Shown: positions 1 through 64,000 of the stretch, in pieces | Position numbering within the stretch: the stretch's first letter is position 1 | How the letters are laid out: each line of letters opens with the position of its first letter | Origin: Christensenella tenuis | GTDB taxonomy: Bacteria > Bacillota > Clostridia > Christensenellales > Christensenellaceae | Assembly (NCBI RefSeq): GCF_014287795.1 | Contig: NZ_JACOON010000006.1 | Location: 194,024-258,023, forward strand | DNA: 64,000 nucleotides | Direction: 5' to 3' | The notes under the pieces: model-generated | Told to the model about the DNA's origin: nothing | Seen by the model: only the letters and a program-made list of their open reading frames with translations | The model's database searches: none | Translations under genes and position numbers: made by a program

Positions 1-1567
1 TCATCAAATCGCGCAGGTAGTTCATGATGGAAACGGCGAATTCCTGGCCCTTTTCCGTCGTAAGGTCTGTGCCGTCTCCATAGAAATTGAGCAGCGCTTC
101 GTTCATACCAAGCACGCCGATCGTATTGAAATGATTATACCAGTATTCCCCCGTGCGCATTTTAATGTTCCGCAGGTAGTGGGCCGAGAACGGATACAGG
201 CCCCGCTCCGTCTGGTGCTCGATGATCTTACGCTTGATTTCAAGGCTGTTTTTCGCCATCATGACCATCTGCCACAGCCGCGCCCGGAACTCCCCTTCCG
301 TTTTCGAAAGATAACCGATGCGCGGCAGGTTGATGGTGACTACGCCAATCGACCCTGTCATGGGATTCGAGCCAAAAAGACCGCCTCCGCGCTTGCGGAG
401 CTCTTTGGTATCGAGGCGCAGGCGGCAGCACATGGAAAGGGCGTCTTCCGGGGAAAGATCGGAATTGATGTAGTTGGAGAAATACGGAATGCCGTATTTG
501 CATGTGATCTCCATAAATTTATTCACCACCGGGCTGTCCCAGTCAAAATCGTTCGTCACGTTGATAGTGGGGATGGGGAAGGTAAATACGCGCCCATGCG
601 AATCGCCCTCAAGCATCACTTCGCAGAAGCACTCGTTAAAGAGGTTCATTTCCTCCTGGAACTCCCCGTATGTCTCACGCCGCACCTTGCCGCCCACGAT
701 CACGGCTTCGTCCTTCAGTGTGCGCGGAACGACGATATCGAAGGTGAGGTTCGAGAACGGGCACTGGAAGCCCACGCGCGTAGGCACGTTAATATTGAAA
801 ATAAATTCCTGCAGCGCCTGTTTGACTTCCTTTTTGGTCATGTTGTCATAACGAATGAAGGGAGCGCAATAGGTATCGATGGACGACCATGCCTGCGCGC
901 CCGCGGTTTCACCCTGCGTGGTGAACGTGGAATTCACCACCTGTCCCAAAAAGGAGCGCAGGTGGTTGGCCGGGGAGGATTCTACCTTGCCGGGCACGCC
1001 GCCAAACCCGTCCGAGAGAAGCTGCTTCAAATCCCAGCCCGCGCAATACGGTCCGAAAAATCCAAGGTCGTGGATGTGGAACGCGCCGCCCGTGTGCGCC
1101 TCGCGGATTTCCTGCGGGTAAACTTCGTGCAGCCAGTATTGCTTGGTAAACGTCTCGCGCACATAATTGTTCATGCCGTTGATGGATTTCTGCGTATTGG
1201 CATTTTCCTTGATCTGCCAGTCCTTATCGTCAAGGTAATCGGAAAACATATCGATGGTCGCGCCGATGAGGGCGTTGCTCTCTCTCGCCGCGCGGCGCTT
1301 TTCCCGGTAAAGGATATAGGCCTTCGCTGTTTTTGCGTGCCCGCGCTCAATCAGCACCTTTTCCACGAGGTCCTGAATCTCTTCCACGTCTGCAACGTCT
1401 GTTTTCAGGCGAAGGTTTGCAAGGTCTACAACTTCGTCCGAAAGCTTTTGCGCCGTATCGAAGTCGTCCCCGCCCACAGCGGTAACGGCGTTAAAAATAG
1501 CCCATGTGATTTTTTCCTTCTGGAAGCTTTCCGTGCTTCCGTTTCTTTTTTTGATTTGCGTAATCAT
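1..1567 (-). CDS. nrdD: anaerobic ribonucleoside-triphosphate reductase (class III RNR), C-terminal end lies beyond window start
   Basis: Reverse-strand translation from ATG at 1567 (RBS GGAGAAGGAGAAAC upstream). It starts with an ATP-cone (MITQIKKRNGSTESFQKEKITWAIFNAV...). It contains NrdD-typical blocks (FHIHDLGFFGPYCAGWDL, SIGVVTINLPRIGY). The reading frame continues past position 1 with no stop, so the glycyl-radical C-terminus is not visible. The listed + ORF 131..1699 is its antisense shadow. Confidence 0.9.
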   Translation of the reverse strand, partial: MITQIKKRNGSTESFQKEKITWAIFNAVTAVGGDDFDTAQKLSDEVVDLANLRLKTDVADVEEIQDLVEKVLIERGHAKTAKAYILYREKRRAARESNALIGATIDMFSDYLDDKDWQIKENANTQKSINGMNNYVRETFTKQYWLHEVYPQEIREAHTGGAFHIHDLGFFGPYCAGWDLKQLLSDGFGGVPGKVESSPANHLRSFLGQVVNSTFTTQGETAGAQAWSSIDTYCAPFIRYDNMTKKEVKQALQEFIFNINVPTRVGFQCPFSNLTFDIVVPRTLKDEAVIVGGKVRRETYGEFQEEMNLFNECFCEVMLEGDSHGRVFTFPIPTINVTNDFDWDSPVVNKFMEITCKYGIPYFSNYINSDLSPEDALSMCCRLRLDTKELRKRGGGLFGSNPMTGSIGVVTINLPRIGYLSKTEGEFRARLWQMVMMAKNSLEIKRKIIEHQTERGLYPFSAHYLRNIKMRTGEYWYNHFNTIGVLGMNEALLNFYGDGTDLTTEKGQEFAVSIMNYLRDLM

Positions 1568-1859
1568 GTTGTTGTTTCTCCTTCTCCGGGATGGGTGTTT
1601 GATTTGAAGAGCAGTAAAAAGCAGGCGCGCATAGAGTCATGTGCACGCCGGAATATAGATCTTACGCTGTCGATACCGATGGTAGGGACCGGTTTTTGAT
1701 GCCATACTCCGTGGCGCTGTCGTTTCGGTAAGATATTCTGGCTCAAGCCTCAAACGCTTCGCACGCCTTCCCAGAACTTTTCCAGTGGCATCTGTGCGCC
1801 GCTCGGCTTTTACAGCGGCGGGACCGCGCGGGATTTTCACCCGACTTCCCTCATCCGAA

Positions 1860-1875
1860 ACACAATATACTGTGT
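1860..1875. promoter_or_regulatory. NrdR-box-like 16-bp palindrome ACACAATATACTGTGT upstream of nrdD
   Basis: Near-perfect inverted repeat matching the known NrdR operator consensus (acaCwAtATaTwGtgt), in the 450-bp leader of nrdD. Confidence 0.5.
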
Positions 1876-1889
1876 TTATTTTTTTAATA

Positions 1890-1906
1890 ATACATACATA
1901 TTGTAT
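1890..1906. promoter_or_regulatory. possible second (degenerate) NrdR box ATACATACATATTGTAT about 30 bp from the first
   Basis: Inverted arms ATACA/TGTAT around an AT core. The spacing of roughly three helical turns from box 1 is typical of tandem NrdR boxes. Sequence match is weak. Confidence 0.3.
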
Positions 1907-1957
1907 TGCTCTCTGCCGCGAAAGTCAACACAAATATAACACGTTTTTTTCGCTTCA

Positions 1958-1986
1958 AACAAAAAAGCGCTTTGTCCAGCGCTTTA
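1958..1986 (-). terminator. rho-independent terminator after the flavodoxin/ferredoxin gene
   Basis: Hairpin AAGCGCT-ttgtcc-AGCGCTT followed, on the minus strand, by a T-run (reverse complement of caaacaaaaaa). Confidence 0.5.
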
Positions 1987-2016
1987 TTCGTTCATTAAAA
2001 TTTGTGTTTTCCCTTC

Positions 2017-2787
2017 CTACGGCAAAAACAGCCTCGCTTCTTTTTCCGTTTTGGTCAGTTCCTTTTCCAGCTTTTTTACCAGCATGCCATAGACCGGTCC
2101 GCCAACCCTGCGTGCATGGACAGGGCAGACATGTACGCATGCAAGGCAGCGGATGCACTTTTTCGCATCCGTCTCCCGCGGCGTTTCCGGTGCAATCGCC
2201 CCTGCCGGGCAGGCGCGCGCGCATGCGCCGCACGCCGTACATTTTTTGTCTCCTTTGGGCGTGAAGGGCGCAACCTGAAATGAGCGGTACGGCCGGTTTC
2301 CCGGCAGCCGGATTTCCCTTCCGGCCTTTTCCGCCGGCAGCGCTTTTATATTTCTTCCGAATTCTTCGGCGATCAGCAGGTCGTCCGCGTCCGGCCGGCC
2401 GCCGGCGATCTTCGCGGAAAAGGTATGCTGTGCAACAAAGGCAGCCGCAGCAGCGCCGTAAAAACCCTGTTTTTCGCACAAACCGGAAAGTTCCAAAAGC
2501 GCGTCGTCAAACTCGCGGTTGCCATAAACCGCCACCAGTACGGCGGGCGTATGGTTCCCCCGCAGGCCGCGCAGCAGCCCGTCCGGCAGTTGGGGGACGC
2601 GTCCATAGTAAACGGGGACGCCGATCACCACAAGATCGTCCGGCGCAAATGTATGTTCCTGCGCCCTTGTTTCCTTGTCCGTCAGGTCAACCTCCCCATA
2701 TGCTTTGCCAAGCCCCCGCGCCACCGCGCGCACATACTGCTTTGTCCCTCCGGTGGGGCTGAAATAAATTGCCGTTACGTTCCCCAT
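2017..2787 (-). CDS. flavodoxin-domain / 2x[4Fe-4S] ferredoxin fusion protein (EFR1-type ferredoxin)
   Basis: N-terminal flavodoxin-like segment (AIYFSPTGGTKQYV...VIGVPVYYG). C-terminal CTACGACARACP...CIRCLACVHVCP dicluster motifs. Likely ATG at 2787 with an AAGGAG RBS; the tracker's GTG at 2796 is less likely. Sits 5 nt after the TetR stop codon. Confidence 0.8.
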   Translation of the reverse strand: MGNVTAIYFSPTGGTKQYVRAVARGLGKAYGEVDLTDKETRAQEHTFAPDDLVVIGVPVYYGRVPQLPDGLLRGLRGNHTPAVLVAVYGNREFDDALLELSGLCEKQGFYGAAAAAFVAQHTFSAKIAGGRPDADDLLIAEEFGRNIKALPAEKAGREIRLPGNRPYRSFQVAPFTPKGDKKCTACGACARACPAGAIAPETPRETDAKKCIRCLACVHVCPVHARRVGGPVYGMLVKKLEKELTKTEKEARLFLP

Positions 2788-2792
2788 GATCT

Positions 2793-3530
2793 TCACTCCT
2801 TCTTTGGCGGACGGCTCCGCTCCGCTGTTCTTCCCATTCTTCGCTTCGTGCGCTGCGCGGCTGCTTCCCGTTTTCCGGAGTGTCCGCCGTTCCGCTCCAG
2901 CCGCGCCTCGTCACGGCTCCAGATGTCCATAAGGCTAATCTCCGGATAGGCGCGCAGCCCGGGCTTTACATCCAGCATAGCCTCCACGCCGCTGCGGATA
3001 TAAAGAGGCAGGTCAAACGCGCCGTTGTGCATGCACCACATAAACAAGGTGCTGACAAACGTCTGGTGAATCATCATACAAAGCGTTTTGGGATCGGAGG
3101 AATTGCGGATTTCCCCCGCTGCCTGGCCCTTTGCAATGATACTGGCCTGCATTTCCATATGTTCGTTCCGCCGCTTGCCTCCACGGAAAGTTCCCACGTC
3201 CTGATTGATATTTTTAATGAAAAGCTGCCGGGAAATTTCCGTCCCGGATTCGCTTATCCGGTCTAAAAAAGGTTTATAAGAAAGCCAGAGCTGTTCCACA
3301 TAATTTTCCGCGTTGAGGATTTGCACGAAGTATTCGGTGCCGATATCGTATGGAAGCTCGTAATAGTCTTTCAGAAGCTCGTCTTTTGATTTGAAATAAT
3401 AATAGAAGGTATGCTTGTTTACGCCGCTTTGTTCACAGATTTCATTGATCGTCACATTTTCAAAGCCGCGCTCCTGAAACAGCTTCAGGCCGATTTCCTT
3501 AATCTTTGTTTTTGTGTCTTTGCCCGCCAT
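2793..3530 (-). CDS. TetR/AcrR family transcriptional regulator with basic C-terminal tail
   Basis: N-terminal TetR HTH (KIKEIGLKLFQERGFENVTINEICEQSGVNKHTFYYYFKSKDEL). Divergent from the ABC exporter pair. The Arg/Lys-rich ~45 aa tail is encoded as read. Confidence 0.85.
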   Translation of the reverse strand: MAGKDTKTKIKEIGLKLFQERGFENVTINEICEQSGVNKHTFYYYFKSKDELLKDYYELPYDIGTEYFVQILNAENYVEQLWLSYKPFLDRISESGTEISRQLFIKNINQDVGTFRGGKRRNEHMEMQASIIAKGQAAGEIRNSSDPKTLCMMIHQTFVSTLFMWCMHNGAFDLPLYIRSGVEAMLDVKPGLRAYPEISLMDIWSRDEARLERNGGHSGKREAAAQRTKRRMGRTAERSRPPKKE

Positions 3531-3573
3531 TTTGGTTACTTCTTTCGCAAGATTCTAAAACGAGATTAACACA

Positions 3574-3627
3574 TTTATGCAACCGAGTCAATAAATTTAA
3601 TAATCTTATTGACATTTTTATGCAACC
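3574..3627. promoter_or_regulatory. two direct repeats TTTATGCAACCG (3574-3585 and 3616-3627), candidate TetR operator pair
   Basis: Exact 12-mer repeated 42 bp apart in the TetR/ABC divergent intergenic region. The second copy lies inside the promoter spacer. Confidence 0.45.
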
Positions 3628-3637
3628 GCAGTATCAT
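3609..3637 (+). promoter_or_regulatory. sigma-A type promoter TTGACA-17bp-TATCAT for the ABC exporter operon
   Basis: Canonical -35 TTGACA (3609-3614) and -10 TATCAT (3632-3637) with a 17-bp spacer, about 85 bp upstream of the ATG at 3724. Confidence 0.55.
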
Positions 3638-3723
3638 GGACAAACGGAAGTATCGGGGAAAGTATCGCCGCGAGAGATACGCGGCAGGAAAAGGCTCTAT
3701 CAGAAAGGAAAGAACGACATTTT

Positions 3724-6033
3724 ATGAGGCGTATCATCAAGTATATGAAGCCCTATGCCGCGCTTTTGATTGTCGCGGTCCTGCTCTTGTTCGGGCAGGC
3801 ATACTGCGATTTGTCGCTGCCGAATTATATGTCTAAAATTGTGGACACAGGTATTCAGCAGGGAGGTATTGAAAATGCGGTTCCGGCCGCTGTGGGCGAG
3901 GATACCATGGGCACACTGCTTTCATTTATGGATGAAGGCCAGCAAAAACTCGTGCGCGATAATTACACGCTCATTACCAAAGACAGCCCGGATTATGCCG
4001 CCTATGTCAAGGAATATCCGGCGCTTGAACACGAAAATATTTATGTGAAGCAGGATCTCGATGAGCATGATACCCTGCTCATGAATCCCGGTTTTTCAAA
4101 GGCGTTTGCTTCGATTTCCACGATTGAGCAGATTATGGAGGCGGAACAAAGCGGTTCCGATACGCTCGCGCTCGATAAGCAGGTGAGCGAGGACGGTTCG
4201 GAAAAAGAAGCGGAAATTCCGCCTGTTCTTCTGCAATTTTTCGGATATTATATGCAGCAGCCGGAAGGATCCGGTTTCTTTACCGTCCTGAACGCTTATC
4301 CGCAGGCGCAGGACGTTTATTCGGCGCTCAATACCCTGCTGGATGAAAAGCTTGGGGGCATGGATGCAAGCCTGCTCCAGCAGACGGCAATCCCCGCAGT
4401 GAAAAGCGAATACCAGGCGCTCGGTATGGATACCACCGCCATCCAGCAGGATTATATCTGGCAGAACGGCGGCTTTATGCTCCTCCTGGCCCTTGGCTCC
4501 GCGGCGTGTACGGTTGTGGTGGGCTTGCTCGCGGCGAGGATCGGCGCGGGCCTGGCGCGCGACCTGCGTCAGAAGACCTTTACCAAAGTGGAAAATTTCT
4601 CCAATGTAGAATTCGATAAATTCTCCACCGCGTCGCTCATCACGCGCAGCACAAACGATGTGACGCAAATCCAGATGGTGGTTATCCTGATGATCCGCAT
4701 GGTGATCTATGCGCCGATCATGGGCGTGGGCGGCGTGATTATGGCGCTCAACAAAAGCGTATCGATGTCATGGATTATCGCGCTTGCGGTTATCATTCTT
4801 TTGGGCTTTATCGGCTCGATTTTTGCGATTGTAATGCCCAAGTTCAAGAAAATGCAGGCCCTTGTGGACAGGCTGAACCTCGTCATGCGTGAAAGCCTTT
4901 CGGGAATTATGGTAATCCGCGCGTTTAACACGCAGCAATTTGAGCTGGACCGGTTTGATAACGCAAACAAAGACCTGACTCACAACCAGCTTTTCGTGGG
5001 CAGGGCCATGGCCCTGATGATGCCGGTCATGACGATTATCATGAACGGTATTTCCCTGCTGATTATCTGGGTAGGCGCGAACCAGATTGCCGCATCCTCC
5101 ATGCAGGTCGGCGATATGATGGCTTTTATGCAATATGCAATGCAAATTGTAATGGCATTCCTGATGATGTCTATGATGTTCATCATGCTGCCCCGTGCAT
5201 CCGTTTCCGCGCACCGCATCGCAGACGTGCTTGAAACGGAACCGGAGATCCACGATCCGCAAAACCCGAAGCATTTTAAGGACCCGAAAGGCAAGCTTGA
5301 ATTTAAAAACGTATGTTTTGCCTATCCGGGCGCGGAGGACAACGTACTCACCGATATCGATTTTACGGCCTTGCCCGGCCAGACGACGGCCTTTATTGGG
5401 CCGACCGGGTCCGGGAAGTCCACCGTTGCGAACCTGATCCCGCGTTTTTACGACGTATCCTGCGGCAGTGTGGTCATTGACGGCTTGGATGTGCGCGAGG
5501 TAACGCGCCACGAGCTGCGCGACCAGATCGGCTATGTCCCGCAGAAAGCCGTCCTGTTCTCCGGAACCATCGCTTCCAACCTGCGCCTCGGGGACGAGGA
5601 GGCAAGCGACGCAACGCTAAACAGTGCCGCCGAGGGAGCGCAGGCCATGGAATTCATCAGCAAAAACGCCAAGGGGCTTGACGCAAGCATCTCGCAGGGC
5701 GGCGCCAATGTGTCGGGCGGGCAGAAGCAGCGGCTTTCCATTGCGCGGGCGCTCGTCAAAGACCCGAACATCTATGTGTTTGACGACAGCTTTTCCGCGC
5801 TGGATTTTAAGACGGACGCCAAGCTGCGCGCCGCAATCCGCGAACAAACGAAGGATAAGACCGTCCTTATTATCGCGCAGCGGGTAGGCACCATTATGGA
5901 CGCCGACCAGATTATCGTGCTTGACGAGGGGAAAATCGTCGGGAAGGGGACACATACGGAATTAATGGAATCCTGCGGGACTTACCGCGAGATCGCCCTT
6001 TCCCAGCTTTCGGAGGAGGAATTACAGTCATGA
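3724..6033 (+). CDS. ABC exporter permease/ATPase, degenerate-site subunit of a heterodimeric type I exporter, with ~200 aa extracytoplasmic insert
   Basis: TM1 (LLIVAVLLLFGQAYCDLSLPNYMSKIVD) then a long hydrophilic insert before TM2. Walker A is GPTGSGKST and the signature VSGGQKQRL. Walker B reads IYVFDDSFSALD, with Asp replacing the catalytic Glu. H-loop reads AQR, with Gln replacing His. ATGA stop/start overlap with the next gene. Confidence 0.9.
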   Translation: MRRIIKYMKPYAALLIVAVLLLFGQAYCDLSLPNYMSKIVDTGIQQGGIENAVPAAVGEDTMGTLLSFMDEGQQKLVRDNYTLITKDSPDYAAYVKEYPALEHENIYVKQDLDEHDTLLMNPGFSKAFASISTIEQIMEAEQSGSDTLALDKQVSEDGSEKEAEIPPVLLQFFGYYMQQPEGSGFFTVLNAYPQAQDVYSALNTLLDEKLGGMDASLLQQTAIPAVKSEYQALGMDTTAIQQDYIWQNGGFMLLLALGSAACTVVVGLLAARIGAGLARDLRQKTFTKVENFSNVEFDKFSTASLITRSTNDVTQIQMVVILMIRMVIYAPIMGVGGVIMALNKSVSMSWIIALAVIILLGFIGSIFAIVMPKFKKMQALVDRLNLVMRESLSGIMVIRAFNTQQFELDRFDNANKDLTHNQLFVGRAMALMMPVMTIIMNGISLLIIWVGANQIAASSMQVGDMMAFMQYAMQIVMAFLMMSMMFIMLPRASVSAHRIADVLETEPEIHDPQNPKHFKDPKGKLEFKNVCFAYPGAEDNVLTDIDFTALPGQTTAFIGPTGSGKSTVANLIPRFYDVSCGSVVIDGLDVREVTRHELRDQIGYVPQKAVLFSGTIASNLRLGDEEASDATLNSAAEGAQAMEFISKNAKGLDASISQGGANVSGGQKQRLSIARALVKDPNIYVFDDSFSALDFKTDAKLRAAIREQTKDKTVLIIAQRVGTIMDADQIIVLDEGKIVGKGTHTELMESCGTYREIALSQLSEEELQS

Positions 6034-7907
6034 GCGAAAATACAACAAAGCGGCCTCCTGCGGGGCCAAAGCGCGGACCTATGGGCGGCCCGGGCCCCGG
6101 TGTTCCCATAGTCGGCGCAAAAGCAAGGGATTTCAAAGGCTCCATGGGCCGCCTCCTGAAATATATCGGCAAATATAAGATCGCCGTGATCGTCGTGTTC
6201 ATCTTCGCGATTGCTTCCGCCGTGTTTTCTATCATCGGCCCGAAGCTGATGGGGAACGCCACGACCGTCCTCTTTGAGGGAGTCATGGGGCAGATCAGCG
6301 GATCGGGCGACGGCATCGATTTTGTACGCATCAGCCAGATTCTGATTATGCTTGTTATCCTGTATGGGATATCCGCCCTGTTTGGCTACATCCAGGGTTA
6401 TATCATGACCGGGGTAGCCAACAAGGTCACATACCGCCTGAGGAAGGATATCAGCCAAAAGGTCAATACCCTGCCGCTTTCCTATTTTGACCGCAACAGT
6501 CACGGCGATGTGCTGTCCCGCGTGACCAACGACGTGGACACCATCAGCCAAACGCTCAACCAGAGCCTGTCACAGATCATTACGTCGGTCACAATGGTTG
6601 TCGGCGTGGTGGTGATGATGTTTACGATCAACTGGGTGATGACCCTTGTGGTGCTGTGCATCGTCCCGATTGCGCTGGCGCTCATTTTCCAGGTGGTGAA
6701 GCGCTCGCAGAAGTTTTTCAAGCAGCAGCAGGACTACCTTGGTTCGGTCAACGGGCACGTGGAGGAAATGTTCGGCGGGCACAACGTGATCTCCGCCTAT
6801 AACGGGGAAGAAGAAAGCATCGACGTTTTTAACGGCGAGAATGAAAAACTCTACTCGGCGGCATGGAAGGCAAACTTTATGTCCGGCCTGATGCAGCCCA
6901 TCATGGCGTTCATTGGCAACCTCGGCTATGTTGCGGTGTGCGTCCTCGGCGGCTGGTTTGCCGCGCAGGGCACCATTACCGTCGGTAATATCCAGTCTTT
7001 CGTGCAATATGTGCGCAACTTCACGCAGCCGTTGTCCCAGCTTGCAAATATTTCCAATATTTTGCAGCAAACGGCGGCAGCGTCCGAGCGTGTGTTCGAG
7101 TTCCTGAATGAGCCGGAGGAAGCGCCGGATACGATCCATCCTGTCAAGCTGGATCATGTGGACGGCAACGTGGAATTCAAAGACGTGCATTTTGGTTATA
7201 CTCCGGACAAAATCATCATCGAGGACTTTTCCGCAAAAGTGAAACCGGGCCAGAAGATCGCCATTGTCGGCCCTACGGGCGCGGGTAAGACCACTATGAT
7301 TAAGCTGCTGATGCGCTTTTATGATTTAAACAGCGGCGAGATCCTGATTGACGGGCATGATTCTATGGACTTTACCCGCGCAGACCTGCGCCGCCACTTC
7401 GGTATGGTATTACAGGATACGTGGCTGTATAACGATACGATCATGGAAAACATCCGCTACGGGCGCATGGACGCGACGGACGAAGAAGTGATTGCAGCGG
7501 CAAAGGCCGCGCACGCGCATCACTTCATCAAGGCGCTGCCCCATGGGTATGAGATGATCCTCAACGAGGACGCGTCGAACATCTCTCAGGGACAGAAGCA
7601 GCTTCTCACGATTGCGCGCGCCATCCTCGCCGATCCGGATATGCTGATACTCGACGAAGCAACAAGCTCTGTCGATACGCGGACTGAGGCGTTGATCCAA
7701 AAAGCAATGGACGCGCTGATGGAAAACCGCACCAGCTTTGTGATCGCCCACCGCCTCTCGACCATCAAGGACGCGGACCTTATCCTTGTGATGAAGGACG
7801 GCGATATCATCGAGCAGGGTACGCACGACGCGCTTCTTAAAAAGGGCGGCTTTTACGCCGACCTGTACAACAGCCAGTTTGCCCCGCCCACAGCGGAGGC
7901 TTCCTGA
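6030..7907 (+). CDS. ABC exporter permease/ATPase, consensus-site subunit of the heterodimer
   Basis: Six TM segments followed by an NBD. Walker A is GPTGAGKTT, Walker B ILILDEATSSVD (canonical Glu) and H-loop IAHRLST. The ABC signature is degenerate (ISQGQKQ instead of LSGGQ), the expected partner of a degenerate Walker B in subunit 1. Confidence 0.9.
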   Translation: MSENTTKRPPAGPKRGPMGGPGPGVPIVGAKARDFKGSMGRLLKYIGKYKIAVIVVFIFAIASAVFSIIGPKLMGNATTVLFEGVMGQISGSGDGIDFVRISQILIMLVILYGISALFGYIQGYIMTGVANKVTYRLRKDISQKVNTLPLSYFDRNSHGDVLSRVTNDVDTISQTLNQSLSQIITSVTMVVGVVVMMFTINWVMTLVVLCIVPIALALIFQVVKRSQKFFKQQQDYLGSVNGHVEEMFGGHNVISAYNGEEESIDVFNGENEKLYSAAWKANFMSGLMQPIMAFIGNLGYVAVCVLGGWFAAQGTITVGNIQSFVQYVRNFTQPLSQLANISNILQQTAAASERVFEFLNEPEEAPDTIHPVKLDHVDGNVEFKDVHFGYTPDKIIIEDFSAKVKPGQKIAIVGPTGAGKTTMIKLLMRFYDLNSGEILIDGHDSMDFTRADLRRHFGMVLQDTWLYNDTIMENIRYGRMDATDEEVIAAAKAAHAHHFIKALPHGYEMILNEDASNISQGQKQLLTIARAILADPDMLILDEATSSVDTRTEALIQKAMDALMENRTSFVIAHRLSTIKDADLILVMKDGDIIEQGTHDALLKKGGFYADLYNSQFAPPTAEAS

Positions 7908-7965
7908 TCGCGGCAGCCTTATACTGGAGGAGGGCAATTGTCCCCTTCCTACCGCTTGTAGACAA

Positions 7966-8005
7966 AAAGGGTTCCGGCGGCATGAAAACCGCCGGAACCC
8001 TTTTA
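7966..8005 (+). terminator. rho-independent terminator after the ABC exporter operon
   Basis: GGGTTCCGGCGG-catgaaaa-CCGCCGGAACCC followed by TTTT. Confidence 0.7.
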
Positions 8006-8034
8006 CTGCCGGTAAAGTAATCCGGAAAAAGCAT

Positions 8035-8518
8035 TTATGAATCCGCAATGAACCACATCTGTTTCTTACCGTTCACAGCAGCCCAGCCGTGCTTTTTTTG
8101 CATCGCCTGAGATTCTTCCCGGCATTTTCCTGCGTTTGACATAAGGTTCTTTATGTCTTTCGTGCTCTTACCGTTTTTTCCTTTGCCAGTGCGTGCCCGG
8201 GGAATACGGTAGGAGGTTCCGTATTCCCGCACACTTCCAAATATTCTGGAGAACCCCTCCTTATTTTTATACAAATGGATTTTCCCGCACGCCCAAACGC
8301 AATCGCGCCATGATGCGGATAGTGCTCTCCAATCAGTATATGACGGTAGAAACGTTCCATTTCCGGCTCTGCAACCGCGCCGATCCCGCCAAAAAATGTA
8401 CCGGCACGGACAGCACCCCACGCCGCGCAATATAAGCCGCAAGGATAGAGTACAATTTCCTTTTGTTCGCGGGCCTTTGCCGCTGCCTTGCGGCGGTATT
8501 TCGGAAGGCCTGCGTCAA
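8035..8518 (-). pseudogene. possible degraded gene remnant (protein-like segments in three minus-strand frames)
   Basis: Overlapping minus ORFs 8333..8518, 8151..8360 and 8035..8442 each contain protein-like stretches (KLYSILAAYIARRGVLSVPVHFLAGSA; PEMERFYRHILIGEHYPHHGAIAFGRAGK; KDIKNLMSNAGKCREESQAM...). This suggests a frameshifted relic. No family recognised. Confidence 0.25.
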
Positions 8519-8584
8519 AACTTCCCTGCTTACGGCCAGGATTCCCAGCCGTACTTCCGGTATGTTTTTCAGGTTATTCCCCTC

Positions 8585-9487
8585 TTAAAACACATGTGAA
8601 AGCGCATACCATGCCGCGCCCCGGACGCCCGCATTCACCGCCGCAGCCCGTTCGATCACCATATTCTCAGCGGGATACGGTTTTTTCACATGTTCGTAAA
8701 TTTTTCCCGTGAGCTTTTCATACGGAAAATGATCCATCCCGAGTATACCGCCCCCAAGAATTACAAGCGTCGGGTCGAAAATCGTGATTTCGGCTGCCAC
8801 GGGGATAGCGCAGGCTTCTATAAATTCTGCCAACTCGCGGGCGCCTTTATGTACCCGAAAAAGATCGGCAAGGGCGCAGTCCGCGAAACGCTCTTCCCAC
8901 AGGGAAGCAAGATACGCCCCCGACGCATAGCATTCGATGCAGCCTTTCTTGCCGCAGCCGCAGGTCCGCGTTCCCCCGAGCACCGGAATATGTCCTGCAT
9001 CGCAGCCGCTTCCGTGCGCGCCGCGCAGCAGATTGCCGCGGTAATACACACTGTTTCCAACGCCCGTTCCGAAATAGAAAGCAGTCACAATATCCTGCGC
9101 CCCCATCTGCCGTTCCATGATCTCCGCCTGGAGCAGCATATCCGTATCCTTGGCAATGGCAATGGGCAGCCCCAGGCTTTCCAGCCTGCTTACCACATCA
9201 ACGCCGCCAAAACCCTCGTCCGGGTTCTTCAGGTTCGGACAGGGGAATACCGTTCTTCCGTCCGCGGCAACCGGTGCGGGAAAGCCGATCCCAATGGCTT
9301 GCGCATCCCGTACCCCATTCGCCTCCATAAACGTCCGTATCTCTTCGGCCAGCAGATCCGCCGCTTTCCCACCTTCGCACAGCGCTTTGCTCGGTTTTTT
9401 ATCCAGGCAAAGTACCGTGCCGTCTTCGCGCACCCATCCGATACGAAAATTTGTGCCGCCGATATCGACCCCAATCGCACTTTTCAT
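8585..9487 (-). CDS. ROK family sugar kinase (glucokinase/fructokinase-like)
   Basis: MKSAIGVDIGGTNFRIG N-terminal ATPase motif. ROK zinc motif CGCGKKGCIECYASG. Last gene of the long minus-strand sugar operon. Confidence 0.85.
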   Translation of the reverse strand: MKSAIGVDIGGTNFRIGWVREDGTVLCLDKKPSKALCEGGKAADLLAEEIRTFMEANGVRDAQAIGIGFPAPVAADGRTVFPCPNLKNPDEGFGGVDVVSRLESLGLPIAIAKDTDMLLQAEIMERQMGAQDIVTAFYFGTGVGNSVYYRGNLLRGAHGSGCDAGHIPVLGGTRTCGCGKKGCIECYASGAYLASLWEERFADCALADLFRVHKGARELAEFIEACAIPVAAEITIFDPTLVILGGGILGMDHFPYEKLTGKIYEHVKKPYPAENMVIERAAAVNAGVRGAAWYALSHVF

Positions 9488-9491
9488 GGTT

Positions 9492-10457
9492 CTATTTGTA
9501 TTGAATGACATCTTTTACTGCCGCAATCACGCCCGCCGCGTTCAGGTGGAAGCGCTCCCTCAGGTAATCCATCGGGCCGACCTCACTGAATTCATCGCGT
9601 ACGGCCAGCTTGCGCATTACGGTAGGCCGTTCCTCCGAGAGCACGGACGCCACCGCATCCCCAAGGCCGCCGTTTACATTATGGTTTTCCGCCGTTACGA
9701 CCGCTCCTGTTTTTTGGGCGTATTCCACGATCAGTTCCCGGTCGATCGGTTTGATGGTGAACATATCGATCACAGCTGTGGAAATCCCTTCCTGCTCCAG
9801 TTTTTCCGCCGCAGCGAGAGCCTCGCTTACCATGATCCCACAGGCAATAACCGTCACGTCGCCGCCATCCTTCAGTACGGCGCCCTTTCCCGGTGTGAAT
9901 TCGCTGGAATCACTATACACCTTCACGGCCGGCGCGCGGTCCGCACGAAAATAGATTATTCTATTTTCGTCCTTTGTGGCGTGCATCAGGCTCCTGAACA
10001 TCACGCTGTCCGTGATTTCAAACAGGTAGATATCCGGAATCGTACGCATCATAGCGATATCTTCAAACGTGGTGTGCGTGCCGCCGTTGAATTTCGCGCA
10101 AATTCCCGGGTCGCTTCCATAAAGGCGGATTGGGTTTTTCCCGTAAGCTGAAGAAATAAAGATTTGGTCAAAGACCCGCCGCGTAATGAACGGCGCAAAC
10201 GTATGTGCGTATACCTTTTTCCCCACGCGCGCCATGCCTGCCGCCATGCCGATCATATTCCCTTCCTGAATGCCGACGTTGAGCACGCGCCCCGGAAACC
10301 GTTCCTGTATCCTGTCGATCTTGATTGCCTTCATCAGGTCGGCGTCAATGGACACTACGTCCTCGTCGTTTTCCATCAGCTCCGCAATGGTATCCGTATA
10401 GGCCGAGCTCAGCGGCGCGGCTTCCGTTTCGTTATGAAATGCAAGTTCAATTTTCAT
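9492..10457 (-). CDS. transketolase, C-terminal subunit (split transketolase)
   Basis: Pyrimidine-binding and C-terminal domains (GIQEGNMIGMAAGMA...; TIKPIDRELIVEYAQKTGAVVTAENH). Confidence 0.9.
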   Translation of the reverse strand: MKIELAFHNETEAAPLSSAYTDTIAELMENDEDVVSIDADLMKAIKIDRIQERFPGRVLNVGIQEGNMIGMAAGMARVGKKVYAHTFAPFITRRVFDQIFISSAYGKNPIRLYGSDPGICAKFNGGTHTTFEDIAMMRTIPDIYLFEITDSVMFRSLMHATKDENRIIYFRADRAPAVKVYSDSSEFTPGKGAVLKDGGDVTVIACGIMVSEALAAAEKLEQEGISTAVIDMFTIKPIDRELIVEYAQKTGAVVTAENHNVNGGLGDAVASVLSEERPTVMRKLAVRDEFSEVGPMDYLRERFHLNAAGVIAAVKDVIQYK

Positions 10458-11310
10458 GTCGCTCCTCCTGTCCATATTGTTTCATTTGTTCCCGAAGTTC
10501 CGCCATGCAGCGCTGAGCGAGGTCTTCGGGCATATCCATATGATGGTTCAGGCAGCCGAGCGCCGCGATTTCGCTGCATCCATATCCTTTTATGGTATCG
10601 AGCAATATCACGCTTGGACGGCCTTTTTCCTTTTTCGCAAGTTCCACCGCCGCAAAGATCGATGCCGGGTCGTTTCCGTTTATCTGCTGCGTATGCCAGC
10701 CGAAGGAACGGAATTTCATGAACAGGCTCTTAAGCGGCATGATCTCGTCTACCGTACCGTCAAGCTGAACCTTATTGTAGTCTACAAAACAAATAAGGGC
10801 GTCGAGTCCGAATTTCGGTGCGGCAAGCGCGGCTTCCCAAATTTGCCCTTCCTGGCATTCTCCGTCCCCCAGAACCGCATAGACCGTATTTGGTATTCCA
10901 TCAAGCTTAAGGCCGTACGCCATACCCGCCGCAAGGGAAAGCCCCTGCCCGAGCGAGCCGGTCGTGCAATCAATCCCCGGCGTTTTATTCCCATCGCAGT
11001 GGCTTGGGAGGCGCGTCCCGCCCTGGTTGAGCGTATCGAGCCATTCCATTGGGAAAAAGCCTTTAAGGGCAAGCGCTGCGTAAAGCGCCGGGCCTGCATG
11101 CCCCTTAGAAACGACCAGCCTGTCCCGCTCTTTTTTCCGCGGATTTTTCGGATCTATATCCATAATCCCGCTGTAAAGGGAAGCGACCACATCTACTACA
11201 GAAAGGCAGCCGCCTGCGTGTCCAAAGCCCAGCTTTGCCAACTGGCGGATTACCTGCATGCGGATTTCCACCGCAAATTTCTCCGTATCCCTTATTACCT
11301 GATTTTCCAT
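10447..11310 (-). CDS. transketolase, N-terminal (TPP-binding) subunit
   Basis: GHAGGCLSVVDVVASLY, SKGHAGPALYAAL and GDGECQEGQIWEA motifs. Gene ends overlap the C-terminal subunit gene. Confidence 0.9.
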   Translation of the reverse strand: MENQVIRDTEKFAVEIRMQVIRQLAKLGFGHAGGCLSVVDVVASLYSGIMDIDPKNPRKKERDRLVVSKGHAGPALYAALALKGFFPMEWLDTLNQGGTRLPSHCDGNKTPGIDCTTGSLGQGLSLAAGMAYGLKLDGIPNTVYAVLGDGECQEGQIWEAALAAPKFGLDALICFVDYNKVQLDGTVDEIMPLKSLFMKFRSFGWHTQQINGNDPASIFAAVELAKKEKGRPSVILLDTIKGYGCSEIAALGCLNHHMDMPEDLAQRCMAELREQMKQYGQEERHEN

Positions 11311-11335
11311 AATTACATTACTCTCCTATCGCCTT

Positions 11336-11737
11336 CTATAACACTTCTGTAAGTTCCAGGTGTTCATTGTCCGGCCCGCGGAATAGGATCCATTTCGATC
11401 CATGAGGGAAAACGTCCGCATTGCAGACGGCCTCCTCTGTCTCGAACACGATCCCACGTGCGGCCAGAGTCCTTTTTACCGTTTCGATATCTTCCACCTT
11501 CATTGCGATATGGTCGACCAGTCCATCTGTCCGTTTTTGCAGTTTTTCCAGCCGCACAAGTTCGAGCGTCAGACAGCCGTTCTGTACGAAGGCAACGTCT
11601 GTAGTCGTTCCGTCTGCCTCCTTTACCCTGCATTCCCATATCGTTTTAAAATCCAGTATCTTCTCGTAAAATTCCTTTGATTTTTGCAGATCGGATACAA
11701 ATACGCCAATGTGCGCGAGTCCTTCCAATTTTGCCAT
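11336..11737 (-). CDS. VOC/glyoxalase family protein
   Basis: 133 aa; LAHIGVFVSDLQKSKEFYEKILDF glyoxalase-fold N-terminus with a paired beta-alpha-beta-beta-beta module. Confidence 0.65.
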   Translation of the reverse strand: MAKLEGLAHIGVFVSDLQKSKEFYEKILDFKTIWECRVKEADGTTTDVAFVQNGCLTLELVRLEKLQKRTDGLVDHIAMKVEDIETVKRTLAARGIVFETEEAVCNADVFPHGSKWILFRGPDNEHLELTEVL

Positions 11738-11765
11738 ATTGTCCTCCTCCGTTCCAAGCCCGCAT

Positions 11766-12884
11766 TCAGCGGTCCAGCTTTCCTCTTTTCCATTCCATCA
11801 GGAAACGTTCCATCTCTTCCGCCGTGCCCGTGCGCCCATTCCGCACGTAAAATCCCGACGTGGCTGTTCCGAGCATCAGCGAAAGCGCAGGCTCAAAGCC
11901 GCACAAATATCCATAGGCGAATCCCGCGTTGAAATTATCCCCTGCACCCGTGCTGAGGACGGGCTGCGCACAGAACGGACCTTCTACTTCATAATAATTC
12001 CCGCCCGTCATACAGGCTGCTTTTTTAACCGGGTGCACGACCAGGCAGTCTATCTTTATCTGTTTCGCAACAAAACGGGTGAGCTCTTCCAGCGGATAGT
12101 CACGATACCCTGCAATCGGTCTGCCGAACAGTTCCGCAAATTCGCACGCTTCCTTTTTGTTGAGCCCAAGAGCCGTTTTGATTCCCGCTTCCTCGAAACG
12201 CTCAAGCAGCCGGACCGCGCCGAGAATCTCTTCCCCGCTGCGCTTTTCCGGATCGGCAAAATCAATAAACAACGTTTTCCCCGCCCGGTTTTCCACATGG
12301 GGGAGAACTTCCTCAAGCAGGCCTTCCCATATCTCACTCATGTGCATAATCATCGACCAGTTGCTGAAGCTCAGAAGTTCTGCTTCGCGGACTAGGCAGA
12401 TCAGTTCTTCCAGACCCACCGCGCGCTTTACGTCGTCCCAGTCCATCAGATTCAGGGGAACAAGTTTACAACGGATGATCTTTCCGTCTTCAAATTCCAC
12501 CGCATCCGTCTGTCCTGGATCTGCCACGCCGATAACGCGCGATCCCTCCGCAAGCGGCCCATAAACCGGATCAAGCGCCCCGGTTCCAACCGTTCCGATA
12601 TAGGTCAGGCCAATCCCATAGTTTTTGAGCCCGATCGACATATTCGGCCCGTTGCCTCCGAGTTTCTTTGCGACTGTCACGATTTCCATGCTGGTACTGA
12701 GCCCCGCACCGTTACGGACCATGGTCGCGTAATCCTCTATGGTACGCACGCGTGTATAATGCCCGGGATCCGTGCGTTTATCCACCACATGCACCACTTC
12801 GTCGATAAATCCATCGAATCCAATCACGGCGGGGCGGCGCTTTTTGACCGCGTCTTTGAGTTTTTCTACCAGTTTTTCCTGCAT
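11766..12884 (-). CDS. PfkB family carbohydrate kinase
   Basis: 372 aa with the C-terminal PfkB signature GAGDNFNAGFAYG. Substrate not assignable from sequence. Confidence 0.75.
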   Translation of the reverse strand: MQEKLVEKLKDAVKKRRPAVIGFDGFIDEVVHVVDKRTDPGHYTRVRTIEDYATMVRNGAGLSTSMEIVTVAKKLGGNGPNMSIGLKNYGIGLTYIGTVGTGALDPVYGPLAEGSRVIGVADPGQTDAVEFEDGKIIRCKLVPLNLMDWDDVKRAVGLEELICLVREAELLSFSNWSMIMHMSEIWEGLLEEVLPHVENRAGKTLFIDFADPEKRSGEEILGAVRLLERFEEAGIKTALGLNKKEACEFAELFGRPIAGYRDYPLEELTRFVAKQIKIDCLVVHPVKKAACMTGGNYYEVEGPFCAQPVLSTGAGDNFNAGFAYGYLCGFEPALSLMLGTATSGFYVRNGRTGTAEEMERFLMEWKRGKLDR

Positions 12885-12955
12885 ATCGGCTCCTTTCCTA
12901 TTTTCAAAAGAAACGCGCGGAGTTCACAAAAGGCGCGTTTCCCGCGGCCCATATA

Positions 12956-13816
12956 TCACCGTTTTCCAGCAGAGCCGAACAAAATTATTTTTTTCTCCAC
13001 TTCTGTGCAGACCGCCTCCGCCACTTTGGCACATAGGTCAAGATAGCCGAGGTATTGACTTTCCTCCTCCATACAGTTTTCCTTCAGGCATTTTTTTGCC
13101 GCAATATTGAGGTCTGTAAAAATATTTATTTTCGCGATTCCGTTCTGGACCGCATTTTCAAAATCCCCGTCCGAAAGGCCGCTTCCTCCGTGCATCACAA
13201 GGGGAACCGGTACCTCCCGCCGCAGTTCTTTCAGCCGCTCGAGGTTCAGTTTCGGCTCTCTCCGGTAGACTCCGTGCACCGTTCCGATGGCTACCGCAAG
13301 CGCGTCCGCCCCGGTTTCGCGGATAAATTGCACAGCCTCGCGCACGTCCGTATAGTCGTCCGCGCTCTCCTCGTAGCCGTCCTCATAACCCTCCAGTCCG
13401 GCAACGTGTCCGAGTTCCGCTTCGACCGTCACATTCTTCGGGGCGCAAAACCGGACCACTTCCTTTGTACGGCGCACATTTTCTTCAAACGTCTGGTCTG
13501 AAGCGTCGATCATAACCGACGTAAAACCTGCGTCCACCGCGCGTTTGATATATTCAAATGATTTGGAATGGTCAAGATGAACGGCAACCGGTATATCCGC
13601 CGTCTCTGCCGCCGCGATCATCGCCGGGGCAAATTCTTCGATTGATACCAGTTTCTCAAATACCTCCGCAAATGCGAGGATAATGGGCGAATTATACTTT
13701 TCTCCTGCCTTGACCGCGCCGCGCAGCATCTCGATGTTGAACACATTGAAATGCCCTACCGCATATCTGCCTTCCCGCGCATGTTCCAGCATTTCCTTCA
13801 TATTTACAAGCGACAT
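12956..13816 (-). CDS. class II fructose/tagatose-bisphosphate aldolase family protein
   Basis: YAVGHFNVFNIEMLRGAV and the VAVHLDHSKS zinc-ligand block; GatY/KbaY/FbaA-like. Confidence 0.85.
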   Translation of the reverse strand: MSLVNMKEMLEHAREGRYAVGHFNVFNIEMLRGAVKAGEKYNSPIILAFAEVFEKLVSIEEFAPAMIAAAETADIPVAVHLDHSKSFEYIKRAVDAGFTSVMIDASDQTFEENVRRTKEVVRFCAPKNVTVEAELGHVAGLEGYEDGYEESADDYTDVREAVQFIRETGADALAVAIGTVHGVYRREPKLNLERLKELRREVPVPLVMHGGSGLSDGDFENAVQNGIAKINIFTDLNIAAKKCLKENCMEEESQYLGYLDLCAKVAEAVCTEVEKKIILFGSAGKR

Positions 13817-13834
13817 TCTGTTTCCTCCGCTGTT

Positions 13835-14869
13835 TTAGTCCGCTATTTTCACGACCGCCTTGACAATGTTCGCCTTGTTTTCTACGCTTTGATCCATCGC
13901 GTTCTGGATATCGCCGAACGGGAAAATATCCGTTACGATATTCTTCAGGTCGACTTTGCCCGCTGCAACCGCCTCGATCGCCATTGGATAGATGTTGCGG
14001 TAACGGAAGATTGTCTTGAAGGTTAATTCCTTATCGAGTGCGAGGTTCATAGGGATGTTTGCATTGTCTTTCAGGGAATAACCCACGAAAACGACGGTCC
14101 CTCCCTTTTTTGCGCCCTTGATTGCCTGCTGCATGGTGATCTCGTTGCCGGCCGTCTCGATCACCAGGTCGCAGCCCGTTCCCGCGGTCAGTTCCATGAT
14201 TTTACAGACTACATCCTGCTCCGCGCCGTTAATCACGCCTGTCGCGCCGAGCTCCATCGCTTTTTCCAGCCGTTTGGGCATGATGTCCACCACGTAGACC
14301 TTTGAAACGCCTTTGGCCCTCAGGGCCATCATGGATACAAGCCCGATACAGCCCGCTCCCATCACAACAGCCGTTTGTCCAAGCTCGGCGCCGCCTTGGT
14401 TTGCAGCATGAAAGCCGACTGCCAGCGGCTCGATCAGCGCACCCTCGAGAGTGCTCACATTGTCTGGAAGCTTGAAGCACAGGTCCGCCTCGTGCGCCAC
14501 ATATTCCTGAAACACACCGTCCACCGGGGGCGTCGCAAAAAAAATTACATCCGGGCAGAGGTTATAGCGTCCACTTTTGCAAAATTCACAGTGTCCGCAT
14601 GTTTTACCCGGTTCCAGCGCGACGCGGTCCCCCGCTTTGAGGTGCTTCACGTCTCTGCCTACTTCCACTACCGTGCCGCCAGGTTCGTGCCCCAAAACGA
14701 ATGGCGGTTTTACCACATGGCCGCCAATGGCGCCCGCTTCATAAAAATGAAGGTCTGAACCGCAAATCCCTACATATTCCAGTTTTACCAGCACTTCATT
14801 GTCTTTTGGCTGCGGGATTGGCCGCTCCGTATAGCCCATTTTTCCTACGCCGTTCATGACGGCAACTTT
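13835..14869 (-). CDS. zinc-dependent MDR alcohol/polyol dehydrogenase (sorbitol/L-iditol or galactitol-1-P dehydrogenase-like)
   Basis: Catalytic Zn motif [12 protein letters not shown], structural Zn Cys cluster [15 protein letters not shown], Rossmann motif GAGCIGL. Confidence 0.85.
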
Positions 14870-15051
14870 CATTGTCCCTTTCAATATCCCTGTCTCCTCT
14901 CACTATGCGGATTGCCGCGCAAAGGCGGCCATACAGCCGCCTTTCGCATGCAATCCCAATCTTTTCAATCACCCACGCACATCATTTTTCAGTCGGGCCG
15001 GGCCGCCTCGCGTCCTGGCCGGATGTTCCGGTTGCAGATGTTTTTGAATGG

Positions 15052-16149
15052 TCAGGCAGCAGCGTCCTGATGCTGTTTTACTTCGTCTTCTGTAAGCTGT
15101 CCATTGTCTATATAGATCTTAATGTATTCATCTACGTTACTCGAATCCACAAGGATCGCTTCGATCGCGTAATCTTCCTGCTCGGTCGCGCCTGTCAGGA
15201 GTTCGTAGGCCAGCTTCGTGTTCAATTCGCCGAGTTCGATTGCATTTTGGAGGCAGGTCGCGGTCTGCAAGCCGTCGATTACATTGAGCATTCCGCCTGC
15301 CGTGCCGTCCACGCCGTACACGAGAGTGTTCTCAAACGCCGGATTATCTTTTGCCATATTGATGAAACCCTGCGCGAGCGCGTCGGATGTGGTCAGCGTG
15401 CAGTCCCACGTGCCGTAGGACTGTGCCCAGTCCTCGAATACCGCCATTGCATCCGCTTCGCTGCCCTGCTCGATAATCTGGTCGCCCAATACTTCGATAT
15501 CAGGGCGCTTTGCAAGCAGCTCCTCCTGGAACGCTTGATAGCGGGTCGTCGTATGCAAATTGCCCGGCAGGCAGTTCAGTATAACGATTTTGCCATTTTC
15601 CGGTATTTTTTCCGCCGCGTCCCTTGCGAGGACCGCGCCCTGTTCGTACGGATCTGCATCAACGCTGGAAGCGCCTTCAAGATCCGGAATTTTAGCGTTC
15701 GTGGTGATTACCTTGATACCTGCTTCCACCAGTTTTTCCGCATACGGCCGTTGGAGCTCGCCGTCGTTCGGCTGGATAATCACACAGTCGTATCCTTGGG
15801 TGATACAGTTTTCAAGCAGGGAATTCTCCTTTTCCGGATCGCCCTGGGAATCGAGAACGTCGAGCGTATAGGTGTCGGAATATTCTTCCGCCGATTTTTG
15901 CATTTCGGATGCAAGCCAGGAAGCAAATTGATCCGAAAGGGTACGGGCCACATAGGCAACCTTATACTTTCCGCCTTCGCCCTCGCTGCCGCTGTCCGAG
16001 GCCGCGGACGATTCGGCAGGAGCGGCGGATGCCTGTGTATCCGTTCCGGAATCTGAAGACGCCGCCGGCTGTTCGGTGCTTGCACAGCCTGTAAGGGCAA
16101 CTGCCGCAAGCATCACGCTTACCAAGATAATGCTAACTAATTTTTTCAT
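15052..16149 (-). CDS. sugar ABC transporter substrate-binding lipoprotein (RbsB-like, PBP type I)
   Basis: Lipoprotein signal MKKLVSIILVSVMLAAVALTGCAS, Ser/Asp-rich linker, periplasmic-binding-protein fold. Confidence 0.85.
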   Translation of the reverse strand: MKKLVSIILVSVMLAAVALTGCASTEQPAASSDSGTDTQASAAPAESSAASDSGSEGEGGKYKVAYVARTLSDQFASWLASEMQKSAEEYSDTYTLDVLDSQGDPEKENSLLENCITQGYDCVIIQPNDGELQRPYAEKLVEAGIKVITTNAKIPDLEGASSVDADPYEQGAVLARDAAEKIPENGKIVILNCLPGNLHTTTRYQAFQEELLAKRPDIEVLGDQIIEQGSEADAMAVFEDWAQSYGTWDCTLTTSDALAQGFINMAKDNPAFENTLVYGVDGTAGGMLNVIDGLQTATCLQNAIELGELNTKLAYELLTGATEQEDYAIEAILVDSSNVDEYIKIYIDNGQLTEDEVKQHQDAAA

Positions 16150-16219
16150 ACTTTCCTCCTCGTAATTTTATATTTCATTTTTTCTTCCGCTGCGTAGGTA
16201 TCGGAACCGGAAGAAAACT

Positions 16220-17191
16220 TTATTTATTTGATTTACTGGTTTGCCGGTCTTTGGAATAGATGTCGATAATAACAGCAACCGCAATGATCGCGCCGCGTAC
16301 AATTTGTTGTATGTATGAGTCTACTGACATCAGGTTCATGATATTACTTAGAAATCCGACGATCAGAGCTCCGAGCAGCGTTCCTACAGGGTTTCCAACG
16401 CCTCCTGTAAAACTCGTGCCGCCGATGATCGTTGCTGTAAGGGCATCAAATTCATAGTCTTTGGCGCCGTTTGGCAGTCCGCCGTTGACGCGGGACATGA
16501 ACACCAGCGCCGCGACGCCTACGAGCACGCCGTTGACAAGGTAAGCCTTCATTTTGACAGCGTTCACTTTGATACCCGAAGCATTTGCCGCTTCTTCATT
16601 TCCGCCGACCGCATAGGTAGAGCGTCCGAAGCGTGTATAACGCATAATATAAATCATGATGGCAAGTGCGATAAGCATGATGACAACGGGGATTGGGATC
16701 GGTCCAAAAGAGCCTTGGCCAACTATATTATAGTCGCCGATCTCATAGACGTTTTGCCCGCCCGTAATATAGAGCGCCGCGCCGCGCGCGATCGCCTGCG
16801 TCGCGAGGGTCGCGATGAAAGGCGGCGTTTTGAATTTCGTTACCATCAGTCCGTTGAGCGCGTTGATTGCCAGCGCTACGCCGATTGCTACAGCAAAGCC
16901 CACGAACAGGTTGGGAACCGCCTTATACGCCAAGACCGATACGACGCCGGCAAACGCGACTACAGAGCCGCAGGATAAGTCAAGCAATCCGGCGATAATC
17001 AAAATCATTTCGCCGAGGGCCAGCATGATGACGACCGATTGTTGGCGGAATACGTTAATCAGGTTGGTCGACGTCAAAAAGTTTTCGTTAGCAAACGTAC
17101 ATACGATCATGAATATAATCAGGATAAAAATAAGGCTATATTTGCTAAAGAAATTTTTCTTTCCTTTATTGAGTGTCATTTGTTTTTCCAT
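16220..17191 (-). CDS. sugar ABC transporter permease (RbsC-like)
   Basis: About 10 TM helices; conserved LDLSCGSVVAFAGVV and GGTSFTGG blocks. Confidence 0.85.
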   Translation of the reverse strand: MEKQMTLNKGKKNFFSKYSLIFILIIFMIVCTFANENFLTSTNLINVFRQQSVVIMLALGEMILIIAGLLDLSCGSVVAFAGVVSVLAYKAVPNLFVGFAVAIGVALAINALNGLMVTKFKTPPFIATLATQAIARGAALYITGGQNVYEIGDYNIVGQGSFGPIPIPVVIMLIALAIMIYIMRYTRFGRSTYAVGGNEEAANASGIKVNAVKMKAYLVNGVLVGVAALVFMSRVNGGLPNGAKDYEFDALTATIIGGTSFTGGVGNPVGTLLGALIVGFLSNIMNLMSVDSYIQQIVRGAIIAVAVIIDIYSKDRQTSKSNK

Positions 17192-17204
17192 TGCTTTACT
17201 CCTT

Positions 17205-18707
17205 TTATTGCACAGATTTTACAGCCAACTGCATAACAGCTTCCTGCGAAAGTTCGTCCTTTTCAAGCATGCCTGTCATATAGCCTTCATGCATGACGTA
17301 AACGCGGTCGCACATGCCGATGAGCTCCGGGAGCTCGGACGAGACCATGATAATGCTTTTTCCCTGCTTTACCAGTTCCATCATCAACTGGTAAATTTCG
17401 CTCTTGGCCCCGACGTCGATGCCGCGCGTCGGTTCGTCGAGGATCAGGATATCGGGTTCGCGCACCATCCATTTCGCGAGGATGACCTTTTGTTGGTTGC
17501 CGCCGGAAAGCGAGAACACCTTGGTGTCGAGCGTAGGCGTTTTGACCCGCATTTTTTCGCACATGGAGCGTACTGCGTCAAATTCTTCCTTTTTATACCA
17601 GCGGCCTTTCCTGATAAATTTATCCAGAGCCGCCAGCGCAATATTTTCCTTCACGCTCAACAGCGGAACGATGCCGTACCTGCGGCGGTCTTCGGACAGC
17701 ATGGCGATGCCGCTGCGCACCGCGTCTTGCACGTTCCTTATTTTGACTTCCTGTCCCTTCACGAAGATCGCCCCGCCATCATAGCGGTCAAGGCCAAAAA
17801 GCGCGCGCATGACCTCCGTCCGTCCCGCGCCCATCAGTCCTGCAAATCCAACGATTTCTCCTTTTTTCACATAGAAATCCATATCATGGAAGGTTGCTTC
17901 GCTGGTGAGGCCTTCCACACGGAGCATTTCGTCCGTAACTTCAACCTCTTCTTTGGGATACTGGTTTTCAATCTTGCGCCCTACCATTAGTTCGATGACC
18001 GTTTTTTCATCGATATCGGAGGCCGCGTGCGTCTCGATCACATTGCCGTCCCGCAGGATGGTGATATCGTCCGCGATCTTGAAAATTTCATCCATTTTGT
18101 GTGAGATATAGACAATGCTTGCGCCGCGCTGTTTGAGTTGTTCGATCTTTTCAAACAGCCTCTCCACCTCTTTGGAAGTAATCGCCGAGGTCGGCTCATC
18201 CATGATAATGATATCCGCATTGAAGGAAACCGCCTTGAGGATCTCGATCATTTGGATATCTGAAACGTTAAGGCTGCGCAGTTTGGTATCCGGCGCATAG
18301 GAAAGCCCCTCCTGTTCCAGAAGTTCCGTAGTTTTTTTACGGACAGCCTTCCAATCGATCACGCCCCTGCTTTTCATGGGCCAATGTCCGAGGCAAATAT
18401 TTTCTTCGAGCGTAAGGTCCGGCACGAAAGACAATTCTTGGTAAATCATCGCGATCCCCATGTTCCGCGCGTGCAGCGGATCGCGGATTTTAACTTTCTG
18501 GCCGTCCACGAAAATATCGCCTTCGTCTTCCTTGTAAATCCCGTTGATAATTTTCATCAGGGTGGATTTCCCTGCCCCGTTTTCACCGCATAATACGTGG
18601 GTTGTACCGCGGCGGAGCTGGAAGCTCACGTCGTTCAGGGCTTTTACCCCGGGAAATGATTTTGAAATGTGTTGCAGTTCCAACTTAATTGCTGTAGTTT
18701 CAGCCAT
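17205..18707 (-). CDS. sugar ABC transporter ATP-binding protein, tandem NBDs (RbsA-like)
   Basis: Two Walker A / signature / Walker B sets (GENGAGKST...LSGGNQQKV). Start refined to the ATG preceded by a GGGGGAGGGAAC RBS; the tracker ORF extends upstream without an RBS. Confidence 0.85.
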   Translation of the reverse strand: MAETTAIKLELQHISKSFPGVKALNDVSFQLRRGTTHVLCGENGAGKSTLMKIINGIYKEDEGDIFVDGQKVKIRDPLHARNMGIAMIYQELSFVPDLTLEENICLGHWPMKSRGVIDWKAVRKKTTELLEQEGLSYAPDTKLRSLNVSDIQMIEILKAVSFNADIIIMDEPTSAITSKEVERLFEKIEQLKQRGASIVYISHKMDEIFKIADDITILRDGNVIETHAASDIDEKTVIELMVGRKIENQYPKEEVEVTDEMLRVEGLTSEATFHDMDFYVKKGEIVGFAGLMGAGRTEVMRALFGLDRYDGGAIFVKGQEVKIRNVQDAVRSGIAMLSEDRRRYGIVPLLSVKENIALAALDKFIRKGRWYKKEEFDAVRSMCEKMRVKTPTLDTKVFSLSGGNQQKVILAKWMVREPDILILDEPTRGIDVGAKSEIYQLMMELVKQGKSIIMVSSELPELIGMCDRVYVMHEGYMTGMLEKDELSQEAVMQLAVKSVQ

Positions 18708-18735
18708 AGTTCCCTCCCCCTTGTTGAAATTGAAA

Positions 18736-19500
18736 TTAAATACATGTATAGGCGCCGTCCACAACCACATCGCTGCCCGACGTATATCCAGCCGCCCTGC
18801 TCGCCAGATAGAGGATTGCCGGCATCAGTTCTTCCGGATCTCCCATGCGGTGCATCGGGATCAGCGGCATCCACGCATCCCGCAGTTCCTTTGGCGTATC
18901 GGCCGACATTGGCGTTGCGATATAGCCTGGGCTCAAACTGTTTACGCGGATGCCCGTTCCGGCAAATTCTGCCGCAAGGGAACGCGTCATATGGATCACA
19001 CCCGCCTTCGAGGCATTGTAGGAGACCTGCCACTGGGGTATGTTCGCGATGCTGCCCGACATAGACGCCATGTTGATGATGCTGCCGCCCGTTCCCTGTT
19101 CCAGCATAATCCGGATGGCGCTGCGCGCCACAATGAATTCACCCGTCAAGTTTACGTCTACTACCTCCCGAAATTCTTCCACAGCCGCATCCATCGTATC
19201 CTGATGCATACAGATGCCCGCATTGTTGAAGACGATGTCGAGCGATCCGGACCGGGCTACAACCTTACGCAGAGCCTTCTCTACCTCGTTTTCACTGGTC
19301 ACGTCCGTCTTGAGATAATAGGCTTTTCCGCCGTCCTGCTCGATGAGTGCAACTGTTTCATCCGCGCCCGACCGGCACAAAACAGCGACCTCTGCTCCAG
19401 CTTTCGCAAGCCCCCGCGCGACCACCTGGCCGATCCCGCGGCCTCCGCCCGTTACAACAGCTACCTTGCCTCCAAGGCCAAATAAATCCTCCAAGTACAT
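18736..19500 (-). CDS. SDR family oxidoreductase
   Basis: TGGGRGIG NAD(P)-binding motif, catalytic YNASK, NNAG motif. First gene of the operon. Confidence 0.85.
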   Translation of the reverse strand: MYLEDLFGLGGKVAVVTGGGRGIGQVVARGLAKAGAEVAVLCRSGADETVALIEQDGGKAYYLKTDVTSENEVEKALRKVVARSGSLDIVFNNAGICMHQDTMDAAVEEFREVVDVNLTGEFIVARSAIRIMLEQGTGGSIINMASMSGSIANIPQWQVSYNASKAGVIHMTRSLAAEFAGTGIRVNSLSPGYIATPMSADTPKELRDAWMPLIPMHRMGDPEELMPAILYLASRAAGYTSGSDVVVDGAYTCI

Positions 19501-19816
19501 CTTCAGTCCCCCTCCGATTATTCATTCGTAAGCTTTATTCAATTCGTTTTTTTCAGATACAAGCCGCTTGATTGGATGCAGCCATGAACATGGTTGCGGG
19601 CAGGAGCTTCCGTTCCGCCCGGTAGAATTTTCAAATCCAATTCGTATTATAGTTTCTCATTAGGAAATTGTCAACATAAATATTTCTTATTAAGACATTC
19701 GCTATTTATTTTCATCTATTTTCCCTATAATTTAATGGGGATATACCATTGATTGAGATATCATAATAACAAGACCGTTTTTTACGGCAAAACGTGTATA
19801 AACAAAGGACGAAATA

Positions 19817-20182
19817 ATGAACCGAATTCGGGATTTACGGCAGAAAAATCACCTGACCCAAGAAGATCTTGGGCGGCTTTTAAATGTCCAAAAATCCGCG
19901 ATTTCAAAATACGAAACAGGCAAGATTCCCCTGACGGACGAAACGATCCGGCAGATGACGAAGATTTTCGGCGTGAGCGCGGACTACCTGCTGGGGCTTG
20001 AAAGCGTCCCGGAGCGTTCCTATTGGGAAACACGGCTTTCCGCTCTTAAGGATGACAGCCTCCGCGATTTGGAAAAATATATTGAATTGCTGGAACTGCG
20101 TGACCAACAGGCAAAAAGCTCTCCCGACAAAAAATATGGAGCCTCGAATACGTTCGCATCACAAAAAAAATCTGCGCTATGA
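19817..20182 (+). CDS. XRE family HTH transcriptional regulator
   Basis: LRQKNHLTQEDLGRLLNVQKSAISKYETGK Cro/C1-type HTH. Divergent to the sugar operon. Confidence 0.8.
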   Translation: MNRIRDLRQKNHLTQEDLGRLLNVQKSAISKYETGKIPLTDETIRQMTKIFGVSADYLLGLESVPERSYWETRLSALKDDSLRDLEKYIELLELRDQQAKSSPDKKYGASNTFASQKKSAL

Positions 20183-20212
20183 GAGGTTTCCCGAAAAAGA
20201 AAAAATAGAATT

Positions 20213-20257
20213 CCCCATTTTATTTCCTGTCAAGGAAGCAAAATGGGGAATTTTTTG
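20213..20257 (+). terminator. rho-independent terminator after the XRE gene
   Basis: CCCCATTTT-(18 nt loop)-AAAATGGGG followed by TTTTTT. Confidence 0.7.
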
Positions 20258-20462
20258 ATTCTTTTGTTTGGTCAAGCACTGTCGCTTTCGGCGGATCAGG
20301 TTTTCATTGAGTTCTTTTTTTGCGCTTTCTTACAAAAGGCGGTTTATCCATTATGGTCGAAACCCGAAATAAACATCCACACGTAAGCGCGCGGCCAGCC
20401 CATACATAAAAGAGAGGCCAAACCGTGAAACAAATGGTATAATAAGGAAAAAGGAGATCCGT

Positions 20463-20897
20463 ATGGAAAAGCGCAGCCCCAAAATCACGCTTGCAACCAT
20501 TCTTGTGACGGCCATTGTCCTTGCTGTGGTGGCCTGCATGTTTATTTATGGAGAAGAGCCGCTTTCCGTAGGCGTGGAGGGAGACGAAATCGTGATCCGC
20601 GGAATGTACGGCCTTTCCGTTCCGCTTGCGGACGTGGAATCAGCATCCCTTGCGGAGCAGTCCATCGGGGAAATGTTTCCCCATGCAACGCGTACCAACG
20701 GTTACGGCGGCTTCGGCGGTACGCTCAAAGGAACCTTCCATTCCGATGGGGCCGGCAGCTTTATGGTGTTTGCCGGCGAGGGGGCAGCGCCCACGCTTCG
20801 CATCGCACGAAAGGACGCTATGGATATTTACATCAGTTTCCCGGACGAAAAAAAGACCCGGGCGCTGTACGATAGGCTGCAAGAGCGCCTTTCCTAA
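20463..20897 (+). CDS. membrane-anchored hypothetical protein (possible bacterial PH-like domain)
   Basis: Single N-terminal TM (ITLATILVTAIVLAVVACMFIY) followed by a ~110 aa soluble domain. Preceded by an extended -10 TGGTATAAT and an AGGAGA RBS. Confidence 0.45.
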   Translation: MEKRSPKITLATILVTAIVLAVVACMFIYGEEPLSVGVEGDEIVIRGMYGLSVPLADVESASLAEQSIGEMFPHATRTNGYGGFGGTLKGTFHSDGAGSFMVFAGEGAAPTLRIARKDAMDIYISFPDEKKTRALYDRLQERLS

Positions 20898-20927
20898 CGC
20901 AATTATTTTTTATCAGGAGAATCATCT

Positions 20928-21402
20928 TATGGCAATCGACAAGGTAAAAGAGTATTTTAAAGCATACGGACGGGATGGGGACGTCCTTGAATTCCCCACT
21001 TCCAGCGCAACGGTGGAGCTTGCCGCGCAGGCCTTGGGCACCGAGCCTGCACGCATCGCCAAGACGCTTTCCTTTCGCGTAAGCGACAGATGCGTATTGG
21101 TGGTATGTGCGGGGGACGCAAAAATCGACAATCCCAAGTACCGCGCACAGTTTTCATGCAAGGCGCGGATGCTGTCCGCAGATGAGGTGGAGAAGATGAC
21201 CGGTCACGGAATCGGCGGGGTGTGTCCATTTGCCAACCCGGAAGGCACCCGTGCTTACCTGGATATTTCCCTCAAAAGATTTGGTACTGTTTTTCCCGCC
21301 TGTGGGAGCGAAAATTCAGCCATCGAACTCACACCGGACGAACTATTCCAATATGCAAATGCCGCCGGTTGGGTGGACGTATGCAAGGGGTGGCAGGAAT
21401 GA
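20928..21402 (+). CDS. YbaK/ProX-type aminoacyl-tRNA deacylase domain protein
   Basis: 158 aa; starts at ATG with an AGGAGA RBS (the tracker ORF 20626.. is an upstream extension). GHGIGGVCPF block typical of YbaK/prolyl-tRNA editing domains. Confidence 0.7.
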
Positions 21403-21923
21403 TCCTGCAAACGGAGCGTCTTTTGCTGCGCGAAATGACGCAAGAGGATTTCCCTGCCCTATGCCGGATTTTGCAGGACGAAAAGGCAATGTATGCTTAC
21501 GAGCACGCATTCACTGACAGTGAAGCGCACGACTGGCTCGACCGCCAGATTGCCCGCTACAGGCAGGACGGCTTCGGGCTGTGGGCCGTTGTTTTAAAGG
21601 AAACGGGGCAAATGATAGGCCAGTGCGGCATCACATGGCAGGATGCGTTGGGCATCCGTGTTCCGGAAATAGGGTATCTGTTTGAGCGTGCCTTCTGGCA
21701 CCACGGTTATGCTACCGAAGCGGCACAAGCCTGCCGGAACTATGCGTTCCGCATCCTTGGCATGGACCGGGTTTATTCGATTATCCGCGATACTAACTTT
21801 GCGTCGCAAAGCGTCGCAAAACGAAACGGCATGTCGGTCTGCGGCTCGCTCGTCAAACATTATTACGGCATGGATATGCCGCACCTTGTTTTTTGTATTT
21901 CCAAACAGAAGGAGGATTTTTAA
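21399..21923 (+). CDS. GNAT family N-acetyltransferase (RimJ/RimL-like)
   Basis: TERLLLREMTQEDF...WAVVLKETGQMIGQCGI...GYATEAAQA acetyl-CoA binding pattern. ATGA overlap with the YbaK gene. Confidence 0.8.
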   Translation: MILQTERLLLREMTQEDFPALCRILQDEKAMYAYEHAFTDSEAHDWLDRQIARYRQDGFGLWAVVLKETGQMIGQCGITWQDALGIRVPEIGYLFERAFWHHGYATEAAQACRNYAFRILGMDRVYSIIRDTNFASQSVAKRNGMSVCGSLVKHYYGMDMPHLVFCISKQKEDF

Positions 21924-22270
21924 TGTTACTGGTTTGTTATCCCAAATGCAGCACTTGCAAGAAGGCGGAAGCATGGCTGAAGGAGCATGGTTTTTCCTGC
22001 GAATACCGCGATATCAAGACGCAGAACCCTACCGAGGCGGAACTGCGCGAATGGCACGCAAAAAGCGGCCTTCCCTTAAAGCGCTTCTTCAACACCAGCG
22101 GCCTTGCCTATAAAAACCTGAACCTCAAAGAAAAACTCTCTTCCATGACGGAAGCAGAGCAGTTTACGCTGCTTGCGGCGGACGGAATGCTCGTGAAGCG
22201 GCCAATTTTGATCGGCCCGCACGGCGTGCTTGTTGGGTTCCGTGAAAAGGAATGGGAAGCACTGCTGTGA
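21923..22270 (+). CDS. ArsC/Spx family protein (arsenate reductase-like, glutaredoxin fold)
   Basis: MLLVCYPKCSTCKKAEAWLKEHG N-terminal CxxC/ArsC-family motif. Overlaps the GNAT stop (TAATG). Confidence 0.7.
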   Translation: MLLVCYPKCSTCKKAEAWLKEHGFSCEYRDIKTQNPTEAELREWHAKSGLPLKRFFNTSGLAYKNLNLKEKLSSMTEAEQFTLLAADGMLVKRPILIGPHGVLVGFREKEWEALL

Positions 22271-22349
22271 CGGCCCCTTGGGGTTTGGCGCGCCCGGTTT
22301 TCAAATCACCGGTTCCGTCTGTACGTCTCCCACAAGCCGCGCGATTGTC

Positions 22350-22760
22350 CTATCCTGCTCCCATGTCCGCAGAAAACTGGCCGCCACACGGTCGTTTTCC
22401 GGTACAGCGCCTGCTCTCCGGCGTATTTTTCCATACAGTAAACATTTCCCGGCAGAGCCGGTGGTATTTCATATGCGCCTTAAAGGGCGCATCGGCCTGA
22501 CGCATGCAGACAGATCGCCTGCTACCCGTACTAAGCGGGCCGCCTGAATACGGTATCTTCAGTTGTTCTCCATACTTACCTCTATCCAATTGCCCTTTGA
22601 TATATTCTGCTATCTTCTTCTCGTTCTTTCCTACCGTATAATTATCCGGGTTCGCTCCCGCTGCTTTCAGACACGCGTTCACCAACGCTTTCTGCGCATC
22701 CGTCAGTTTGTTCCATGCGTCTTCCCCGCCGATGATCTGCGCGTAATTCGCGGCCGTCAC
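22350..22760 (-). CDS. hypothetical protein; only the N-terminal ~65 aa look protein-like
   Basis: The ORF begins in an AT-rich patch (AANYAQIIGGEDAWNKLTDAQKALVNACLKAAGANPDNYTVGKNEKKIAEYIKGQ). It then runs into GC-rich, Arg/Cys-rich sequence that looks non-coding. Confidence 0.25.
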   Translation of the reverse strand: MTAANYAQIIGGEDAWNKLTDAQKALVNACLKAAGANPDNYTVGKNEKKIAEYIKGQLDRGKYGEQLKIPYSGGPLSTGSRRSVCMRQADAPFKAHMKYHRLCREMFTVWKNTPESRRCTGKRPCGGQFSADMGAG

Positions 22761-22809
22761 AGAAGCGGAGGTTGTCTCCGCTTCTGTGTTGATACAATTC
22801 CCTTAGCTG

Positions 22810-25800
22810 TTATTTTTCCTGATGGGCTGTTTTCTTTAATTTCCGCACTGCGGAAATGAGTGCCGCCATGCCTGCGGCGGCGGCCAAAACGTATTGTAGC
22901 ACAGACGTTTCGTCTCCTGTTTGCGGCGCGCCGTCCAGTCCGTCAGCCGGTGTTTGCCCGGTTCCTGTTCCTGCTCCGCCTGCCGTCTCTTGCAGTTCTT
23001 TATGATTTTCATAGTCCGCTCTTGCAACTCCGCCTGCCGCAATAATTCCGACTGTGCCGGAGGAGCGAACGGAATATCCTTCTGCATTTTCCTGCGTTAC
23101 TTCATAAGCTGTCCCTTCCGGCAGCCCAACGGCCAGTATGCTCTCTCCCCCTTTCAAGGCAAATGACGCAACGCCGTTTATAAATGTCATATCCCCATAA
23201 GTTCCGCTAATTCCGGAATCGTTTAGGGTAACTGTGAAACCAAACTCCCGGTTCGGTTCCGCGCCGTTTCCCGACAACGTGAGGCTTACTGACAGGCTCC
23301 CTGTCCCAGTCTCCGGAACTTTTTCTTTCCAATAAACCGCAAAGGGTGAAAAACTCCCGCTGGTTTGGTTTCCTGTTAAATGGAATACCACATTTCCATC
23401 CGATATTTCGGCATTAATCACCTCTATTTCGGCCTGTTCCACTTGATTTTCCATATCTCCCCGGTATTCCCTGTGAAGCCCCTTAAAATGCAGTACCTGC
23501 GCTGTAAAACCGTTTTCGTTTACCCCTTCCGGGCATGGCCAGTATATCGTGATATCCGCGCCGTCATTTGCGCTTACCCAGGCGTTCCCGTCGTTCTCGT
23601 TTACAAGGTCAAGGTACTTGAACTCCGAATTTTCGTTTGTCAGGACGAAGCCATCTTTTGCCGCCCGGTCAATCAGGAGCTGTTTGGTGTCTTCCCCATT
23701 TTCCCCGGGAATCAAATCGTCGAACAGCAGGGATATCTGCGGCATGCCGGAAATACTGCTGCCCAGTACGCCCAGTTCTTCCCTCCCGTTCGTATAATAA
23801 ACGGTTCCCGCCGGGATGAGAGCCGCCCCTATGCCGTCCTGCGTATTGATCTCTTCTTCCAAAGCGGTAACCGGCTTTGTAATGTCGGCTTCTTTCTCAA
23901 TGACGCCTTCCGGGTCCGATACATTTCTGACGGTCAGCGTCCCGCTCCCGGTCTGGATATCCACGCTGTTTCCATCGGAAGAACTGACAGACAGGCCTTC
24001 AGTGTTGACCGTAATCTCATATTCGCCTGCGACCGCATCATTTTCAGCCATTTCGCCGCCGCTGCGGACAAGGCTTCTCATGGAGGCGCTTTCTTTCAGC
24101 GTAAATCCGGCGTCCAGCCACGGCAGGATGACAATATCCCCAGATTCGGTTCCATTTTCGAGCGTATATTCCGCACCGTCCACTTCAAACGTGAGCTTTG
24201 ACAGTTCCACTTCGTCCTCCGCTTCGATTTGATAGCGAACCGTGGGAAAGGTATCGCCGCTTATGGAATCCCCTCCGGTATATGCAATCATGTTCTGCGG
24301 GGTGAGAACGACGGTTTGTCCGGTATCCGGTGTTTCCACTTCGCTCCACGACCCCACCAGCGTTACATTTTCGTTGGGCATGATGAAACTGCTGTTTTCA
24401 ACTTCCGTATAATCCGGGGACTTCACTATCCAGCCGGAAAATTCATAACCTTTCAGGCTTGGCGCCTGCGCGACCGTTACCCGGGAATAATATGGGGCTG
24501 CCTCTGTCTCGGGAAGCACGGCCGCCGCCCCCTGCGGTACGTCGCCTTCATACTGATAAATTACATTGTGCAGGGCTGCCCGATAATAAATTTTCAGCGG
24601 ATTCTCCTCTGTAGCCTCTGCCGCGGTGGCGCTCAAGCGGTGAAACCCGTAGTTTTCATCGTAGACATAGTGAACGCCCAATATCTCAGGCTGGCTTCCT
24701 GTAATATCCTCCCAACCTAATTCCTCGCCGTCAAAGGTTAGGTGGCTGATGCTTACTGTATCACCGGGGAGCGCCCATCCCCCCTGGCCTTTCTCGTATT
24801 CCATCCAATCTTTTTCATTGGTGTCCGGGTCTATGTATTCGTAATAAACCTCATAATACCACGCCTGTTCCAACGACACCGGCCCTAAGGTCAGCAAATG
24901 GTCTTCCGTACTTCCCGAAAACGAAACATAACTGGGGACCTCCGTTTCATGCCCTTCATAGCGCGGAACCGACCCGTCAAGGGAACCGTCTTCAAACCAT
25001 TTTTCAACGCCCGGCAGCCCGCACGAACTTGCTTCGGGCAGGGTAAATACCGTATTCCCGCCGCCGTAGCTCCCTACGTCCGCCCCGGCGTCTCCCGCCT
25101 GGTTATTATAAATGGCTCCGCCCGTCATCGTGAAAGTACCGTTGCTATTTGCCACGCCGCCCCCGGTGGACGCGGCAGTATTCTCCGTTATCGTGCCACC
25201 CGTCATGCGCAGCGTGCCGCTGGCCATATTGGCCGCTCCGGCTCCATCGGGAGCGGAATTCCCTGTAATGACCGCTCCGGCAATCTCGGTCTCCGTCCCC
25301 ACATTCATCAAACCGCCGCCGGCAATGCCCGCAGTATTTTCCGATACAGTTACGCCTTGCCCAAGCACGGTCACGCCGCTCATGCTTTGTATGTGCAGTC
25401 CGCCGCCGTAACTTTTGCTGCTGTTCTTTTGCACTACAGTGTTGGAAATATTCAGCGTCGACCCAGTTGTCAGCAGAGCCCCGCCCCCATAACTATCCGC
25501 ATTGGCCATAGTCGCCGTATTGCCTTCTATCACGCAGTCTGTAAGGCTGACGGAGGCCCTTGTTCCATAAATCCCGCCGCCATGCATCGCCGTATTCCCC
25601 GCTATAGTCGTTCCCGCCGCGGCAAATGAACTTCCAGATGCGCTGTATACCCCTCCTCCATAGCTGTAATAACCGGTATGGTCCAAATCATAAAAAGCCA
25701 TATTGCCGCTGATTTCTCCGCCTTCGATTTCCACCTCGCCTCTGTTGTAGATACCCCCGCCGCCGTTTCCGCTGGTGGTCACCGCCCTATTTCCGTTAAT

Positions 25801-27189
25801 CTGGGCGTCCTTCATGATGAAAGTCCCGTCCACATAAACGCCGCCGCCATGATACTGATGGTAACTATACTCGTCGTTTTCCGTATAAAGGGTATTATCG
25901 CTGACAGATGCGGGAAAATTTGCATCGGCCGATTCCATGCGGAAGGTACAGCCGGAGCCCACGTACACTCCGCCGCCGCTTGCTGTAGTATTGCGCGAGC
26001 AAAGGGTATTTCCAGTAATACTGCCTCCTGTCATGACAAATTCCGCGCCTGAGGTCAAATAAACGCCTGCGCCGTTGCGTCCTTCGTTGTCAGAAATACT
26101 TCCTCCGTTCATCGTGAATTTACTGCCCGATACATATACGCCGCCGCCGAGGGTGCTGTTGTCTCTCCTTCCGCTTTCGCTGGCCCCCTTGCCGTTCCCG
26201 CTGATTTCCCCGTCGTTCATAAGGAATGCAGCGCCATCAAGAATCTGCACCGATGAAGTAACCATGCTGTTTGTTACATTTGTGTTTGTATTGCCGGTAA
26301 TGCTTCCCCCGTTCATGATAAAGGAAGCGTTCGCTCCGGAAATTTTTACTGCCGCGCCCGGGTCGTAGTTAACGTTGTGCCGGTCTGCCTGCTTGTTCTG
26401 CGTCCATCCCGTAACCACGCTCCCCGCCGACATGGTCAGTTTCCCACTGCAATCAATGAAGCTTTTGATATATTCTCCATTTCTATCCGTGTTCTGCGTT
26501 CCATATTCCGTATTATCCGCCTGCGCTTCCAACCGGGCTTCCAGCGTGAGTTCTCCGCCTTCTTCCACACGGATGAAGTTTGCTCCGTTCAAATTGGTTT
26601 CGTGCGAAACAACAAAGGAACCCTGCAACGTCAGCTTCGCGCCGGAAGAAACGATAAACTCTCCTGTCTTGATATTTTGGCGGCTAATATGGCTTCCTGC
26701 GCCGTTTGCCGCCAACACGACCTCCGTTCCCTGCGGAATGGTAATAACATTACCCGCCTCTAATGTTTCCGGCAATTCAAAGGTTCCGCCGACGCCCGAT
26801 TCGATTGCCTGCTTCAATTCCTCCCAATCTGAAACAGCGGCAGAACTGCCCAGCAAAAGGGCATTTGCGCTGCTTTCCGCCGGGAGACCCGACGGCTCCG
26901 CGTTTCCATCCTTCTTTTCTTCACCGTCTGCACCATCGCCGGGGACAGGCGGCCCGCTTGCTTCCGGCTCCGTTCCCGCGTTGGGGAGCGCCGTATCTTC
27001 TTCCGGCGATACGGAGAACTGCGCCTCCGGACTCTGCCCGGGCGTCAGGTCTCCATCCGCAGGCTCCTCACTTTGACCCATCTGCGCCGAAGAAGAGGGA
27101 ACGGCGTCCCCTGCATCTTCCGCAAAACCTGTGATTCCCAGCGAAAGAACCAACATAATACAAATCAATACCGCAGTTACTTTTTTCAT
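22810..27189 (-). CDS. large secreted cell-wall-anchored surface protein: parallel beta-helix (Pmp-like GGxVY repeats), Listeria-Bacteroides repeat, Cna-B/SpaA-like domain, APQTG sortase-type anchor
   Basis: Signal peptide MKKVTAVLICIMLVLSLGITGFA. Acidic Pro-rich linker. Many GGGVY(V/D) / TGGSITGN beta-helix repeats. A YEFSGWIV... repeat. A C-terminal FTVTLNDSGISGTYGDMTFINGVASFALKGGESILAVGLPEGTAYEVTQENAEGYSV domain. Ends APQTGDETS + hydrophobic stretch + RKLKK. The tracker start is a TTG; ATG at 27189 (RBS AAGAAGGAAA) or ATG at 27198 is more likely. Confidence 0.85.
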   Translation of the reverse strand: MKKVTAVLICIMLVLSLGITGFAEDAGDAVPSSSAQMGQSEEPADGDLTPGQSPEAQFSVSPEEDTALPNAGTEPEASGPPVPGDGADGEEKKDGNAEPSGLPAESSANALLLGSSAAVSDWEELKQAIESGVGGTFELPETLEAGNVITIPQGTEVVLAANGAGSHISRQNIKTGEFIVSSGAKLTLQGSFVVSHETNLNGANFIRVEEGGELTLEARLEAQADNTEYGTQNTDRNGEYIKSFIDCSGKLTMSAGSVVTGWTQNKQADRHNVNYDPGAAVKISGANASFIMNGGSITGNTNTNVTNSMVTSSVQILDGAAFLMNDGEISGNGKGASESGRRDNSTLGGGVYVSGSKFTMNGGSISDNEGRNGAGVYLTSGAEFVMTGGSITGNTLCSRNTTASGGGVYVGSGCTFRMESADANFPASVSDNTLYTENDEYSYHQYHGGGVYVDGTFIMKDAQINGNRAVTTSGNGGGGIYNRGEVEIEGGEISGNMAFYDLDHTGYYSYGGGVYSASGSSFAAAGTTIAGNTAMHGGGIYGTRASVSLTDCVIEGNTATMANADSYGGGALLTTGSTLNISNTVVQKNSSKSYGGGLHIQSMSGVTVLGQGVTVSENTAGIAGGGLMNVGTETEIAGAVITGNSAPDGAGAANMASGTLRMTGGTITENTAASTGGGVANSNGTFTMTGGAIYNNQAGDAGADVGSYGGGNTVFTLPEASSCGLPGVEKWFEDGSLDGSVPRYEGHETEVPSYVSFSGSTEDHLLTLGPVSLEQAWYYEVYYEYIDPDTNEKDWMEYEKGQGGWALPGDTVSISHLTFDGEELGWEDITGSQPEILGVHYVYDENYGFHRLSATAAEATEENPLKIYYRAALHNVIYQYEGDVPQGAAAVLPETEAAPYYSRVTVAQAPSLKGYEFSGWIVKSPDYTEVENSSFIMPNENVTLVGSWSEVETPDTGQTVVLTPQNMIAYTGGDSISGDTFPTVRYQIEAEDEVELSKLTFEVDGAEYTLENGTESGDIVILPWLDAGFTLKESASMRSLVRSGGEMAENDAVAGEYEITVNTEGLSVSSSDGNSVDIQTGSGTLTVRNVSDPEGVIEKEADITKPVTALEEEINTQDGIGAALIPAGTVYYTNGREELGVLGSSISGMPQISLLFDDLIPGENGEDTKQLLIDRAAKDGFVLTNENSEFKYLDLVNENDGNAWVSANDGADITIYWPCPEGVNENGFTAQVLHFKGLHREYRGDMENQVEQAEIEVINAEISDGNVVFHLTGNQTSGSFSPFAVYWKEKVPETGTGSLSVSLTLSGNGAEPNREFGFTVTLNDSGISGTYGDMTFINGVASFALKGGESILAVGLPEGTAYEVTQENAEGYSVRSSGTVGIIAAGGVARADYENHKELQETAGGAGTGTGQTPADGLDGAPQTGDETSVLQYVLAAAAGMAALISAVRKLKKTAHQEK

Positions 27190-27237
27190 CGAGTTCATTT
27201 CCTTCTTTATCAAATCATTGAGATATTATAAATAAAA

Positions 27238-27270
27238 AAAACATCTATTTTGCAATGAAAATAGATGTTT
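27238..27270 (-). terminator. perfect 13-bp hairpin with T-run (minus orientation) in the leader 40-80 bp upstream of the surface-protein start codon
   Basis: AAACATCTATTTT-gcaatg-AAAATAGATGTTT; on the minus strand it is followed by TTTTATT. A TATAAT (minus) immediately follows it toward the gene. Confidence 0.55.
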
Positions 27271-27309
27271 ACATAAACAGAATATGAAATTATGGGCAGG
27301 GTTTACCCC

Positions 27310-27404
<95 letters not shown>

Positions 27405-27441
27405 AAAGATTATTGCCGACGGAAACATGCTCGTCAACCCT

Positions 27442-27627
27442 TTATCTATAATAGTTCTTTTGTTTTATTATAGCAAAACCAAATCTGTTTTGTCTATATA
27501 GATCTGACTGCAATTTGCATGGATTGAAAAGGTTTTTTCCCCATTTTCGCAAACAAAAAAGAACCACCGTATACAATTCGCTGCAGGCGGCTCTTTTCAT
27601 GCGGTCATGCTTTCTTTTCCTCATCAT
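27442..27627 (-). CDS. small basic hypothetical protein (61 aa), uncertain
   Basis: AGGAGG 4 nt before ATGATG. Lys/Arg-rich product. No family recognised. Confidence 0.2.
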   Translation of the reverse strand: MMRKRKHDRMKRAACSELYTVVLFCLRKWGKNLFNPCKLQSDLYRQNRFGFAIIKQKNYYR

Positions 27628-27769
27628 GCTGCCTCCTTTTACCCTTCTTTATTGTTAAACACATTTTGCCGCTGCTTAGGTCTTTTCCTTCGCGGGACTT
27701 GTGGATTATTCGCGAGCAGGACGCTCGCGCAAAACGGCGCCGTCAGCCTCATCCGGTGCACAAAACTCC

Positions 27770-27815
27770 ATATAAAAAAGAGAGCACGGTTTCCCGTACT
27801 CTCTTCACTTTTTTC
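27770..27815 (-). terminator. terminator downstream of the YbaK-like gene (bidirectional-looking)
   Basis: AGAGAGCACGG-tttcc-CGTACTCTCT with one mismatch, flanked by an A-run and a T-run. Confidence 0.45.
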
Positions 27816-27905
27816 ATATTAGCATTTTATCACAAATTCGCAGTCATTTGCATGACAACTACCCGACATCTTCTGCACCAGCAGGGAAAGGAGGCGCTTT
27901 CGCTT

Positions 27906-28355
27906 TTATTCTACGAACGCCAGCATTTTGTTCAGCCGGATCACGTCCTCCGGCCGCAGTTTAATGGTGTGGCGCGGATCGCCCGTGTTTCCGTAAATAT
28001 AGTCGTGTATCGTCATTCCCTTATCGAACAGAATGGGAAGGTTGTGCCCGATCAGCGGCAGGAGTTTTGCTTCATACCCCGTCGCCTGTTTTACAAGTTT
28101 CGGGTCTGCCATCCCCTTCACTTTATATCCCAACACATAATTGATGGATTCAATATCCATACTGTCCCTGCCGGCGTTCACGACCATGGCGGCCAGTCCA
28201 CGCTCCGTATTGATCACATAGACGGCAGCGACAAGTTCCGCATCAAAATACCGGATCGCATCTTTGGCCCCTGCAAGCGGCTGTTCATGCTCCTGTAGTT
28301 CAAAAACGACTTTGTTCTCCGTGAGATAATCCTTCAGTTGCTCCAAGTTCATCAT
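27906..28355 (-). CDS. YbaK/ProX-like deacylase family protein (paralog)
   Basis: 149 aa, same size and fold class as the adjacent YbaK. Recognition is weaker. Confidence 0.45.
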   Translation of the reverse strand: MMNLEQLKDYLTENKVVFELQEHEQPLAGAKDAIRYFDAELVAAVYVINTERGLAAMVVNAGRDSMDIESINYVLGYKVKGMADPKLVKQATGYEAKLLPLIGHNLPILFDKGMTIHDYIYGNTGDPRHTIKLRPEDVIRLNKMLAFVE

Positions 28356-28383
28356 AATTGCATCTTTCCTTCAGCTATTGTAT

Positions 28384-28863
28384 CTATTCCCGCACAAGAT
28401 CTGCTGTTTTTGCGTGTACCGCGGCAATCAGGTCTTGTGGGGCAAGCTCTATTTGCTGCCCGACTTTTCCCGCGCTCACCAGCATTTCCGGAAGCTGCCC
28501 GCACGAGCGGTCAATGACCGTGCCGTATGCTTTCTTCATTCCAACGGGCGAACATCCCCCGCGGATATAGCCCGTCACTTTGTTTAAATCTTTTACAGGA
28601 ATCATTTCCACATGCTTCTCGCCCACTGCACGCGCCGCTTTTTTGAGGTCCAGCTCGCGCTCTACCGGCACCACAAACACAAAATATTGCCGGTCCGCAC
28701 CTTGTGTCACCAATGTTTTAAACACTTTTTCCGGTGCAATACCGAGCTTTTTCGCGGCGGTAATCCCATCGACGGCGCCGTCTTTCACTTCATAGGAATG
28801 AGTCTTATAGGCGATTTTTGCGCGGTCCAGCATGCGCATCGCGTTTGTCTTCACAGTTCCCAT
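28384..28863 (-). CDS. ybaK: Cys-tRNA(Pro)/Cys-tRNA(Cys) deacylase YbaK
   Basis: MGTVKTNAMRMLDRAKIAYKTHSYE N-terminus and a GGCSPVG block characteristic of YbaK. Confidence 0.75.
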   Translation of the reverse strand: MGTVKTNAMRMLDRAKIAYKTHSYEVKDGAVDGITAAKKLGIAPEKVFKTLVTQGADRQYFVFVVPVERELDLKKAARAVGEKHVEMIPVKDLNKVTGYIRGGCSPVGMKKAYGTVIDRSCGQLPEMLVSAGKVGQQIELAPQDLIAAVHAKTADLVRE

Positions 28864-28993
28864 AAAAACCTCCCCTCTTATTATACCGGGCCGTCATTTT
28901 TTTGCAAATACAAACAAGCCGCCGTATATAAAAAACCGTTTGCGCGCATTTTCCTGCGTACAAACGGTTTTTTATGGGTTCTATGATTAATGA

Positions 28994-29146
28994 CTATTTC
29001 GAAGTCTTACGCTGCACCGCGTTATTCGCCTTGGTTCCGGCCTCATGCACTTTGGACGACACCTTGCTCACGCCTTCCTTGGTTTTATCCGCTACCTTGG
29101 TTATGACTTCATCTACTTTTTTTCCTGCTTTTTCCATCGCTTCCAT
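28994..29146 (-). CDS. small CsbD-like stress-family protein (50 aa)
   Basis: MEAMEKAGKKVDEVITKVADKTKEGVSKVSSKVHEAGTKANNAVQRKTSK, a Lys-rich repetitive helix typical of CsbD-type proteins. AAGAGGTG RBS. The tracker ORF extends upstream. Confidence 0.4.
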   Translation of the reverse strand: MEAMEKAGKKVDEVITKVADKTKEGVSKVSSKVHEAGTKANNAVQRKTSK

Positions 29147-29316
29147 ATTGGGCACCTCTTTTTTTATAAAATTCAAAAGCCGGTAAGACTCAGCGATACG
29201 CAATTTATGACGTTCGATTATCCGTGATCCGCCGGTTTTCTGTGCTATAAAGATACACGCTTCCACCGGCCGGAAACATTAAAATCCAAGACCGCAGTAA
29301 ATTCCCGCCGCCCTTT

Positions 29317-31116
29317 TTACGCCGCCGCTTCCCCTTCGGTGCTCCAGTCTTCTTCAATCAAATATTTTTGCAGCACCTGCGCAATACGCGGTATTTCTCC
29401 TTCGTCAAACGGGCTCGCCAGCCCCGCCGCCTTCACGCCCGCAATAAAATCACCGCTTTCTTCCCGCCTGAGGAGTGCCTGGTATACATCCAGCGCAGCC
29501 TGTTCATCCGTAAGCGAAAGCTCCCACAACTGTACCGCGATATCCGCCGACGTCGCATAGGCAAACGTATAATACGGCGACTCGTAAAGGTGCGGTATCG
29601 TAACCCAGTCATACGCATACAAATCTTCATAAAAGAGGTCTGTGAATCCAAACCGCTCCGCCTGCCGCCCGGCAATCTCCTCCACCGCCTCGAGCGTAAT
29701 TTCGTTCTCTCCAAGCGAATATACTTCCTGCTCCACCGCCGTATAGTAGGCCTGCTGGACAAGAGAGTTTATTTTGTCGGACAGCGCATTATACTGCATT
29801 TCGTATCCCGTTTCTGCCCCGAAAAATTCTCCGTAGTGGTTGGCCGCCAAAAGCTCCAGAGCCTGCGAGTAAATTTCCGAAACATCCGTCGTTTCCGCAA
29901 CGGCGCCCATTTCAAGGTAATTATTGAAGTGCCCGAATTCATGAACCAGCGTTGTCATGCTGTATTCATCGCCCGTATAGGACATCAATATAAACGGCGA
30001 ATAGTAGCTGTCAAGATAGGTCGTATACGCCCCCGGGCTTTTTCCGGCGCGCGGCTGCCAGTCAATCAGGCCGTATTCCCGCATCAACTGGAAATTTTCA
30101 CCGAGAGCGGCATCCATCCCGTAGAGCGTATCCTGTACAAAATCCGCCCACTCCTCGTATTCTACATCTTCTTCGATCAGGTAGTCGAACGTTTCCGCAT
30201 ATACCGGTGCAAGATAATCCACAATCTCGCTGAGCATATTTTCCATCATTTCCGGCGTATAATCCACACCGTTTTGTGCAAACACCATATCCGTGTAGGT
30301 TTCGAACCCAATCTTTTGGGCGAGCTGCGTGCGCGTTTGCACGAGTTCTACATAAATGCCTCCAAGTTCAGGCTCATGCGCCTCATACCACGCGGCAAGC
30401 GCATCATAGTATGCTTCCCAATCATCCAGCATTGCAATATCATCGTAGGTCAGTTCCTCCCCGTCCCAGGGAATCGTCAGCGTTGCCCGCTTCTGCGCAT
30501 ATTCGGAAAGCAGTTCCGCCTCTTTTTCGTAAAGGGCCTGCGTTCCCTCTCCATACCATTCTTCATCCTCGACAATCTGATCAAAATAACCCGGCTGCCA
30601 GTTCTTTTCAATTTCCGTACGGAACGAAGAGTTGTAAAGCGCTACGTAGTATTCCTCATACGCGATATCCACAGTGGTAAACCCCTGCGTGGTATAAGCC
30701 TCCTCCGCCAGCCACGTTTCATCCGTAAGGTTCATTGTGCTCATCAGGGAGGCGAGGCTCATCATCGTATTATAATCCCGGTAGAGCGATTCCCCCTCTT
30801 CGAACAGCGCCTTTAATTCCTGCGCGTTTTCACAACCGTATATTTCCTCCGCCAGCTCATAGAGACGCGCGGCCGTTCCTTCTGCATCGGGGCGCACATA
30901 CTCTATTTCGGAAAAAGGCGTCGCATCCGTATCCTGCGGGTCGAGCTCCGGAAAGGGCTGCGGCGAAAAAGACGGGGACGGCTGCGCGCTGCCGCTGCGT
31001 ATCTCGTCCACTGCCTCCGTAATGATCGTACGCGCAATGCTGCATCCGCTTACGAGCGCTGCCAGAATAAGAACCGCCGTAACAAGGGCTGTAATCCGTA
31101 ATTGTTTTTTCATCAA
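29317..31116 (-). CDS. M3 family oligoendopeptidase (PepF-like) lipoprotein
   Basis: Lipoprotein signal ...LAALVSGCS. HEFGH zinc motif in TLVHEFGHFNNYLEMG. Confidence 0.8.
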   Translation of the reverse strand: MMKKQLRITALVTAVLILAALVSGCSIARTIITEAVDEIRSGSAQPSPSFSPQPFPELDPQDTDATPFSEIEYVRPDAEGTAARLYELAEEIYGCENAQELKALFEEGESLYRDYNTMMSLASLMSTMNLTDETWLAEEAYTTQGFTTVDIAYEEYYVALYNSSFRTEIEKNWQPGYFDQIVEDEEWYGEGTQALYEKEAELLSEYAQKRATLTIPWDGEELTYDDIAMLDDWEAYYDALAAWYEAHEPELGGIYVELVQTRTQLAQKIGFETYTDMVFAQNGVDYTPEMMENMLSEIVDYLAPVYAETFDYLIEEDVEYEEWADFVQDTLYGMDAALGENFQLMREYGLIDWQPRAGKSPGAYTTYLDSYYSPFILMSYTGDEYSMTTLVHEFGHFNNYLEMGAVAETTDVSEIYSQALELLAANHYGEFFGAETGYEMQYNALSDKINSLVQQAYYTAVEQEVYSLGENEITLEAVEEIAGRQAERFGFTDLFYEDLYAYDWVTIPHLYESPYYTFAYATSADIAVQLWELSLTDEQAALDVYQALLRREESGDFIAGVKAAGLASPFDEGEIPRIAQVLQKYLIEEDWSTEGEAAA

Positions 31117-31271
31117 AATGTCCTCCGTGCCACCATTTTACCATAAAACAGCACACAATGTTATGCCAATGGAATACTCATTTCCTGCCCGGAACGCCAA
31201 ACGCCGCCTGCCCTTTCCAGGCAAGCGGCGTAGCCATTTGCGCCTATGGCAAACCTATACCCCTCTTTTGC

Positions 31272-32729
31272 TTATTTGTTTTCCTGTGGTTCTTCAGGCC
31301 CTGCTTCTTTTGGCATGGCTTCCTGCGCCGCATCCGCTTTCGGTTCTTCCAGTTTCGGCGGTTCTTTCGGTCCAATTTTCTTGCCGAGGAATTCCGGCAG
31401 TTCCATACCCGCCATCTCGAAAATCTCGTTCATGGGCGGGATACTCTTCATGAGCCCGGAGAGAAAGTTCGCCGTGGACGATTTTCCGTCCTTGCCTTCT
31501 CCGCTGTCCCATACGGTGACTTTATCGATCTTCAGGTCGCGGATCGCTTCCACCTGCACCTTCATCAGGTTTTCCATCTTATCCGCAAGCATCAGCATCA
31601 GCGCGTCCTTTGCGCTTCCGCCCGCCGCGTCTACAATATCGGCAAACCCGGCTGCCTGCTTTTTGAGAATTTCTTGCATACCGCGCGCTTCCGCTTCCAT
31701 TTTTGCATAAATGGCGTCCGCTTCACCGGCTGCCTGCCTGCGCAGGCGTTCCGCTTCCGCCTCTGCGGCCAGCTCGATCTGGCGTTTCTGGATTTCCGCT
31801 TTGACGATAACGTCCGCTTCGAGCGTCGCTTTTTCACGCGCCGACCTTGCAAGCTCGGCTTCTTTCTCTGCCGCGTACGCTTCTTCGAGGGCCTTTGCGG
31901 ACTGCACCTTTTCCGCCGCGGTCGCAAGCCGCATCGCTTCCGCTTCCTTTTCCCTTCTTGCCGCGTCCGACTGCGCAATTTCGATTTTCGCCGTGTTCTC
32001 GCCCGTGATTGCCTTGGAGTTTGCGGTTGCGACTTCCACACGCTGGTCGCGCTGGGCGTTCGCCTCGCCGATGGAGCCGTCGCGCACTTTTTCCGCAACC
32101 GACTTCTTCGCGTCGTTGATCGCTTTGGCGGCCGCTTCTTTGCCGAGCGCCGTAATGTAGCCCGATTCGTCGCTGATATCCGTTACGTTTACGTTGATGA
32201 GCCGCAAGCCAATCTTTTTCAGCTCGGACTCTACGTTCCGGGAAACCGCCTCCAGGAATTTATCCCGGTCTGTGTTGATCTCTTCGATATCCATCGTTGC
32301 AATCACAAGGCGCAGCTGGCCAAAAATGATATCCTTGGCAAGCTCTTGCACCTCGCTCATCGCAAGCCCCAGCAGGCGTTCCGCCGCGTTCTGCATCACG
32401 CCTTGCTCCGTCGAGATACCCACCGTAAAGATCGAGGGAACGTCGATCCGGATATTCTGGCGCGAAAGCGCATTTTTCAGGTCTACCTGGATGGAAAGCG
32501 GCGTCAGGTCAAGATACTGGTATGCCTGGATGACAGGCCATACGAACGCCGCGCCGCCATGGATACATTTCGACGTGCGGTTCGTCCCATCCGTATTCTG
32601 CCCCACCTTACCATAAATGACCATAATCCTGTCGGACGGGCATTTTTTGTACCTCGTCAGGAAAATCAACAGGCACATAAACGCCAATACAACGATAACT
32701 ACGATTAAAATCAGTGATTCAATACTCAT
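31272..32729 (-). CDS. flotillin / SPFH (band 7) domain protein (FloT/YuaG-like)
   Basis: N-terminal TM, SPFH domain, then a long Ala/Glu-rich coiled coil (EAEAMRLATAAEKVQSAKALEEAYAAEKEAELA...). Start moved to MSIESL (RBS AAGGGG). Confidence 0.85.
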   Translation of the reverse strand: MSIESLILIVVIVVLAFMCLLIFLTRYKKCPSDRIMVIYGKVGQNTDGTNRTSKCIHGGAAFVWPVIQAYQYLDLTPLSIQVDLKNALSRQNIRIDVPSIFTVGISTEQGVMQNAAERLLGLAMSEVQELAKDIIFGQLRLVIATMDIEEINTDRDKFLEAVSRNVESELKKIGLRLINVNVTDISDESGYITALGKEAAAKAINDAKKSVAEKVRDGSIGEANAQRDQRVEVATANSKAITGENTAKIEIAQSDAARREKEAEAMRLATAAEKVQSAKALEEAYAAEKEAELARSAREKATLEADVIVKAEIQKRQIELAAEAEAERLRRQAAGEADAIYAKMEAEARGMQEILKKQAAGFADIVDAAGGSAKDALMLMLADKMENLMKVQVEAIRDLKIDKVTVWDSGEGKDGKSSTANFLSGLMKSIPPMNEIFEMAGMELPEFLGKKIGPKEPPKLEEPKADAAQEAMPKEAGPEEPQENK

Positions 32730-32823
32730 TTTGTCTACCCCTTCTTCCGCATTTGCGGAAAACTCAGAACCCACTTTTTATAACAGTTGCAGCGCCCCGG
32801 GCCCCACTTCCGGCGGCATTTTC

Positions 32824-33573
32824 TTACTTTTTTACCACAATCAGCGTATTGCCGTTGGAAATGCCCACTACCGTAACTTCCGCTCCGGTAGGGATTGTCG
32901 CCTCTCCATCCGTGACCGCGTCCATCTCCACAAGGCGGTCCTGCACCATAATCGACACCTTACCTGCCGCTCTCCGCTTTTCGTGGATGGGCAGGTACAC
33001 CGTACCCGACTTTCCAAGCGCGTTGCGGATATCAAGCGTGCCATCCGACTGAAGCCGCATCATGGCGCGCATCGCCACCGCGATAAGCACCATGGCGACG
33101 ATACCGAACACAATCGCAAGGACTACGCTCGCCACGGGCAGTACGTCTGATTTGAGCATCAAAAGCCCCGACCAGCCGAATACCGCAAAGAACGCCACCA
33201 GCCCCTGCAGCGTGAACAGGTGCAGCCCGCTTCCGCCAAAATGCGTGTGCGTATCGTGCGCTCCTGCGGGATCCCCCGTGTCCGCCATGCCGCCGTGCAG
33301 ATCCGCACCGGATGAAATGTCTACATCGGATATCCCGTCCGCCGTGATATCCCCGATATGGATATCCATATCCTGCGGCAGATAGACATCGCCCTGCGCA
33401 TCAAAATCAAAATGTGCATCGCCGGGCGCATCCGTCCCTATGTCCGCGTCGCCTCCGTGCCCCGCGCCAATGAGGAGCAGGATCACTTCAATCACAAGGA
33501 GCACCGTGGATGCGATGCCAACTACTGCAAAAATCTGCTCGACCAGTGTCATGGCCTCCCACCAAGCCAACAT
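32824..33573 (-). CDS. NfeD-like membrane protein (YuaF-like flotillin partner)
   Basis: Start at MLAWWEAMTLVEQIF with a GGAGG RBS; the tracker's 173-aa upstream extension is Arg/Gly junk. TM helices plus a C-terminal OB-fold-like beta domain (GKVSIMVQDRLVEMDAV...VVGISNGNTLIV). Confidence 0.7.
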   Translation of the reverse strand: MLAWWEAMTLVEQIFAVVGIASTVLLVIEVILLLIGAGHGGDADIGTDAPGDAHFDFDAQGDVYLPQDMDIHIGDITADGISDVDISSGADLHGGMADTGDPAGAHDTHTHFGGSGLHLFTLQGLVAFFAVFGWSGLLMLKSDVLPVASVVLAIVFGIVAMVLIAVAMRAMMRLQSDGTLDIRNALGKSGTVYLPIHEKRRAAGKVSIMVQDRLVEMDAVTDGEATIPTGAEVTVVGISNGNTLIVVKK

Positions 33574-33845
33574 ATACCTATACCTCCTTCCTGCGTCGCA
33601 ACATGCGCCTCTTTGCCCGCTTAACCCCTCCGGGTACAGCTTCGTTTTTGCGCAGTTGTTCTTTCTGCCCGGCTTATAAGCGCCCGCTTCCAAAGAAACA
33701 GCCCTTTTGTCCCCATAAGGGCGCTTTTTCCGTTTATTCCCGATACGGCGCAGCTTATGCCGTTTTCTGCGATTGCCCGTGGGAATAGGAAAAACGAAGC
33801 CTTCGCCTTTCCCACGCCCGCGCGGTTCATCCCGTGCCCGCTTTT

Positions 33846-34382
33846 TTATTCCAAAGCGTTCAGGAGCTGGTTCGCCTCTGCCTTGATCTGTGCAGACAGA
33901 TGTGTCAGCAGGATAATTTTCAATACTTTTTTCAGCCGTTCCCCGGCCTGCGTGCCGCCCGGCATCTTTTCCCCCACTACCCGGGCAATGATATCGTCGA
34001 CCCCGGTTGCTTCGCGGATTGCGTCCCCCGGCACCTGCCGGAGCAGCTCGACAAAACAGGTGTAGATCAGCGTCGATGCTCCCTTTCCGCACAGGGTTTC
34101 CACATAGCGGATCATCCGCGTCACCTGGTCTATCTGGAAGATGTCGTTCATCATATTAATCATCACGATGGTACAAAACTGGTCGCAATCGTATTTTTTG
34201 TTCACAGGCGGCGGCACGAATTTCCGCTTGACCCAATTCTGGACCGTATGCGCCGATAATCCCGTCAGCTGCAGCACCTGCGAAAGCACCAGCCCATTTG
34301 CCGCGAACAGTGAATTCAGGAAATCCTGTATGCCGTGATCAATATTCATTTCTACCGTAGTGCCCGGCAAAAAACGTATCAT
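33846..34382 (-). CDS. hypothetical protein with putative HTH (LTGLSAHTVQNWVKRK)
   Basis: 178 aa, coding-like composition. MerR-like HTH stretch near the N-terminus. Family not recognised. Confidence 0.45.
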   Translation of the reverse strand: MIRFLPGTTVEMNIDHGIQDFLNSLFAANGLVLSQVLQLTGLSAHTVQNWVKRKFVPPPVNKKYDCDQFCTIVMINMMNDIFQIDQVTRMIRYVETLCGKGASTLIYTCFVELLRQVPGDAIREATGVDDIIARVVGEKMPGGTQAGERLKKVLKIILLTHLSAQIKAEANQLLNALE

Positions 34383-34671
34383 TGGCTTTCAGTCCTCCTT
34401 TGCCTAAGTCTATCCCCAGGCTTCGCCCCGGCATAAGCGCTCTCTGCCGGGCTTCCCGCACCGGAACGACTCTCCCGGAATTTCGTCCGTTTTTTCCCAT
34501 GCGGTCCGGCCTTTTTTTGCTCTGCATAGCGTATTTTGCCTTTTTATGCCCATATTATATCATGCAGTCATATGACTGTCAAATAATTTCGTGTGACTCC
34601 CAAACTATTTTTTATGCAAAAAAAGCCGCTTCCAAAAACCGGAGGCAGCCCTGTTTGCGCTTCGCCCGCCA

Positions 34672-35619
34672 CTACCGCTGCACCACATTCTGCGGTGTCC
34701 CGGCGAGCCACTTTCTTACGTTATCCGTCACAATCAGCGCCCTTTTATAAAGCGCCTCTTTTGTCGCAAAGCCCACGTGCGGAGCAAGAACCGTACGCGG
34801 CGCGTACAAAAGGGGTTCGTCTTCCGAAAGGGGAGGTTCCGCATCAAATACGTCGACCGCCGCCCCTCCGATGCGCCCCTCGCGCAGGGCCTGGGCCAGC
34901 GCCCGTCCGTCTACAAGCGGCCCGCGCGCCGTGTTGACGAGCACCGCCTCCCGTTTCATCAGCCCCAATTCCTTTTCCCCGATCATGCCGCGCGTTTGCC
35001 CGGTCAGCGGCACGTGCAGGGAAACAATATCGCATACGGAAAGCAATTCAGGCAGCCCTGTATAGCGTATGCCCGGAACATCTTTTTCCGTGCGGCTGTA
35101 TGCAAGCACCTCGCAGCCAAACGCCCCGGCGATCCGTGCTACCCGCAGGCCGATTTCCCCCGTGCCGACTACACCAAACCGTTTCCCTTCGAGCTCACTG
35201 CCCACAAGGCCTTCCCTTGTTTTGCCCGCGCGTACCGCTTCGCCGCATTCCGCGAGCTTCCGCTCCAGCGAAATCAGCATGCCGAACACAAGGTCGGCAA
35301 CCGCCGCCGTCGAATATCCTGCGCTGTTGCACACAGTGATCCCTTTGCTGCGGCACGCGTCAAGCGCAATATGGTCGACGCCCGTAAACGCTATGCTGAG
35401 CAGCTTCAGGTTTTCGCATCCGTTAATCACCTCGGCCGAAAGCGGCTGGTTTGCAGCGGCAATTACATCTGCGTCCCGGCCCCTCCGGATCAGTTCTTCC
35501 GCATCTGCGGCACGCGTCCTATACAGCACAATTTCCGCGTCCTTTGGCAGCGCACGCGCCGCCATCTCCCGCAGGCTTTCCTCTTTTATGCCAAGCGGCT
35601 CGATTGCAACAAATTTCAT
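34672..35619 (-). CDS. D-isomer-specific 2-hydroxyacid dehydrogenase family protein
   Basis: GVVGTGEIGLRVARIA NAD-binding motif. Catalytic R/E/H region (LVNTARGPLVD...HVGFAT). Start at MKFVAIEP (RBS GGGAGGAA). Confidence 0.8.
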   Translation of the reverse strand: MKFVAIEPLGIKEESLREMAARALPKDAEIVLYRTRAADAEELIRRGRDADVIAAANQPLSAEVINGCENLKLLSIAFTGVDHIALDACRSKGITVCNSAGYSTAAVADLVFGMLISLERKLAECGEAVRAGKTREGLVGSELEGKRFGVVGTGEIGLRVARIAGAFGCEVLAYSRTEKDVPGIRYTGLPELLSVCDIVSLHVPLTGQTRGMIGEKELGLMKREAVLVNTARGPLVDGRALAQALREGRIGGAAVDVFDAEPPLSEDEPLLYAPRTVLAPHVGFATKEALYKRALIVTDNVRKWLAGTPQNVVQR

Positions 35620-35754
35620 ACCGGTTCCTCCCAGCTCGATTCTTTCCTCCATCATACCATATTGCCGGGGTTTGCAACAAAAATTTAAGGTTGCGGGCCT
35701 ATGGGCGTGGATGATATGATAAAATTATAAAATATATGTTTGGAAGGGACCAAA

Positions 35755-36162
35755 ATGAAAGAAGTAAAATGTGCCTGCAAAGGCACTTTTCTGGACAAAT
35801 TTATCCAGCCGGCCATCCTCACCGCGCTGATGGACGGCCCGCTGCACGGCTTTTCAATTTTAAAAAAACTGAACGCCGACGGCCTTCTGTCCGGCGATCC
35901 CGACCCGACCGGCTTATACCGCACGCTTAAGAAAATGGAAGCCGCGGGCCTGCTTTCTTCGGATTGGGAAATGGGTGAAAACCGCAAGCCCCGCCGCATT
36001 TACGAGATTACCGGGGATGGCAGGGACTGCCTTGGAACCTGGCGGGCAACCCTGCGTGCCTACCAGCAGGACATCGCTTCCCTGATCGGCAAAATCAATG
36101 AAAAAATTCCTTCGGATGCGCCCTGCGGATGTTGCTGTTCCAAAGGGGAACAGCCGGTTTGA
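35755..36162 (+). CDS. PadR family transcriptional regulator with Cys-rich termini
   Basis: LDKFIQPAILTALMDGPLHGFSILKKL winged-helix PadR core. N-terminal CAC and C-terminal CGCCC cysteine clusters. Confidence 0.75.
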   Translation: MKEVKCACKGTFLDKFIQPAILTALMDGPLHGFSILKKLNADGLLSGDPDPTGLYRTLKKMEAAGLLSSDWEMGENRKPRRIYEITGDGRDCLGTWRATLRAYQQDIASLIGKINEKIPSDAPCGCCCSKGEQPV

Positions 36163-36193
36163 GCGCATAAAACCAAAAAGTATGCGGTTTGAA

Positions 36194-36226
36194 ACGGCAC
36201 AGCAGTTTTTGCTGTGCCGTTTTTTC
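36194..36226 (+). terminator. rho-independent terminator after the PadR gene
   Basis: AACGGCACAGCA-gttttt-GCTGTGCCGTT + TTTTT. Confidence 0.7.
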
Positions 36227-36592
36227 ATGCGCCCTGACCGCCCCCGGAAGACCCGGCGGCAGTGCGGATATAAGCGGGCTGGCGCAGCATCAGGGGAAAT
36301 GGAGTTTATTTGCGCCATGGCGGCTTTGCCACATAGATTGTGCGAATCTTCCTTTTCCACCGCAAAAACCACAAGCTGTTTTTTCCCGCGCTTTTCATAC
36401 CAAAAGCAAACGGGCCCACCAAGGCAAGGAACGTTTCCCCCGGTATGTCCGAAGGATTTTCTCTTCTCATCTGCATAGTAAAAGACCAGTGCCGTCCGTT
36501 TTTTGCCACTGGTCTTTTTCACGTTTACCGGCCGCCTGTCCGCCAGCCGTTTTGTTTTTTATCATTCCGCGCGCTTCTTATGCGCCGGGCCC

Positions 36593-37444
36593 TTACAGCG
36601 GAAAATTATCCGGATCGTTCGTCGTCCCGTCTGGATCAACCATCGCGTCTATGACCGCCATGTCGTCCGCCGCGAGTTCAAAATCGAATACTTGGGCGTT
36701 ATCTGCGATTCTCGACGGCGTGACAGATTTGGGCAGCGGCAGTACGCCGTTTTGCAGCACCCAACGGATGCAAATCTGCGCCACGGATTTACCATACTTC
36801 TCCGCGATGCCCTTCAATGTTTCGTTGCCGAGCATTTTTCCCGTGCCAAGCGGGCTGTATGCCTCAATCAACATGCCTTCCTTTTGTGAATAGTCTGCGG
36901 CCTCTTTTTGCATCAGGCCCGGATGGTATTCAATCTGGTTCACCATCGGCATGATTTCCGCCGTTTTTTTCAATTCCTCTACATGGTGCGGCAGAAAGTT
37001 GCTGACGCCGATCGCGCGGATGCGGCCTTCCTTGTACAGCTCCTCAAAAGCTTTCCAAGTCTCCGCATTTTTTTTCTGCCAGTCGTTTTTGAACTTTGCC
37101 GGAACGGGCCAGTGGATCAGGTATAAATCCAGGTATTCGAGCTCAAGGTCTTTCAGCGTTTTATCGAACGCGCGCAGCGTACTTTCATATCCATGCTCGT
37201 CGTTCCAAAGCTTGCTGGTTACGAACAGTTCGCCCCGCTTTACGCCGGAATTCGCGATCGCTTTCCCCACGCTCTCTTCATTTCCGTAAATCGCCGCCGC
37301 ATCGATGTGGCGGTATCCGTCCGCAAGGGCCGCCTCAACGGCTTTTACCGCCGTTTCGCCGTCGGGCGTCTGCCATGTGCCAAACCCTATGCACGGAATC
37401 TGAACTCCGTTTGAAAGGGTAAACGTATCTGCTAAACTTTTCAT
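36593..37444 (-). CDS. aldo/keto reductase (2,5-diketo-D-gluconate reductase-like)
   Basis: GFGTWQ...DGYRHIDAAAIYGNEESVG...LYLIHWP AKR signature blocks. Confidence 0.85.
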   Translation of the reverse strand: MKSLADTFTLSNGVQIPCIGFGTWQTPDGETAVKAVEAALADGYRHIDAAAIYGNEESVGKAIANSGVKRGELFVTSKLWNDEHGYESTLRAFDKTLKDLELEYLDLYLIHWPVPAKFKNDWQKKNAETWKAFEELYKEGRIRAIGVSNFLPHHVEELKKTAEIMPMVNQIEYHPGLMQKEAADYSQKEGMLIEAYSPLGTGKMLGNETLKGIAEKYGKSVAQICIRWVLQNGVLPLPKSVTPSRIADNAQVFDFELAADDMAVIDAMVDPDGTTNDPDNFPL

Positions 37445-37598
37445 TTGAATCCCTCCTTTTATGTACGGTCATTCGGATAATAAATGCCCGGTTGTTTTAA
37501 TCATAAACGTTTTTCCAAAAGAAATCAATGACAATCATAGCAGGCAGCATGTATAATAACAAAGGAACTTATTTCAGGAAATACGGGAGTATTACTTT

Positions 37599-38804
37599 AT
37601 GCAAAAGCAGAAAACAACGCAGTTTTATATCATCGTTCTTCTGGCTACTTTTATTTGTTATGCGCTGTATGTCGTGCTGTTTGGCACGCTTTCCACTACC
37701 ATGATGGATTTTTACAGCATCGGCACCAGCGCCCAGGGCGTATTCACCATGGTTGGCAGCATTGGCGGAATTGCGGCGGCGCTTTTCTGCGCGCTGCTTG
37801 GCGAACGGTTTTTCAAGCCGCGCGTCGTTGCATTCGGCGTGTTGATCCTCGGCGCGGCAACCATGCTCGTCGGGTTTGCGCCTCCTTATCTTATCGTGTG
37901 CGCGGGCGCGCTGCTGGCCGGCATCGGCTATACGGTAATCGATGTGATGGGCCAGGCGACCATTACGGAATACTTCCCGCAAAAAAACAAAACCCTGCTG
38001 CCCATGGTGCAAATTTTCTTCGGCGCGGGAACGATGGCGGGCCCCATTATGATGGCCGCCATGCTCGTCCCGGGGGACTCGCGCAGTTTTGTGAATCCGT
38101 TCCTGTTTGTGGGAATCCTTTCTCTTGCCGTAACGCTTGTTTACGTGCTTTCCCTGAAAAAAACAGCGCCCGAACTTTCCAAAGTGGACCTGACCGCCAT
38201 TGCGCAAAACGCAAAAGAAAATCCGGCGGAAATCTTTAAATCCCCAAAATCATGGGTGATTCTTTTGGGCTGCGGCCTGTTTTCCTGTTTCACTACGACT
38301 ATGGCGGCATGGTATCCGGCGTTTTTCTCCACCGTCCGCGGATTCTCCGTAGACAGCGCGGCGCTTATGCTCACGCTTTATTATGTGGGGACGCTTGCCA
38401 TGCGGCTTTTGGGGCCCCTTATCTTCCGCAAAATCCAGCCGCAGCGCGTGTATGTCTTATTCAGCATCATCAGCATCGCGTGCATGTTCGGCGCGGTTAA
38501 CGTCGCATCCCAGCCGGCCGCCATGGTGCTCACCACCCTCGGGGGCGCGTTCTGCGCGCTCAATGTGGTAAGCGTTGTGATGATTTCCACCGCGCTTTTC
38601 CCTACGCGCAAAGCATCTGCAACTTCCCTTGCCGTATTCGCCTACAATATCGGCGGTATGACAGCGCCTGTGCTCGTGGGTGCAATCGCCGAAACGTCCG
38701 GCCTGCTGCTGCCGCTGAACGGCCTGATTGCCATTTTTGCCGCAAGCGTCGTGGTTATGGGTATCCTGTGCGTCCGGTGCAGGAAAGAGCTTGCGAATGC
38801 ATGA
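37599..38804 (+). CDS. MFS transporter
   Basis: 12 predicted TM helices, 401 aa. Confidence 0.75.
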   Translation: MQKQKTTQFYIIVLLATFICYALYVVLFGTLSTTMMDFYSIGTSAQGVFTMVGSIGGIAAALFCALLGERFFKPRVVAFGVLILGAATMLVGFAPPYLIVCAGALLAGIGYTVIDVMGQATITEYFPQKNKTLLPMVQIFFGAGTMAGPIMMAAMLVPGDSRSFVNPFLFVGILSLAVTLVYVLSLKKTAPELSKVDLTAIAQNAKENPAEIFKSPKSWVILLGCGLFSCFTTTMAAWYPAFFSTVRGFSVDSAALMLTLYYVGTLAMRLLGPLIFRKIQPQRVYVLFSIISIACMFGAVNVASQPAAMVLTTLGGAFCALNVVSVVMISTALFPTRKASATSLAVFAYNIGGMTAPVLVGAIAETSGLLLPLNGLIAIFAASVVVMGILCVRCRKELANA

Positions 38805-38969
38805 GGCGAAATAGATTCGCAGAGTATTGTCTTAAACGGCAAACACGAAAGGCAAATGCCTTTCGTGTTTTTTGATACTTATTTTTTGCTTCGGATATTT
38901 CATATTCCCCGCCGGTTAAAGCCATAGGGAGGACGGCAGGGCCTGTGTCATAATCCAAAATATACTTTT

Positions 38970-40139
38970 TTATTCGCTGAACACATATTCCGGCTGATTC
39001 ATCGGCATGGGCTCGGGTCTTTCAAATGTGCTTTCCATTTCATGATATGTCCCGCTTTCAGCCGCGTCGTGAATCCCTTGCATGATTTCAAGCGCGTGCA
39101 GGGCCATGTTCCCGTTCGCCCTGTGCTGCCTCCCTGACTCAATGGCGGCGCACATATCCGCAAGCCCAAGGATACGGCTGTTTTCGTTATAGCCGAACGC
39201 GGCAGGGATCTCCCGCCATGCGGTCGCTTCCTTCCTCGGCAGTGTGCTTGGGAAGTCATTCCAGTCGGCTTCGTCGCTCCGTCTGAGAAGGATCGGCCCC
39301 TCGAAAAGATTCGGACCTGCGAGCGGATCGGCATCCGGAAGTGTAAGTGTTCCTTCCGTTCCATATAGCTCAAGCCGTGGGAGGTGGGAATCCCAGATAT
39401 CGAAACTCGTGATGATCGTCGCAATCGCCCCGATATCAAATTCTACCGTTCCGGCGATGTGCGTAGGCACTTCGACAGCAACGATCTCGCCAAAGCACGG
39501 CTCGCTTGTGATGCGCCTCTGCTCAAATGTCTTTTGTACAGAGCCGCAGACCCGCCTCGCAGGTCCCAGCAGTGAAAGTAATGCCGTTACATAGTACGGG
39601 CCCATATCAAACATAGGGCCGGCCCCGGTCTTGTAATAAAACTGCGGGCCGGGATGCCATATTTCATGGCCATGGCAGGTCATAAACGCCGTTGCCGCAA
39701 TCGGTTTTCCGATCCATCCTTCGTCTATCAGCTTGCGGCAGGTTTGCAATCTCCCGCCCAGAAAGGTATCCGGCGCCGCGCCAACCCGCAGACCCTTTTC
39801 CTTTGCCAGCGCAATAATCTCTTGTCCTTCCTGGGTTGTAATGGCAAGTGATTTTTCCGTATAAACATGCTTTCCGGCTTCAAGGGCCATCATATTGACC
39901 GGGTAATGCGCATTCGGGTTGGTAAGATTGAGTATGACCTCGATCTCGCCATCCGCCATAATATCCGACACAGTATCATATACTTTCCCGATTCCATATT
40001 TCTCAGCCTGCGCTTCGGCCCTTTCCCGGATCTGGTCGCAGACAGCGACGATCTCAAGCACGTCGTACTTTTTGCCGTTTGTTAAATAAATGTCACTGAT
40101 ATTGCCGCAGCCGACAACACCAACCTTTACCTTTTTCAT
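38970..40139 (-). CDS. Gfo/Idh/MocA family oxidoreductase
   Basis: N-terminal Rossmann VGVVGCGNISDIYL, family-typical C-terminal alpha/beta domain. Confidence 0.85.
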   Translation of the reverse strand: MKKVKVGVVGCGNISDIYLTNGKKYDVLEIVAVCDQIRERAEAQAEKYGIGKVYDTVSDIMADGEIEVILNLTNPNAHYPVNMMALEAGKHVYTEKSLAITTQEGQEIIALAKEKGLRVGAAPDTFLGGRLQTCRKLIDEGWIGKPIAATAFMTCHGHEIWHPGPQFYYKTGAGPMFDMGPYYVTALLSLLGPARRVCGSVQKTFEQRRITSEPCFGEIVAVEVPTHIAGTVEFDIGAIATIITSFDIWDSHLPRLELYGTEGTLTLPDADPLAGPNLFEGPILLRRSDEADWNDFPSTLPRKEATAWREIPAAFGYNENSRILGLADMCAAIESGRQHRANGNMALHALEIMQGIHDAAESGTYHEMESTFERPEPMPMNQPEYVFSE

Positions 40140-40156
40140 TTCTCTTTACCTCGTTA

Positions 40157-40915
40157 CTATTTTGCCGTCCAAAGCAGCGCGCGCCTTGTCACTTCCAGAT
40201 TCGGTTTTTCCATGAAGTGGCTGATGGAATGTCCGCAGGAATTATAGAAGACCCTTCCCTGTCCAAAGTATTTCGTCCACATAACCGGCATATCGAAAAC
40301 CCCGTTTGTAATATGCGGCCCAACCGCTTCCATGGAATCGTTGAACTCATTCTCGTCGAAATTCCATACGCCGTAGGTTGAATCAGGATCAATGGACGTA
40401 TCCCCAATATTTGTGTAAGCTCCTTTCCCAACCGGCATCCGCGTTGTCGCAAGGACATGTACCGCCGGATCGACAAGCAGGTAATAATGCTCGGAAACCG
40501 TTTCAAAATCTTCCAACCCTTGTGTGATCGGATGGGTCTTGTCTACATAGTGCACCTGGAACCGCACATGCTGCCCATTGGGGTGGGCTACCCACTGGCC
40601 GCCCGTCATAAGCTGCCAGTCCATGCAGTCATGGAAGGAGTCGCACATCCCGCCGTGGCATCCGGCAATTCCCACACCGCTTGCTACGGCCTTGATAACC
40701 GGGCCGTGCTGCTGCGGCGTGATCTCGCCATGGCTCCAGCACGGAACAATAATGTTAAGGCCCATCAGTTTCTCTTCATCTTCGAAGGCGGAAAGCGTAT
40801 CCGCCATCTCTACGTCAAAATTTTCCGATTCAAGAATGTCTTTATATGCGTGCGCAACCTGTTCCGGATCATGACCGTCCCAGCCGCCCCACACGATCAG
40901 CGCTTTCTTTTTCAT
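40157..40915 (-). CDS. ThuA-like (trehalose-utilisation / class I glutamine amidotransferase-like) protein
   Basis: MKKKALIVWGGWDGHDPEQV N-terminus and the overall ThuA pattern. Confidence 0.65.
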   Translation of the reverse strand: MKKKALIVWGGWDGHDPEQVAHAYKDILESENFDVEMADTLSAFEDEEKLMGLNIIVPCWSHGEITPQQHGPVIKAVASGVGIAGCHGGMCDSFHDCMDWQLMTGGQWVAHPNGQHVRFQVHYVDKTHPITQGLEDFETVSEHYYLLVDPAVHVLATTRMPVGKGAYTNIGDTSIDPDSTYGVWNFDENEFNDSMEAVGPHITNGVFDMPVMWTKYFGQGRVFYNSCGHSISHFMEKPNLEVTRRALLWTAK

Positions 40916-41013
40916 GATTCATTTCTCCTATCTTTTCTTTTGAGCAAATTATTTATATGTCTTTTTGTCTTCGGTGTAATAAGCAACCAGGTCATTCTAT
41001 TTTTACACTGAAG

Positions 41014-42009
41014 TTACTCTAAATAATTGTCTACATTGTCAATCGTCACCAGTTGGAAAGGAACGTATGTTTCCGATTCTACTTCTTCTCCCTTTACCAT
41101 CTTATATGCCATTTCTACCGCCATCGTCGCCTGGCCGTAAGCGTCCTGGAATACGGTAGCGTCAAGCCTCCCGTCCTTTACCGCCTGAAGCGCATCGGGA
41201 ATCGCATCCACTCCTACGATAATCATGTTTTCCTTCATATTGTTGTTTTCCGCAGCCTTGAGCGCACCCATTACCATTTCGTCGTTCTGTGAGAAAATAG
41301 CGTTGATTTGGTCTCCATAGGACTGAATCCAGTTTTCTGTAAGAGCCATCGCTTCTTCCCTCGACCAGTGCGCCGTATCCTCCGCGAGCAACGTCATATC
41401 CGGATATTGTTCCAACACCGCATATGCCCCGTCGCTTCTCTTGATTTCAGCGGACTGCCCCGGATTTCCATGGATCATGCAGATATTTCCCTTGCCGCCC
41501 AATTTCTCGGCGATAAATTCAATCGCGAGTTCCGAGGATTCTTCGTCTCTCGACCCGACAAATACATCCGGCGCGGCAGTTGTGACCGAGTTCACATTGA
41601 TAATCGGGATCCCGGCTTCCTGTGCCTTTGTGACTGCGGGCGAGCTTGCATCCGCATCGCAGGGATCCATGATGATCGCGTCAACTCCCTGGGCGATAAA
41701 CGATTCTACCTGTGAGATCTGTTTATTCGCATCCATATCCGGATCGTTGCAAATGACTTCAATGCCAAGTTCGGCACACTTGTCTTCAATTCCCTTCTGG
41801 ATTTTTACCATAAATTCATTCGAATTCGTTATGGTTGTAAATCCAAAGACCAGCCCTTCCCCGTCTTCCGCAGCGGCAGTATCTTCCGCCCCGGTTGCCG
41901 CCGATGCGCTTTCGGTCGCCGTCTCCGGCTCCGCCGCAGGCGCGGCGCACGCCACGCATCCTACTACTGCAAATATAACAGCCATTACCAATACTACTAT
42001 TTTTTTCAT
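41014..42009 (-). CDS. sugar ABC transporter substrate-binding lipoprotein (RbsB-like)
   Basis: Lipoprotein signal ...VVGCVAC, PBP type I fold. Confidence 0.85.
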   Translation of the reverse strand: MKKIVVLVMAVIFAVVGCVACAAPAAEPETATESASAATGAEDTAAAEDGEGLVFGFTTITNSNEFMVKIQKGIEDKCAELGIEVICNDPDMDANKQISQVESFIAQGVDAIIMDPCDADASSPAVTKAQEAGIPIINVNSVTTAAPDVFVGSRDEESSELAIEFIAEKLGGKGNICMIHGNPGQSAEIKRSDGAYAVLEQYPDMTLLAEDTAHWSREEAMALTENWIQSYGDQINAIFSQNDEMVMGALKAAENNNMKENMIIVGVDAIPDALQAVKDGRLDATVFQDAYGQATMAVEMAYKMVKGEEVESETYVPFQLVTIDNVDNYLE

Positions 42010-42078
42010 ATTACCCTCCGCTATTTTTTATCGTTTCGTTATCCTGGTTACTTGGATTGCTTATCATAAATGATTCCC

Positions 42079-43074
42079 TTACCTCTTTTGCTTTGTTTTT
42101 ACATCCAGCAGAACCGCGCCGATGATAATCAGTCCCTTAATAATCTGCTGGTAGTACGACGATACGTTGAGCAGGTCCAGCCCATTGTTGATGAAGCCAA
42201 TAATCAATGCGCCGATCAGTGTCCCGACTACTGTTCCAACCCCGCCGGAAAGGCTGGTTCCGCCTATAACCACGGCGGCAATCGCATCCAGCTCATATCC
42301 AACGCCAATGCTTGGCTGCCCAACTTCTATGCGCGCGGCCTGCATCACGCCGGCAAGCCCCGCAAGCCCGCTGCAAATCACATATACAGACATCTTCACC
42401 CGGTCGACCTTAACGCCCGATGCGTAAGCCGCATCTTCGTTTCCGCCGATCGCATATACATACCGGCCGTATTTCGTCTTATTCAGAACAAACCACACGA
42501 TCAGGAACACCGCCAGCATAATTAATATCATCACCGGGAACCCTATTTGCCCTTCGGCCCCGCCGATTTCCCCATTACCAATCCAGTTAAAGGCCGGATC
42601 AAGGTTGGAGACCGGGCGGCCATCCGCAATGAGCAGCGCGCCGCCGCGGGCGATTGTCGTCACGCCCAGCGTTACGATAAAGGAAGCGACATTTGCCTTT
42701 GCAACGATTACGCCGATAAAAAGCCCGAAGAGGACGCCGACGCCAATACCGACCAGAACCGGTACGACTATGGGATATTCCCCCGGATGTGCAAACATCG
42801 CCGCGGATACGCCGGTAATCGCCACCACCGCACCCAGCGAAAGATCGATCCCGCCGGTCAGCACCACAAAAGTTGCCCCGATTGCCAAAATCGCGCTGAT
42901 TGAGATTTGCCTGAATACGTTCAGGAAGTTCTTTACTTGCAAAAAGTTTGGCGTAGCAATGGATAAAACTACGATAAGAACGACAAGCGCGATCAATATT
43001 CCATATTTTGACAGCAAACTTTTTGCGTCATTTCTTTTTAACATATTGCTCTTGGCATCTAAATTCTGAAACAT
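42079..43074 (-). CDS. sugar ABC transporter permease (RbsC-like)
   Basis: Multi-TM; paralogous to the 16220..17191 product (shared LDLSLGAVVAITGV / GGTSLSGG blocks). Confidence 0.85.
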   Translation of the reverse strand: MFQNLDAKSNMLKRNDAKSLLSKYGILIALVVLIVVLSIATPNFLQVKNFLNVFRQISISAILAIGATFVVLTGGIDLSLGAVVAITGVSAAMFAHPGEYPIVVPVLVGIGVGVLFGLFIGVIVAKANVASFIVTLGVTTIARGGALLIADGRPVSNLDPAFNWIGNGEIGGAEGQIGFPVMILIMLAVFLIVWFVLNKTKYGRYVYAIGGNEDAAYASGVKVDRVKMSVYVICSGLAGLAGVMQAARIEVGQPSIGVGYELDAIAAVVIGGTSLSGGVGTVVGTLIGALIIGFINNGLDLLNVSSYYQQIIKGLIIIGAVLLDVKTKQKR

Positions 43075-43106
43075 TTTTTATCCTTTCGTCTTATTACAAG
43101 ATATTT

Positions 43107-44594
43107 TTACTGGGCGAATGCCCACTTCATGAGCGTTTCCTGGTCAAAGTCTTCCCTTTGGACTTCCCCCATCATCTCCCCTTCGTGCAAAACGATGATT
43201 CTGTCGCACAGCCCCAATAGTTCGGGCATTTCAGAAGAAACCACGATAACCGCTTTTCCTTCCTCCGCCAGCTCGCAGATCAATTTATAAATCTCTGCTT
43301 TTGCGCCGACATCGATTCCACGCGTGGGTTCGTCCATGATGAGTATTTCCGCTTCATCCAGGAGAAGTTTTCCCAGCACCACCTTTTGCTGATTGCCGCC
43401 CGATAAGTTTTTGACAAGCTGTTCTTTCGATGGGGCTTTGATAGCCAGCATCTGCATCATCTTGTCCGCAAGCTCCGCTTCCTTTTTATTTCCGACAACA
43501 ATTCCATTAAAATATTTATTCAGGTTTGATAATGTGAGGTTTTTTTTGATCGACATCGGCAGGACGAGGCCCACTCCTTTTCTGTCTTCATTTACAAGCC
43601 CGATCTTATTTTTAATTGCATCTCCGGGATTTCTGATTGTGATTTGTTCGCCCCGGACATAGATCTCGCCTTCATCCAGTTTATCGATCCCATAGATCGC
43701 ACGCATAATTTCCGTCCGTCCCGCGCCCATCAGTCCTGCAAAGCCCAGTATTTCGCCTTTTCGCAGTGAAAACGAAATGTCATGGAATACGCCTTCCCGC
43801 TTGAGCCCTTTCACCTCAAATACCTGTTCGCCGATCTCATTGTTTTTTTCAGGATATACCTGCGATAACTCCCGCCCTACCATCGCAACGATAATCTGGT
43901 CGATATCGATATTCTCTGTTGGAAAAGTATCGATAAAGGTTCCGTCCCGCAAGATCGTTACTTCGTCTGAGATTTTTAGAACTTCATCCATTTTGTGCGA
44001 AATATAGACGATTGCTACCCCTTTTGCTTTCAGATCGTTCAGCACCGCGAAGAGCTGGTCCACCTCTTTGTCCGTTATTGCGGATGTAGGTTCGTCCATG
44101 ATTACGATTTTGGCGTTATAGGAAACGCATTTTGCAATTTCAACCATTTGCCTCTCGGAAACGCTGAGATCTTTCATCAGAACTTTGGGATCCAAGCTGA
44201 CGCCGACGCGTGCAAGAAGCTCTTTTGCTTTTTCGCACATCGCGGTTCTATCGATTATCCCGTTTTTCAGTATTTCCCTCCCAAGGAACATATTTTCTGC
44301 AATCGTCATATGGGGAATGTATGAAAGTTCCTGATGCACCATGGTGATCCCCATCCCGATCGCCTGCCCCTGGCTGTACCTGGAGATTTCCCTGCCGTCA
44401 TAAATTATCTTTCCGCTATCCGGTACGTACATCCCCATGAGAACCTTCATCAATGTTGATTTTCCGGCGCCGTTCTCTCCCATCAGCGCGTGGACCGTCC
44501 CACATTTTAATTTCAGGTTTACATTTTCAAGTGCCTTTACTCCCGGAAATGATTTACAAATATCAACCATTTCCAAAATATACTCATTAGCCAA
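43107..44594 (-). CDS. sugar ABC transporter ATP-binding protein, tandem NBDs
   Basis: Two Walker A / signature sets (GENGAGKST...LSGGNQQKV). Confidence 0.85.
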   Translation of the reverse strand: MANEYILEMVDICKSFPGVKALENVNLKLKCGTVHALMGENGAGKSTLMKVLMGMYVPDSGKIIYDGREISRYSQGQAIGMGITMVHQELSYIPHMTIAENMFLGREILKNGIIDRTAMCEKAKELLARVGVSLDPKVLMKDLSVSERQMVEIAKCVSYNAKIVIMDEPTSAITDKEVDQLFAVLNDLKAKGVAIVYISHKMDEVLKISDEVTILRDGTFIDTFPTENIDIDQIIVAMVGRELSQVYPEKNNEIGEQVFEVKGLKREGVFHDISFSLRKGEILGFAGLMGAGRTEIMRAIYGIDKLDEGEIYVRGEQITIRNPGDAIKNKIGLVNEDRKGVGLVLPMSIKKNLTLSNLNKYFNGIVVGNKKEAELADKMMQMLAIKAPSKEQLVKNLSGGNQQKVVLGKLLLDEAEILIMDEPTRGIDVGAKAEIYKLICELAEEGKAVIVVSSEMPELLGLCDRIIVLHEGEMMGEVQREDFDQETLMKWAFAQ

Positions 44595-44674
44595 TTTAAT
44601 TTACACACCACCTTTTAATGAAAAAAATTTTATACGTCTTGAAATGATTGTAAATGCTCTTTAATATGTTTCAC

Positions 44675-44703
44675 ATTTTACCACCGTTCTACCCATTAGT
44701 CAA
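44675..44703 (-). promoter_or_regulatory. sigma-A type promoter (minus strand) TTGACT-17-TAAAAT for the ABC/ThuA operon
   Basis: Reverse-strand reading gives cTTGACTaatgggtagaacggtggTAAAATg, about 80 bp upstream of the ATPase ATG. Confidence 0.5.
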
Positions 44704-44739
44704 GTGGCTTTTTAAAGTCATTTTAATTTAAATCAAAAA

Positions 44740-44772
44740 AATAAGCCTCTCTTTCTTCGAAAGAGAGGCCCG
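44740..44772 (-). terminator. terminator after the ROK regulator gene
   Basis: GCCTCTCTTTC-ttcg-GAAAGAGAGGC followed by a T-run on the minus strand. Confidence 0.65.
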
Positions 44773-44783
44773 GCGTCATAAAA

Positions 44784-45947
44784 TCAATACACTTTTTCCA
44801 CTTCCATAAAAAGGTTGAGCGGTATGATGGCGGCCCCCATCACAGAGGCGTTCATCCCCAGTTCAGAGACTACAATCCTGACATCTTTTTCGGAAAAAAG
44901 CTTCTCGCCGTTGAATGTGCGCTTTCTTACCTTTTCAATAAAGCTTTTCGCATAATTTGCCATTTCTCCGCCAAGAACAATATAGCGCGGATCAAATATC
45001 AAAATAATATTCCTCAGGCCAGCTGCCAGAAATTCGATATATTCATCCATGACTTCAGCGGCAGTCTCATTTTTTTGGTCGTACATTTCAAAAAACGCCC
45101 GCACAGATGAAGCTTTTTTCCCAGCTTTTTCGCGGTACAGGTCCAACAGGGCACGTTCGGAAATATAGGAGTTCCAGCACCCTTTGTTTCCACACACACA
45201 CATAGCTCCATCCTTCACGATTGTCATGTGCCCCAATTCTCCGGCCCGTTTGTTATATCCCTTGTAGACCTTGTTTCCGGAGATAATTCCCGCGCCAATA
45301 CCTTCATTGATAGAAATATAGACCATGTCATTCTTATTATGGCATACGCCGATTTTATATTCTGCAACTGCAGCGGCATTGGATTCATTTTCGACATAGA
45401 TCGGAAAATCAAACAGCGCTTCATATTTTCTGAAATCTATGTTATCGATGTTCAGATTAGCGGCAAATTCAAGAATTTTGTCCTTTTCATTCACAGTTCC
45501 GGGAAGCGATATCCCCATTCCGATAATCCGGGAGGAATCGATATTCATGATCTTCAGCATTTCGTCAATTTCGCTTTTTACATCGGACATCATTTTATCC
45601 ATATCGCGAAGAACATCGAATTCTATGAGCCGATCGCAGATAATTTCATAATTCATGTTAATAAGAACAAAGCGAATCCTGCCTATTTGAAAATCTACGC
45701 CAATCGAATATTTCGCATTTTTTACAAATTCGACAATCGTCGGACGGCGTCCGCCCGTAGAGCTTGCGACCCCAGCTTCTTTCAATACGCCAATTTCGAT
45801 TAGCTCATTGACGTTAGAGATGACCGTGGGCAGGCTGACGCTGATCGCCTTCCCAAGTTCGCTCTTTGTCATTTTCTTTTTCCGCCGCAGCAGGCTCATA
45901 ATTTTTCGCCTGTTAATATCTTTGATAACGCTTTGATCTACCTTCAA
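44784..45947 (-). CDS. ROK family transcriptional regulator (NagC/XylR-like)
   Basis: N-terminal winged HTH (DINRRKIMSLLRRKKKMTKSELGKAISVSLPTVISNVNELIEIGVL) plus a ROK sugar-kinase-like domain with a CxCGxxGC zinc motif. Confidence 0.85.
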   Translation of the reverse strand: MKVDQSVIKDINRRKIMSLLRRKKKMTKSELGKAISVSLPTVISNVNELIEIGVLKEAGVASSTGGRRPTIVEFVKNAKYSIGVDFQIGRIRFVLINMNYEIICDRLIEFDVLRDMDKMMSDVKSEIDEMLKIMNIDSSRIIGMGISLPGTVNEKDKILEFAANLNIDNIDFRKYEALFDFPIYVENESNAAAVAEYKIGVCHNKNDMVYISINEGIGAGIISGNKVYKGYNKRAGELGHMTIVKDGAMCVCGNKGCWNSYISERALLDLYREKAGKKASSVRAFFEMYDQKNETAAEVMDEYIEFLAAGLRNIILIFDPRYIVLGGEMANYAKSFIEKVRKRTFNGEKLFSEKDVRIVVSELGMNASVMGAAIIPLNLFMEVEKVY

Positions 45948-46589
45948 TCATTTAGTCCTCCGCCTTAAGTTAATAACATTCTATAATATCCCCAATAATT
46001 TTTCAAGGCATTTAAGTAAGTTGTTTTAAAAACAAATGCCCATTTTTCACGAATCATTACGAATGCAATCGGCTGTATTTCCCGAGACGACACCTACCGC
46101 TTTCCATGCTTCATCATTCCGCAAATTCGTACGCAAAAAGGATTTGGCATGTCTGCCAAATCCTTTATCGCTTTTAAAGAAACCGGTGGAGCGAGGCATA
46201 TGCGCCGCCCGAAAGCACCATAGATTCCATCCGGGATTCAAATTCACTGTTCCGTCCTTTCGCGGGCTGTTTCCTTTCCCTGCAAAATGATGGATTCCCG
46301 TTGCCCAACGGCAGCCCGCACCTTCGGCGCAGGGCGCATCCCGTCGCCTTCCTGCACGCCGGGCACGGCACAAAATTCCCCCAAGCCGCTGCACCGCGCA
46401 CATATTCCGGCGCGTGTACGTCCGCAGCAGCTAGCAAAAGTATCTCCCAAGCTAAAAACCATTGCCGTACTTCTTACCTGAACCTGCATCCAGTATAAAC
46501 ATACTTATCCAAGCAGTTTCCTTTTTTTTCATAAAATGAGCCATTTTCCTTTCCATTCCGTATATTCTAATATCAAGGAGGTAACGATC

Positions 46590-46841
46590 ATGGCAACTTT
46601 TACAGATGAAAACGGCAAAGTATTAACAGATGAGGAGCTTGAGCGGGCTGCGGGCGGATTTGGGATTTTTAATGGGAAAACAGGCCGGTCTAAAATGAGG
46701 TGGAAAGTTTGTCCCAAATGCGGCGGTACCGATTTCAAAGTCGATCCCGATCCCACTATAACAAAAACCGGCAGAGAGAATGGTCTTTATTACGCATGTA
46801 AAAAATGCGGTTGGACTGGCTGGATAGGCAATAACGAATAA
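46590..46841 (+). CDS. double-glycine-leader peptide precursor (83 aa): 23-aa leader + 60-aa core with two CxxC pairs
   Basis: AGGAGGT RBS 7 nt before the ATG. Leader MATFTDENGKVLTDEELERAAGG fits the GG-leader consensus (L-12, E-8, L-7, A-4, G-2, G-1). Core FGIFNGKTGRSKMRWKVCPKCGG...YYACKKCGWTGWIGNNE. Convergent with a C39-peptidase ABC exporter locus. Confidence 0.6.
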   Translation: MATFTDENGKVLTDEELERAAGGFGIFNGKTGRSKMRWKVCPKCGGTDFKVDPDPTITKTGRENGLYYACKKCGWTGWIGNNE

Positions 46842-46905
46842 CGGCGCCTTCCGGGCAGCGGCAAGCGGTTCCACTGCCGCCATGTTAAGCGGCGGCTTTC
46901 TTTTT

Positions 46906-48045
46906 CTACTGGCCTTCCATTTCCGTATGCACGAATTTCCCGCCTTGTATCACCAAATATTCGTAATCATACGGATCACTGTAGGAAACATCCGGCAGGC
47001 CGGTGAGAAGATCCGGAACAATATTCCCGGCGATGCCCTCTGCGCGATCCGCGTTCGCGCGCAGATTGGCAGGCAGCGTTTCATTGCTGCCGTCGTAATT
47101 TGAGGCGATCAGGTTCACAATGTCATAACCCTGTACCGCTTCGTTTTCCGGCGCCTCCCCATACTTTTCTTCATACCGCCGCGCCCATTCCGTATATTCT
47201 TCGCTTTGGTCAACCGGGTACATCGCGGGCACAACCGTTCCATCGAGCCCGCCCAGGGAATCGACCGTCTCCTGGCTGCCGAGCGTGAAGCTGGCGAGCA
47301 GTTTCATTTCCGGAAACAGCTCTTTGATTGCCGCAAGAATATCCGCGGCCCAATAAGACCTATAATAGGGAACATAGGCCGTATCTATGCCGAGCGCCCT
47401 CCAGGCATGCATTTCGTCCGCGAATTCCTGCTGCGTAAAGGGTTCGGACAGCGAGCCGGCCGTACTTGCGCCGCCTGTCCCCGACAGCAGTCCGCGTTCG
47501 AACGCATTTGCCTGCGCGATTTCAAACGGCGTTCCGCTATGTATCACCCCGACGTTTTGCGCGTTCCCGGCATTTGCGTAAAGCCCCATTGCAAACCCGA
47601 GGTGGCTCGCCGGAAGCGAGAAGGGAAAGAAGGAGGAATATCCTTTTCCCACTGTTTCGTCATAATACCCCTGTACTGCAAAAAATGCTTTATGAAAATC
47701 GTCCATTGTCTTTGCCGCAGCATCGATGACCTCATAATCCTGCAAGCTGACGACGGCAGTGATATTCGGGTCCTCCGCAAGCTTGTTGTCCGTTTCCAGC
47801 GACCCTTCAAATTCCTGCGCATCGCCATAAGTTTCCACACTGATTTGGTAAGGCCCGGTATATTCTTCGATTGCCATCTGCATTCCTTTTTCGTAGCGGG
47901 AGGCGTTATATTCCATGCCGCTGCGGTAAACGAGCGCAATCCTGATTGCGTTTGCGTCCTGCTGCACCGGCTGCTGCGCGCAGCCTGCAAACAGAACGCC
48001 CGCCACAACCAGGATGCATACCAGAATAAATATTATTTTTCTCAT
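46906..48045 (-). CDS. PBP type I (Leu/Ile/Val-binding-like) substrate-binding lipoprotein, no cognate permease nearby
   Basis: Lipoprotein signal ...LFAGCAQ. Type I periplasmic-binding-fold pattern. Confidence 0.55.
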   Translation of the reverse strand: MRKIIFILVCILVVAGVLFAGCAQQPVQQDANAIRIALVYRSGMEYNASRYEKGMQMAIEEYTGPYQISVETYGDAQEFEGSLETDNKLAEDPNITAVVSLQDYEVIDAAAKTMDDFHKAFFAVQGYYDETVGKGYSSFFPFSLPASHLGFAMGLYANAGNAQNVGVIHSGTPFEIAQANAFERGLLSGTGGASTAGSLSEPFTQQEFADEMHAWRALGIDTAYVPYYRSYWAADILAAIKELFPEMKLLASFTLGSQETVDSLGGLDGTVVPAMYPVDQSEEYTEWARRYEEKYGEAPENEAVQGYDIVNLIASNYDGSNETLPANLRANADRAEGIAGNIVPDLLTGLPDVSYSDPYDYEYLVIQGGKFVHTEMEGQ

Positions 48046-48072
48046 ATCATTACCACCATAGCCCGCCGCGCT

Positions 48073-50211
48073 TTATTTGATTTGGCGTGCGGCAAACTCA
48101 TAAAACAGTCCTTTCTTTCCCATGAGCTCGTCGTATGTTCCTTCCTCCGCAATCCTGCCGCCGTCAATCATCACAATCCGGTCGCATTTTTTTACGGTGG
48201 ACAGACGGTGTGCAATCACGATCCGCGTGCACCCGAGCTTTGCAATATTTTCAGCAACCTCGTTTTGCACAACGTTATCGAGGGCGCTTGTCGCTTCGTC
48301 AAACAAAAGCACTTGCGGCTTTCCGGCGAGAGCGCGCGCAATCAGAATCCGCTGCTTCTGGCCGCCGGAAATTCCGCCGCTGCCTTCGCTGATCATGGTA
48401 TACATACCCATGGGCATCTGCCCGATGTCTTCCGCGATCCCCGCGAGGCGCGCGGCCTCCCAGGCCTCGTCCAGTGTGCTCCACGGCGCAGTCAGTGTAA
48501 TATTGGAAAAAATATCCCCTGCGAACAGCTTTCCGTTTTGCAGGTCAACGCCGATCCTCTGGCGCATGCTTCGCAGGTCAAGCTCTTCGATGTCTTCGCC
48601 GTCGAAATAAACCGCGCCCGCTTCCGGCTTCTCAAAGCCGATCAGCAGCCGCATCAGCGTAGATTTCCCGCACCCGCTTTTTCCCACAATTCCAACGTAT
48701 TCCCCCGGTTTGATGTGCAGGCTGAAATCGTCGAGAACAACGGGCAAATCTTCACGGTACCGGAAGGTCACGTGGGAAAGCTCCACCTCGCCCCGGAGCT
48801 CTGCCACCTGCTTTTTGTTTTCGCCGGTTTCCGGCTGCGCGTCATAAATCGGCTGGACCATCTCCAGCAGCGGCCCTATGGACGCAAGCTGGGCCGTAAT
48901 GCCCGCAAGCGCCAGAAGCGCGGCAGAAACCGCTCCATAGGCGGTTGAAAAAGCAATATAGTCCGACTGTGAAACCTCGTTTTCTCCAGCAACGAAATAA
49001 AGGAGGATTGTGCCGCCGAGCGTGACAGCCGCTGAAATCGCGGTGCTGAACTTCAAAAACAGGGGCGGATTGTAGGAAAGCCTTCCCTCCTGCGAAAACA
49101 GCTTTGCCCATTTGGCAAACGCCCTCTTTTCCGCCCCGGCAAGTTTGATTTTCTGGATCCCGCCAAACAGGCTGAATACCAGGCCGTTCAGCTTGATGGA
49201 AATATCCGTTTTCCGCTTGGAAACATGAATTTGGACAATTGCCGTGAGGACAATGACCGCAAGCATAGCTGCAATGACGAGCATCCCCGGCCCCACGAGC
49301 GTAGGGGCAAAGGAGGCCATCTGGAAAATATACACAAATGAAAACAAAGCGGAAAGCCCGGTTGTAAGGACTGTTCCGGAAAGAATCTCCCCGATCGCGT
49401 TCATGCTGCCCACGCGTTCGGAAAGTTCGCCCGCCGAATAGTCTTTAAAAAAGGAAACGGGCAGGGAAAATACCCGTGACATCACCGCGTTTTGCGAAGC
49501 CACCGACATTTTATCCATAAACCGGCGCAGGATGAGGCTGCGCGATATGCCGAAAAGCAGGCTCCCGACCGTGGCCCCGACAAGAAGGGCCGTTACCGGA
49601 AAAACATCCGCCGTCAGGCCGCCGGGAATGATATTATCAAAAATCAGCTTGTTGATCTGCGGAAGGACCATCCCAAGGAGGCTTACGCACAGCGACGCGA
49701 CAAGCACCCAGATGACATCCCCCACGGAAAAGGAATGCAGGCGGAACATCAGCGTATCGATGAGCTTCAGCGGTTTGGCGGGAAACCCGCGGTAAAAGCA
49801 GAGCGCCTGCTCCAGAAGCTCCCCGGCTGTTTTTTCGTTGATCCGTACTTTTCCGTTTTCGTCATGGTAAGCGTAGCCGCCAAAGGCCATAGGCAGCAGC
49901 GCCACCGGCGTTCCGTCTTTTTTTGCGCCAAGCAGCGGCCCTGTCGCGTCCTTCCACCATTTTCCGGTCAGCTCCACGCGCCGGTGCATGACGCCGGTCG
50001 GCCGCAGCACATATTCAACCCTTTCATATGGATCTTCAATTTTGTCCGGCACTTCCCCCGCTTCGATCTTCCAAAAACGAAGCACCTCCTGCAACGCGCC
50101 GTCGATTCCCTTTTTTCGGTCAGGCGCGCTTTTTCCCGCGTGCGGTTTCTCAAAAATCGAAAGAAGGTCCCGGAGCGCTTCGTCCATTGCCTTTTGTTCC
50201 TCTTTTCCCAC
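48073..50211 (-). CDS. ABC transporter ATPase/permease with ~150 aa N-terminal peptidase-less domain (NHLM-type bacteriocin exporter, second ABC component)
   Basis: N-terminal soluble domain lacking a catalytic Cys, 6 TM, NBD (GKSGCGKST, LSGGQKQR, LLFDEATSALD, IAHRLST). Confidence 0.7.
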   Translation of the reverse strand: MGKEEQKAMDEALRDLLSIFEKPHAGKSAPDRKKGIDGALQEVLRFWKIEAGEVPDKIEDPYERVEYVLRPTGVMHRRVELTGKWWKDATGPLLGAKKDGTPVALLPMAFGGYAYHDENGKVRINEKTAGELLEQALCFYRGFPAKPLKLIDTLMFRLHSFSVGDVIWVLVASLCVSLLGMVLPQINKLIFDNIIPGGLTADVFPVTALLVGATVGSLLFGISRSLILRRFMDKMSVASQNAVMSRVFSLPVSFFKDYSAGELSERVGSMNAIGEILSGTVLTTGLSALFSFVYIFQMASFAPTLVGPGMLVIAAMLAVIVLTAIVQIHVSKRKTDISIKLNGLVFSLFGGIQKIKLAGAEKRAFAKWAKLFSQEGRLSYNPPLFLKFSTAISAAVTLGGTILLYFVAGENEVSQSDYIAFSTAYGAVSAALLALAGITAQLASIGPLLEMVQPIYDAQPETGENKKQVAELRGEVELSHVTFRYREDLPVVLDDFSLHIKPGEYVGIVGKSGCGKSTLMRLLIGFEKPEAGAVYFDGEDIEELDLRSMRQRIGVDLQNGKLFAGDIFSNITLTAPWSTLDEAWEAARLAGIAEDIGQMPMGMYTMISEGSGGISGGQKQRILIARALAGKPQVLLFDEATSALDNVVQNEVAENIAKLGCTRIVIAHRLSTVKKCDRIVMIDGGRIAEEGTYDELMGKKGLFYEFAARQIK

Positions 50212-50232
50212 GTTCCACTCCTCCTTCCTTCT

Positions 50233-52356
50233 TCAATCGTCCAACAATTTTTCGTAGGTTCCATGCCTCGCGAGCAGGCTTTCATGCGTGCCGCGCTCCG
50301 CCACGTTCCCATGATCCAGGACAATAATTTCCCCGCAGTCGCGGATCGTTGAAAGCCGGTGGGCAATGATAATGAGCGTGATCCCCTTCTCTTTCAGGTT
50401 TTCCATGATTTGCTGCTCTGTTTTGGCGTCCAGGGCGGACGTCGCCTCGTCCAGAATCAAAACGGACGGTTTCCTGACCAGGGCGCGGGCAATCTCAAGG
50501 CGCTGGCGCTGCCCCCCGGAATAATTTTTCCCGCCGTCCACCACCATATCGTCGTATCCGTCCGGACGCAGCATAATATCCTCATGGATTTCGGCGGTCT
50601 TGCATGCCTCGACCACATCCGAAAAGGGAATGCTCCGGTCCCACATTGTAATGTTATTCAGCACCGTATCCTCAAACAGGACGATTTCCTGATCCACCAC
50701 GCTTACGGAATCCGTAAGAATGCTCCGCGGGATCTCCCCGCGCGGGGTTCCGTCGAACAAAATACGTCCCTCCCACGGCGGATACAGCCCGGAGATCAGT
50801 TTAGCCAACGTCGATTTTCCGCTACCCGAAGCACCGACGAACGCAATGCTCTTTCCGCATTCCACGTGCAGGCTGAATTCCGAGATCAGCGGCGGCGAAA
50901 GTTTCGCGTACCCAAACGTCACGCCTTCCATATCGACCGTCCCCCGCAGTTTTCCGTCCGCTTCCCCTTCTTCGGATACGTCCGGTTTATAATGGAATAC
51001 GTCGTCGATCCGTTCCATTTGTGTGCGCATTTCAAAAAACGTCGTGCCTACCTGCACAATTTCGTTGACCGGCGCGAGGAAAGAAGACAAAATTCCCTGG
51101 AACGCAAGCAGGGTACCTATGGTGAAGCTGCCGTCCAGAATGAGGTATACGCCGAGCATCAGCACCGCGATATTCGCAAGCTGCTGCACAAACTGCGGAA
51201 TCATATTATAAAACTGGTTTGCTTTTTGCAGTTGGATTTTTCCGTTGTTGGCGCGGGCATACGTCCCGCTCCAGCGTTCAAAATACCCGTTTTCCGCCCC
51301 TGCCGCCTTGATGCTTTCCGCCATATCGAAGCCTGCCGCGGTAACGCCCGAAAGAAGGCCCATATCCCGCTCAATCACCCGGCTGGCATTGACGCGTTTT
51401 TTGGCAATGATACGCATGACCGCCAAATTCACCGCAGCGGCGGCAATGCCCACAGCGGAAAGAAGGACGCTGTAGCGCAGCAGGACGATCAGGTACAGCA
51501 CCAGCAGGCACACGTTGACGGCAAGCGGCGCGATCCTTCCGATCAGCGTAGAGGCGATTCCTTCATTGCTTGCCTGCCGCGCGGCAATATCGCCGATATA
51601 GCGCTGTGCAAAAAAACCGACCGGCAGCCGCAGCACATGCCACATGAAGGACGAGCTGGCCACCGTTGCCATCTTCCCCTGAATACGCATCCAATATACA
51701 TTCTGGATGGACGCCGTTACAAACTGGAAAACCAGCACCGCCAGCATGACGGAAATGAGAGGCGTCAGCCATTCCGGATTTTTCCCGGATAAAATGTTGT
51801 CCATAAACACCTTGGAAAACAGGGGAATTACAATGGCAATGGCCGCAGCAATGAGCGACCACAGCATCACAAACACAACCGCCCCCCGGCTCCCCCGGAG
51901 TCTTTTCCTTGCAAAATCCATAACGCTCGCGGGCTTTCCTTCCCGCCGGAACGCCTCCGCCGGTTCGAAGCAAAGGACAATTCCGGTGAACGAGCGGTCA
52001 AATTCCTCCATGCCCACGGATATCCTTCCGCGCGCCGGGTCGTTTATCACAGCTTTGTCTCCTTTGAACCCGCACAGCACAACGAAATGGTTAAAATTCC
52101 AATGCAGGATAGCCGGAAAGCCACACTGTTTTACATCCTCGATTTCCATCCGGTAGCCCGCGGCCTCAAGGCCGTAGGCCCTCGCTGCCGTCACGAGGCT
52201 TTTCGCGCTGCTGCCGTCGCGCGATACCCCGCAATCGCCGCGCACCTGTTCCAGCGACAGCCATTTCCCATAAAAGGCAAGCACCATCGCCAGGCAGGCG
52301 GCTCCGCATTCAAGCGCCTCCATCTGCATAACCACCGGGACCTTTGCCACCTTCAT
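50233..52356 (-). CDS. peptidase C39-containing ABC transporter (bacteriocin/double-glycine peptide maturation and export, PCAT)
   Basis: N-terminal C39 domain with catalytic Cys (QMEALECGAACLAMVLAFYG) and His (NFNHFVVL). 6 TM. NBD (GASGSGKST, YSGGQRQRL, LILDEATSALD, IAHRLST). Confidence 0.85.
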   Translation of the reverse strand: MKVAKVPVVMQMEALECGAACLAMVLAFYGKWLSLEQVRGDCGVSRDGSSAKSLVTAARAYGLEAAGYRMEIEDVKQCGFPAILHWNFNHFVVLCGFKGDKAVINDPARGRISVGMEEFDRSFTGIVLCFEPAEAFRREGKPASVMDFARKRLRGSRGAVVFVMLWSLIAAAIAIVIPLFSKVFMDNILSGKNPEWLTPLISVMLAVLVFQFVTASIQNVYWMRIQGKMATVASSSFMWHVLRLPVGFFAQRYIGDIAARQASNEGIASTLIGRIAPLAVNVCLLVLYLIVLLRYSVLLSAVGIAAAAVNLAVMRIIAKKRVNASRVIERDMGLLSGVTAAGFDMAESIKAAGAENGYFERWSGTYARANNGKIQLQKANQFYNMIPQFVQQLANIAVLMLGVYLILDGSFTIGTLLAFQGILSSFLAPVNEIVQVGTTFFEMRTQMERIDDVFHYKPDVSEEGEADGKLRGTVDMEGVTFGYAKLSPPLISEFSLHVECGKSIAFVGASGSGKSTLAKLISGLYPPWEGRILFDGTPRGEIPRSILTDSVSVVDQEIVLFEDTVLNNITMWDRSIPFSDVVEACKTAEIHEDIMLRPDGYDDMVVDGGKNYSGGQRQRLEIARALVRKPSVLILDEATSALDAKTEQQIMENLKEKGITLIIIAHRLSTIRDCGEIIVLDHGNVAERGTHESLLARHGTYEKLLDD

Positions 52357-52367
52357 ATGCCGCCTCC

Positions 52368-53300
52368 TCACGAATTAAGCAAAAGCTCGTAAGGCTTCTG
52401 TTCGTCTATGACGACGAGGAGGTCGCAGACGGTTCCCGTTGAAAGCTCGAGCGTATTTCCTTTTGGGTTCGACCACGCCGCGGAATTTCCCGCACCGCTG
52501 TATTCCGCGTCAAGCGAAATAGACACCCTGACTTCGATGCTGTTGCCCTCTTCCATGATCTCCGCTACATATTGCTTGTTTCCCACGGCGGCCGTAATAT
52601 CGTTATCCGTCACCGGATACTCCCCGATTTCGGAAATATAGCCTATCATATATCCATATTCCTCGCGCGAGACATAAGACGGGCAGGCCTGCACCTCCAT
52701 CCCTTCCGAAAGCTTGCGCGCTGTATCCACAGGCACATAACACAGGATTTCATAACTGTTCGTGCCCTCCTCGATCCGCGCGAGGCTGGCAACCTGTTCG
52801 TTCTCCCCCACAATATCGTTCACGTGCACCGTATCCAGCACGATTCCATAAACCTCCGAACGGATGACCGAGGCGGCGGCATATTCATTTTGTTTTTGCA
52901 TAATCAGCGTCTCGTCCTTTTCTTCCGCCGCCTGCAGCTGTTCGAGTTCGGCCGCGAGTTCCGGCTGCGGGATCACTGCCAGAATATCGTGCGGCATGAC
53001 CATATCCCCAACGCTTACGCGCACGTCATGCACCTTCCCGCCGCCTGTCGAGAGCACGGAAACCGTGCCGTCCCCCGGGAACACTACTCCCTTCATTTCA
53101 AGGGTATCTGGAATCGTGCCGACGGCAAACCAGACGGCCGCCGCCACCACAACGGCAATGCAGGCAACCAGCACGCTCCATATGCCGGGATTTGTTATTT
53201 TCACATATTCATCCAGTTTTTCCGGGGAAGCTGCGTTTTCTAGCGATTTCTTCCGAAAAAGGTCTTTGGCCATAGCAATCTCCCAATTTGTTTTATCCAT
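52368..53300 (-). CDS. HlyD-family membrane fusion/secretion accessory protein
   Basis: N-terminal cytoplasmic tail, single TM (IWSVLVACIAVVVAAAVWFAV), coiled-coil (ELAAELEQLQAAEEKDETL) and beta-barrel-sandwich segments. Confidence 0.7.
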   Translation of the reverse strand: MDKTNWEIAMAKDLFRKKSLENAASPEKLDEYVKITNPGIWSVLVACIAVVVAAAVWFAVGTIPDTLEMKGVVFPGDGTVSVLSTGGGKVHDVRVSVGDMVMPHDILAVIPQPELAAELEQLQAAEEKDETLIMQKQNEYAAASVIRSEVYGIVLDTVHVNDIVGENEQVASLARIEEGTNSYEILCYVPVDTARKLSEGMEVQACPSYVSREEYGYMIGYISEIGEYPVTDNDITAAVGNKQYVAEIMEEGNSIEVRVSISLDAEYSGAGNSAAWSNPKGNTLELSTGTVCDLLVVIDEQKPYELLLNS

Positions 53301-53349
53301 ATTGCCCCGCCCGCGCCGCGGGCAGGGGAAGGGCTGCGTACAAACGCCC

Positions 53350-53874
53350 CTAATCCATTAAATCACGAATTTCCTCTGTACGCAATTTTTTTAACGTCCG
53401 CCCGAGAACTGTGCCTACCGTGCTTTCGTTCATGCCAAGCCGTTTTGCGATCTCTCTATTTTTATATCCTTCAAAGTAACGATAGTATAGGATCATGCGC
53501 TCCTTTTCTTTCAGGCCCATAAGTTCCCGCAGCAACGCCCGCCGCTTAGGCAAAGCGATCCTGTCAAACTGAACGTCGAAATCCACGGCAATTTCCACCC
53601 GTGCGTTTTCGTCGTCCAACGAGGCCTCTTTTTTCTGTTTCCGGTAAAAATCGGTCAGGGTATTTTTTGCGATATGGAATATCCAGGTTTTAAACGAAGC
53701 CTTCTTTTCATCAAACCGGTGCATATTTTTTGCAGCCTTCATGAAAGTTTCGCTTACCAGGTCTTCCGTATCCTCCCTGCGAAGGATGCGGTAAAAAATA
53801 TAATTGTATATTTTGGGAAAATATTCTTCATACAGCTCTTCAAAAGCTTTGACGTGCGTCATTCCGAACTCCAT
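53350..53874 (-). CDS. RNA polymerase sigma-70 factor, ECF subfamily
   Basis: Region 2 (FEELYEEYFPKIYNYIFYRILRREDTEDLVSETFMKA) and region 4 HTH (YKNREIAKRLGMNESTVGTVLGRTLKKLR). Confidence 0.85.
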   Translation of the reverse strand: MEFGMTHVKAFEELYEEYFPKIYNYIFYRILRREDTEDLVSETFMKAAKNMHRFDEKKASFKTWIFHIAKNTLTDFYRKQKKEASLDDENARVEIAVDFDVQFDRIALPKRRALLRELMGLKEKERMILYYRYFEGYKNREIAKRLGMNESTVGTVLGRTLKKLRTEEIRDLMD

Positions 53875-54233
53875 TCATTCCTGCGTTTTATGCATTCGTA
53901 TCCTTTGTTCGCGGCAGACCGCCCTGCCAAAAAAATTTTTGGCAGGAAAAACCATTTCCGCAGCTTTTTCAGGTCATATTGAGCTATCTTTTTTCTCCAG
54001 ACGTATATCCTTTATGGAGGCGCAGAACCAAAGGGGTCTCCGTGGAAAAAGGAACCTCTGCGCGGCACAGGCGCGAAGCTTCAAAAAACCGCGGCTATAC
54101 TCCGGCGGAGGGCCGCAACGGTGTGAAATTTCCGCATCCGCGGGCGGTTTTGCTATGCCGGAAAAATAAAATCCGGCCTTCCGGGGGCGGATGTTTTCCG
54201 TTCTGTGCAGCCGCTCCGTGGCTTTTGCACTCT

Positions 54234-54464
54234 TCAGCGCACGGTATCGTCCTTGTTCCTGTCCATATCTTCCATTGGGCAGGGCACACCCGCCGCATGG
54301 ATCTCTTCCAGTTCGCTGTCCGCCAATTGACGGAAGCACTTTTTTTGAATCATCTGAAGCAGGTCTTTCTTCAGCCCGCTGTCCAGCGAAAAATCCGCAA
54401 AATCCGGAACCCCGTTCCTGCTTCTTTCACCGTCTGGAAAGGAAAACAGTTTTTCTCTCTTGTT
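54234..54464 (-). CDS. small peptide (77 aa) with Nif11/NHLP-like leader C-terminus (..LADSELEEIHAAG) and short Cys-containing tail; uncertain
   Basis: GGGGGAG RBS 9 nt before ATG (MNKREKLF...). The segment QLADSELEEIHAAG|VPCPMEDMDRNKDDTVR resembles leader ends of the LSDEELEAVAGG type. Lies upstream of the ECF sigma and exporter genes on the same strand. Confidence 0.35.
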   Translation of the reverse strand, partial: NKREKLFSFPDGERSRNGVPDFADFSLDSGLKKDLLQMIQKKCFRQLADSELEEIHAAGVPCPMEDMDRNKDDTVR

Positions 54465-54822
54465 CATCTGCTCAATCTCCCCCATTGCTATTTATATCCT
54501 ATACGCGCGATGCAATGAAGCGGCTCATTTTCACAGGAAAATCCGGTTTTACCCGTGGGGATTCGTCCGGCCCGGTTTGCCTTTCCGGGTGCCGTTGCGG
54601 GCCTTGGCCCCGGCTTCTTCGCACGTTTGGCTGCGGCAGGGAAATAAAACGCGCATTTTAACATCGTTTATTATATGCCGGCCCGCCCCCTATTGTCCTT
54701 TTCCCGGATATCCGGTATTCGGAAAAGGGGCCTTTTTACCATCCCTCTTACAGCCAAACCGGCCACAGCCGCGCACAGGCCTTTTGCCCGCCGTCCGCTT
54801 TTTCCCGATGCGGGGAAGGCCG

Positions 54823-55770
54823 TCAGCCCATAACCACTCCCGAAGTTTCCATACACGCAATCACCGTGAACAGCACAATACTGATTACCGTGTAAAGCGC
54901 AAGGCTCGTCGCCACATAGGCGTTGTCTTTTTCCCCGCTGATAAAAAGCGGCAGGATATAGGGCGCGGGCAGGGAAAACACAAGCACCAGGCCCCAGAAC
55001 AAATATTCGTTGAACGGAAGAAACAGGAAGATGACGTTTACCGCAAGGAAGCAAAGCAGCGCCATCACGCAAAAGCGCAGCCCGGCCGCGACCAGCGCAT
55101 CCTTCATGTACTCCTTCGTCCACTCGAGTTCATAGCCCACTACAAACAGCATCAGGATGCCTGTCGGCGCGCTGATATACGCAAGCACCTCCGAAATGGC
55201 CGGCCCTATGGGCGACGCGTCGAGCATCCGCCCAATCCCGGTCGCCCCGAGGGCGATCCCTGCCACAACCGCCCAGATCATCGGCGTTTTCACCATAGAC
55301 CGGAGGGAACTTTTAGCGTCTACTCCTTTGCGCGCATTCAGCAGCCCGATGTAAATCGTGAACGCAAATGCCGCCTCTCCAAGGTCAATCATGGCGAAAT
55401 TTGAGACCTGCGCCTGGGAAAACAGCATGATGTAGAGCCCGTAGCCAAGCATTCCCGTTTCATATGAAGTGACAAGGAAGGGCAGCAAATCCTGCTTCTG
55501 GCGCAGCAGCCACCGCAGGAGTTTTCCCAACAGCAGCCCGGTGAGCCCACAGCAGAACATCGTAATCACGACGACGGCCATATCCGTATCTACCGTGACC
55601 GTATAAAACGCGCCGATAATAACGGCAGGCAGCGCAAAATTCATCACCAGGGCTTTCATGCCCTCTATCCCGCCGGGCGTGACGAGCCTTTTGCGTTTGG
55701 AAAAATAACCAATCAGAAGCGCGATAAATACGGGCGCAACAATAGGTAGCACTGAAAAAAATTGTTCCAT
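54823..55770 (-). CDS. AEC (auxin efflux carrier/malate permease-like) family transporter
   Basis: 10 TM; conserved N-terminal LPIVAPVFIALLIGYFSKR. Confidence 0.75.
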   Translation of the reverse strand: MEQFFSVLPIVAPVFIALLIGYFSKRKRLVTPGGIEGMKALVMNFALPAVIIGAFYTVTVDTDMAVVVITMFCCGLTGLLLGKLLRWLLRQKQDLLPFLVTSYETGMLGYGLYIMLFSQAQVSNFAMIDLGEAAFAFTIYIGLLNARKGVDAKSSLRSMVKTPMIWAVVAGIALGATGIGRMLDASPIGPAISEVLAYISAPTGILMLFVVGYELEWTKEYMKDALVAAGLRFCVMALLCFLAVNVIFLFLPFNEYLFWGLVLVFSLPAPYILPLFISGEKDNAYVATSLALYTVISIVLFTVIACMETSGVVMG

Positions 55771-55889
55771 TGCGGTTGTCCTCTCTTTTTACCTCTCCAG
55801 GATGGGACATGCATTTTATTTATCATATCATATTTCATTTTTGCTGAAAAGCTTTGCCCGGGCAGTCTTATTTGCGGGCTGCGCCGCCG

Positions 55890-56822
55890 TCAGGGCACGG
55901 CCAGGTATGCGATTACCGAGAATAACACAATACTGAACACTGTATAAAGCGCGAGGCTCGTCGCCACGTAGGCTTTGTCGTCCCCGCTGCGCGTAAATAA
56001 CGGAAGCAGGTAGGTGGACGGGAGGGAATACATCAGGATAAAGGACCAGAATAAATATTCATTGAACGGGATGAACAGGAAGATAAGGTTTACCACCGCA
56101 AAGCAGAGCAGCGCCATCACACACGCGCGCAGTCCGAGGGCGGCAAGGCCGCTTTTGATATACCGCCTGTTGAGCTGCATTTCGTACCCCACGACAAACA
56201 ACATCAAAATTCCGGTGGGCGCCCCGACATAGGAAAGCACTTCGCCCACGGTGGGTCCGGCAGGCGACGCGTCGAGCAGGCGCCCGAGGCCTGTCGCCCC
56301 GAGGATCAGCCCCGCGGCGGTCGCCCAAATCATCGGGGTTTTGAGCATGGCACGAAGCGAACTCTTCACATCCGTCCCCACGCGCATATTCAGCAGGATA
56401 CTGTATACAGTAAAGACAAAAACCGCTTCCCCGATATCCGCCATTGCAAACCAGGAAAATTTTTCCTGTGAAAACAGCAAAATATAGAGCCCATACCCAA
56501 TCATCCCCGTTTCAAAGGTCGTCATCAGGAAGGGCATTGCCTCGTGCCGGATGCGCAGGAGCTTTTTCAGCAGCTTCCCGGCCAGAAGGCCTGCAATTCC
56601 ACTGGAAAAGATGATTGCCGCAATCACCAGAATATCTGTTGAAATATCGATATTGTAAAACGCCCCGATGATCACTGCCGGAAGCGCGAAATTCATGACC
56701 AGCGCTTTCATTCCCCCCACTCCTTCGGGGGAGACCAGCCCTTTTCTTTTAGAAAAATAGCCGATCAGAAGCGTAACGAAAACAGGGGCAATAATCGGTA
56801 AGATGGAAAGAAAACGATCCAT
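55890..56822 (-). CDS. AEC family transporter (tandem paralog)
   Basis: About 60% identical over its full length to the 54823..55770 product (ILPIIAPVFVTLLIGYFSKRKGLVSPEGVGGMKALVMNFALPAVIIGAFY...). Confidence 0.75.
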   Translation of the reverse strand: MDRFLSILPIIAPVFVTLLIGYFSKRKGLVSPEGVGGMKALVMNFALPAVIIGAFYNIDISTDILVIAAIIFSSGIAGLLAGKLLKKLLRIRHEAMPFLMTTFETGMIGYGLYILLFSQEKFSWFAMADIGEAVFVFTVYSILLNMRVGTDVKSSLRAMLKTPMIWATAAGLILGATGLGRLLDASPAGPTVGEVLSYVGAPTGILMLFVVGYEMQLNRRYIKSGLAALGLRACVMALLCFAVVNLIFLFIPFNEYLFWSFILMYSLPSTYLLPLFTRSGDDKAYVATSLALYTVFSIVLFSVIAYLAVP

Positions 56823-57204
56823 ACGCCACTCCTCACACGAAAAAAAACGATGTTGTACAGTAAATCATTTCCCGGCTGGAACCAAATCGGATATTGGTAT
56901 TATAGCACGGTCAGCGCCTCTTTTCCCCCCAATGGCAACATCGGGCAATAATACGCCAAAAATTCGAAATTATACTGACTGTTTGTTCCTGTTTTTTGGA
57001 ATTTGCGCAGTATTCTGCCGTATTGGCTCCCTGCAGTCCGGCAGCAAGAATCAGATATAAAATCCAAAACATGCCGCGGCCTGCATAGACCGTGAGCGCC
57101 AGCCGATCCGGCATCTGAGCAAAGTCCCGCCCGTTTGCCTTTTAGGTTCATCACGGTTCCGGCATCCGGCGCCAGGGCGCCTTGGATTTCCCATGCTGAA
57201 AAGC

Positions 57205-57240
57205 ATCAAAAATGCCGCATCGTTTCCGATGCGGCATTTG
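57205..57240 (-). terminator. terminator downstream of the HdeD gene
   Basis: AATGCCGCATCG-tttc-CGATGCGGCATT with the T-run on the minus strand. Confidence 0.6.
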
Positions 57241-57295
57241 AGAAGAACTTCATTGCAAAGCAAGCTTTTTCCGGCGGCAAACTCGCCGCAGCAGG

Positions 57296-57838
57296 TTACT
57301 TTTTGGCCGAGGCCACAATTCCCCATTCGATGATGCTGAAAATACCATAGATCGTCAAGCAGGTGCCGAGCAGCACGCCAAGCGCGTTCCCGCCCGCGAT
57401 AATTCCTACGATGATTATAATACCGAGCACCAACTCCGCAAGGCCGCTGATGAGCGCCACCTTCCATGCGCCCGTGCTGTAGTCCTTCACCTGCGACGCT
57501 TCCATCAGGCTCATGACGCCCGTAATAACCGCCCATACGCCGATGATAAACGGCAGGATGATATTGGCTACACCTCCGCGGAAGATGATCAGCAGAACAC
57601 CGATGATGATGGCGATAATCGGGACGGCAAGCCCCGCATTCGCGTCACCCCTGTTTCGTTTTGACAGGTTGATTAATAACTGGATTACGCCGTAGGCAAG
57701 CACCACGATGCCGATGATTACAACAATCACTTCCATTGCAAACTGCGGTGCGCCGAGCAGGATAAGTCCAATAATCAAAAGAACAATGCTCAGGATCAGC
57801 CGTATCATTTCCCTGGATTTCCAAGACTCAGAATTCAT
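57296..57838 (-). CDS. HdeD/DUF308 family membrane protein
   Basis: Six short TM helices with the Ile/Gly-rich HdeD-type repeat pattern. Confidence 0.65.
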   Translation of the reverse strand: MNSESWKSREMIRLILSIVLLIIGLILLGAPQFAMEVIVVIIGIVVLAYGVIQLLINLSKRNRGDANAGLAVPIIAIIIGVLLIIFRGGVANIILPFIIGVWAVITGVMSLMEASQVKDYSTGAWKVALISGLAELVLGIIIIVGIIAGGNALGVLLGTCLTIYGIFSIIEWGIVASAKK

Positions 57839-57915
57839 AACTTCCCCCTCCTGTTTTCATATGGATTATGTTTTAATAATACCCTGCAAACGCCTCTTCA
57901 AACCACTTTCATTAA

Positions 57916-59073
57916 TCACATCTTATCATATTCTTTCGGGATAAGCAAAAGGCTCAGAACTGCGGCGACGGAAGTCAGTGCAAAGATTACCCAGAAGGCC
58001 ATATCCATGGACGCCGCCTCGATCACGTTGCCCACGATGACCGGCCCGAGGAAGATCCCGATGGCAAAAATGGACTGCAGGATACCCGTTGCCGTAGACC
58101 GGTAACGCGGTTCCACCGCCTTAATGACAAAGCCCGCAAGCGCGCCGCACGTAATTCCGTAGCAAACGCCGGACAATGCCTGCATCACATAGATTACCCC
58201 AAGGTTCATGTGGTAGAACATGGGAATACACGAAACTGCGCCCAGCACAAATGAAATGGTAATGCACTTAATCCCGCCGATTTTTTTATATAGTTTGGTG
58301 CCGACAAACATGGACGAAAGGCTTGTTACCAGAAAATAAACAACCATCAAAAGACCCAGCTGCGAGGAGTCCGCGCCGAGATCCTGCGCCGCAACCGACG
58401 TGAAATAACTCGGCAGCGCAAAGCACAGCAGCTGGGAAAAAACAGCAAGGATAGAAAAAACGATCAGATGCTTGTTTTTCATCAGGGCCGCAAGCTCCCT
58501 GCCGCTCGGCGGAACGATCTTCTGTTCTTCCTTCGGCGTTTTAAACATCATAATACAGCCGATGCCCACGAGCGCGACCAGGAAGGCAAAGTAAAAGGGC
58601 GCGTGGAGGCCGAACGCCTGCGCAAGGAACCCGCCCACGAGCGCGGCGACCACCTTGCCCATATTGGACGACGCATTGAGGATGCCCTGCGCTTTCACTT
58701 GCTTGTCTTCATCGTTGTACTTGGAATAGGAGGCGCAAATCACGACCCACCACGCCGCAGCGGCTCCGCCCACACCGCGGGCCATCATCACCCAGAAGGT
58801 GTCTTTGGCCACAATGAACATCAATCCTGAGACTGCAAGAATCACAAAGCCAACCAGCAGCAACAATTTATCCTTGCCGATCTTATCTGAAATGATCCCA
58901 AGGGGCACACGCAGCGCAATCTGCATTACGCCATAGGCCCCGCCGATCGCCCCTACCACAGCGGCCGTCGCCCCTAGGGACGTCGCATATGCGGGCAGCG
59001 TCGGCACATAGGAATACATGGACATCCACAAAAATGCCGCTACAAGGTTGATGATGACGATATTTCTTTTCAT
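57916..59073 (-). CDS. MFS transporter
   Basis: 12 TM. Start at MKRNIVII, overlapping (ATGA) the stop of the upstream dehydrogenase gene. Confidence 0.75.
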   Translation of the reverse strand: MKRNIVIINLVAAFLWMSMYSYVPTLPAYATSLGATAAVVGAIGGAYGVMQIALRVPLGIISDKIGKDKLLLLVGFVILAVSGLMFIVAKDTFWVMMARGVGGAAAAWWVVICASYSKYNDEDKQVKAQGILNASSNMGKVVAALVGGFLAQAFGLHAPFYFAFLVALVGIGCIMMFKTPKEEQKIVPPSGRELAALMKNKHLIVFSILAVFSQLLCFALPSYFTSVAAQDLGADSSQLGLLMVVYFLVTSLSSMFVGTKLYKKIGGIKCITISFVLGAVSCIPMFYHMNLGVIYVMQALSGVCYGITCGALAGFVIKAVEPRYRSTATGILQSIFAIGIFLGPVIVGNVIEAASMDMAFWVIFALTSVAAVLSLLLIPKEYDKM

Positions 59074-60110
59074 AGCTGCGTTTCCACCTCGAAACTGCCC
59101 CACGGAATATTCACGTCTTTTCCGTTGTTGATGATATCGTCCACATGCAGCATCAAGGGAAAATCCGCGGCCGTTGCCTTTCCCCCGGCAATCAGCTTTC
59201 TCACCGCGCGTGCCGTGCGCGTCGCTATCACGATCGATTCAAGCGTGATTCCTTCGAGCTCCGCCATTGCGTCTTCAAAACGCATGCCCCGTCCGAGCAG
59301 TACGCCGATCTTGCGGGTACGTCCGCCGAATACCGTCACGTACAGGTCGCCCGCGCCAAGTACGATGTTGTCGTCGCCGCCGCCCACGAGCTTAAGCAGT
59401 TTGCGCATTTCGCGGACACTCTGCCCAAACAGCGCCGCCTGCGAATTATAATGTTCTTTCCCGGGCACCCCTTCCCGGCGCTCGGCAAGCCCCACCGCGA
59501 GAGACACCGCAAGCGCATAAGCGTTTTTCATGGCAACCGCGCATTCCACGCCCACAACATCCGTGGAAAGGCTGATGTGGTAATACGGCGCTTCAAACAG
59601 TGCCTTAATTTTTCGCAGGGTTTCCATATCCTCCCCGCAAAAACACACTTCCGTAGGATCGTGATCGGCAAGCTCATAGCTTGTGCACGGGCCGCCGACC
59701 GCATTCAGCGAAAGCTTCCTGTTCAATTTTTGCGCATAAAGATGCGGATAGGGAATCAGTTTCCCTTCCTCTGTATCCTGCATTCCCTTCGTTACCGCGA
59801 GGACGGGCAGCGTTTCCGGGATTACCGGCAGGATTTCGGCAAGGAACCAGTCTACGCCGAAGCTTGACACCCCGCTTACCAATAAATCCGCGCCCAAAAG
59901 CGCCTCTTCGAGTTCTTCTATCTGGTAATACCGGTAGCTGCCGGGAAGACGGCGTTTTAAGGTCAGGTGTTCCCCTGTTTTGCGCGCGTGTTCAATGATT
60001 TCCCTGTCAAGCGGCGTACCCACCAGCCGTATTTCATGCCCATTGCCGCTTGCCGGGAAACCGATGGCCGAACCCATCATTCCCGCCCCTACGATTGTAA
60101 TAATGCTCAT
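59070..60110 (-). CDS. NAD(P)-dependent glycerol-3-phosphate dehydrogenase family protein (GpsA-like)
   Basis: N-terminal Rossmann (IVGAGMMGSA) and C-terminal GpsA-type domain. Divergent from canonical GpsA. Confidence 0.5.
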   Translation of the reverse strand: MSIITIVGAGMMGSAIGFPASGNGHEIRLVGTPLDREIIEHARKTGEHLTLKRRLPGSYRYYQIEELEEALLGADLLVSGVSSFGVDWFLAEILPVIPETLPVLAVTKGMQDTEEGKLIPYPHLYAQKLNRKLSLNAVGGPCTSYELADHDPTEVCFCGEDMETLRKIKALFEAPYYHISLSTDVVGVECAVAMKNAYALAVSLAVGLAERREGVPGKEHYNSQAALFGQSVREMRKLLKLVGGGDDNIVLGAGDLYVTVFGGRTRKIGVLLGRGMRFEDAMAELEGITLESIVIATRTARAVRKLIAGGKATAADFPLMLHVDDIINNGKDVNIPWGSFEVETQL

Positions 60111-60251
60111 CGATTGCTCTCCCTTGATATTGTATTCCCTGTTTCAAAAGGCTGTGGAGGGGAACCGTCCCGCTCCCTGTGCCCCAATGGCAAAAAGCAG
60201 ATTTGCCCTATTTATTTTACTCCCATTCTCCCGCAATGGAAAGCCCTTCAC

Positions 60252-60276
60252 GAAAAAAGGCCGCTCGCCGCGGCCC
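60252..60276 (-). terminator. terminator after the ACP gene
   Basis: GGCCGCTCGCCGCGGCC hairpin with the T-run on the minus strand. Confidence 0.6.
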
Positions 60277-60306
60277 CTTTCCACCGTTATAAATTCTAAT
60301 AAATGT

Positions 60307-60567
60307 TTAGAATGCCTGTACGGGCATATGCCCTGTTTCCGTTTTGTCTTCGAGGTATAACAGTACGTCTTCTACCGTATCGAGCAGCCGCAGGTCCCTG
60401 TCTGGGATTTCAATCCCAAATTCATCCTCAAATGCCATGACCACCTCCATCAGCCCGAATGAATCCATTTCCAAATCGCTGATCAGGTGCTTATCCGGAG
60501 TAATCTCCTCAATTTCCTTCGGACAGGCCATTGCCAGAAGCTGCTGTACCTTTTCCAGCTCCACCAT
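60307..60567 (-). CDS. acyl carrier protein (phosphopantetheine-binding)
   Basis: 86 aa; LEMDSFGLMEV carrier-protein serine motif. AGGAGG RBS. Confidence 0.75.
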   Translation of the reverse strand: MVELEKVQQLLAMACPKEIEEITPDKHLISDLEMDSFGLMEVVMAFEDEFGIEIPDRDLRLLDTVEDVLLYLEDKTETGHMPVQAF

Positions 60568-60664
60568 CGCGGTTTCCTCCTTTCGTCAAACTGATTTATT
60601 TTCGCCTGGTTTCGGAAGGGTTCCCTTCCGCAAAACTTCCGCCCATACCGGGGTCTCGCCCGCT

Positions 60665-62338
60665 TTACATTGCAAAGCGTTTAATTGATTTTTTCGTTGT
60701 TTTTTCAAACTCCTTGTCACGCACATGGAAATGCCCGACGTGTTTAAAAATGGGCAATGTTTTATTGACCGCGGAAATATCCTTTTCGAGGGATTCCCCG
60801 ATCTCTTGCGCGCTATGGGCCGCCGTATACTCTTCCGTCACAAAAATCTCCGCGCAGAGCTCCGTTTCGCTAAGTCCGTCCGAAGACGGCGCATACACGA
60901 CCACTTCTTTAATATACGGGATGCGCATCAAATATTCCTCTATTTCCTCGGGATAAATATTTTTTCCGCTCGGAAGCACGATCAGGTTCTTTTTGCGGCC
61001 CGTAATATGCAGGAAGCCCCCGCCGTCTATGTGACCGATATCGCCGGTGTTGAACCAGCCGTCTTTCATTACTTCCCGCGTGCCTTCCTCGTTTTTATAA
61101 TACCCGAGCATCACGTTGGGACCCTTAACCCAGATTTCACCGTCTCCGTCCTCGTCCGCATTTTCCACCTTCACATTGCAGCACGCAATCGGGATTCCTA
61201 CGGCCCCATCGCAATAATAGCGGTTTTTATTGACCGAAACGAGGGGTGCGCATTCCGTAATCCCGTAACCGTTCAAAAGCAGGATGCCAAACTCCCGGAA
61301 TTCGCGCATCAGCCGCGCGGACAGCGGCGCGCCGCCGCAGATGATAAGCTTCAGGTTCCCGCCAAACGCGTCGTGGATATTTTTAAAATATCGATCGCGG
61401 TTGTCTTCGCCCGCGCGAAGCTCCGCATTGCTTTTTTCGACCAGTGCGCGCAGCGCGTCTGCCTGGCCGTTTGCTTCCGCGTTCTGCCAGATTTTGCGGT
61501 GCATCATCTCTACGAACAGCGGCACAAGGAAAATCATATCCGGCCTGAAAAGCTGCAAATTCTCCATGAAATGCCGCAGGCTGTCGTTTATGCAGATCGT
61601 TGTGCCGTTCTGGATCATCATGGTGATGCCGTGCGTACTTTCAAAGGAATGGTGTACGGGCAGCACAGACATACATACCTGCCCGAGATCCAGCAGGGAA
61701 AGCCCTCCCTCCGATGCGGAGAGGATATTCTTCTGCGTCAGCATCACGCCCTTGCTCTTTCCCGTCGTGCCCGACGTATACAGCAGGGCGGACAGGGCGT
61801 TTTCGTCGATTTCCCGCCGCTCATACCCGCACTCTTCCGCTTCGCGGATCAACCCGCGGAAACCGAGCGTTTTTTTACCGTCTTGCTCCGCGTGCATATT
61901 AATATAAAATCTCACAGCCGCAAGGCTATCGCGGATATTTTCCACCGTATCCGCATATTCACCCGAAAAGACCAGCGCCTGCGCGCCGCTGTCTTCGAGG
62001 ATATTCGCAATCTCGTCGTCCGGCAGTTCTTTGTCGATGGGAACGATGACGCCCACGCCGCACTGTACGCCATAGTAAGTAAGCAGCCATTCGTAGCTCG
62101 TCGGCCCGATGACCGCAATGTGCGCGTCCGCAAGGCCAAGCCCTAAAAGCGCGTTCCCGAGCGCGTTCATATCACGCAGGAATTCGCCTGCGCCGATCCC
62201 GCGCACCGTTTTTTCCTTTGTGCGCACACGCAGCATATCCCGTCCGCCGTACGCCTCTTTTGCAGCGGCAAGCATCGTCCGCATATTCTTTTCATTTTTT
62301 AAGGGATAATTGGGGTAATTTTCCATATCACAACTCAT
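60665..62338 (-). CDS. AMP-dependent synthetase/ligase (acyl-CoA or acyl-ACP synthetase-like)
   Basis: AMP-binding signature LYTSGTTGKSKGVMLTQKN; adenylate-forming domain architecture. Confidence 0.85.
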   Translation of the reverse strand: MSCDMENYPNYPLKNEKNMRTMLAAAKEAYGGRDMLRVRTKEKTVRGIGAGEFLRDMNALGNALLGLGLADAHIAVIGPTSYEWLLTYYGVQCGVGVIVPIDKELPDDEIANILEDSGAQALVFSGEYADTVENIRDSLAAVRFYINMHAEQDGKKTLGFRGLIREAEECGYERREIDENALSALLYTSGTTGKSKGVMLTQKNILSASEGGLSLLDLGQVCMSVLPVHHSFESTHGITMMIQNGTTICINDSLRHFMENLQLFRPDMIFLVPLFVEMMHRKIWQNAEANGQADALRALVEKSNAELRAGEDNRDRYFKNIHDAFGGNLKLIICGGAPLSARLMREFREFGILLLNGYGITECAPLVSVNKNRYYCDGAVGIPIACCNVKVENADEDGDGEIWVKGPNVMLGYYKNEEGTREVMKDGWFNTGDIGHIDGGGFLHITGRKKNLIVLPSGKNIYPEEIEEYLMRIPYIKEVVVYAPSSDGLSETELCAEIFVTEEYTAAHSAQEIGESLEKDISAVNKTLPIFKHVGHFHVRDKEFEKTTKKSIKRFAM

Positions 62339-62548
62339 TCCATTCGTTCATCTGGAAGCCATTATAGCACACTGGCGGGATTTTTTCCATACGTGTCGTG
62401 CCGCCCCGGTTTGCTTTTTCGCGCAAGCGCCGGCGGACGCACACCATTTATAGGCGCAGTCCGCCGGCGCAAAGCCTGCCGTTTTCGCATAAAAAAACAG
62501 GAGGTTCCCATCCTGTGATGTTCCCATCCTGTTTTTCTTTGCAAACTC

Positions 62549-63184
62549 TTATGAATTCGCCGCTTTTTTGACTGAGGCCGTGCTCTTCTTAGCTGCCGTC
62601 TTGGTGGCGGAAGCGGTCTTTTTTGCCGCTGTTTTGGTCGCCTCGCCCGTCTTTTTGGCGGCTGTCTTCGCAGCTAAGCCTGTTTTCTTAGCCGCTGTTT
62701 TTGTTTCTGCTCCCGTTTTCTTGGCAGCCGTTTTCGCGGAGGAGGCCGTTTTTTTGGCTGCTGTTTTGGCGCTGCCGCCGGCTTTTTTGGCCGCCGTTCC
62801 CGTTTCCGACGCCTTCTCCTTCGCTTGATCCATCTTTCCTGCCGCTTCGCCGTCCGCCTCAGATTTCACCCTGTCGATCTCTGCTTCGATCTTTTTCAAC
62901 TCTGCCTCGTTGTTTTTGATGCGGTCCCCATGCTCCGCGAGGTCTTTTTTCAACCGCCCCGCATCATAGGTCGCCTTGCCGATTGCGCGGTAGCTCTCGT
63001 TGATCTCGTCGGTCAGCTTCGCCTTTTGCGCATTCAGCTTTGCAACGTCCATCATTTCCTTCGACCGCGCCGCAACCGTTCCTCCCAGTGCTACAATGCT
63101 GTCCTTTGCTTTGCTCAAAACATCGCCGATCTTTTCACCGGCGCTTTGCAGCGTCGATTTTGTGCCGCTCTTTTCCTGTGCCAT
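62549..63184 (-). CDS. coiled-coil protein with C-terminal Lys/Ala-rich 11-residue tandem repeats (histone H1-like)
   Basis: Seven repeats of T-A-A-K-K-(T/A)-x-x-x-x-K (TAAKKTGAETK TAAKKTGLAAK ...) after a ~120 aa coiled-coil N-terminus. Confidence 0.7.
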   Translation of the reverse strand: MAQEKSGTKSTLQSAGEKIGDVLSKAKDSIVALGGTVAARSKEMMDVAKLNAQKAKLTDEINESYRAIGKATYDAGRLKKDLAEHGDRIKNNEAELKKIEAEIDRVKSEADGEAAGKMDQAKEKASETGTAAKKAGGSAKTAAKKTASSAKTAAKKTGAETKTAAKKTGLAAKTAAKKTGEATKTAAKKTASATKTAAKKSTASVKKAANS

Positions 63185-63365
63185 TTTTGTTACCTCCTAA
63201 CCGTCTTTGCGGTATCCTATGAATTTTCTCAGAATGTCCCGGAATTGTTTTGTCCCGAAACCAAGTTACATTAACATACACAGCCCGCTTTTTCATAAAA
63301 CGCCTTTTTTATATTTTAATCTTTTTCCAGTCCCGCAGATTTTGGAGGGCAGGCAACATCCGGGC

Positions 63366-63402
63366 ACAAAAAAACGGCCCTCTCCTGCAGGCCGTTTTTT
63401 CC
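63366..63402. terminator. bidirectional-looking terminator between the URO-D family gene and the repeat-protein gene
   Basis: A-run + AACGGCC-ctctcctgca-GGCCGTT + T-run. Confidence 0.55.
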
Positions 63403-63415
63403 ATAAACCCCTGGA

Positions 63416-64000
63416 TTATCTGGTTTCCAAATATTCTTTCACCGCAAGCAGATTTTCCGGCGGTGTAAATTTCGGGACTTCGCAGCCCGCGGAGCTGATA
63501 TAATGGGATCCCCCCTTTTGGGTGCACTCTTCCGCCGCCTGCTTTACCGACTCGGGCGTCCCCTGCAGCAGCACCGCAACAGGATCGTAATTTCCGGATA
63601 ATACGGATGTGCCGCTGTACTTTCTCACTTCTTCAAGCGGCACCATCCAGTCCACATCAAAAATATCCACTACATCAAAGGGAATCCATTCGAGCAGCGG
63701 CCTCGTATTCCCGCAAATATGCAGCTTTGTTTTTGCGCCCATTCCACGAATTGCGGTAAGCAGCCTGCGTTCATATTCCCCTGCCAAATCCTGATAGGCG
63801 TTTGGCCCGGCGACGGAGGCGATCGCGTCGCCCACGCCTATGATATCTGCGCCAGCCTCGACCTGTGCCCGCGCGTACAGGATCGCCTGCTCGAGGCAAA
63901 ACTCCAGCAGCGCGTGTATGAACTCCGGATCGTCGTATAAATCGATCAGAAACTCATTGACCCCGCGCAGGTCGGCAGCCTCTGCAAAGCAGCCTTCCAC
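63416..64000 (-). CDS. uroporphyrinogen decarboxylase (URO-D) family protein, MtaA/MtbA-like; N-terminus beyond window end
   Basis: C-terminal 194 aa of a URO-D fold (GADIIGVGDAIASVAGP...HICGNTRPLLE). The ORF is open at 64000. Confidence 0.6.
   Translation of the reverse strand: MEGCFAEAADLRGVNEFLIDLYDDPEFIHALLEFCLEQAILYARAQVEAGADIIGVGDAIASVAGPNAYQDLAGEYERRLLTAIRGMGAKTKLHICGNTRPLLEWIPFDVVDIFDVDWMVPLEEVRKYSGTSVLSGNYDPVAVLLQGTPESVKQAAEECTQKGGSHYISSAGCEVPKFTPPENLLAVKEYLETR

Follow-up and report, generated by a model that had tools for sequence, protein, structure and literature searches.

We found that a short gene of Christensenella tenuis, at 46590..46841 on the forward strand, is probably the structural gene of an exported, unmodified peptide and forms part of a compact island, about 8 kb in size (46.5-54.5 kb). 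All coordinates refer to the window, the 64-kb stretch of DNA that was analyzed. The gene encodes the 83-aa protein WP_186858523.1, annotated as hypothetical. Given the leader, exporter and relatives described below, we consider it likely that the precursor is cleaved and its core exported by the C39 peptidase-containing ABC exporter (PCAT) system of the island. Double-glycine peptides and C39 exporters are well known; zinc-ribbon-like cargo is not. Since the family is small, we regard it as a promising lead rather than an overturning surprise.

The gene runs from the ATG at 46590 to the TAA at 46839-46841, both read directly from the sequence, and its product consists of the leader MATFTDENGKVLTDEELERAAGG followed by the core FGIFNGKTGRSKMRWKVCPKCGGTDFKVDPDPTITKTGRENGLYYACKKCGWTGWIGNNE. 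The ribosome-binding site AGGAGGT that the initial annotation had pointed out lies at 46576..46582 on the forward strand, with a spacer of 7 nt to the ATG. We rejected an in-frame ATG at 46536 as an alternative start. This codon has no ribosome-binding site and falls within the promoter motif described below, and every homolog begins MA(T/N)F; for these reasons the 83-aa form is taken as the product. A terminator-like hairpin with a T-run (46874..46905, forward strand; hairpin 46874-46895, then CTTTCTTTTT) lies 3' of the gene, between it and a lipoprotein gene on the opposite strand. The convergent arrangement with the exporter locus is as first described, with 64 nt between the stop codons of the peptide and lipoprotein genes. 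The peptide gene is a real gene, with a ribosome-binding site and a terminator. A chance ORF or an annotation artifact could be argued from the shortness of the ORF and from the k-mer-indexed protein search, where the query itself was the only match. Against this, the strong ribosome-binding site, the terminator and a conserved promoter motif are all present, exhaustive HMMER searches recovered homologs to E 2e-8 (to 1e-28 with the family profile), and a syntenic ortholog occurs in a second genus. We give this explanation practically no probability, and the homologs have already refuted it.

The exporter genes all lie on the reverse strand. The three genes of an NHLP/Nif11-type exporter are adjacent, and all score above the curated cut-offs: an HlyD-like adaptor (52368..53300; TIGR03794, 199 bits against 156), the PCAT (50233..52371; TIGR03796, 946 bits against 853) and a second ABC permease/ATPase with no peptidase domain, ABC2 (48073..50211; TIGR03797, 741 bits against 709). 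Counted from the first GTG, the PCAT reading frame covers 50233..52371; the ATG at residue 6 is the probable start since it fits the LahT alignment, and this returns the gene at 50233..52356 that had been named at first. The PCAT peptidase domain is about 73% identical to LahT150 (PDB 6mpz; E 2.4e-58), and its residues Q16, C22, H95 and D111 align with the catalytic Q21, C27, H101 and D117 of LahT. By these conserved residues the PCAT is predicted to be catalytically intact, so that the C39-peptidase exporter claimed in the initial annotation is indeed found, 3.4 kb from the peptide gene. LahT150 needs only the last 13 leader residues, with non-charged residues at -4, -7 and -12, and tolerates any P' sequence and diverse cores (PMC6363468). 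The N-terminal 165 aa of ABC2 have no detectable relative in the PDB and no detectable relation to the C39 domain. The last gene of the operon (46906..48045) encodes a lipoprotein with a type-I periplasmic-binding fold (Peripla_BP_6, 54 bits in Pfam) and a lipobox-like ...LFAGC; by its position only, it is a candidate for an immunity protein or a receptor. The locus contains no small gene for transmembrane immunity. The hydrophilic cores of the family are not typical of membrane-active class II bacteriocins.

Residue register, conservation in the family and the predicted structure define a 23-aa double-glycine leader at 46590..46658 on the forward strand. Leaders of double-glycine PCAT substrates are about 15-30 aa long, end in GG, GA or GS, and are recognized through L-12, E-8 and L-7 together with a residue at -4 that carries no charge and is hydrophobic in most cases. 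The leader of our peptide ends in G22-G23 and displays G-1, G-2, A-4, L-7, E-8 and L-12 (residues L12, E16, L17, A20 and G22-G23), in full agreement with the diagnostic positions initially read from it. In the ten aligned homologs, M1, F4, G9, E15, E16, L17, G22 and G23 are invariant in the leader, as are C44, C70 and C73 in the core. The recognition positions E-8 and L-7 thus never vary, with L or M at -12 and A or V at -4. When we applied the leader motif as a regular expression to the 2243 small-ORF start variants of the window, only two matched: the peptide ORF and an internal fragment of an AMP-binding enzyme gene. The AF2 model of the peptide has a helix at residues 14-20, in the same place as the two-turn recognition helix bound to LahT150 (PMC6363468). 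The leader is a conserved feature of the family and not a chance resemblance. The profile search suggested for the leader in the initial annotation had a mixed outcome. The leader itself has no match to the NHLP and Nif11 leader models TIGR03793 and TIGR03798, and family members reach E 0.04-0.3 with only the last 15-26 model positions aligned. One relative, L006, does pass TIGR03798 (35.4 bits against a cut-off of 32.3), and its Nif11 leader is joined to a CxxCG...CxKCG type of core.

The relatives, all recovered by exhaustive HMMER searches, form a rare family from gut and rumen anaerobes, which retains the GG motif, the EEL helix of the leader and the cysteines but varies elsewhere in the core. 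Pattern scans of genomes and metagenomes gave at least two loci each, and the distribution of the family is therefore under-sampled. Several genes occur in tandem arrays, with seven family members on L002 and three on L003. Across the L002 array, identity is 76% among the leaders against 26% among the cores. Cores are hydrophilic throughout the family, with pI values from 4.2 to 9.4, some of those on L002 being acidic. Tandem arrays, conserved leaders with variable cores, and mixed leaders look like the hallmarks of a family of exported peptides. Some family members lie away from any exporter, which is a point against cleavage and export: those on L009-L012 sit between gyrA and an acetyltransferase gene, that on L001 adjoins PadR and a BceAB-like ABC/two-component module, and the L006 relative has no PCAT within 10 kb. 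Two of the top HMMER matches, P0002 (3657 aa) and P0004 (4090 aa), were discarded as LRR/cadherin/Ig repeat giants that sum weak 'GGTD..F.IV' matches.

The same island is found in Guopingia tenuis and in five related metagenome contigs, in the order ORF2, sigma factor, HlyD, PCAT, ABC2, lipoprotein and a 76-aa family member; a second member, of 90 aa, lies at the other end of the Guopingia-type island. Between Guopingia and C. tenuis, the exporter proteins are 56-70% identical, the sigma factors 70%, the lipoproteins at the same position 56% and the peptides 46%. The Guopingia peptide gene has the opposite orientation to that of C. tenuis, and the flanking genes differ. The linkage of peptide and exporter is conserved in a second genus despite the inversion of the peptide gene. 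Peptide genes beside C39 transporters, which the initial annotation had proposed to look for in related genomes, do therefore exist.

The core (46659..46841 on the forward strand; 60 aa and the stop codon) is basic, rich in Trp and Gly, and carries two CxxC pairs, as had been described: its computed pI is 9.4, its net charge +5.7 and its mass 6719.6 Da, with 3 Trp, 10 Gly and cysteines at residues 41, 44, 70 and 73. The pairs C41-x2-C44 and C70-x2-C73, with a spacer of beta-hairpin size, have the form of zinc-ribbon knuckles; in three family members one of the knuckles has CxC instead of CxxC. The initial suggestion to search the core against known families led to weak matches with many zinc-ribbon models and to no curated family. 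None of the curated zinc-ribbon models reaches its cut-off, the best scores being 20.6 bits for TIGR03655 (cut-off 39.6) and up to 24.7 bits for NF047912 (cut-off 37), and scans of the peptide and all 10 aligned members against Pfam, NCBIfam and PHROGs returned no consistent family. The AF2 model, of only moderate confidence (overall pLDDT 62.5), has a three-stranded core with local pLDDT of 70-80, and the top Foldseek matches in the PDB are zinc ribbons, with E 0.03 or weaker and none significant. The core thus appears zinc-ribbon-like, yet it stands outside any curated family.

This resemblance could mean that the protein is an ordinary intracellular zinc-ribbon protein, for instance a small regulator or a partner of the ECF sigma factor of the island, that the exporter is a mere neighbor, and that the leader likeness entails no processing. 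The sub-threshold matches of the core are indeed to intracellular families, namely Lar, ECs_2282, YnfU, TFS and eIF2-beta. Small zinc-ribbon proteins of these kinds (including Rpb9) share with it the two CxxC knuckles about 25 residues apart and the predicted three-stranded sheet. Three proteins of 210-230 aa (P0013-P0015), with two CPxCG...CHxCGWRGW units each, also match the core at E ~4e-4; we did not accept them as family members because the match involves the core only and reflects generic zinc-ribbon similarity. Moreover, zinc ribbons normally fold in the cytoplasm whereas a PCAT presumably threads its cargo in unfolded form, the island has no recognizable anti-sigma factor, and several family members have no exporter nearby, one of them lying beside gyrA. 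However, the known small zinc-ribbon proteins are cytoplasmic and have no export leader, whereas our peptide has one, and the matches to them change from one family member to the next. The conserved N-terminal positions (GG, L-7, E-8, L/M-12 and A/V-4) are exactly those that a C39 domain reads, and the same kind of core is found behind a different, bona fide export leader of the Nif11 type. Tandem arrays with conserved leaders and hypervariable cores would be unexpected for a housekeeping regulator, and family genes lie at the ends of exporter islands in two genera despite rearrangement. The case that the initial annotation had named against itself, a zinc-ribbon fragment without GG-leader homologs, was not seen, as the GG is present in all 10 homologs. 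We consider an intracellular protein distinctly unlikely and favor an exported one.

In agreement with the initial annotation, we found no LanM, LanB, YcaO or radical-SAM gene in the window, based on the ORF layout and on Pfam scans of the neighbors and the ten largest other ORFs. Clusters for ribosomally made and modified peptides (RiPPs) contain a class-defining maturase (LanM/LanBC, YcaO or radical-SAM/SPASM), and neither the window nor the near relatives that we examined have one: none was found on L001 (a 10-kb contig), L005, L006 or L014, nor within 10 kb of the family genes in Guopingia and L006. The lone radical-SAM gene on L001 was rejected as a maturase, since it is of a small housekeeping type (289 aa, with a Radical_SAM_C domain), and PadR and DUF2812 genes lie between it and the peptide gene. 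The missing nearby maturase fits an unmodified peptide. The peptide could be a RiPP precursor all the same, if an enzyme from elsewhere in the genome (a sacti- or ranthipeptide radical-SAM thioether synthase, or a lanthionine synthetase) modified the four cysteines, and Ser/Thr, and the island only cleaved and exported the product, as for scattered Nif11 and prochlorosin precursors. Nif11-type leaders and NHLP-type exporters are classically tied to modified peptides, with precursors often far from the enzymes (PMC2887384), LahT itself comes from a lanthipeptide cluster, one relative has a true Nif11 leader, and LahA1-9 and the prochlorosins offer a parallel to the arrays of many gene copies with dissimilar cores. 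In addition, the family keeps the N terminus of the leader, MA(T/N)FxDxxGK, without any requirement for it on the part of the peptidase. This hints at a further partner, perhaps an enzyme for modification whose gene lies elsewhere. Besides the lack of nearby LanM, LanB/C, YcaO and SPASM radical-SAM genes, it speaks against modification that two CxxC(G) knuckles about 25 residues apart form a zinc-ribbon pattern and not a ring-forming one, and that conservation of the core is limited to the cysteines and a few scaffold residues. We therefore hold modification by a distant enzyme to be unlikely, and return to the unmodified peptide.

Like double-glycine PCAT/AMS peptides (class II bacteriocins, ComC/ComA, PCAT1-CtA), this peptide has a short GG leader with L-12, E-8, L-7 and a small hydrophobic -4, and a dedicated N-terminal-C39 ABC exporter with an accessory protein, and apparently needs no modification enzyme. 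Unlike the amphiphilic or hydrophobic cargo of those systems, the cores of the family are hydrophilic, four-cysteine, zinc-ribbon-like sequences of 50-60 aa; the island also differs in having no small transmembrane immunity gene, in its two-ABC exporter of the NHLP type, and in its regulation, apparently through an ECF sigma factor and not through a histidine-kinase/response-regulator pair. Glycocins such as sublancin, with two nested disulfides, and the ruminococcin C sactipeptides, encoded in a five-gene tandem array, resemble the family in their GG-type or short leaders, in having four structural cysteines and a hairpin-like fold, and in occurring as multi-copy arrays in gut Firmicutes. Their clusters, however, encode the glycosyltransferase or radical-SAM enzyme that they depend on, which the window locus does not have, and their cysteine spacing is different (CX6C, or CxC/CxxxC). 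The precursor families of the NHLP and Nif11 systems, with the three-gene exporter TIGR03794/03796/03797, were described by Haft, Basu and Mitchell in 2010 (PMC2887384). Shared with these systems are the full exporter, cleavage at a Gly-Gly motif, expansion into paralogs, and leaders and cores that mix and match, the L006 relative being a true Nif11-leader protein; our peptide differs in its 23-aa leader outside both leader models, in the absence of TOMM and LanM machinery from the locus, and in family cores that are not rich in heterocyclizable or dehydratable residues. The LahT/LahA lanthipeptide system of Lachnospiraceae C6A11 (Bobeica et al. 2019, PMC6363468; PDB 6mpz) shares the closely similar peptidase with its catalytic residues, a set of precursors whose leaders are conserved and whose cores differ, and an anaerobic gut or rumen habitat. 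It departs from the window locus in the Nif11-type leaders of its LahA peptides and in its LanM enzyme, both of which are absent here. In Pfam, NCBIfam release 20 and the searchable literature we found no zinc-ribbon-like cargo of a C39 exporter, and our literature searches turned up neither a zinc-ribbon double-glycine peptide nor an ECF-controlled C39 locus.

These comparisons suggest how export may proceed. By homology to LahT150, the 83-aa precursor would dock on the C39 domain of the PCAT by way of a short helix in its leader, which presents L-12, L-7 and A-4. The peptidase would cut after Gly23, and the HlyD-like adaptor, the PCAT and the second ABC protein would together release the 60-aa core. 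Outside the cell, the four cysteines may hold a small three-stranded fold, either with one Zn2+ or with two disulfides. A case for zinc is that all known sources are habitats of strict anaerobes, in which disulfides cannot be relied on. The mature peptide might then antagonize other cells in the manner of a bacteriocin, or signal to them, with the operon-terminal lipoprotein as a speculative immunity or receptor protein. That it is antimicrobial is possible, though less likely than not. If the core does bind zinc outside the cell, it would show how obligate anaerobes stabilize secreted peptides without oxidative chemistry, and it would raise the question whether the PCAT moves unfolded cargo that is loaded with metal later. 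The Christensenellaceae of the human gut are heritable and associated with health, yet their interactions with other microbes are poorly understood, and a dedicated, separately regulated secreted peptide offers a concrete handle on them. Cleavage can be tested with an existing reagent, given the likeness of the PCAT to LahT150.

Upstream of the exporter genes, 53350..53874 on the reverse strand encodes an ECF-type sigma-70 factor that consists of regions 2 and 4 only (Sigma70_r2 and r4_2 in Pfam; TIGR02937, 109 bits against a cut-off of 42.9). We found no gene for a cognate anti-sigma factor in the island; ORF2, the only unassigned neighbor of the sigma gene, has no match to an anti-sigma domain. 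A putative ECF-type promoter motif, ATGAGCC-N16-CGTATA, precedes the peptide gene at 46536..46564 on the forward strand, its -10 element ending 25 nt before the ATG, and an exact second copy precedes ORF2 at 54500..54528 on the reverse strand. With its 13 specified bases, the exact motif occurs only twice in the window, both times ahead of the small genes of the island, so that a -35/-10 motif with a CGT-containing -10 element is shared by the peptide gene and the sigma operon. Relaxed to TGAG-N18/19-CGTAT(A), the motif is likewise found ahead of the small genes in the Guopingia island and of the family gene on L001. Two relaxed matches occur in L005, where 0.26 are expected, and L014 has two exact TGAG-N18-CGTATA matches (0.01 expected) and an N19 variant before the 76-aa gene. 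In seven of the nine promoter regions examined, CGTAT lies 31-55 nt upstream of the ATG. This putative promoter motif ahead of the peptide gene and ORF2, kept in Guopingia, is new here. We infer that it is a promoter read by the sigma factor of the island, which would then transcribe both the peptide gene and ORF2; sigma factor and motif are linked by their co-occurrence, and we lean moderately toward such control. The island resembles the ECF-controlled peptide-antibiotic clusters of microbisporicin (MibX/MibW) and planosporicin (PspX/PspW) and the class II inducer-peptide regulons pln, spp and blp. These have a regulator inside the cluster, the same promoter element before the structural gene and the regulatory operon, and a small peptide gene first; the likeness lies in the dedicated regulator, the shared element and the small gene in first place. 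Unlike them, the island has neither an anti-sigma factor nor a two-component system.

ORF2 (54234..54467, reverse strand) is an unannotated gene of 77 aa with a conserved counterpart in the matching place of the Guopingia island (44% over 50 aa, E 2e-9), homologs confined to close relatives and no match in Pfam or NCBIfam. Its product has a leader-like helix with L-12, E-8, L-7 and I-4 in register and Ala-Ala instead of Gly-Gly, followed by G-x-P and a charged tail. The AF2 model (pLDDT ~62) has helices at 32-47 and 50-58 and, like that of the peptide, no significant Foldseek match in the PDB. ORF2 could encode another cargo or else an inducer peptide; it comes first in the regulatory operon, like the inducing-peptide genes of class II bacteriocin regulons. 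A bolder and rather unlikely reading makes the island a self-contained, sigma-driven secretion circuit of an undescribed kind, whose cargo would be a metal-stabilized mini-protein, a zinc ribbon that strict anaerobes use in place of disulfide or thioether cross-links, and whose control would run through ORF2 as a leader mimic. Such a cargo would be structurally a new class among the peptides that PCATs export. With its C39 recognition helix and Ala-Ala in place of Gly-Gly, ORF2 could there be an exported inducer, or could keep the ECF sigma factor inactive up to its own removal by the exporter, as FlgM does with sigma-28. Thanks to the shared promoter motif, the regulon can be tested directly. 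The three-gene exporter of NHLP/Nif11 type, the sigma factor with its shared motif, ORF2 and the relatives of the peptide had not figured in the initial annotation. An Rfam scan returned nothing near the peptide locus. A third, imperfect copy of the motif, TTGAGCT-N16-CGTATA, which is not conserved in Guopingia, lies on the opposite strand in the spacer between ORF2 and the sigma gene (53979..54007, forward strand), where about 0.005 such matches are expected in a spacer of that size.

The target gene, as read from the sequence, lies on the plus strand from an ATG at 46590 to a TAA at 46839-46841 and encodes 83 aa, with AGGAGGT 7 nt 5' of the start codon. The initial annotation had described its product as a double-glycine leader fused to a basic, Trp- and Gly-rich core with two CxxC pairs, and both parts are confirmed. 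The leader, MATFTDENGKVLTDEELERAAGG, has GG at -2/-1, A at -4, L at -7, E at -8 and L at -12, while the 60-aa core (pI 9.4, net charge +5.7) contains 10 Gly, 3 Trp and cysteines at residues 41, 44, 70 and 73. The AF2 model is helical at residues 14-20, the expected place of the recognition helix. The protein corresponds to WP_186858523.1 of Christensenella tenuis, annotated as "hypothetical protein". Of all 2243 small-ORF start variants of the window, only the target and a fragment from within an AMP-binding enzyme gene matched an expression of the leader motif. The target gene is separated from the convergent operon by a hairpin (46874-46895) that is rich in G+C and carries a T-run. The 590-bp spacer from the ROK regulator gene to the promoter motif of the peptide gene (45948-46535) is partly G+C-rich and contains a hairpin with a 13-bp stem (46137-46166); it holds no credible ORF, no Rfam match and, by profile search, no family remnant.

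The convergent operon, of five genes, occupies the minus strand between 53874 and 46906: an ECF-type sigma factor (starting at 53874), a HlyD-like adaptor (TIGR03794, 199 bits against a cut-off of 156), a C39 peptidase-containing ABC exporter (PCAT; TIGR03796, 946 against 853), a second ABC protein that lacks a peptidase domain (ABC2, 48073-50211; TIGR03797, 741 against 709) and a lipoprotein with a Peripla_BP_6 fold (ending at 46906). Judged by these profile matches, adaptor, PCAT and ABC2 form a complete three-gene exporter of the NHLP/Nif11 type. This exporter type is widespread, and the N-terminal 165 residues of ABC2 show no detectable similarity to the C39 domain, any PDB chain or Pfam. 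The peptidase domain of the PCAT is ~73% identical to crystallised LahT150 (PDB 6mpz, E 2.4e-58), and its Q16, C22, H95 and D111 align with the catalytic Q21, C27, H101 and D117 of LahT, in line with the C39 exporter first proposed next to the peptide gene. For LahT150, the final 13 leader residues are enough, no charge is allowed at -4, -7 and -12, the enzyme cuts at GG, GA and GS, and it tolerates highly diverse cores (PMC6363468). The target leader conforms to every one of these rules.

A word-indexed protein search with the target returned nothing besides the target itself. Exhaustive HMMER searching of 1.84 billion representatives recovered small proteins (76-96 aa) of the same design; two giant repeat proteins among the matches were rejected as artefacts, in which many weak matches had been summed. 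The family is rare (about a dozen clusters among 5.8 billion sequences) and originates from metagenomes of human gut, rumen and other sources. Among the matches listed, the named sources are C. tenuis, Guopingia tenuis, "Clostridiales" MAGs and one Coriobacteriaceae MAG. Ten aligned sequences share M1, F4, G9, E15, E16, L17, G22, G23, C44, C70 and C73 without exception, and nine of them C41. What is conserved is therefore the leader, especially the positions read by the C39 peptidase, together with the four cysteines; the extreme N-terminus of the leader is also conserved, and the core varies freely outside the cysteines. Tandem paralogues occur on two contigs, seven on one of 2.2 kb (L002, 1-2195) and three on another (L003). 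The seven-gene array has a mean identity of 76% in the leaders and 26% in the cores, which range in pI from 4.7 to 9.0 and have CxC in place of CxxC in two cases; its leader is lengthened by an internal duplication (MATFRDENGKxLTxEELxxMMESxxPLTDEELEQxxGG). A third leader subtype, of 37 aa and ending LSDDELENVDGG, is found in Guopingia-like genomes, and the Coriobacteriaceae relative has a Nif11-type leader (35.4 bits in the NCBIfam Nif11 leader model, passing the cut-off of 32.3) fused to a CxxCG...CxKCG core of the same kind as the family. Leader swapping on one core type is a pattern described for the cargo of the NHLP/Nif11-type export system (PMC2887384). With its tandem arrays, conserved leaders, variable cores and leader swapping, the family has the traits of exported peptides.

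Homologous peptide genes beside C39 transporters, the comparison proposed in the initial annotation, are present in G. tenuis NSJ-63 (L005) and in five related metagenome contigs (L014-L018), all with the same island. The order there is a small leader-like gene (ORF2), sigma, HlyD, PCAT, ABC2, lipoprotein and then directly a 76-aa family member; compared with the window, identity is 56-70% for the exporter proteins and 46% for the peptide. Peptide gene and operon point the same way in Guopingia and towards each other in the window. The flanks are a sugar ABC system with a ROK regulator and AEC-type transporters in the window, and Cu/Zn superoxide dismutase and dihydroxyacetone kinase in Guopingia. 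Given the inverted peptide gene and the differing flanks, the module has been kept together through rearrangement and relocation. At the opposite end of Guopingia-like islands, a second family member of 90 aa with the 37-aa leader (L005 2176-2463; L014 9566-9838; minus strand) is divergent from ORF2 and has its own promoter, ATGAGCT-N16-CGTATA. In the cultured isolate NSJ-63 this gene is decaying into a pseudogene: an A7 run contains a frameshift, the -10 is mutated to CGCATA and the ribosome-binding site is lost. This comparative evidence supports the interpretation of the initial annotation. The target appears to belong to the known type of double-glycine-leader peptides exported by a PCAT, with a new, undescribed zinc-ribbon-like core. 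We consider it probable that it is cleaved and exported, and are far less confident about any specific activity of the mature peptide.

The motif AAAATGAGCC-N16-CGTATA ends 25 nt before the peptide ATG (46536-46564, plus strand) and recurs in front of ORF2 (54528-54500, minus strand). These are the only exact matches in the window, where ~0.002 further copies are expected by chance (13 specified bases). The motif has the layout of ECF-sigma promoters, in which, typically, the -10 element contains CGT and the spacer has a fixed length. In the 20-kb Guopingia locus, the relaxed form TGAG-N18/19-CGTAT has exactly two occurrences, each before one of the small genes (0.26 expected). On L014, two exact TGAG-N18-CGTATA copies lie back to back, one before the 90-aa paralogue and one before ORF2, where 0.01 are expected; the 76-aa gene has an N19 variant in front of it. 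L001, an unrelated contig, likewise has a relaxed copy before its family gene, and on L003 and L013 CGTATG is found at an equal distance. Our inference is that the small genes are transcribed by way of the island's own sigma factor, and the compact island appears to be under ECF sigma factor control. A third, imperfect copy (TTGAGCT-N16-CGTATA, 53979-54007, plus strand) lies in the spacer between ORF2 and the sigma gene and points, on the opposite strand, into the 3' end of ORF2. What follows downstream is limited to terminator-like hairpins and an Arg-rich ORF of 51 aa (54014-54169). This copy is absent from the shorter Guopingia spacer, and could be a relic or an antisense promoter. A perfect palindrome, CCTGCCAAAAATTTTTTTGGCAGG (53923-53946), ~50 nt 5' of the sigma gene, could act as operator or attenuator. 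ATGAAAC-N16-CGTATA at 24383-24411 (plus strand), close to the Bacillus SigW-type consensus, is probably due to chance because it lies inside and antisense to the gene for a 1467-aa surface protein.

For ORF2 (54467..54234, minus strand, 77 aa), the protein collection searched contains only a Logan variant of 96% identity, and neither the sequence itself nor an NCBI entry from C. tenuis. The gene is nevertheless conserved at the syntenic Guopingia position (44% identity over 50 aa, E 2e-9), and no homologues were found beyond close relatives. The full recognition register is present (I/V at -4, L-7, E-8, L-12), with Ala-Ala at the Gly-Gly site, followed by G-x-P, which is invariant, and by a charged tail that is conserved in part; two helices make up nearly all the structure that AF2 predicts. 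ORF2 might serve as a second cargo or as an inducer peptide, or it could act as a non-cleavable ligand of the peptidase or as a substitute for the missing anti-sigma factor.

No LanM, LanB, YcaO or radical-SAM gene had been seen in the window, and we found no maturase of any RiPP class there or adjoining the relatives; one acting on the target may possibly be encoded elsewhere in the genome. The zinc ribbon suggested for the core is echoed by ribbon families, at sub-threshold scores throughout and with matches that differ from member to member. The core is modelled by AF2 as three strands (local pLDDT 70-80), and its best Foldseek matches are all zinc ribbons (eIF2-beta, Rpa12/Rpb9, ELOF1, Rpp21), none of them significant. 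In three family members, one knuckle is CxC. The cysteines may bind zinc or form disulfides; as an argument, the metal-stabilised fold is attractive, since all known sources are anaerobic habitats.

A simple bacteriocin reading is weakened because several family members have no adjoining exporter, the family cores are hydrophilic and some acidic, and no classical immunity gene is present at the island, where the conserved lipoprotein is an immunity candidate by position. On L009 (2451-2681, also L010-L012), gyrA and a gene for maltose O-acetyltransferase flank a solitary P0003-type member, which comes with a terminator of its own, lacks the CGTAT motif and is not within 3 kb of any exporter. 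The member at L001 3302-3600, on a 10-kb contig with no PCAT, adjoins PadR/DUF2812 genes and a module of a BceAB-like FtsX ABC transporter with a two-component system, of a type that usually senses or detoxifies peptide antibiotics. Unrelated to the target, the window also contains a cobalamin riboswitch at 1710-1873 on the minus strand (RF00174, 78 bits).

Follow-up and report, generated by a model that had tools for sequence, protein, structure and literature searches.

A sigma factor-bearing NHLM-type export cassette flanked by double-glycine peptide genes in a Christensenellales bacterium

In the 64,000-nucleotide stretch of DNA analysed here (the window), the minus strand carries a cassette of genes for an ECF sigma factor, a short HlyD-like adaptor, two ABC exporters, the first with a C39 peptidase domain, and a lipoprotein of the Peripla_BP_6 family. 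The gaps between the genes of this sigma-hlyD-abc1-abc2-pbp string are 11-76 nt. The host is a gut-type Clostridia bacterium of the order Christensenellales. A first-pass annotation made from the sequence had placed five ORFs head-to-tail on the minus strand, and all five were found where it had put them. Its span of 46906-53874 left out, however, the two double-glycine (GG) peptide genes that flank the string, pepA (54234-54467, minus strand) and pepB (46590-46841, plus strand), and their promoters, which are part of the same unit as the sigma/exporter string. The synteny comparison that it recommended found the string conserved across species, including Christensenella minuta. The same gene order was present in at least seven Christensenellales loci with differing flanks, and since its genomic neighbourhood differs from species to species, the cassette behaves as a unit.

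The export machinery is of the NHLM type that had been anticipated, all three transport proteins passing the curated cut-offs of the NCBIfam equivalog models on which this assignment is based. The HlyD-like membrane-fusion/adaptor protein (52368..53273, minus strand; 301 aa with one N-terminal TM segment) scored 198.6 bits against TIGR03794 (cut-off 156.2), with the match broken in two by the lack of the central hairpin region. Alignment with diderm homologues showed that the alpha-helical hairpin is nearly absent, this region being reduced to about 30 aa. The gene had been correctly recognised but its start at 53300 is replaced by 53273 as the most likely position, since homologues of 300-301 aa begin with MAKDLF; overall, homologue lengths range over 296-306 aa. 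ABC1 (50233..52356, minus strand) is a peptidase-containing ABC exporter (PCAT) with Peptidase_C39 (3.6e-36), ABC_membrane and ABC_tran domains in Pfam, a TIGR03796 score of 945.6 bits (cut-off 853.3) and full-length matches to PCAT1 (4ry2, 2.5e-93) and ComA (8hf7). The C39 Cys and His that had been reported as intact are both readable in the translation (…ECGAAC… and …NHFVVL…), as is the Asp. ABC2 (48073..50211, minus strand; ABC_membrane and ABC_tran; TIGR03797 741.4 bits, cut-off 709.4) had no C39 match in Pfam and is peptidase-less as described; its N-terminal domain of ~150 aa had no detectable similarity to C39 (BLASTP E=1.8; hhalign probability 0.4%).

Clear N11P/Nif11-type precursor genes, in arrays, lie next to the exporter in 42 of 90 loci of exporter relatives. 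Family membership and the conserved gene adjacency suggest that the precursors would be cut behind their GG/AG motif by the C39 domain of ABC1, at the cytoplasmic face, and that their C-terminal parts would then cross the single membrane by way of ABC1 and ABC2 (probably paired as a heterodimer) together with the short HlyD-like adaptor and lipoprotein. That no modification enzyme is visible at the locus was borne out by domain searches of the neighbouring genes, which detected no leader-dependent enzyme (LanM, YcaO, rSAM etc.) in the window or on contig L091, which is nearly identical; the related loci L004, L085, L086 and L087 do have such enzymes.

The sigma gene (53350..53874, minus strand; alternative start 53862) encodes a 174-aa ECF (group 4) protein, which in Pfam has region 2 (Sigma70_r2) and region 4 (Sigma70_r4_2) only, without region 3. 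It scored 109 bits against TIGR02937 (cut-off 42.9), and its closest solved structures are 6dxo and SigW (5wuq). Orthologues occupy the same position in L001, L003, L005, L006, L007, L017 and L088. A perfect 11-2-11 inverted repeat (53923..53946; CCTGCCAAAAA/TTTTTGGCAGG), a possible operator or 5'-UTR hairpin, precedes the sigma start by about 50-70 nt. Sigma-A-like promoters precede the sigma gene in L001 and L003, and we propose that sigma-hlyD-abc1-abc2-pbp would be transcribed as a single operon that in the relatives has a sigma-A-type promoter of its own. There is no anti-sigma factor beside the sigma gene, the downstream gene being hlyD and the upstream gene pepA, and domain and ORF searches of the cassette found neither a membrane-spanning anti-sigma factor nor any other transducer. 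Some ECF groups are known to be without a cognate anti-sigma factor (PMC7826278).

At the other end of the string, the Peripla_BP_6 gene (46906..48045, minus strand; Pfam 2.1e-14) encodes a lipoprotein with a type I solute-binding fold and the lipobox LFAGC. ECF sigma factors commonly respond to envelope signals, and the first-pass annotation had suggested an envelope-signal-regulated secretion system, in which the lipoprotein and the sigma factor sense an extracytoplasmic cue and so switch on peptide secretion. The lipoprotein would be suited to such a role, being extracytoplasmic with a ligand-binding fold, but it adjoins HlyD-ABC1-ABC2 in 56 of the 59 complete Bacillota loci, most of which do not have this sigma factor, and in none of the 9 diderm loci. 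Furthermore, it accompanies the exporter whatever the regulator (e.g. MalT/LuxR in Fusibacter), and its homologues are nearly all lipoproteins. With no transducer in the cassette, no link found between the sigma factor and envelope stress, and a cytoplasmically made GG peptide as the conserved partner of the sigma factor, we consider the envelope-signal model very unlikely. Since its adjacency to the exporter is regulator-independent, the lipoprotein looks like a lineage-specific fourth component of the monoderm exporter rather than a sigma-specific sensor.

Both flanking genes encode GG leaders with canonical hydrophobic spacing. PepA, preceded by a GGGGGAG RBS, is a 77-aa peptide, probably a diverged Nif11-type (N11P-like) one, with the leader …ADFSLDSGLKKDLL…SELEEIHAAG and, behind it, a hydrophilic tail of 17 aa (VPCPMEDMDRNKDDTVR); cleavage is predicted either between AA and G or after AAG, a spread of one residue. 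The peptide in the window has no Pfam or NCBIfam match and lies below every Nif11 threshold there, and the long-form profile of the family matches a Nif11 leader of solved structure, 9zn4_A, along its entire length (E=0.023). PepB is an 83-aa precursor with a strong RBS (AAGGAGG), in which a 23-aa leader (MATFTDENGKVLTDEELERAAGG) precedes a 60-aa CxxC…CxxC zinc-ribbon-like core. It belongs to a family of about 10 small proteins that share this leader and in which four Cys are invariant or nearly so. Its zinc-ribbon HMM matches are weak, and its AF2 model is of low confidence, the best fold matches being non-significant and all zinc ribbons. The leader of pepB (…LTDEELERAAGG) occurs together with the C39-bearing ABC1 and the HlyD-like protein, the combination looked for in class II bacteriocin export. 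A missing immunity gene is unusual for a bacteriocin locus, and no small hydrophobic ORF was found in 45948-46905 or 53875-54822, the only candidate immunity gene being that for a 117-aa multi-TM protein in the relative L090. PepB would be an unmodified zinc-ribbon-like mini-protein of ~60 aa, a candidate class-II-bacteriocin-like or other secreted effector.

The suggested search for promoters upstream of 46590 and ~54464 revealed ECF-type -35/-10 elements at both. The motif TGAG(C/A)(C/T)-N16-17-CGTAT has three matches in the window, against 0.11 expected, all of them inside the cassette, and two copies precede the RBS of pepA and of pepB by 20-30 nt. Both are exact matches to TGAGCC-N16-CGTATA, the putative pepA promoter at 54500..54527 (minus strand), ~30 nt before the RBS and the ATG at 54467, and that of pepB at 46537..46564 (plus strand). 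As the pepA promoter precedes the sigma gene's own unit, the layout is that of a putative autoregulated ECF-type system. The same motif was found upstream of the pepA orthologues in L001, L003, L006, L007, L015, L077, L088 and L090, eight loci in which it precedes pepA, pepB or N11P precursor genes; pepB is preceded by it in L001 and by a relaxed version of it in L006. The strict motif was absent upstream of pepA in L005 and from the more distant sigma relatives L013, L079 and L085-L087. Overall, loci with the sigma factor had 9 occurrences per 166 kb, and those without it had 1 per 1,192 kb (Poisson ~5e-14). The sigma factor thus appears to use the pepA and pepB promoters, a link that is correlative, and from comparative genomics it would direct RNA polymerase to TGAGCC-N16-CGTATA ahead of both genes.

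It could be argued that the sigma factor is a mere neighbour of a constitutive bacteriocin or RiPP pump, regulating unrelated genes, and that the motif is coincidental. A sigma homologue of 57% identity does indeed lie outside any such cassette, in an unrelated context (L089), and most exporter loci have no such sigma factor. However, the gene order recurs between different flanks, sigma and pepA are also linked in distant Clostridia with rearranged orders, and the motif is enriched only in sigma loci, where it is placed ahead of precursor genes. We regard this neighbour-only reading as highly improbable.

The association of the sigma factor with pepA is close. By family HMM, a pepA-family gene was found beside the sigma family in 9 of 10 loci but in none of 72 sigma-less loci (p=3e-11). 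In FlgM-sigma28, a small regulator whose gene is under that sigma factor is exported via the machine it controls, freeing the sigma factor. By analogy only, full-length pepA might bind and hold the ECF sigma factor in the cytoplasm until an active PCAT cleaves or exports it, so that the freed sigma factor turns on the cargo genes and synthesis is coupled to exporter capacity. In keeping with this, the cassette has no gene for a conventional anti-sigma factor, and the sigma factor has no conserved partner other than pepA. PepA occupies the classical anti-sigma slot immediately 3' of the sigma gene in L013, L079, L085 and L086 (with an 8-nt overlap in L013), its ORF overlaps the sigma start in L015 and L077, L013 has two separate sigma-pepA pairs in which each sigma paralogue has its own pepA paralogue, and in C. 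minuta and L005 pepA is the sole GG peptide near the cassette. However, there is no homology to FlgM, the cassette exporter is an ABC/PCAT and not a type III apparatus, and binding of pepA to the sigma factor is hypothetical. No anti-sigma domain was detected in the pepA family by Pfam, by PDB sequence profile or by Foldseek on the AF2 model. In PCATs the cleaved leader remains cytoplasmic, so that a sigma-binding part would not necessarily be removed by cleavage alone. Some members of the family have conserved 4-Cys tails and one adjoins an rSAM/SPASM maturase, so that they look like real products, and relatives carry other sigma regulators beside the sigma gene (RsbW/STAS/SpoIIE in L087; PdaC/DUF3298 RsiV-like in L090). 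The family aligns instead with Nif11 leaders, which are conserved because the transport system recognises them (Haft 2010, PMC2887384). A FlgM-like role for pepA is therefore judged unlikely, and we favour pepA as an exported product of the autoregulated unit of the sigma factor, most likely a signal peptide or dedicated cargo. Through the pepA/sigma unit, expression of the sigma factor and production of the peptide would form an on/off module with positive feedback. The cassette encodes no receptor for a pepA-derived signal and no product that would restrain an autoregulated sigma factor.

Among known systems, the cassette resembles the NHLM/Nif11-NHLP system (PMC2887384) in that its three transport genes stand side by side in canonical order and encode proteins above the equivalog cut-offs and in that the exporter relatives lie beside Nif11-type precursor arrays; pepA probably has a diverged Nif11-type leader. 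Haft et al. described a three-gene transport cluster and mentioned neither a sigma factor nor a binding protein (PMC2887384), whereas the cassette adds a conserved Peripla_BP_6 lipoprotein gene and a dedicated ECF sigma factor with its own motif, and differs further in its short-leader zinc-ribbon-like cargo, near-hairpinless HlyD and lack of a modification enzyme. With the PCAT systems for class II bacteriocins and pheromones (PCAT1 4ry2; ComAB/ComC; BlpAB; LcnC/LcnD) it shares an ABC exporter fused to a C39 domain with Cys and His, small unmodified peptides that carry double-glycine leaders, and an accessory membrane-fusion-like protein. Unlike these systems, it has a second, peptidase-less ABC protein and a lipoprotein, and is without a histidine kinase, response regulator, Rgg or other receptor. 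The circuit of ComC-ComAB-ComX likewise pairs an alternative sigma factor with a GG peptide; the sigma factor of the cassette is however of the ECF type, is encoded inside it and apparently drives the precursor promoters directly. Actinomycete lantibiotic clusters (MibX/MibW for microbisporicin, PspX/PspW for planosporicin) have a pathway-specific ECF sigma factor, ECF-type promoters ahead of precursor and cluster genes, and feed-forward autoregulation; MibW and PspW are membrane anti-sigma factors next to the sigma factor, and these clusters also have lanthionine synthetases. The cassette is similar in having an ECF sigma factor inside a ribosomal-peptide cluster with ECF-type promoters ahead of the precursors, but it has no detectable anti-sigma factor and the constant neighbour of its sigma factor is a small GG peptide.

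The pump is therefore of a known type, while the sigma/peptide control pair and the extra surface lipoprotein appear not to have been described in the literature searched. We think it probable that the cassette is a self-contained, sigma-controlled secretion unit for GG peptides built on a known NHLM/Nif11-type exporter, in which the sigma factor would drive pepA and pepB, the exporter would cut and ship their products and the lipoprotein would serve as a fourth component. More speculatively, and with a joint likelihood that we put low, the sigma/pepA pair may represent a new form of ECF control without a membrane anti-sigma factor, in which a Nif11-like GG peptide is both PCAT substrate and sigma regulator, acting as a secretion-coupled anti-sigma factor or flux sensor, or as an autoinducer read back via the exporter or the lipoprotein, with the latter an unrecognised fourth NHLM subunit. 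If this were true, the lipoprotein would adapt or gate NHLM exporters in single-membrane bacteria, and gut Clostridia, including Christensenella minuta, would possess a new secretion-coupled signalling module.

The third copy of the motif (TGAGCT-N16-CGTATA, 53980..54007, plus strand) is directed away from the sigma gene and lies antisense to pepA. Downstream of it there was no convincing ORF and no Rfam family, and RNA folds were not significant. Finally, a GC-rich hairpin (46874..46895) with a T-run on the plus side lies between the convergent lipoprotein and pepB genes; it is the terminator of pepB and probably also that of the operon.

The five ORFs running head-to-tail on the minus strand from 53874 to 46906 are separated by gaps of only 11-76 nt and encode, in order, an ECF sigma factor (53350-53874; Pfam Sigma70_r2 and Sigma70_r4_2), an HlyD-like protein (52368-53273; no Pfam match), ABC1, a C39-peptidase ABC exporter (50233-52356; Peptidase_C39, ABC_membrane and ABC_tran), ABC2, a peptidase-less ABC exporter (48073-50211; ABC_membrane and ABC_tran), and a Peripla_BP_6 lipoprotein (PBP; 46906-48045) with the lipobox LFAGC. 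The HlyD-like protein most likely starts at 53273, since its homologues are 300-301 aa long and begin with MAKDLF. The first-pass annotation took this string for a peptide export module of the Nif11/NHLP (NHLM) type under an ECF sigma factor, and its structural reading was right: all three transport proteins scored above the curated NCBIfam cut-offs, the HlyD-like protein with 198.6 bits for TIGR03794 (cut-off 156.2), ABC1 with 945.6 bits for TIGR03796 (cut-off 853.3) and ABC2 with 741.4 bits for TIGR03797 (cut-off 709.4). The exporter belongs to the NHLM family, whose description as a three-gene cluster mentions no sigma factor and no binding protein (Haft et al. 2010, PMC2887384). In ABC1 the catalytic residues Cys, His and Asp are all present, and the protein matched PCAT1 (4ry2, 2.5e-93) and ComA over its full length. 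The proposal that the N-terminal ~150 aa of ABC2 form a Cys-less C39-like domain was not supported (BLASTP E=1.8; hhalign probability 0.4% with profiles of 53-61 sequences). Inside the operon, a generic scan for terminators and promoters gave hits at chance level.

The cassette is flanked by two small genes whose products both carry double-glycine (GG) leaders. The 77-aa pepA ORF (54234-54467, minus strand; RBS GGGGGAG) lies 5' of the sigma gene and translates as MNKREKLFSFPDGERSRNGVPDFADFSLDSGLKKDLLQMIQKKCFRQLADSELEEIHAAG followed by VPCPMEDMDRNKDDTVR, while the 83-aa pepB ORF (46590-46841, plus strand; RBS AAGGAGG) is convergent with the lipoprotein gene and translates as MATFTDENGKVLTDEELERAAGG followed by FGIF…CPKC…CKKC…. 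When the 5' regions of pepA and pepB were compared with those of their orthologues, a common motif was found, TGAG(C/A)(C/T)-N16-17-CGTAT(A/G). In ECF promoters a -10 element containing CGT is set 16-17 nt from the -35 element, and the motif has this architecture. The ECF-type promoters predicted in the first pass were thereby borne out, with one copy ~30 nt 5' of the pepA RBS (54527-54500, minus) and another ~12 nt 5' of the pepB RBS (46537-46564, plus). A third copy, TGAGCT-N16-CGTATA (53980-54007, plus), lies in the pepA-sigma gap, antisense to pepA. These three are the only matches in the window, all inside the cassette, against 0.11 expected, and none of 100 shuffles gave three. With up to two mismatches, extra matches across the window occurred only at chance level and no further regulon members emerged, nor were other GG-leader, Nif11 or pepB-type ORFs found in the 64 kb. 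Among the comparison loci from other genomes, the strict motif occurred 9 times per 166 kb where the sigma factor was present versus once per 1,192 kb where it was absent (Poisson ~5e-14), and the matches precede pepA, pepB or Nif11-type precursor genes.

We propose that the ECF sigma factor would use TGAGCC-N16-CGTATA promoters, that the C39 domain of ABC1 would cut off the leaders in the cytoplasm, and that the two ABC proteins would translocate the C-terminal parts together with the short HlyD-like adaptor and the lipoprotein as partners. The string from sigma to PBP would form one operon, which has its own sigma-A-type promoter in the relatives L001 and L003, and would also be fed by read-through from the pepA promoter, creating positive feedback. 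About 110-150 nt past the pepA stop codon a composite hairpin, rich in GC and with a T-run behind it, may act as a brake on such read-through. The third motif copy may drive an antisense RNA or sRNA. Terminator-like hairpins at 54131-54144 and 54176-54188 (plus) come after it, and the pepA-sigma gap measures 360 nt here versus 106-157 nt in relatives, which are without this copy. We rejected the presence of structured RNAs, riboswitches and known sRNAs in the gap and elsewhere in the 45.8-55 kb region, as Rfam gave one sub-threshold match and folding yielded z-scores of -1.45 and -0.95. About 50-70 nt 5' of the start codon of sigma lies a perfect 11-2-11 inverted repeat, CCTGCCAAAAA/TTTTTGGCAGG (53923-53946), possibly an operator or a hairpin in the 5'-UTR; its sequence was not conserved in L001 or L003.

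One genome per GTDB species was scanned, giving 80 loci that were annotated by phmmer. Among the loci surveyed, the sigma family was confined to the Christensenellales loci L001, L003, L005, L006, L007 and L017 and to L013 (twice), L015, L077 and L079. In every sigma-bearing locus except the truncated L017 a pepA-family gene adjoins sigma, versus none of the 72 sigma-less loci (p=3e-11). The order is conserved within the Christensenellales, with pepA 5' of sigma: L001 (Christensenellaceae) reads pepA-sigma-HlyD-ABC1-ABC2-PBP-pepB, all on one strand, L003 reads pepA-sigma-HlyD-ABC1 up to the contig end, and L088 (C. minuta) has the complete pepA-sigma-HlyD-ABC1-ABC2-PBP cassette. Elsewhere pepA overlaps the start of the sigma gene (L015, L077) or lies directly 3' of it (L013, L079), L013 containing two separate pairs, in one of which the genes overlap by 8 nt.

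The pepA family shares the pattern (A/Y)DFS..(E/D)S.L…LL, then …(D/E)EL..V.A(A/G)G, then a tail. A profile search returned only 25 clusters, all "hypothetical", among them long forms of 98-144 aa, and in the long-form contexts sigma was again paired with pepA, within NHLM/RiPP clusters. These include L085 (Desulfosporosinus; TetR-sigma-pepA-Nif11-…-B12-rSAM-DUF7005-PBP-HlyD-ABC1) and L086 (Desulfotomaculum; PBP-HlyD-ABC1-ABC2-DUF7005-sigma-pepA-…-Nif11×2-YcaO×2-rSAM-LanM). Searching from the sigma side gave, besides L088, the locus L090 (Petroclostridium sp. X23; ABC1-ABC2-PBP-Nif11×4-membrane protein-pepA-(RR)-sigma-PdaC/DUF3298), with three motif copies, and a sigma with 57% identity in an Oscillospiraceae MAG (L089) in an unrelated context. 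Both L085 (7924-9036) and L086 (8317-9429) encode the 370-aa DUF7005 protein between the exporter genes and the sigma/pepA pair, and the Christensenellales cassette has no such gene. At L090:7279-11019 one copy of the motif stands 5' of pepA and of the gene for a candidate immunity protein, 117 aa long with multiple TM segments, and another copy between the stop codon of sigma and the PdaC/DUF3298 gene. The product of the latter is RsiV-like and may thus serve the L090 sigma relative as an anti-sigma factor of the receptor type.

pepA had no match in Pfam or NCBIfam. Its one-to-one pairing with sigma, the anti-sigma-gene slot that it takes in some loci and the lack of any anti-sigma factor in the cassette would fit a regulatory role. 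An anti-sigma function is in our view the less probable reading, the searches for such a domain being negative: Pfam at E≤10 with ten family members gave nothing relevant, Foldseek with the AF2 model of the long form (helical, pLDDT 73) gave no fold match, anti-sigma domains included, and the long-form profile against PDB sequences found only a Nif11 leader. This sole match, the Nif11 domain protein 9zn4_A, was end to end (E=0.023), aligning "…LAQLLAKADFS…ELEDDELDMVAGG" with "…IEIAKEKGYDFT…ELSDSELEAVAGG". Since the match was end to end and no anti-sigma fold was detected, we read pepA as a probable diverged Nif11-type leader with a short tail, N-terminally truncated in the Christensenellales. 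The tails comprise 13-21 hydrophilic residues in the Christensenellales, a "VNLN.M.D..KKKD" pattern in the Desulfo-type long forms, a conserved peptide of ~35 aa with four Cys in L015, L077 and L090, and a Cys-rich sequence in the L013b type. In L087 (10001-19308) the pepA-family protein P0056 is encoded directly 5' of an rSAM/SPASM enzyme. These tail classes and this neighbour make pepA more likely to be a genuine exported product (signal or cargo) than a protein that only binds sigma. The rSAM/SPASM gene of L087 is followed by genes for a SpoIIE-phosphatase, STAS, an ECF-like sigma, an RsbW-like kinase, a 129-aa protein, a C39 ABC and a second ABC, making this locus a partner-switching-controlled version of the sigma/pepA/exporter theme.

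The metagenomic contig L091 (JGI 3300001682) is 99.5-99.96% identical to 45-62 kb of the window. At ~8460 it has a 1-nt deletion in pepA directly before the GG motif (GCGAACTGG to GCG-ACTGG), giving a frameshifted 129-aa product (P0061), and in its sigma gene the alignment breaks, with ~100 nt versus ~204 nt in the window, possibly a scaffold gap. This variant may represent a real loss of function or an assembly error.

The nearest functional analogues are the ECF-controlled lantibiotic clusters (MibX/MibW) and the ComC-ComAB-ComX circuits. The latter work through a two-component system and the former possess a membrane anti-sigma factor, whereas none was found in the cassette, and this absence raises the question of how sigma is controlled. 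The earlier interpretation that the system responds to an envelope signal was not supported. In the searchable literature we found no functional study of an NHLM exporter, known since 2010 only as a three-gene bioinformatic family, and no link of NHLM/Nif11/PCAT exporters to ECF sigma factors, anti-sigma factors or binding proteins. Nor did we find accounts of the sigma/pepA pair, the pepB family or a partnership between lipoprotein and exporter, and the paper that reclassified ECF sigma factors is silent on contexts with C39, bacteriocins or HlyD (PMC7826278). What is new is a testable regulatory circuit for one NHLM branch, in which a dedicated ECF sigma factor is combined with a defined promoter motif and with two peptide genes as targets, together with a small Nif11-like peptide family that travels with the sigma factor. 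Christensenella minuta, a health-associated species of the human gut, is in culture and has the cassette, so the predictions are directly testable.

An exhaustive HMMER search showed the pepB family to consist of about ten small proteins (76-96 aa) with the leader MA(N/T)F.DE.GK.L(T/S)EEEL…GG and with four Cys that are invariant or nearly so (CxxC…CxxC). Copies lie beside the cassette in L001 (two) and L006, the second pepB-like gene of L001, from a Christensenellaceae NSJ genome, being divergent and 5' of pepA (8627-8914, minus). No pepB was found within 9-10 kb of the cassette in C. minuta or L005, so the cargo content is variable while pepA, sigma and the exporter are constant. Weak HMM matches of pepB were zinc ribbons in every case, and the best, non-significant fold matches of its low-confidence AF2 model (pLDDT 62) were zinc-ribbon proteins as well. 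Such zinc-ribbon-like mini-proteins with a GG leader form a class not described before and are candidates for secreted effectors or bacteriocins. The first pass noted no modification enzyme, and we likewise found none near pepB or the cassette, nor an immunity gene near pepB. The giant proteins P0158 and P0160, with many stretches matching pepB, were dismissed as compositional artefacts, being Cys-free repeat proteins. The gene for a ROK-family regulator (44784-45947) falls within a stretch of low GC (44001-46000; 0.42 versus about 0.52 for the window), and the ~580-nt ORF-poor region between it and pepB contains a hairpin with a 13-bp stem and T-rich tail (46137-46166, plus).

The short HlyD family is small, with 45 clusters among 5.8 billion proteins, and its named members belong to Christensenellaceae, Fusibacter and Streptomyces. 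In Fusibacter (L004) HlyD-ABC1-ABC2-PBP is accompanied by an rSAM/SPASM enzyme and three Nif11 precursors, and a MalT/LuxR regulator replaces sigma. The lipoprotein gene was directly 3' of ABC2 in 13 loci and directly 5' of HlyD in 43. Counting Bacillota loci with both flanks covered, it adjoined the exporter in 56 of 59, versus 0 of 9 diderm loci from Bacteroidales, Treponema and Acidobacteriota (Fisher's exact p=4e-9). Lipoboxes were seen by eye in nearly all homologues, a strict regular expression capturing 29/55. This nearly constant pairing with a solute-binding-fold lipoprotein in Bacillota is also new, and suggests that the exporter is there a four-component machine of single-membrane bacteria. 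The idea that the short HlyD is itself limited to monoderms was dropped because Bacteroidales homologues are short too. The only complete Bacillota loci without an adjoining Peripla_BP_6 gene were of Syntrophomonadales type (L077, L078, L079, L081), and their HlyD-like ORFs are even shorter, at about 200-245 aa. The conserved linkage to leader-peptide genes expected of an NHLM exporter in the first-pass annotation holds among the relatives of this exporter, since Nif11-type precursor genes adjoin it in 42/90 loci, in arrays of up to 14. In L027, L028, L033, L042, L060, L062 and L063, from Oscillospiraceae and other Clostridia MAGs, 11-14 tandem precursor genes follow directly after the exporter, 3' of ABC2, at about 15-20 kb in each locus.
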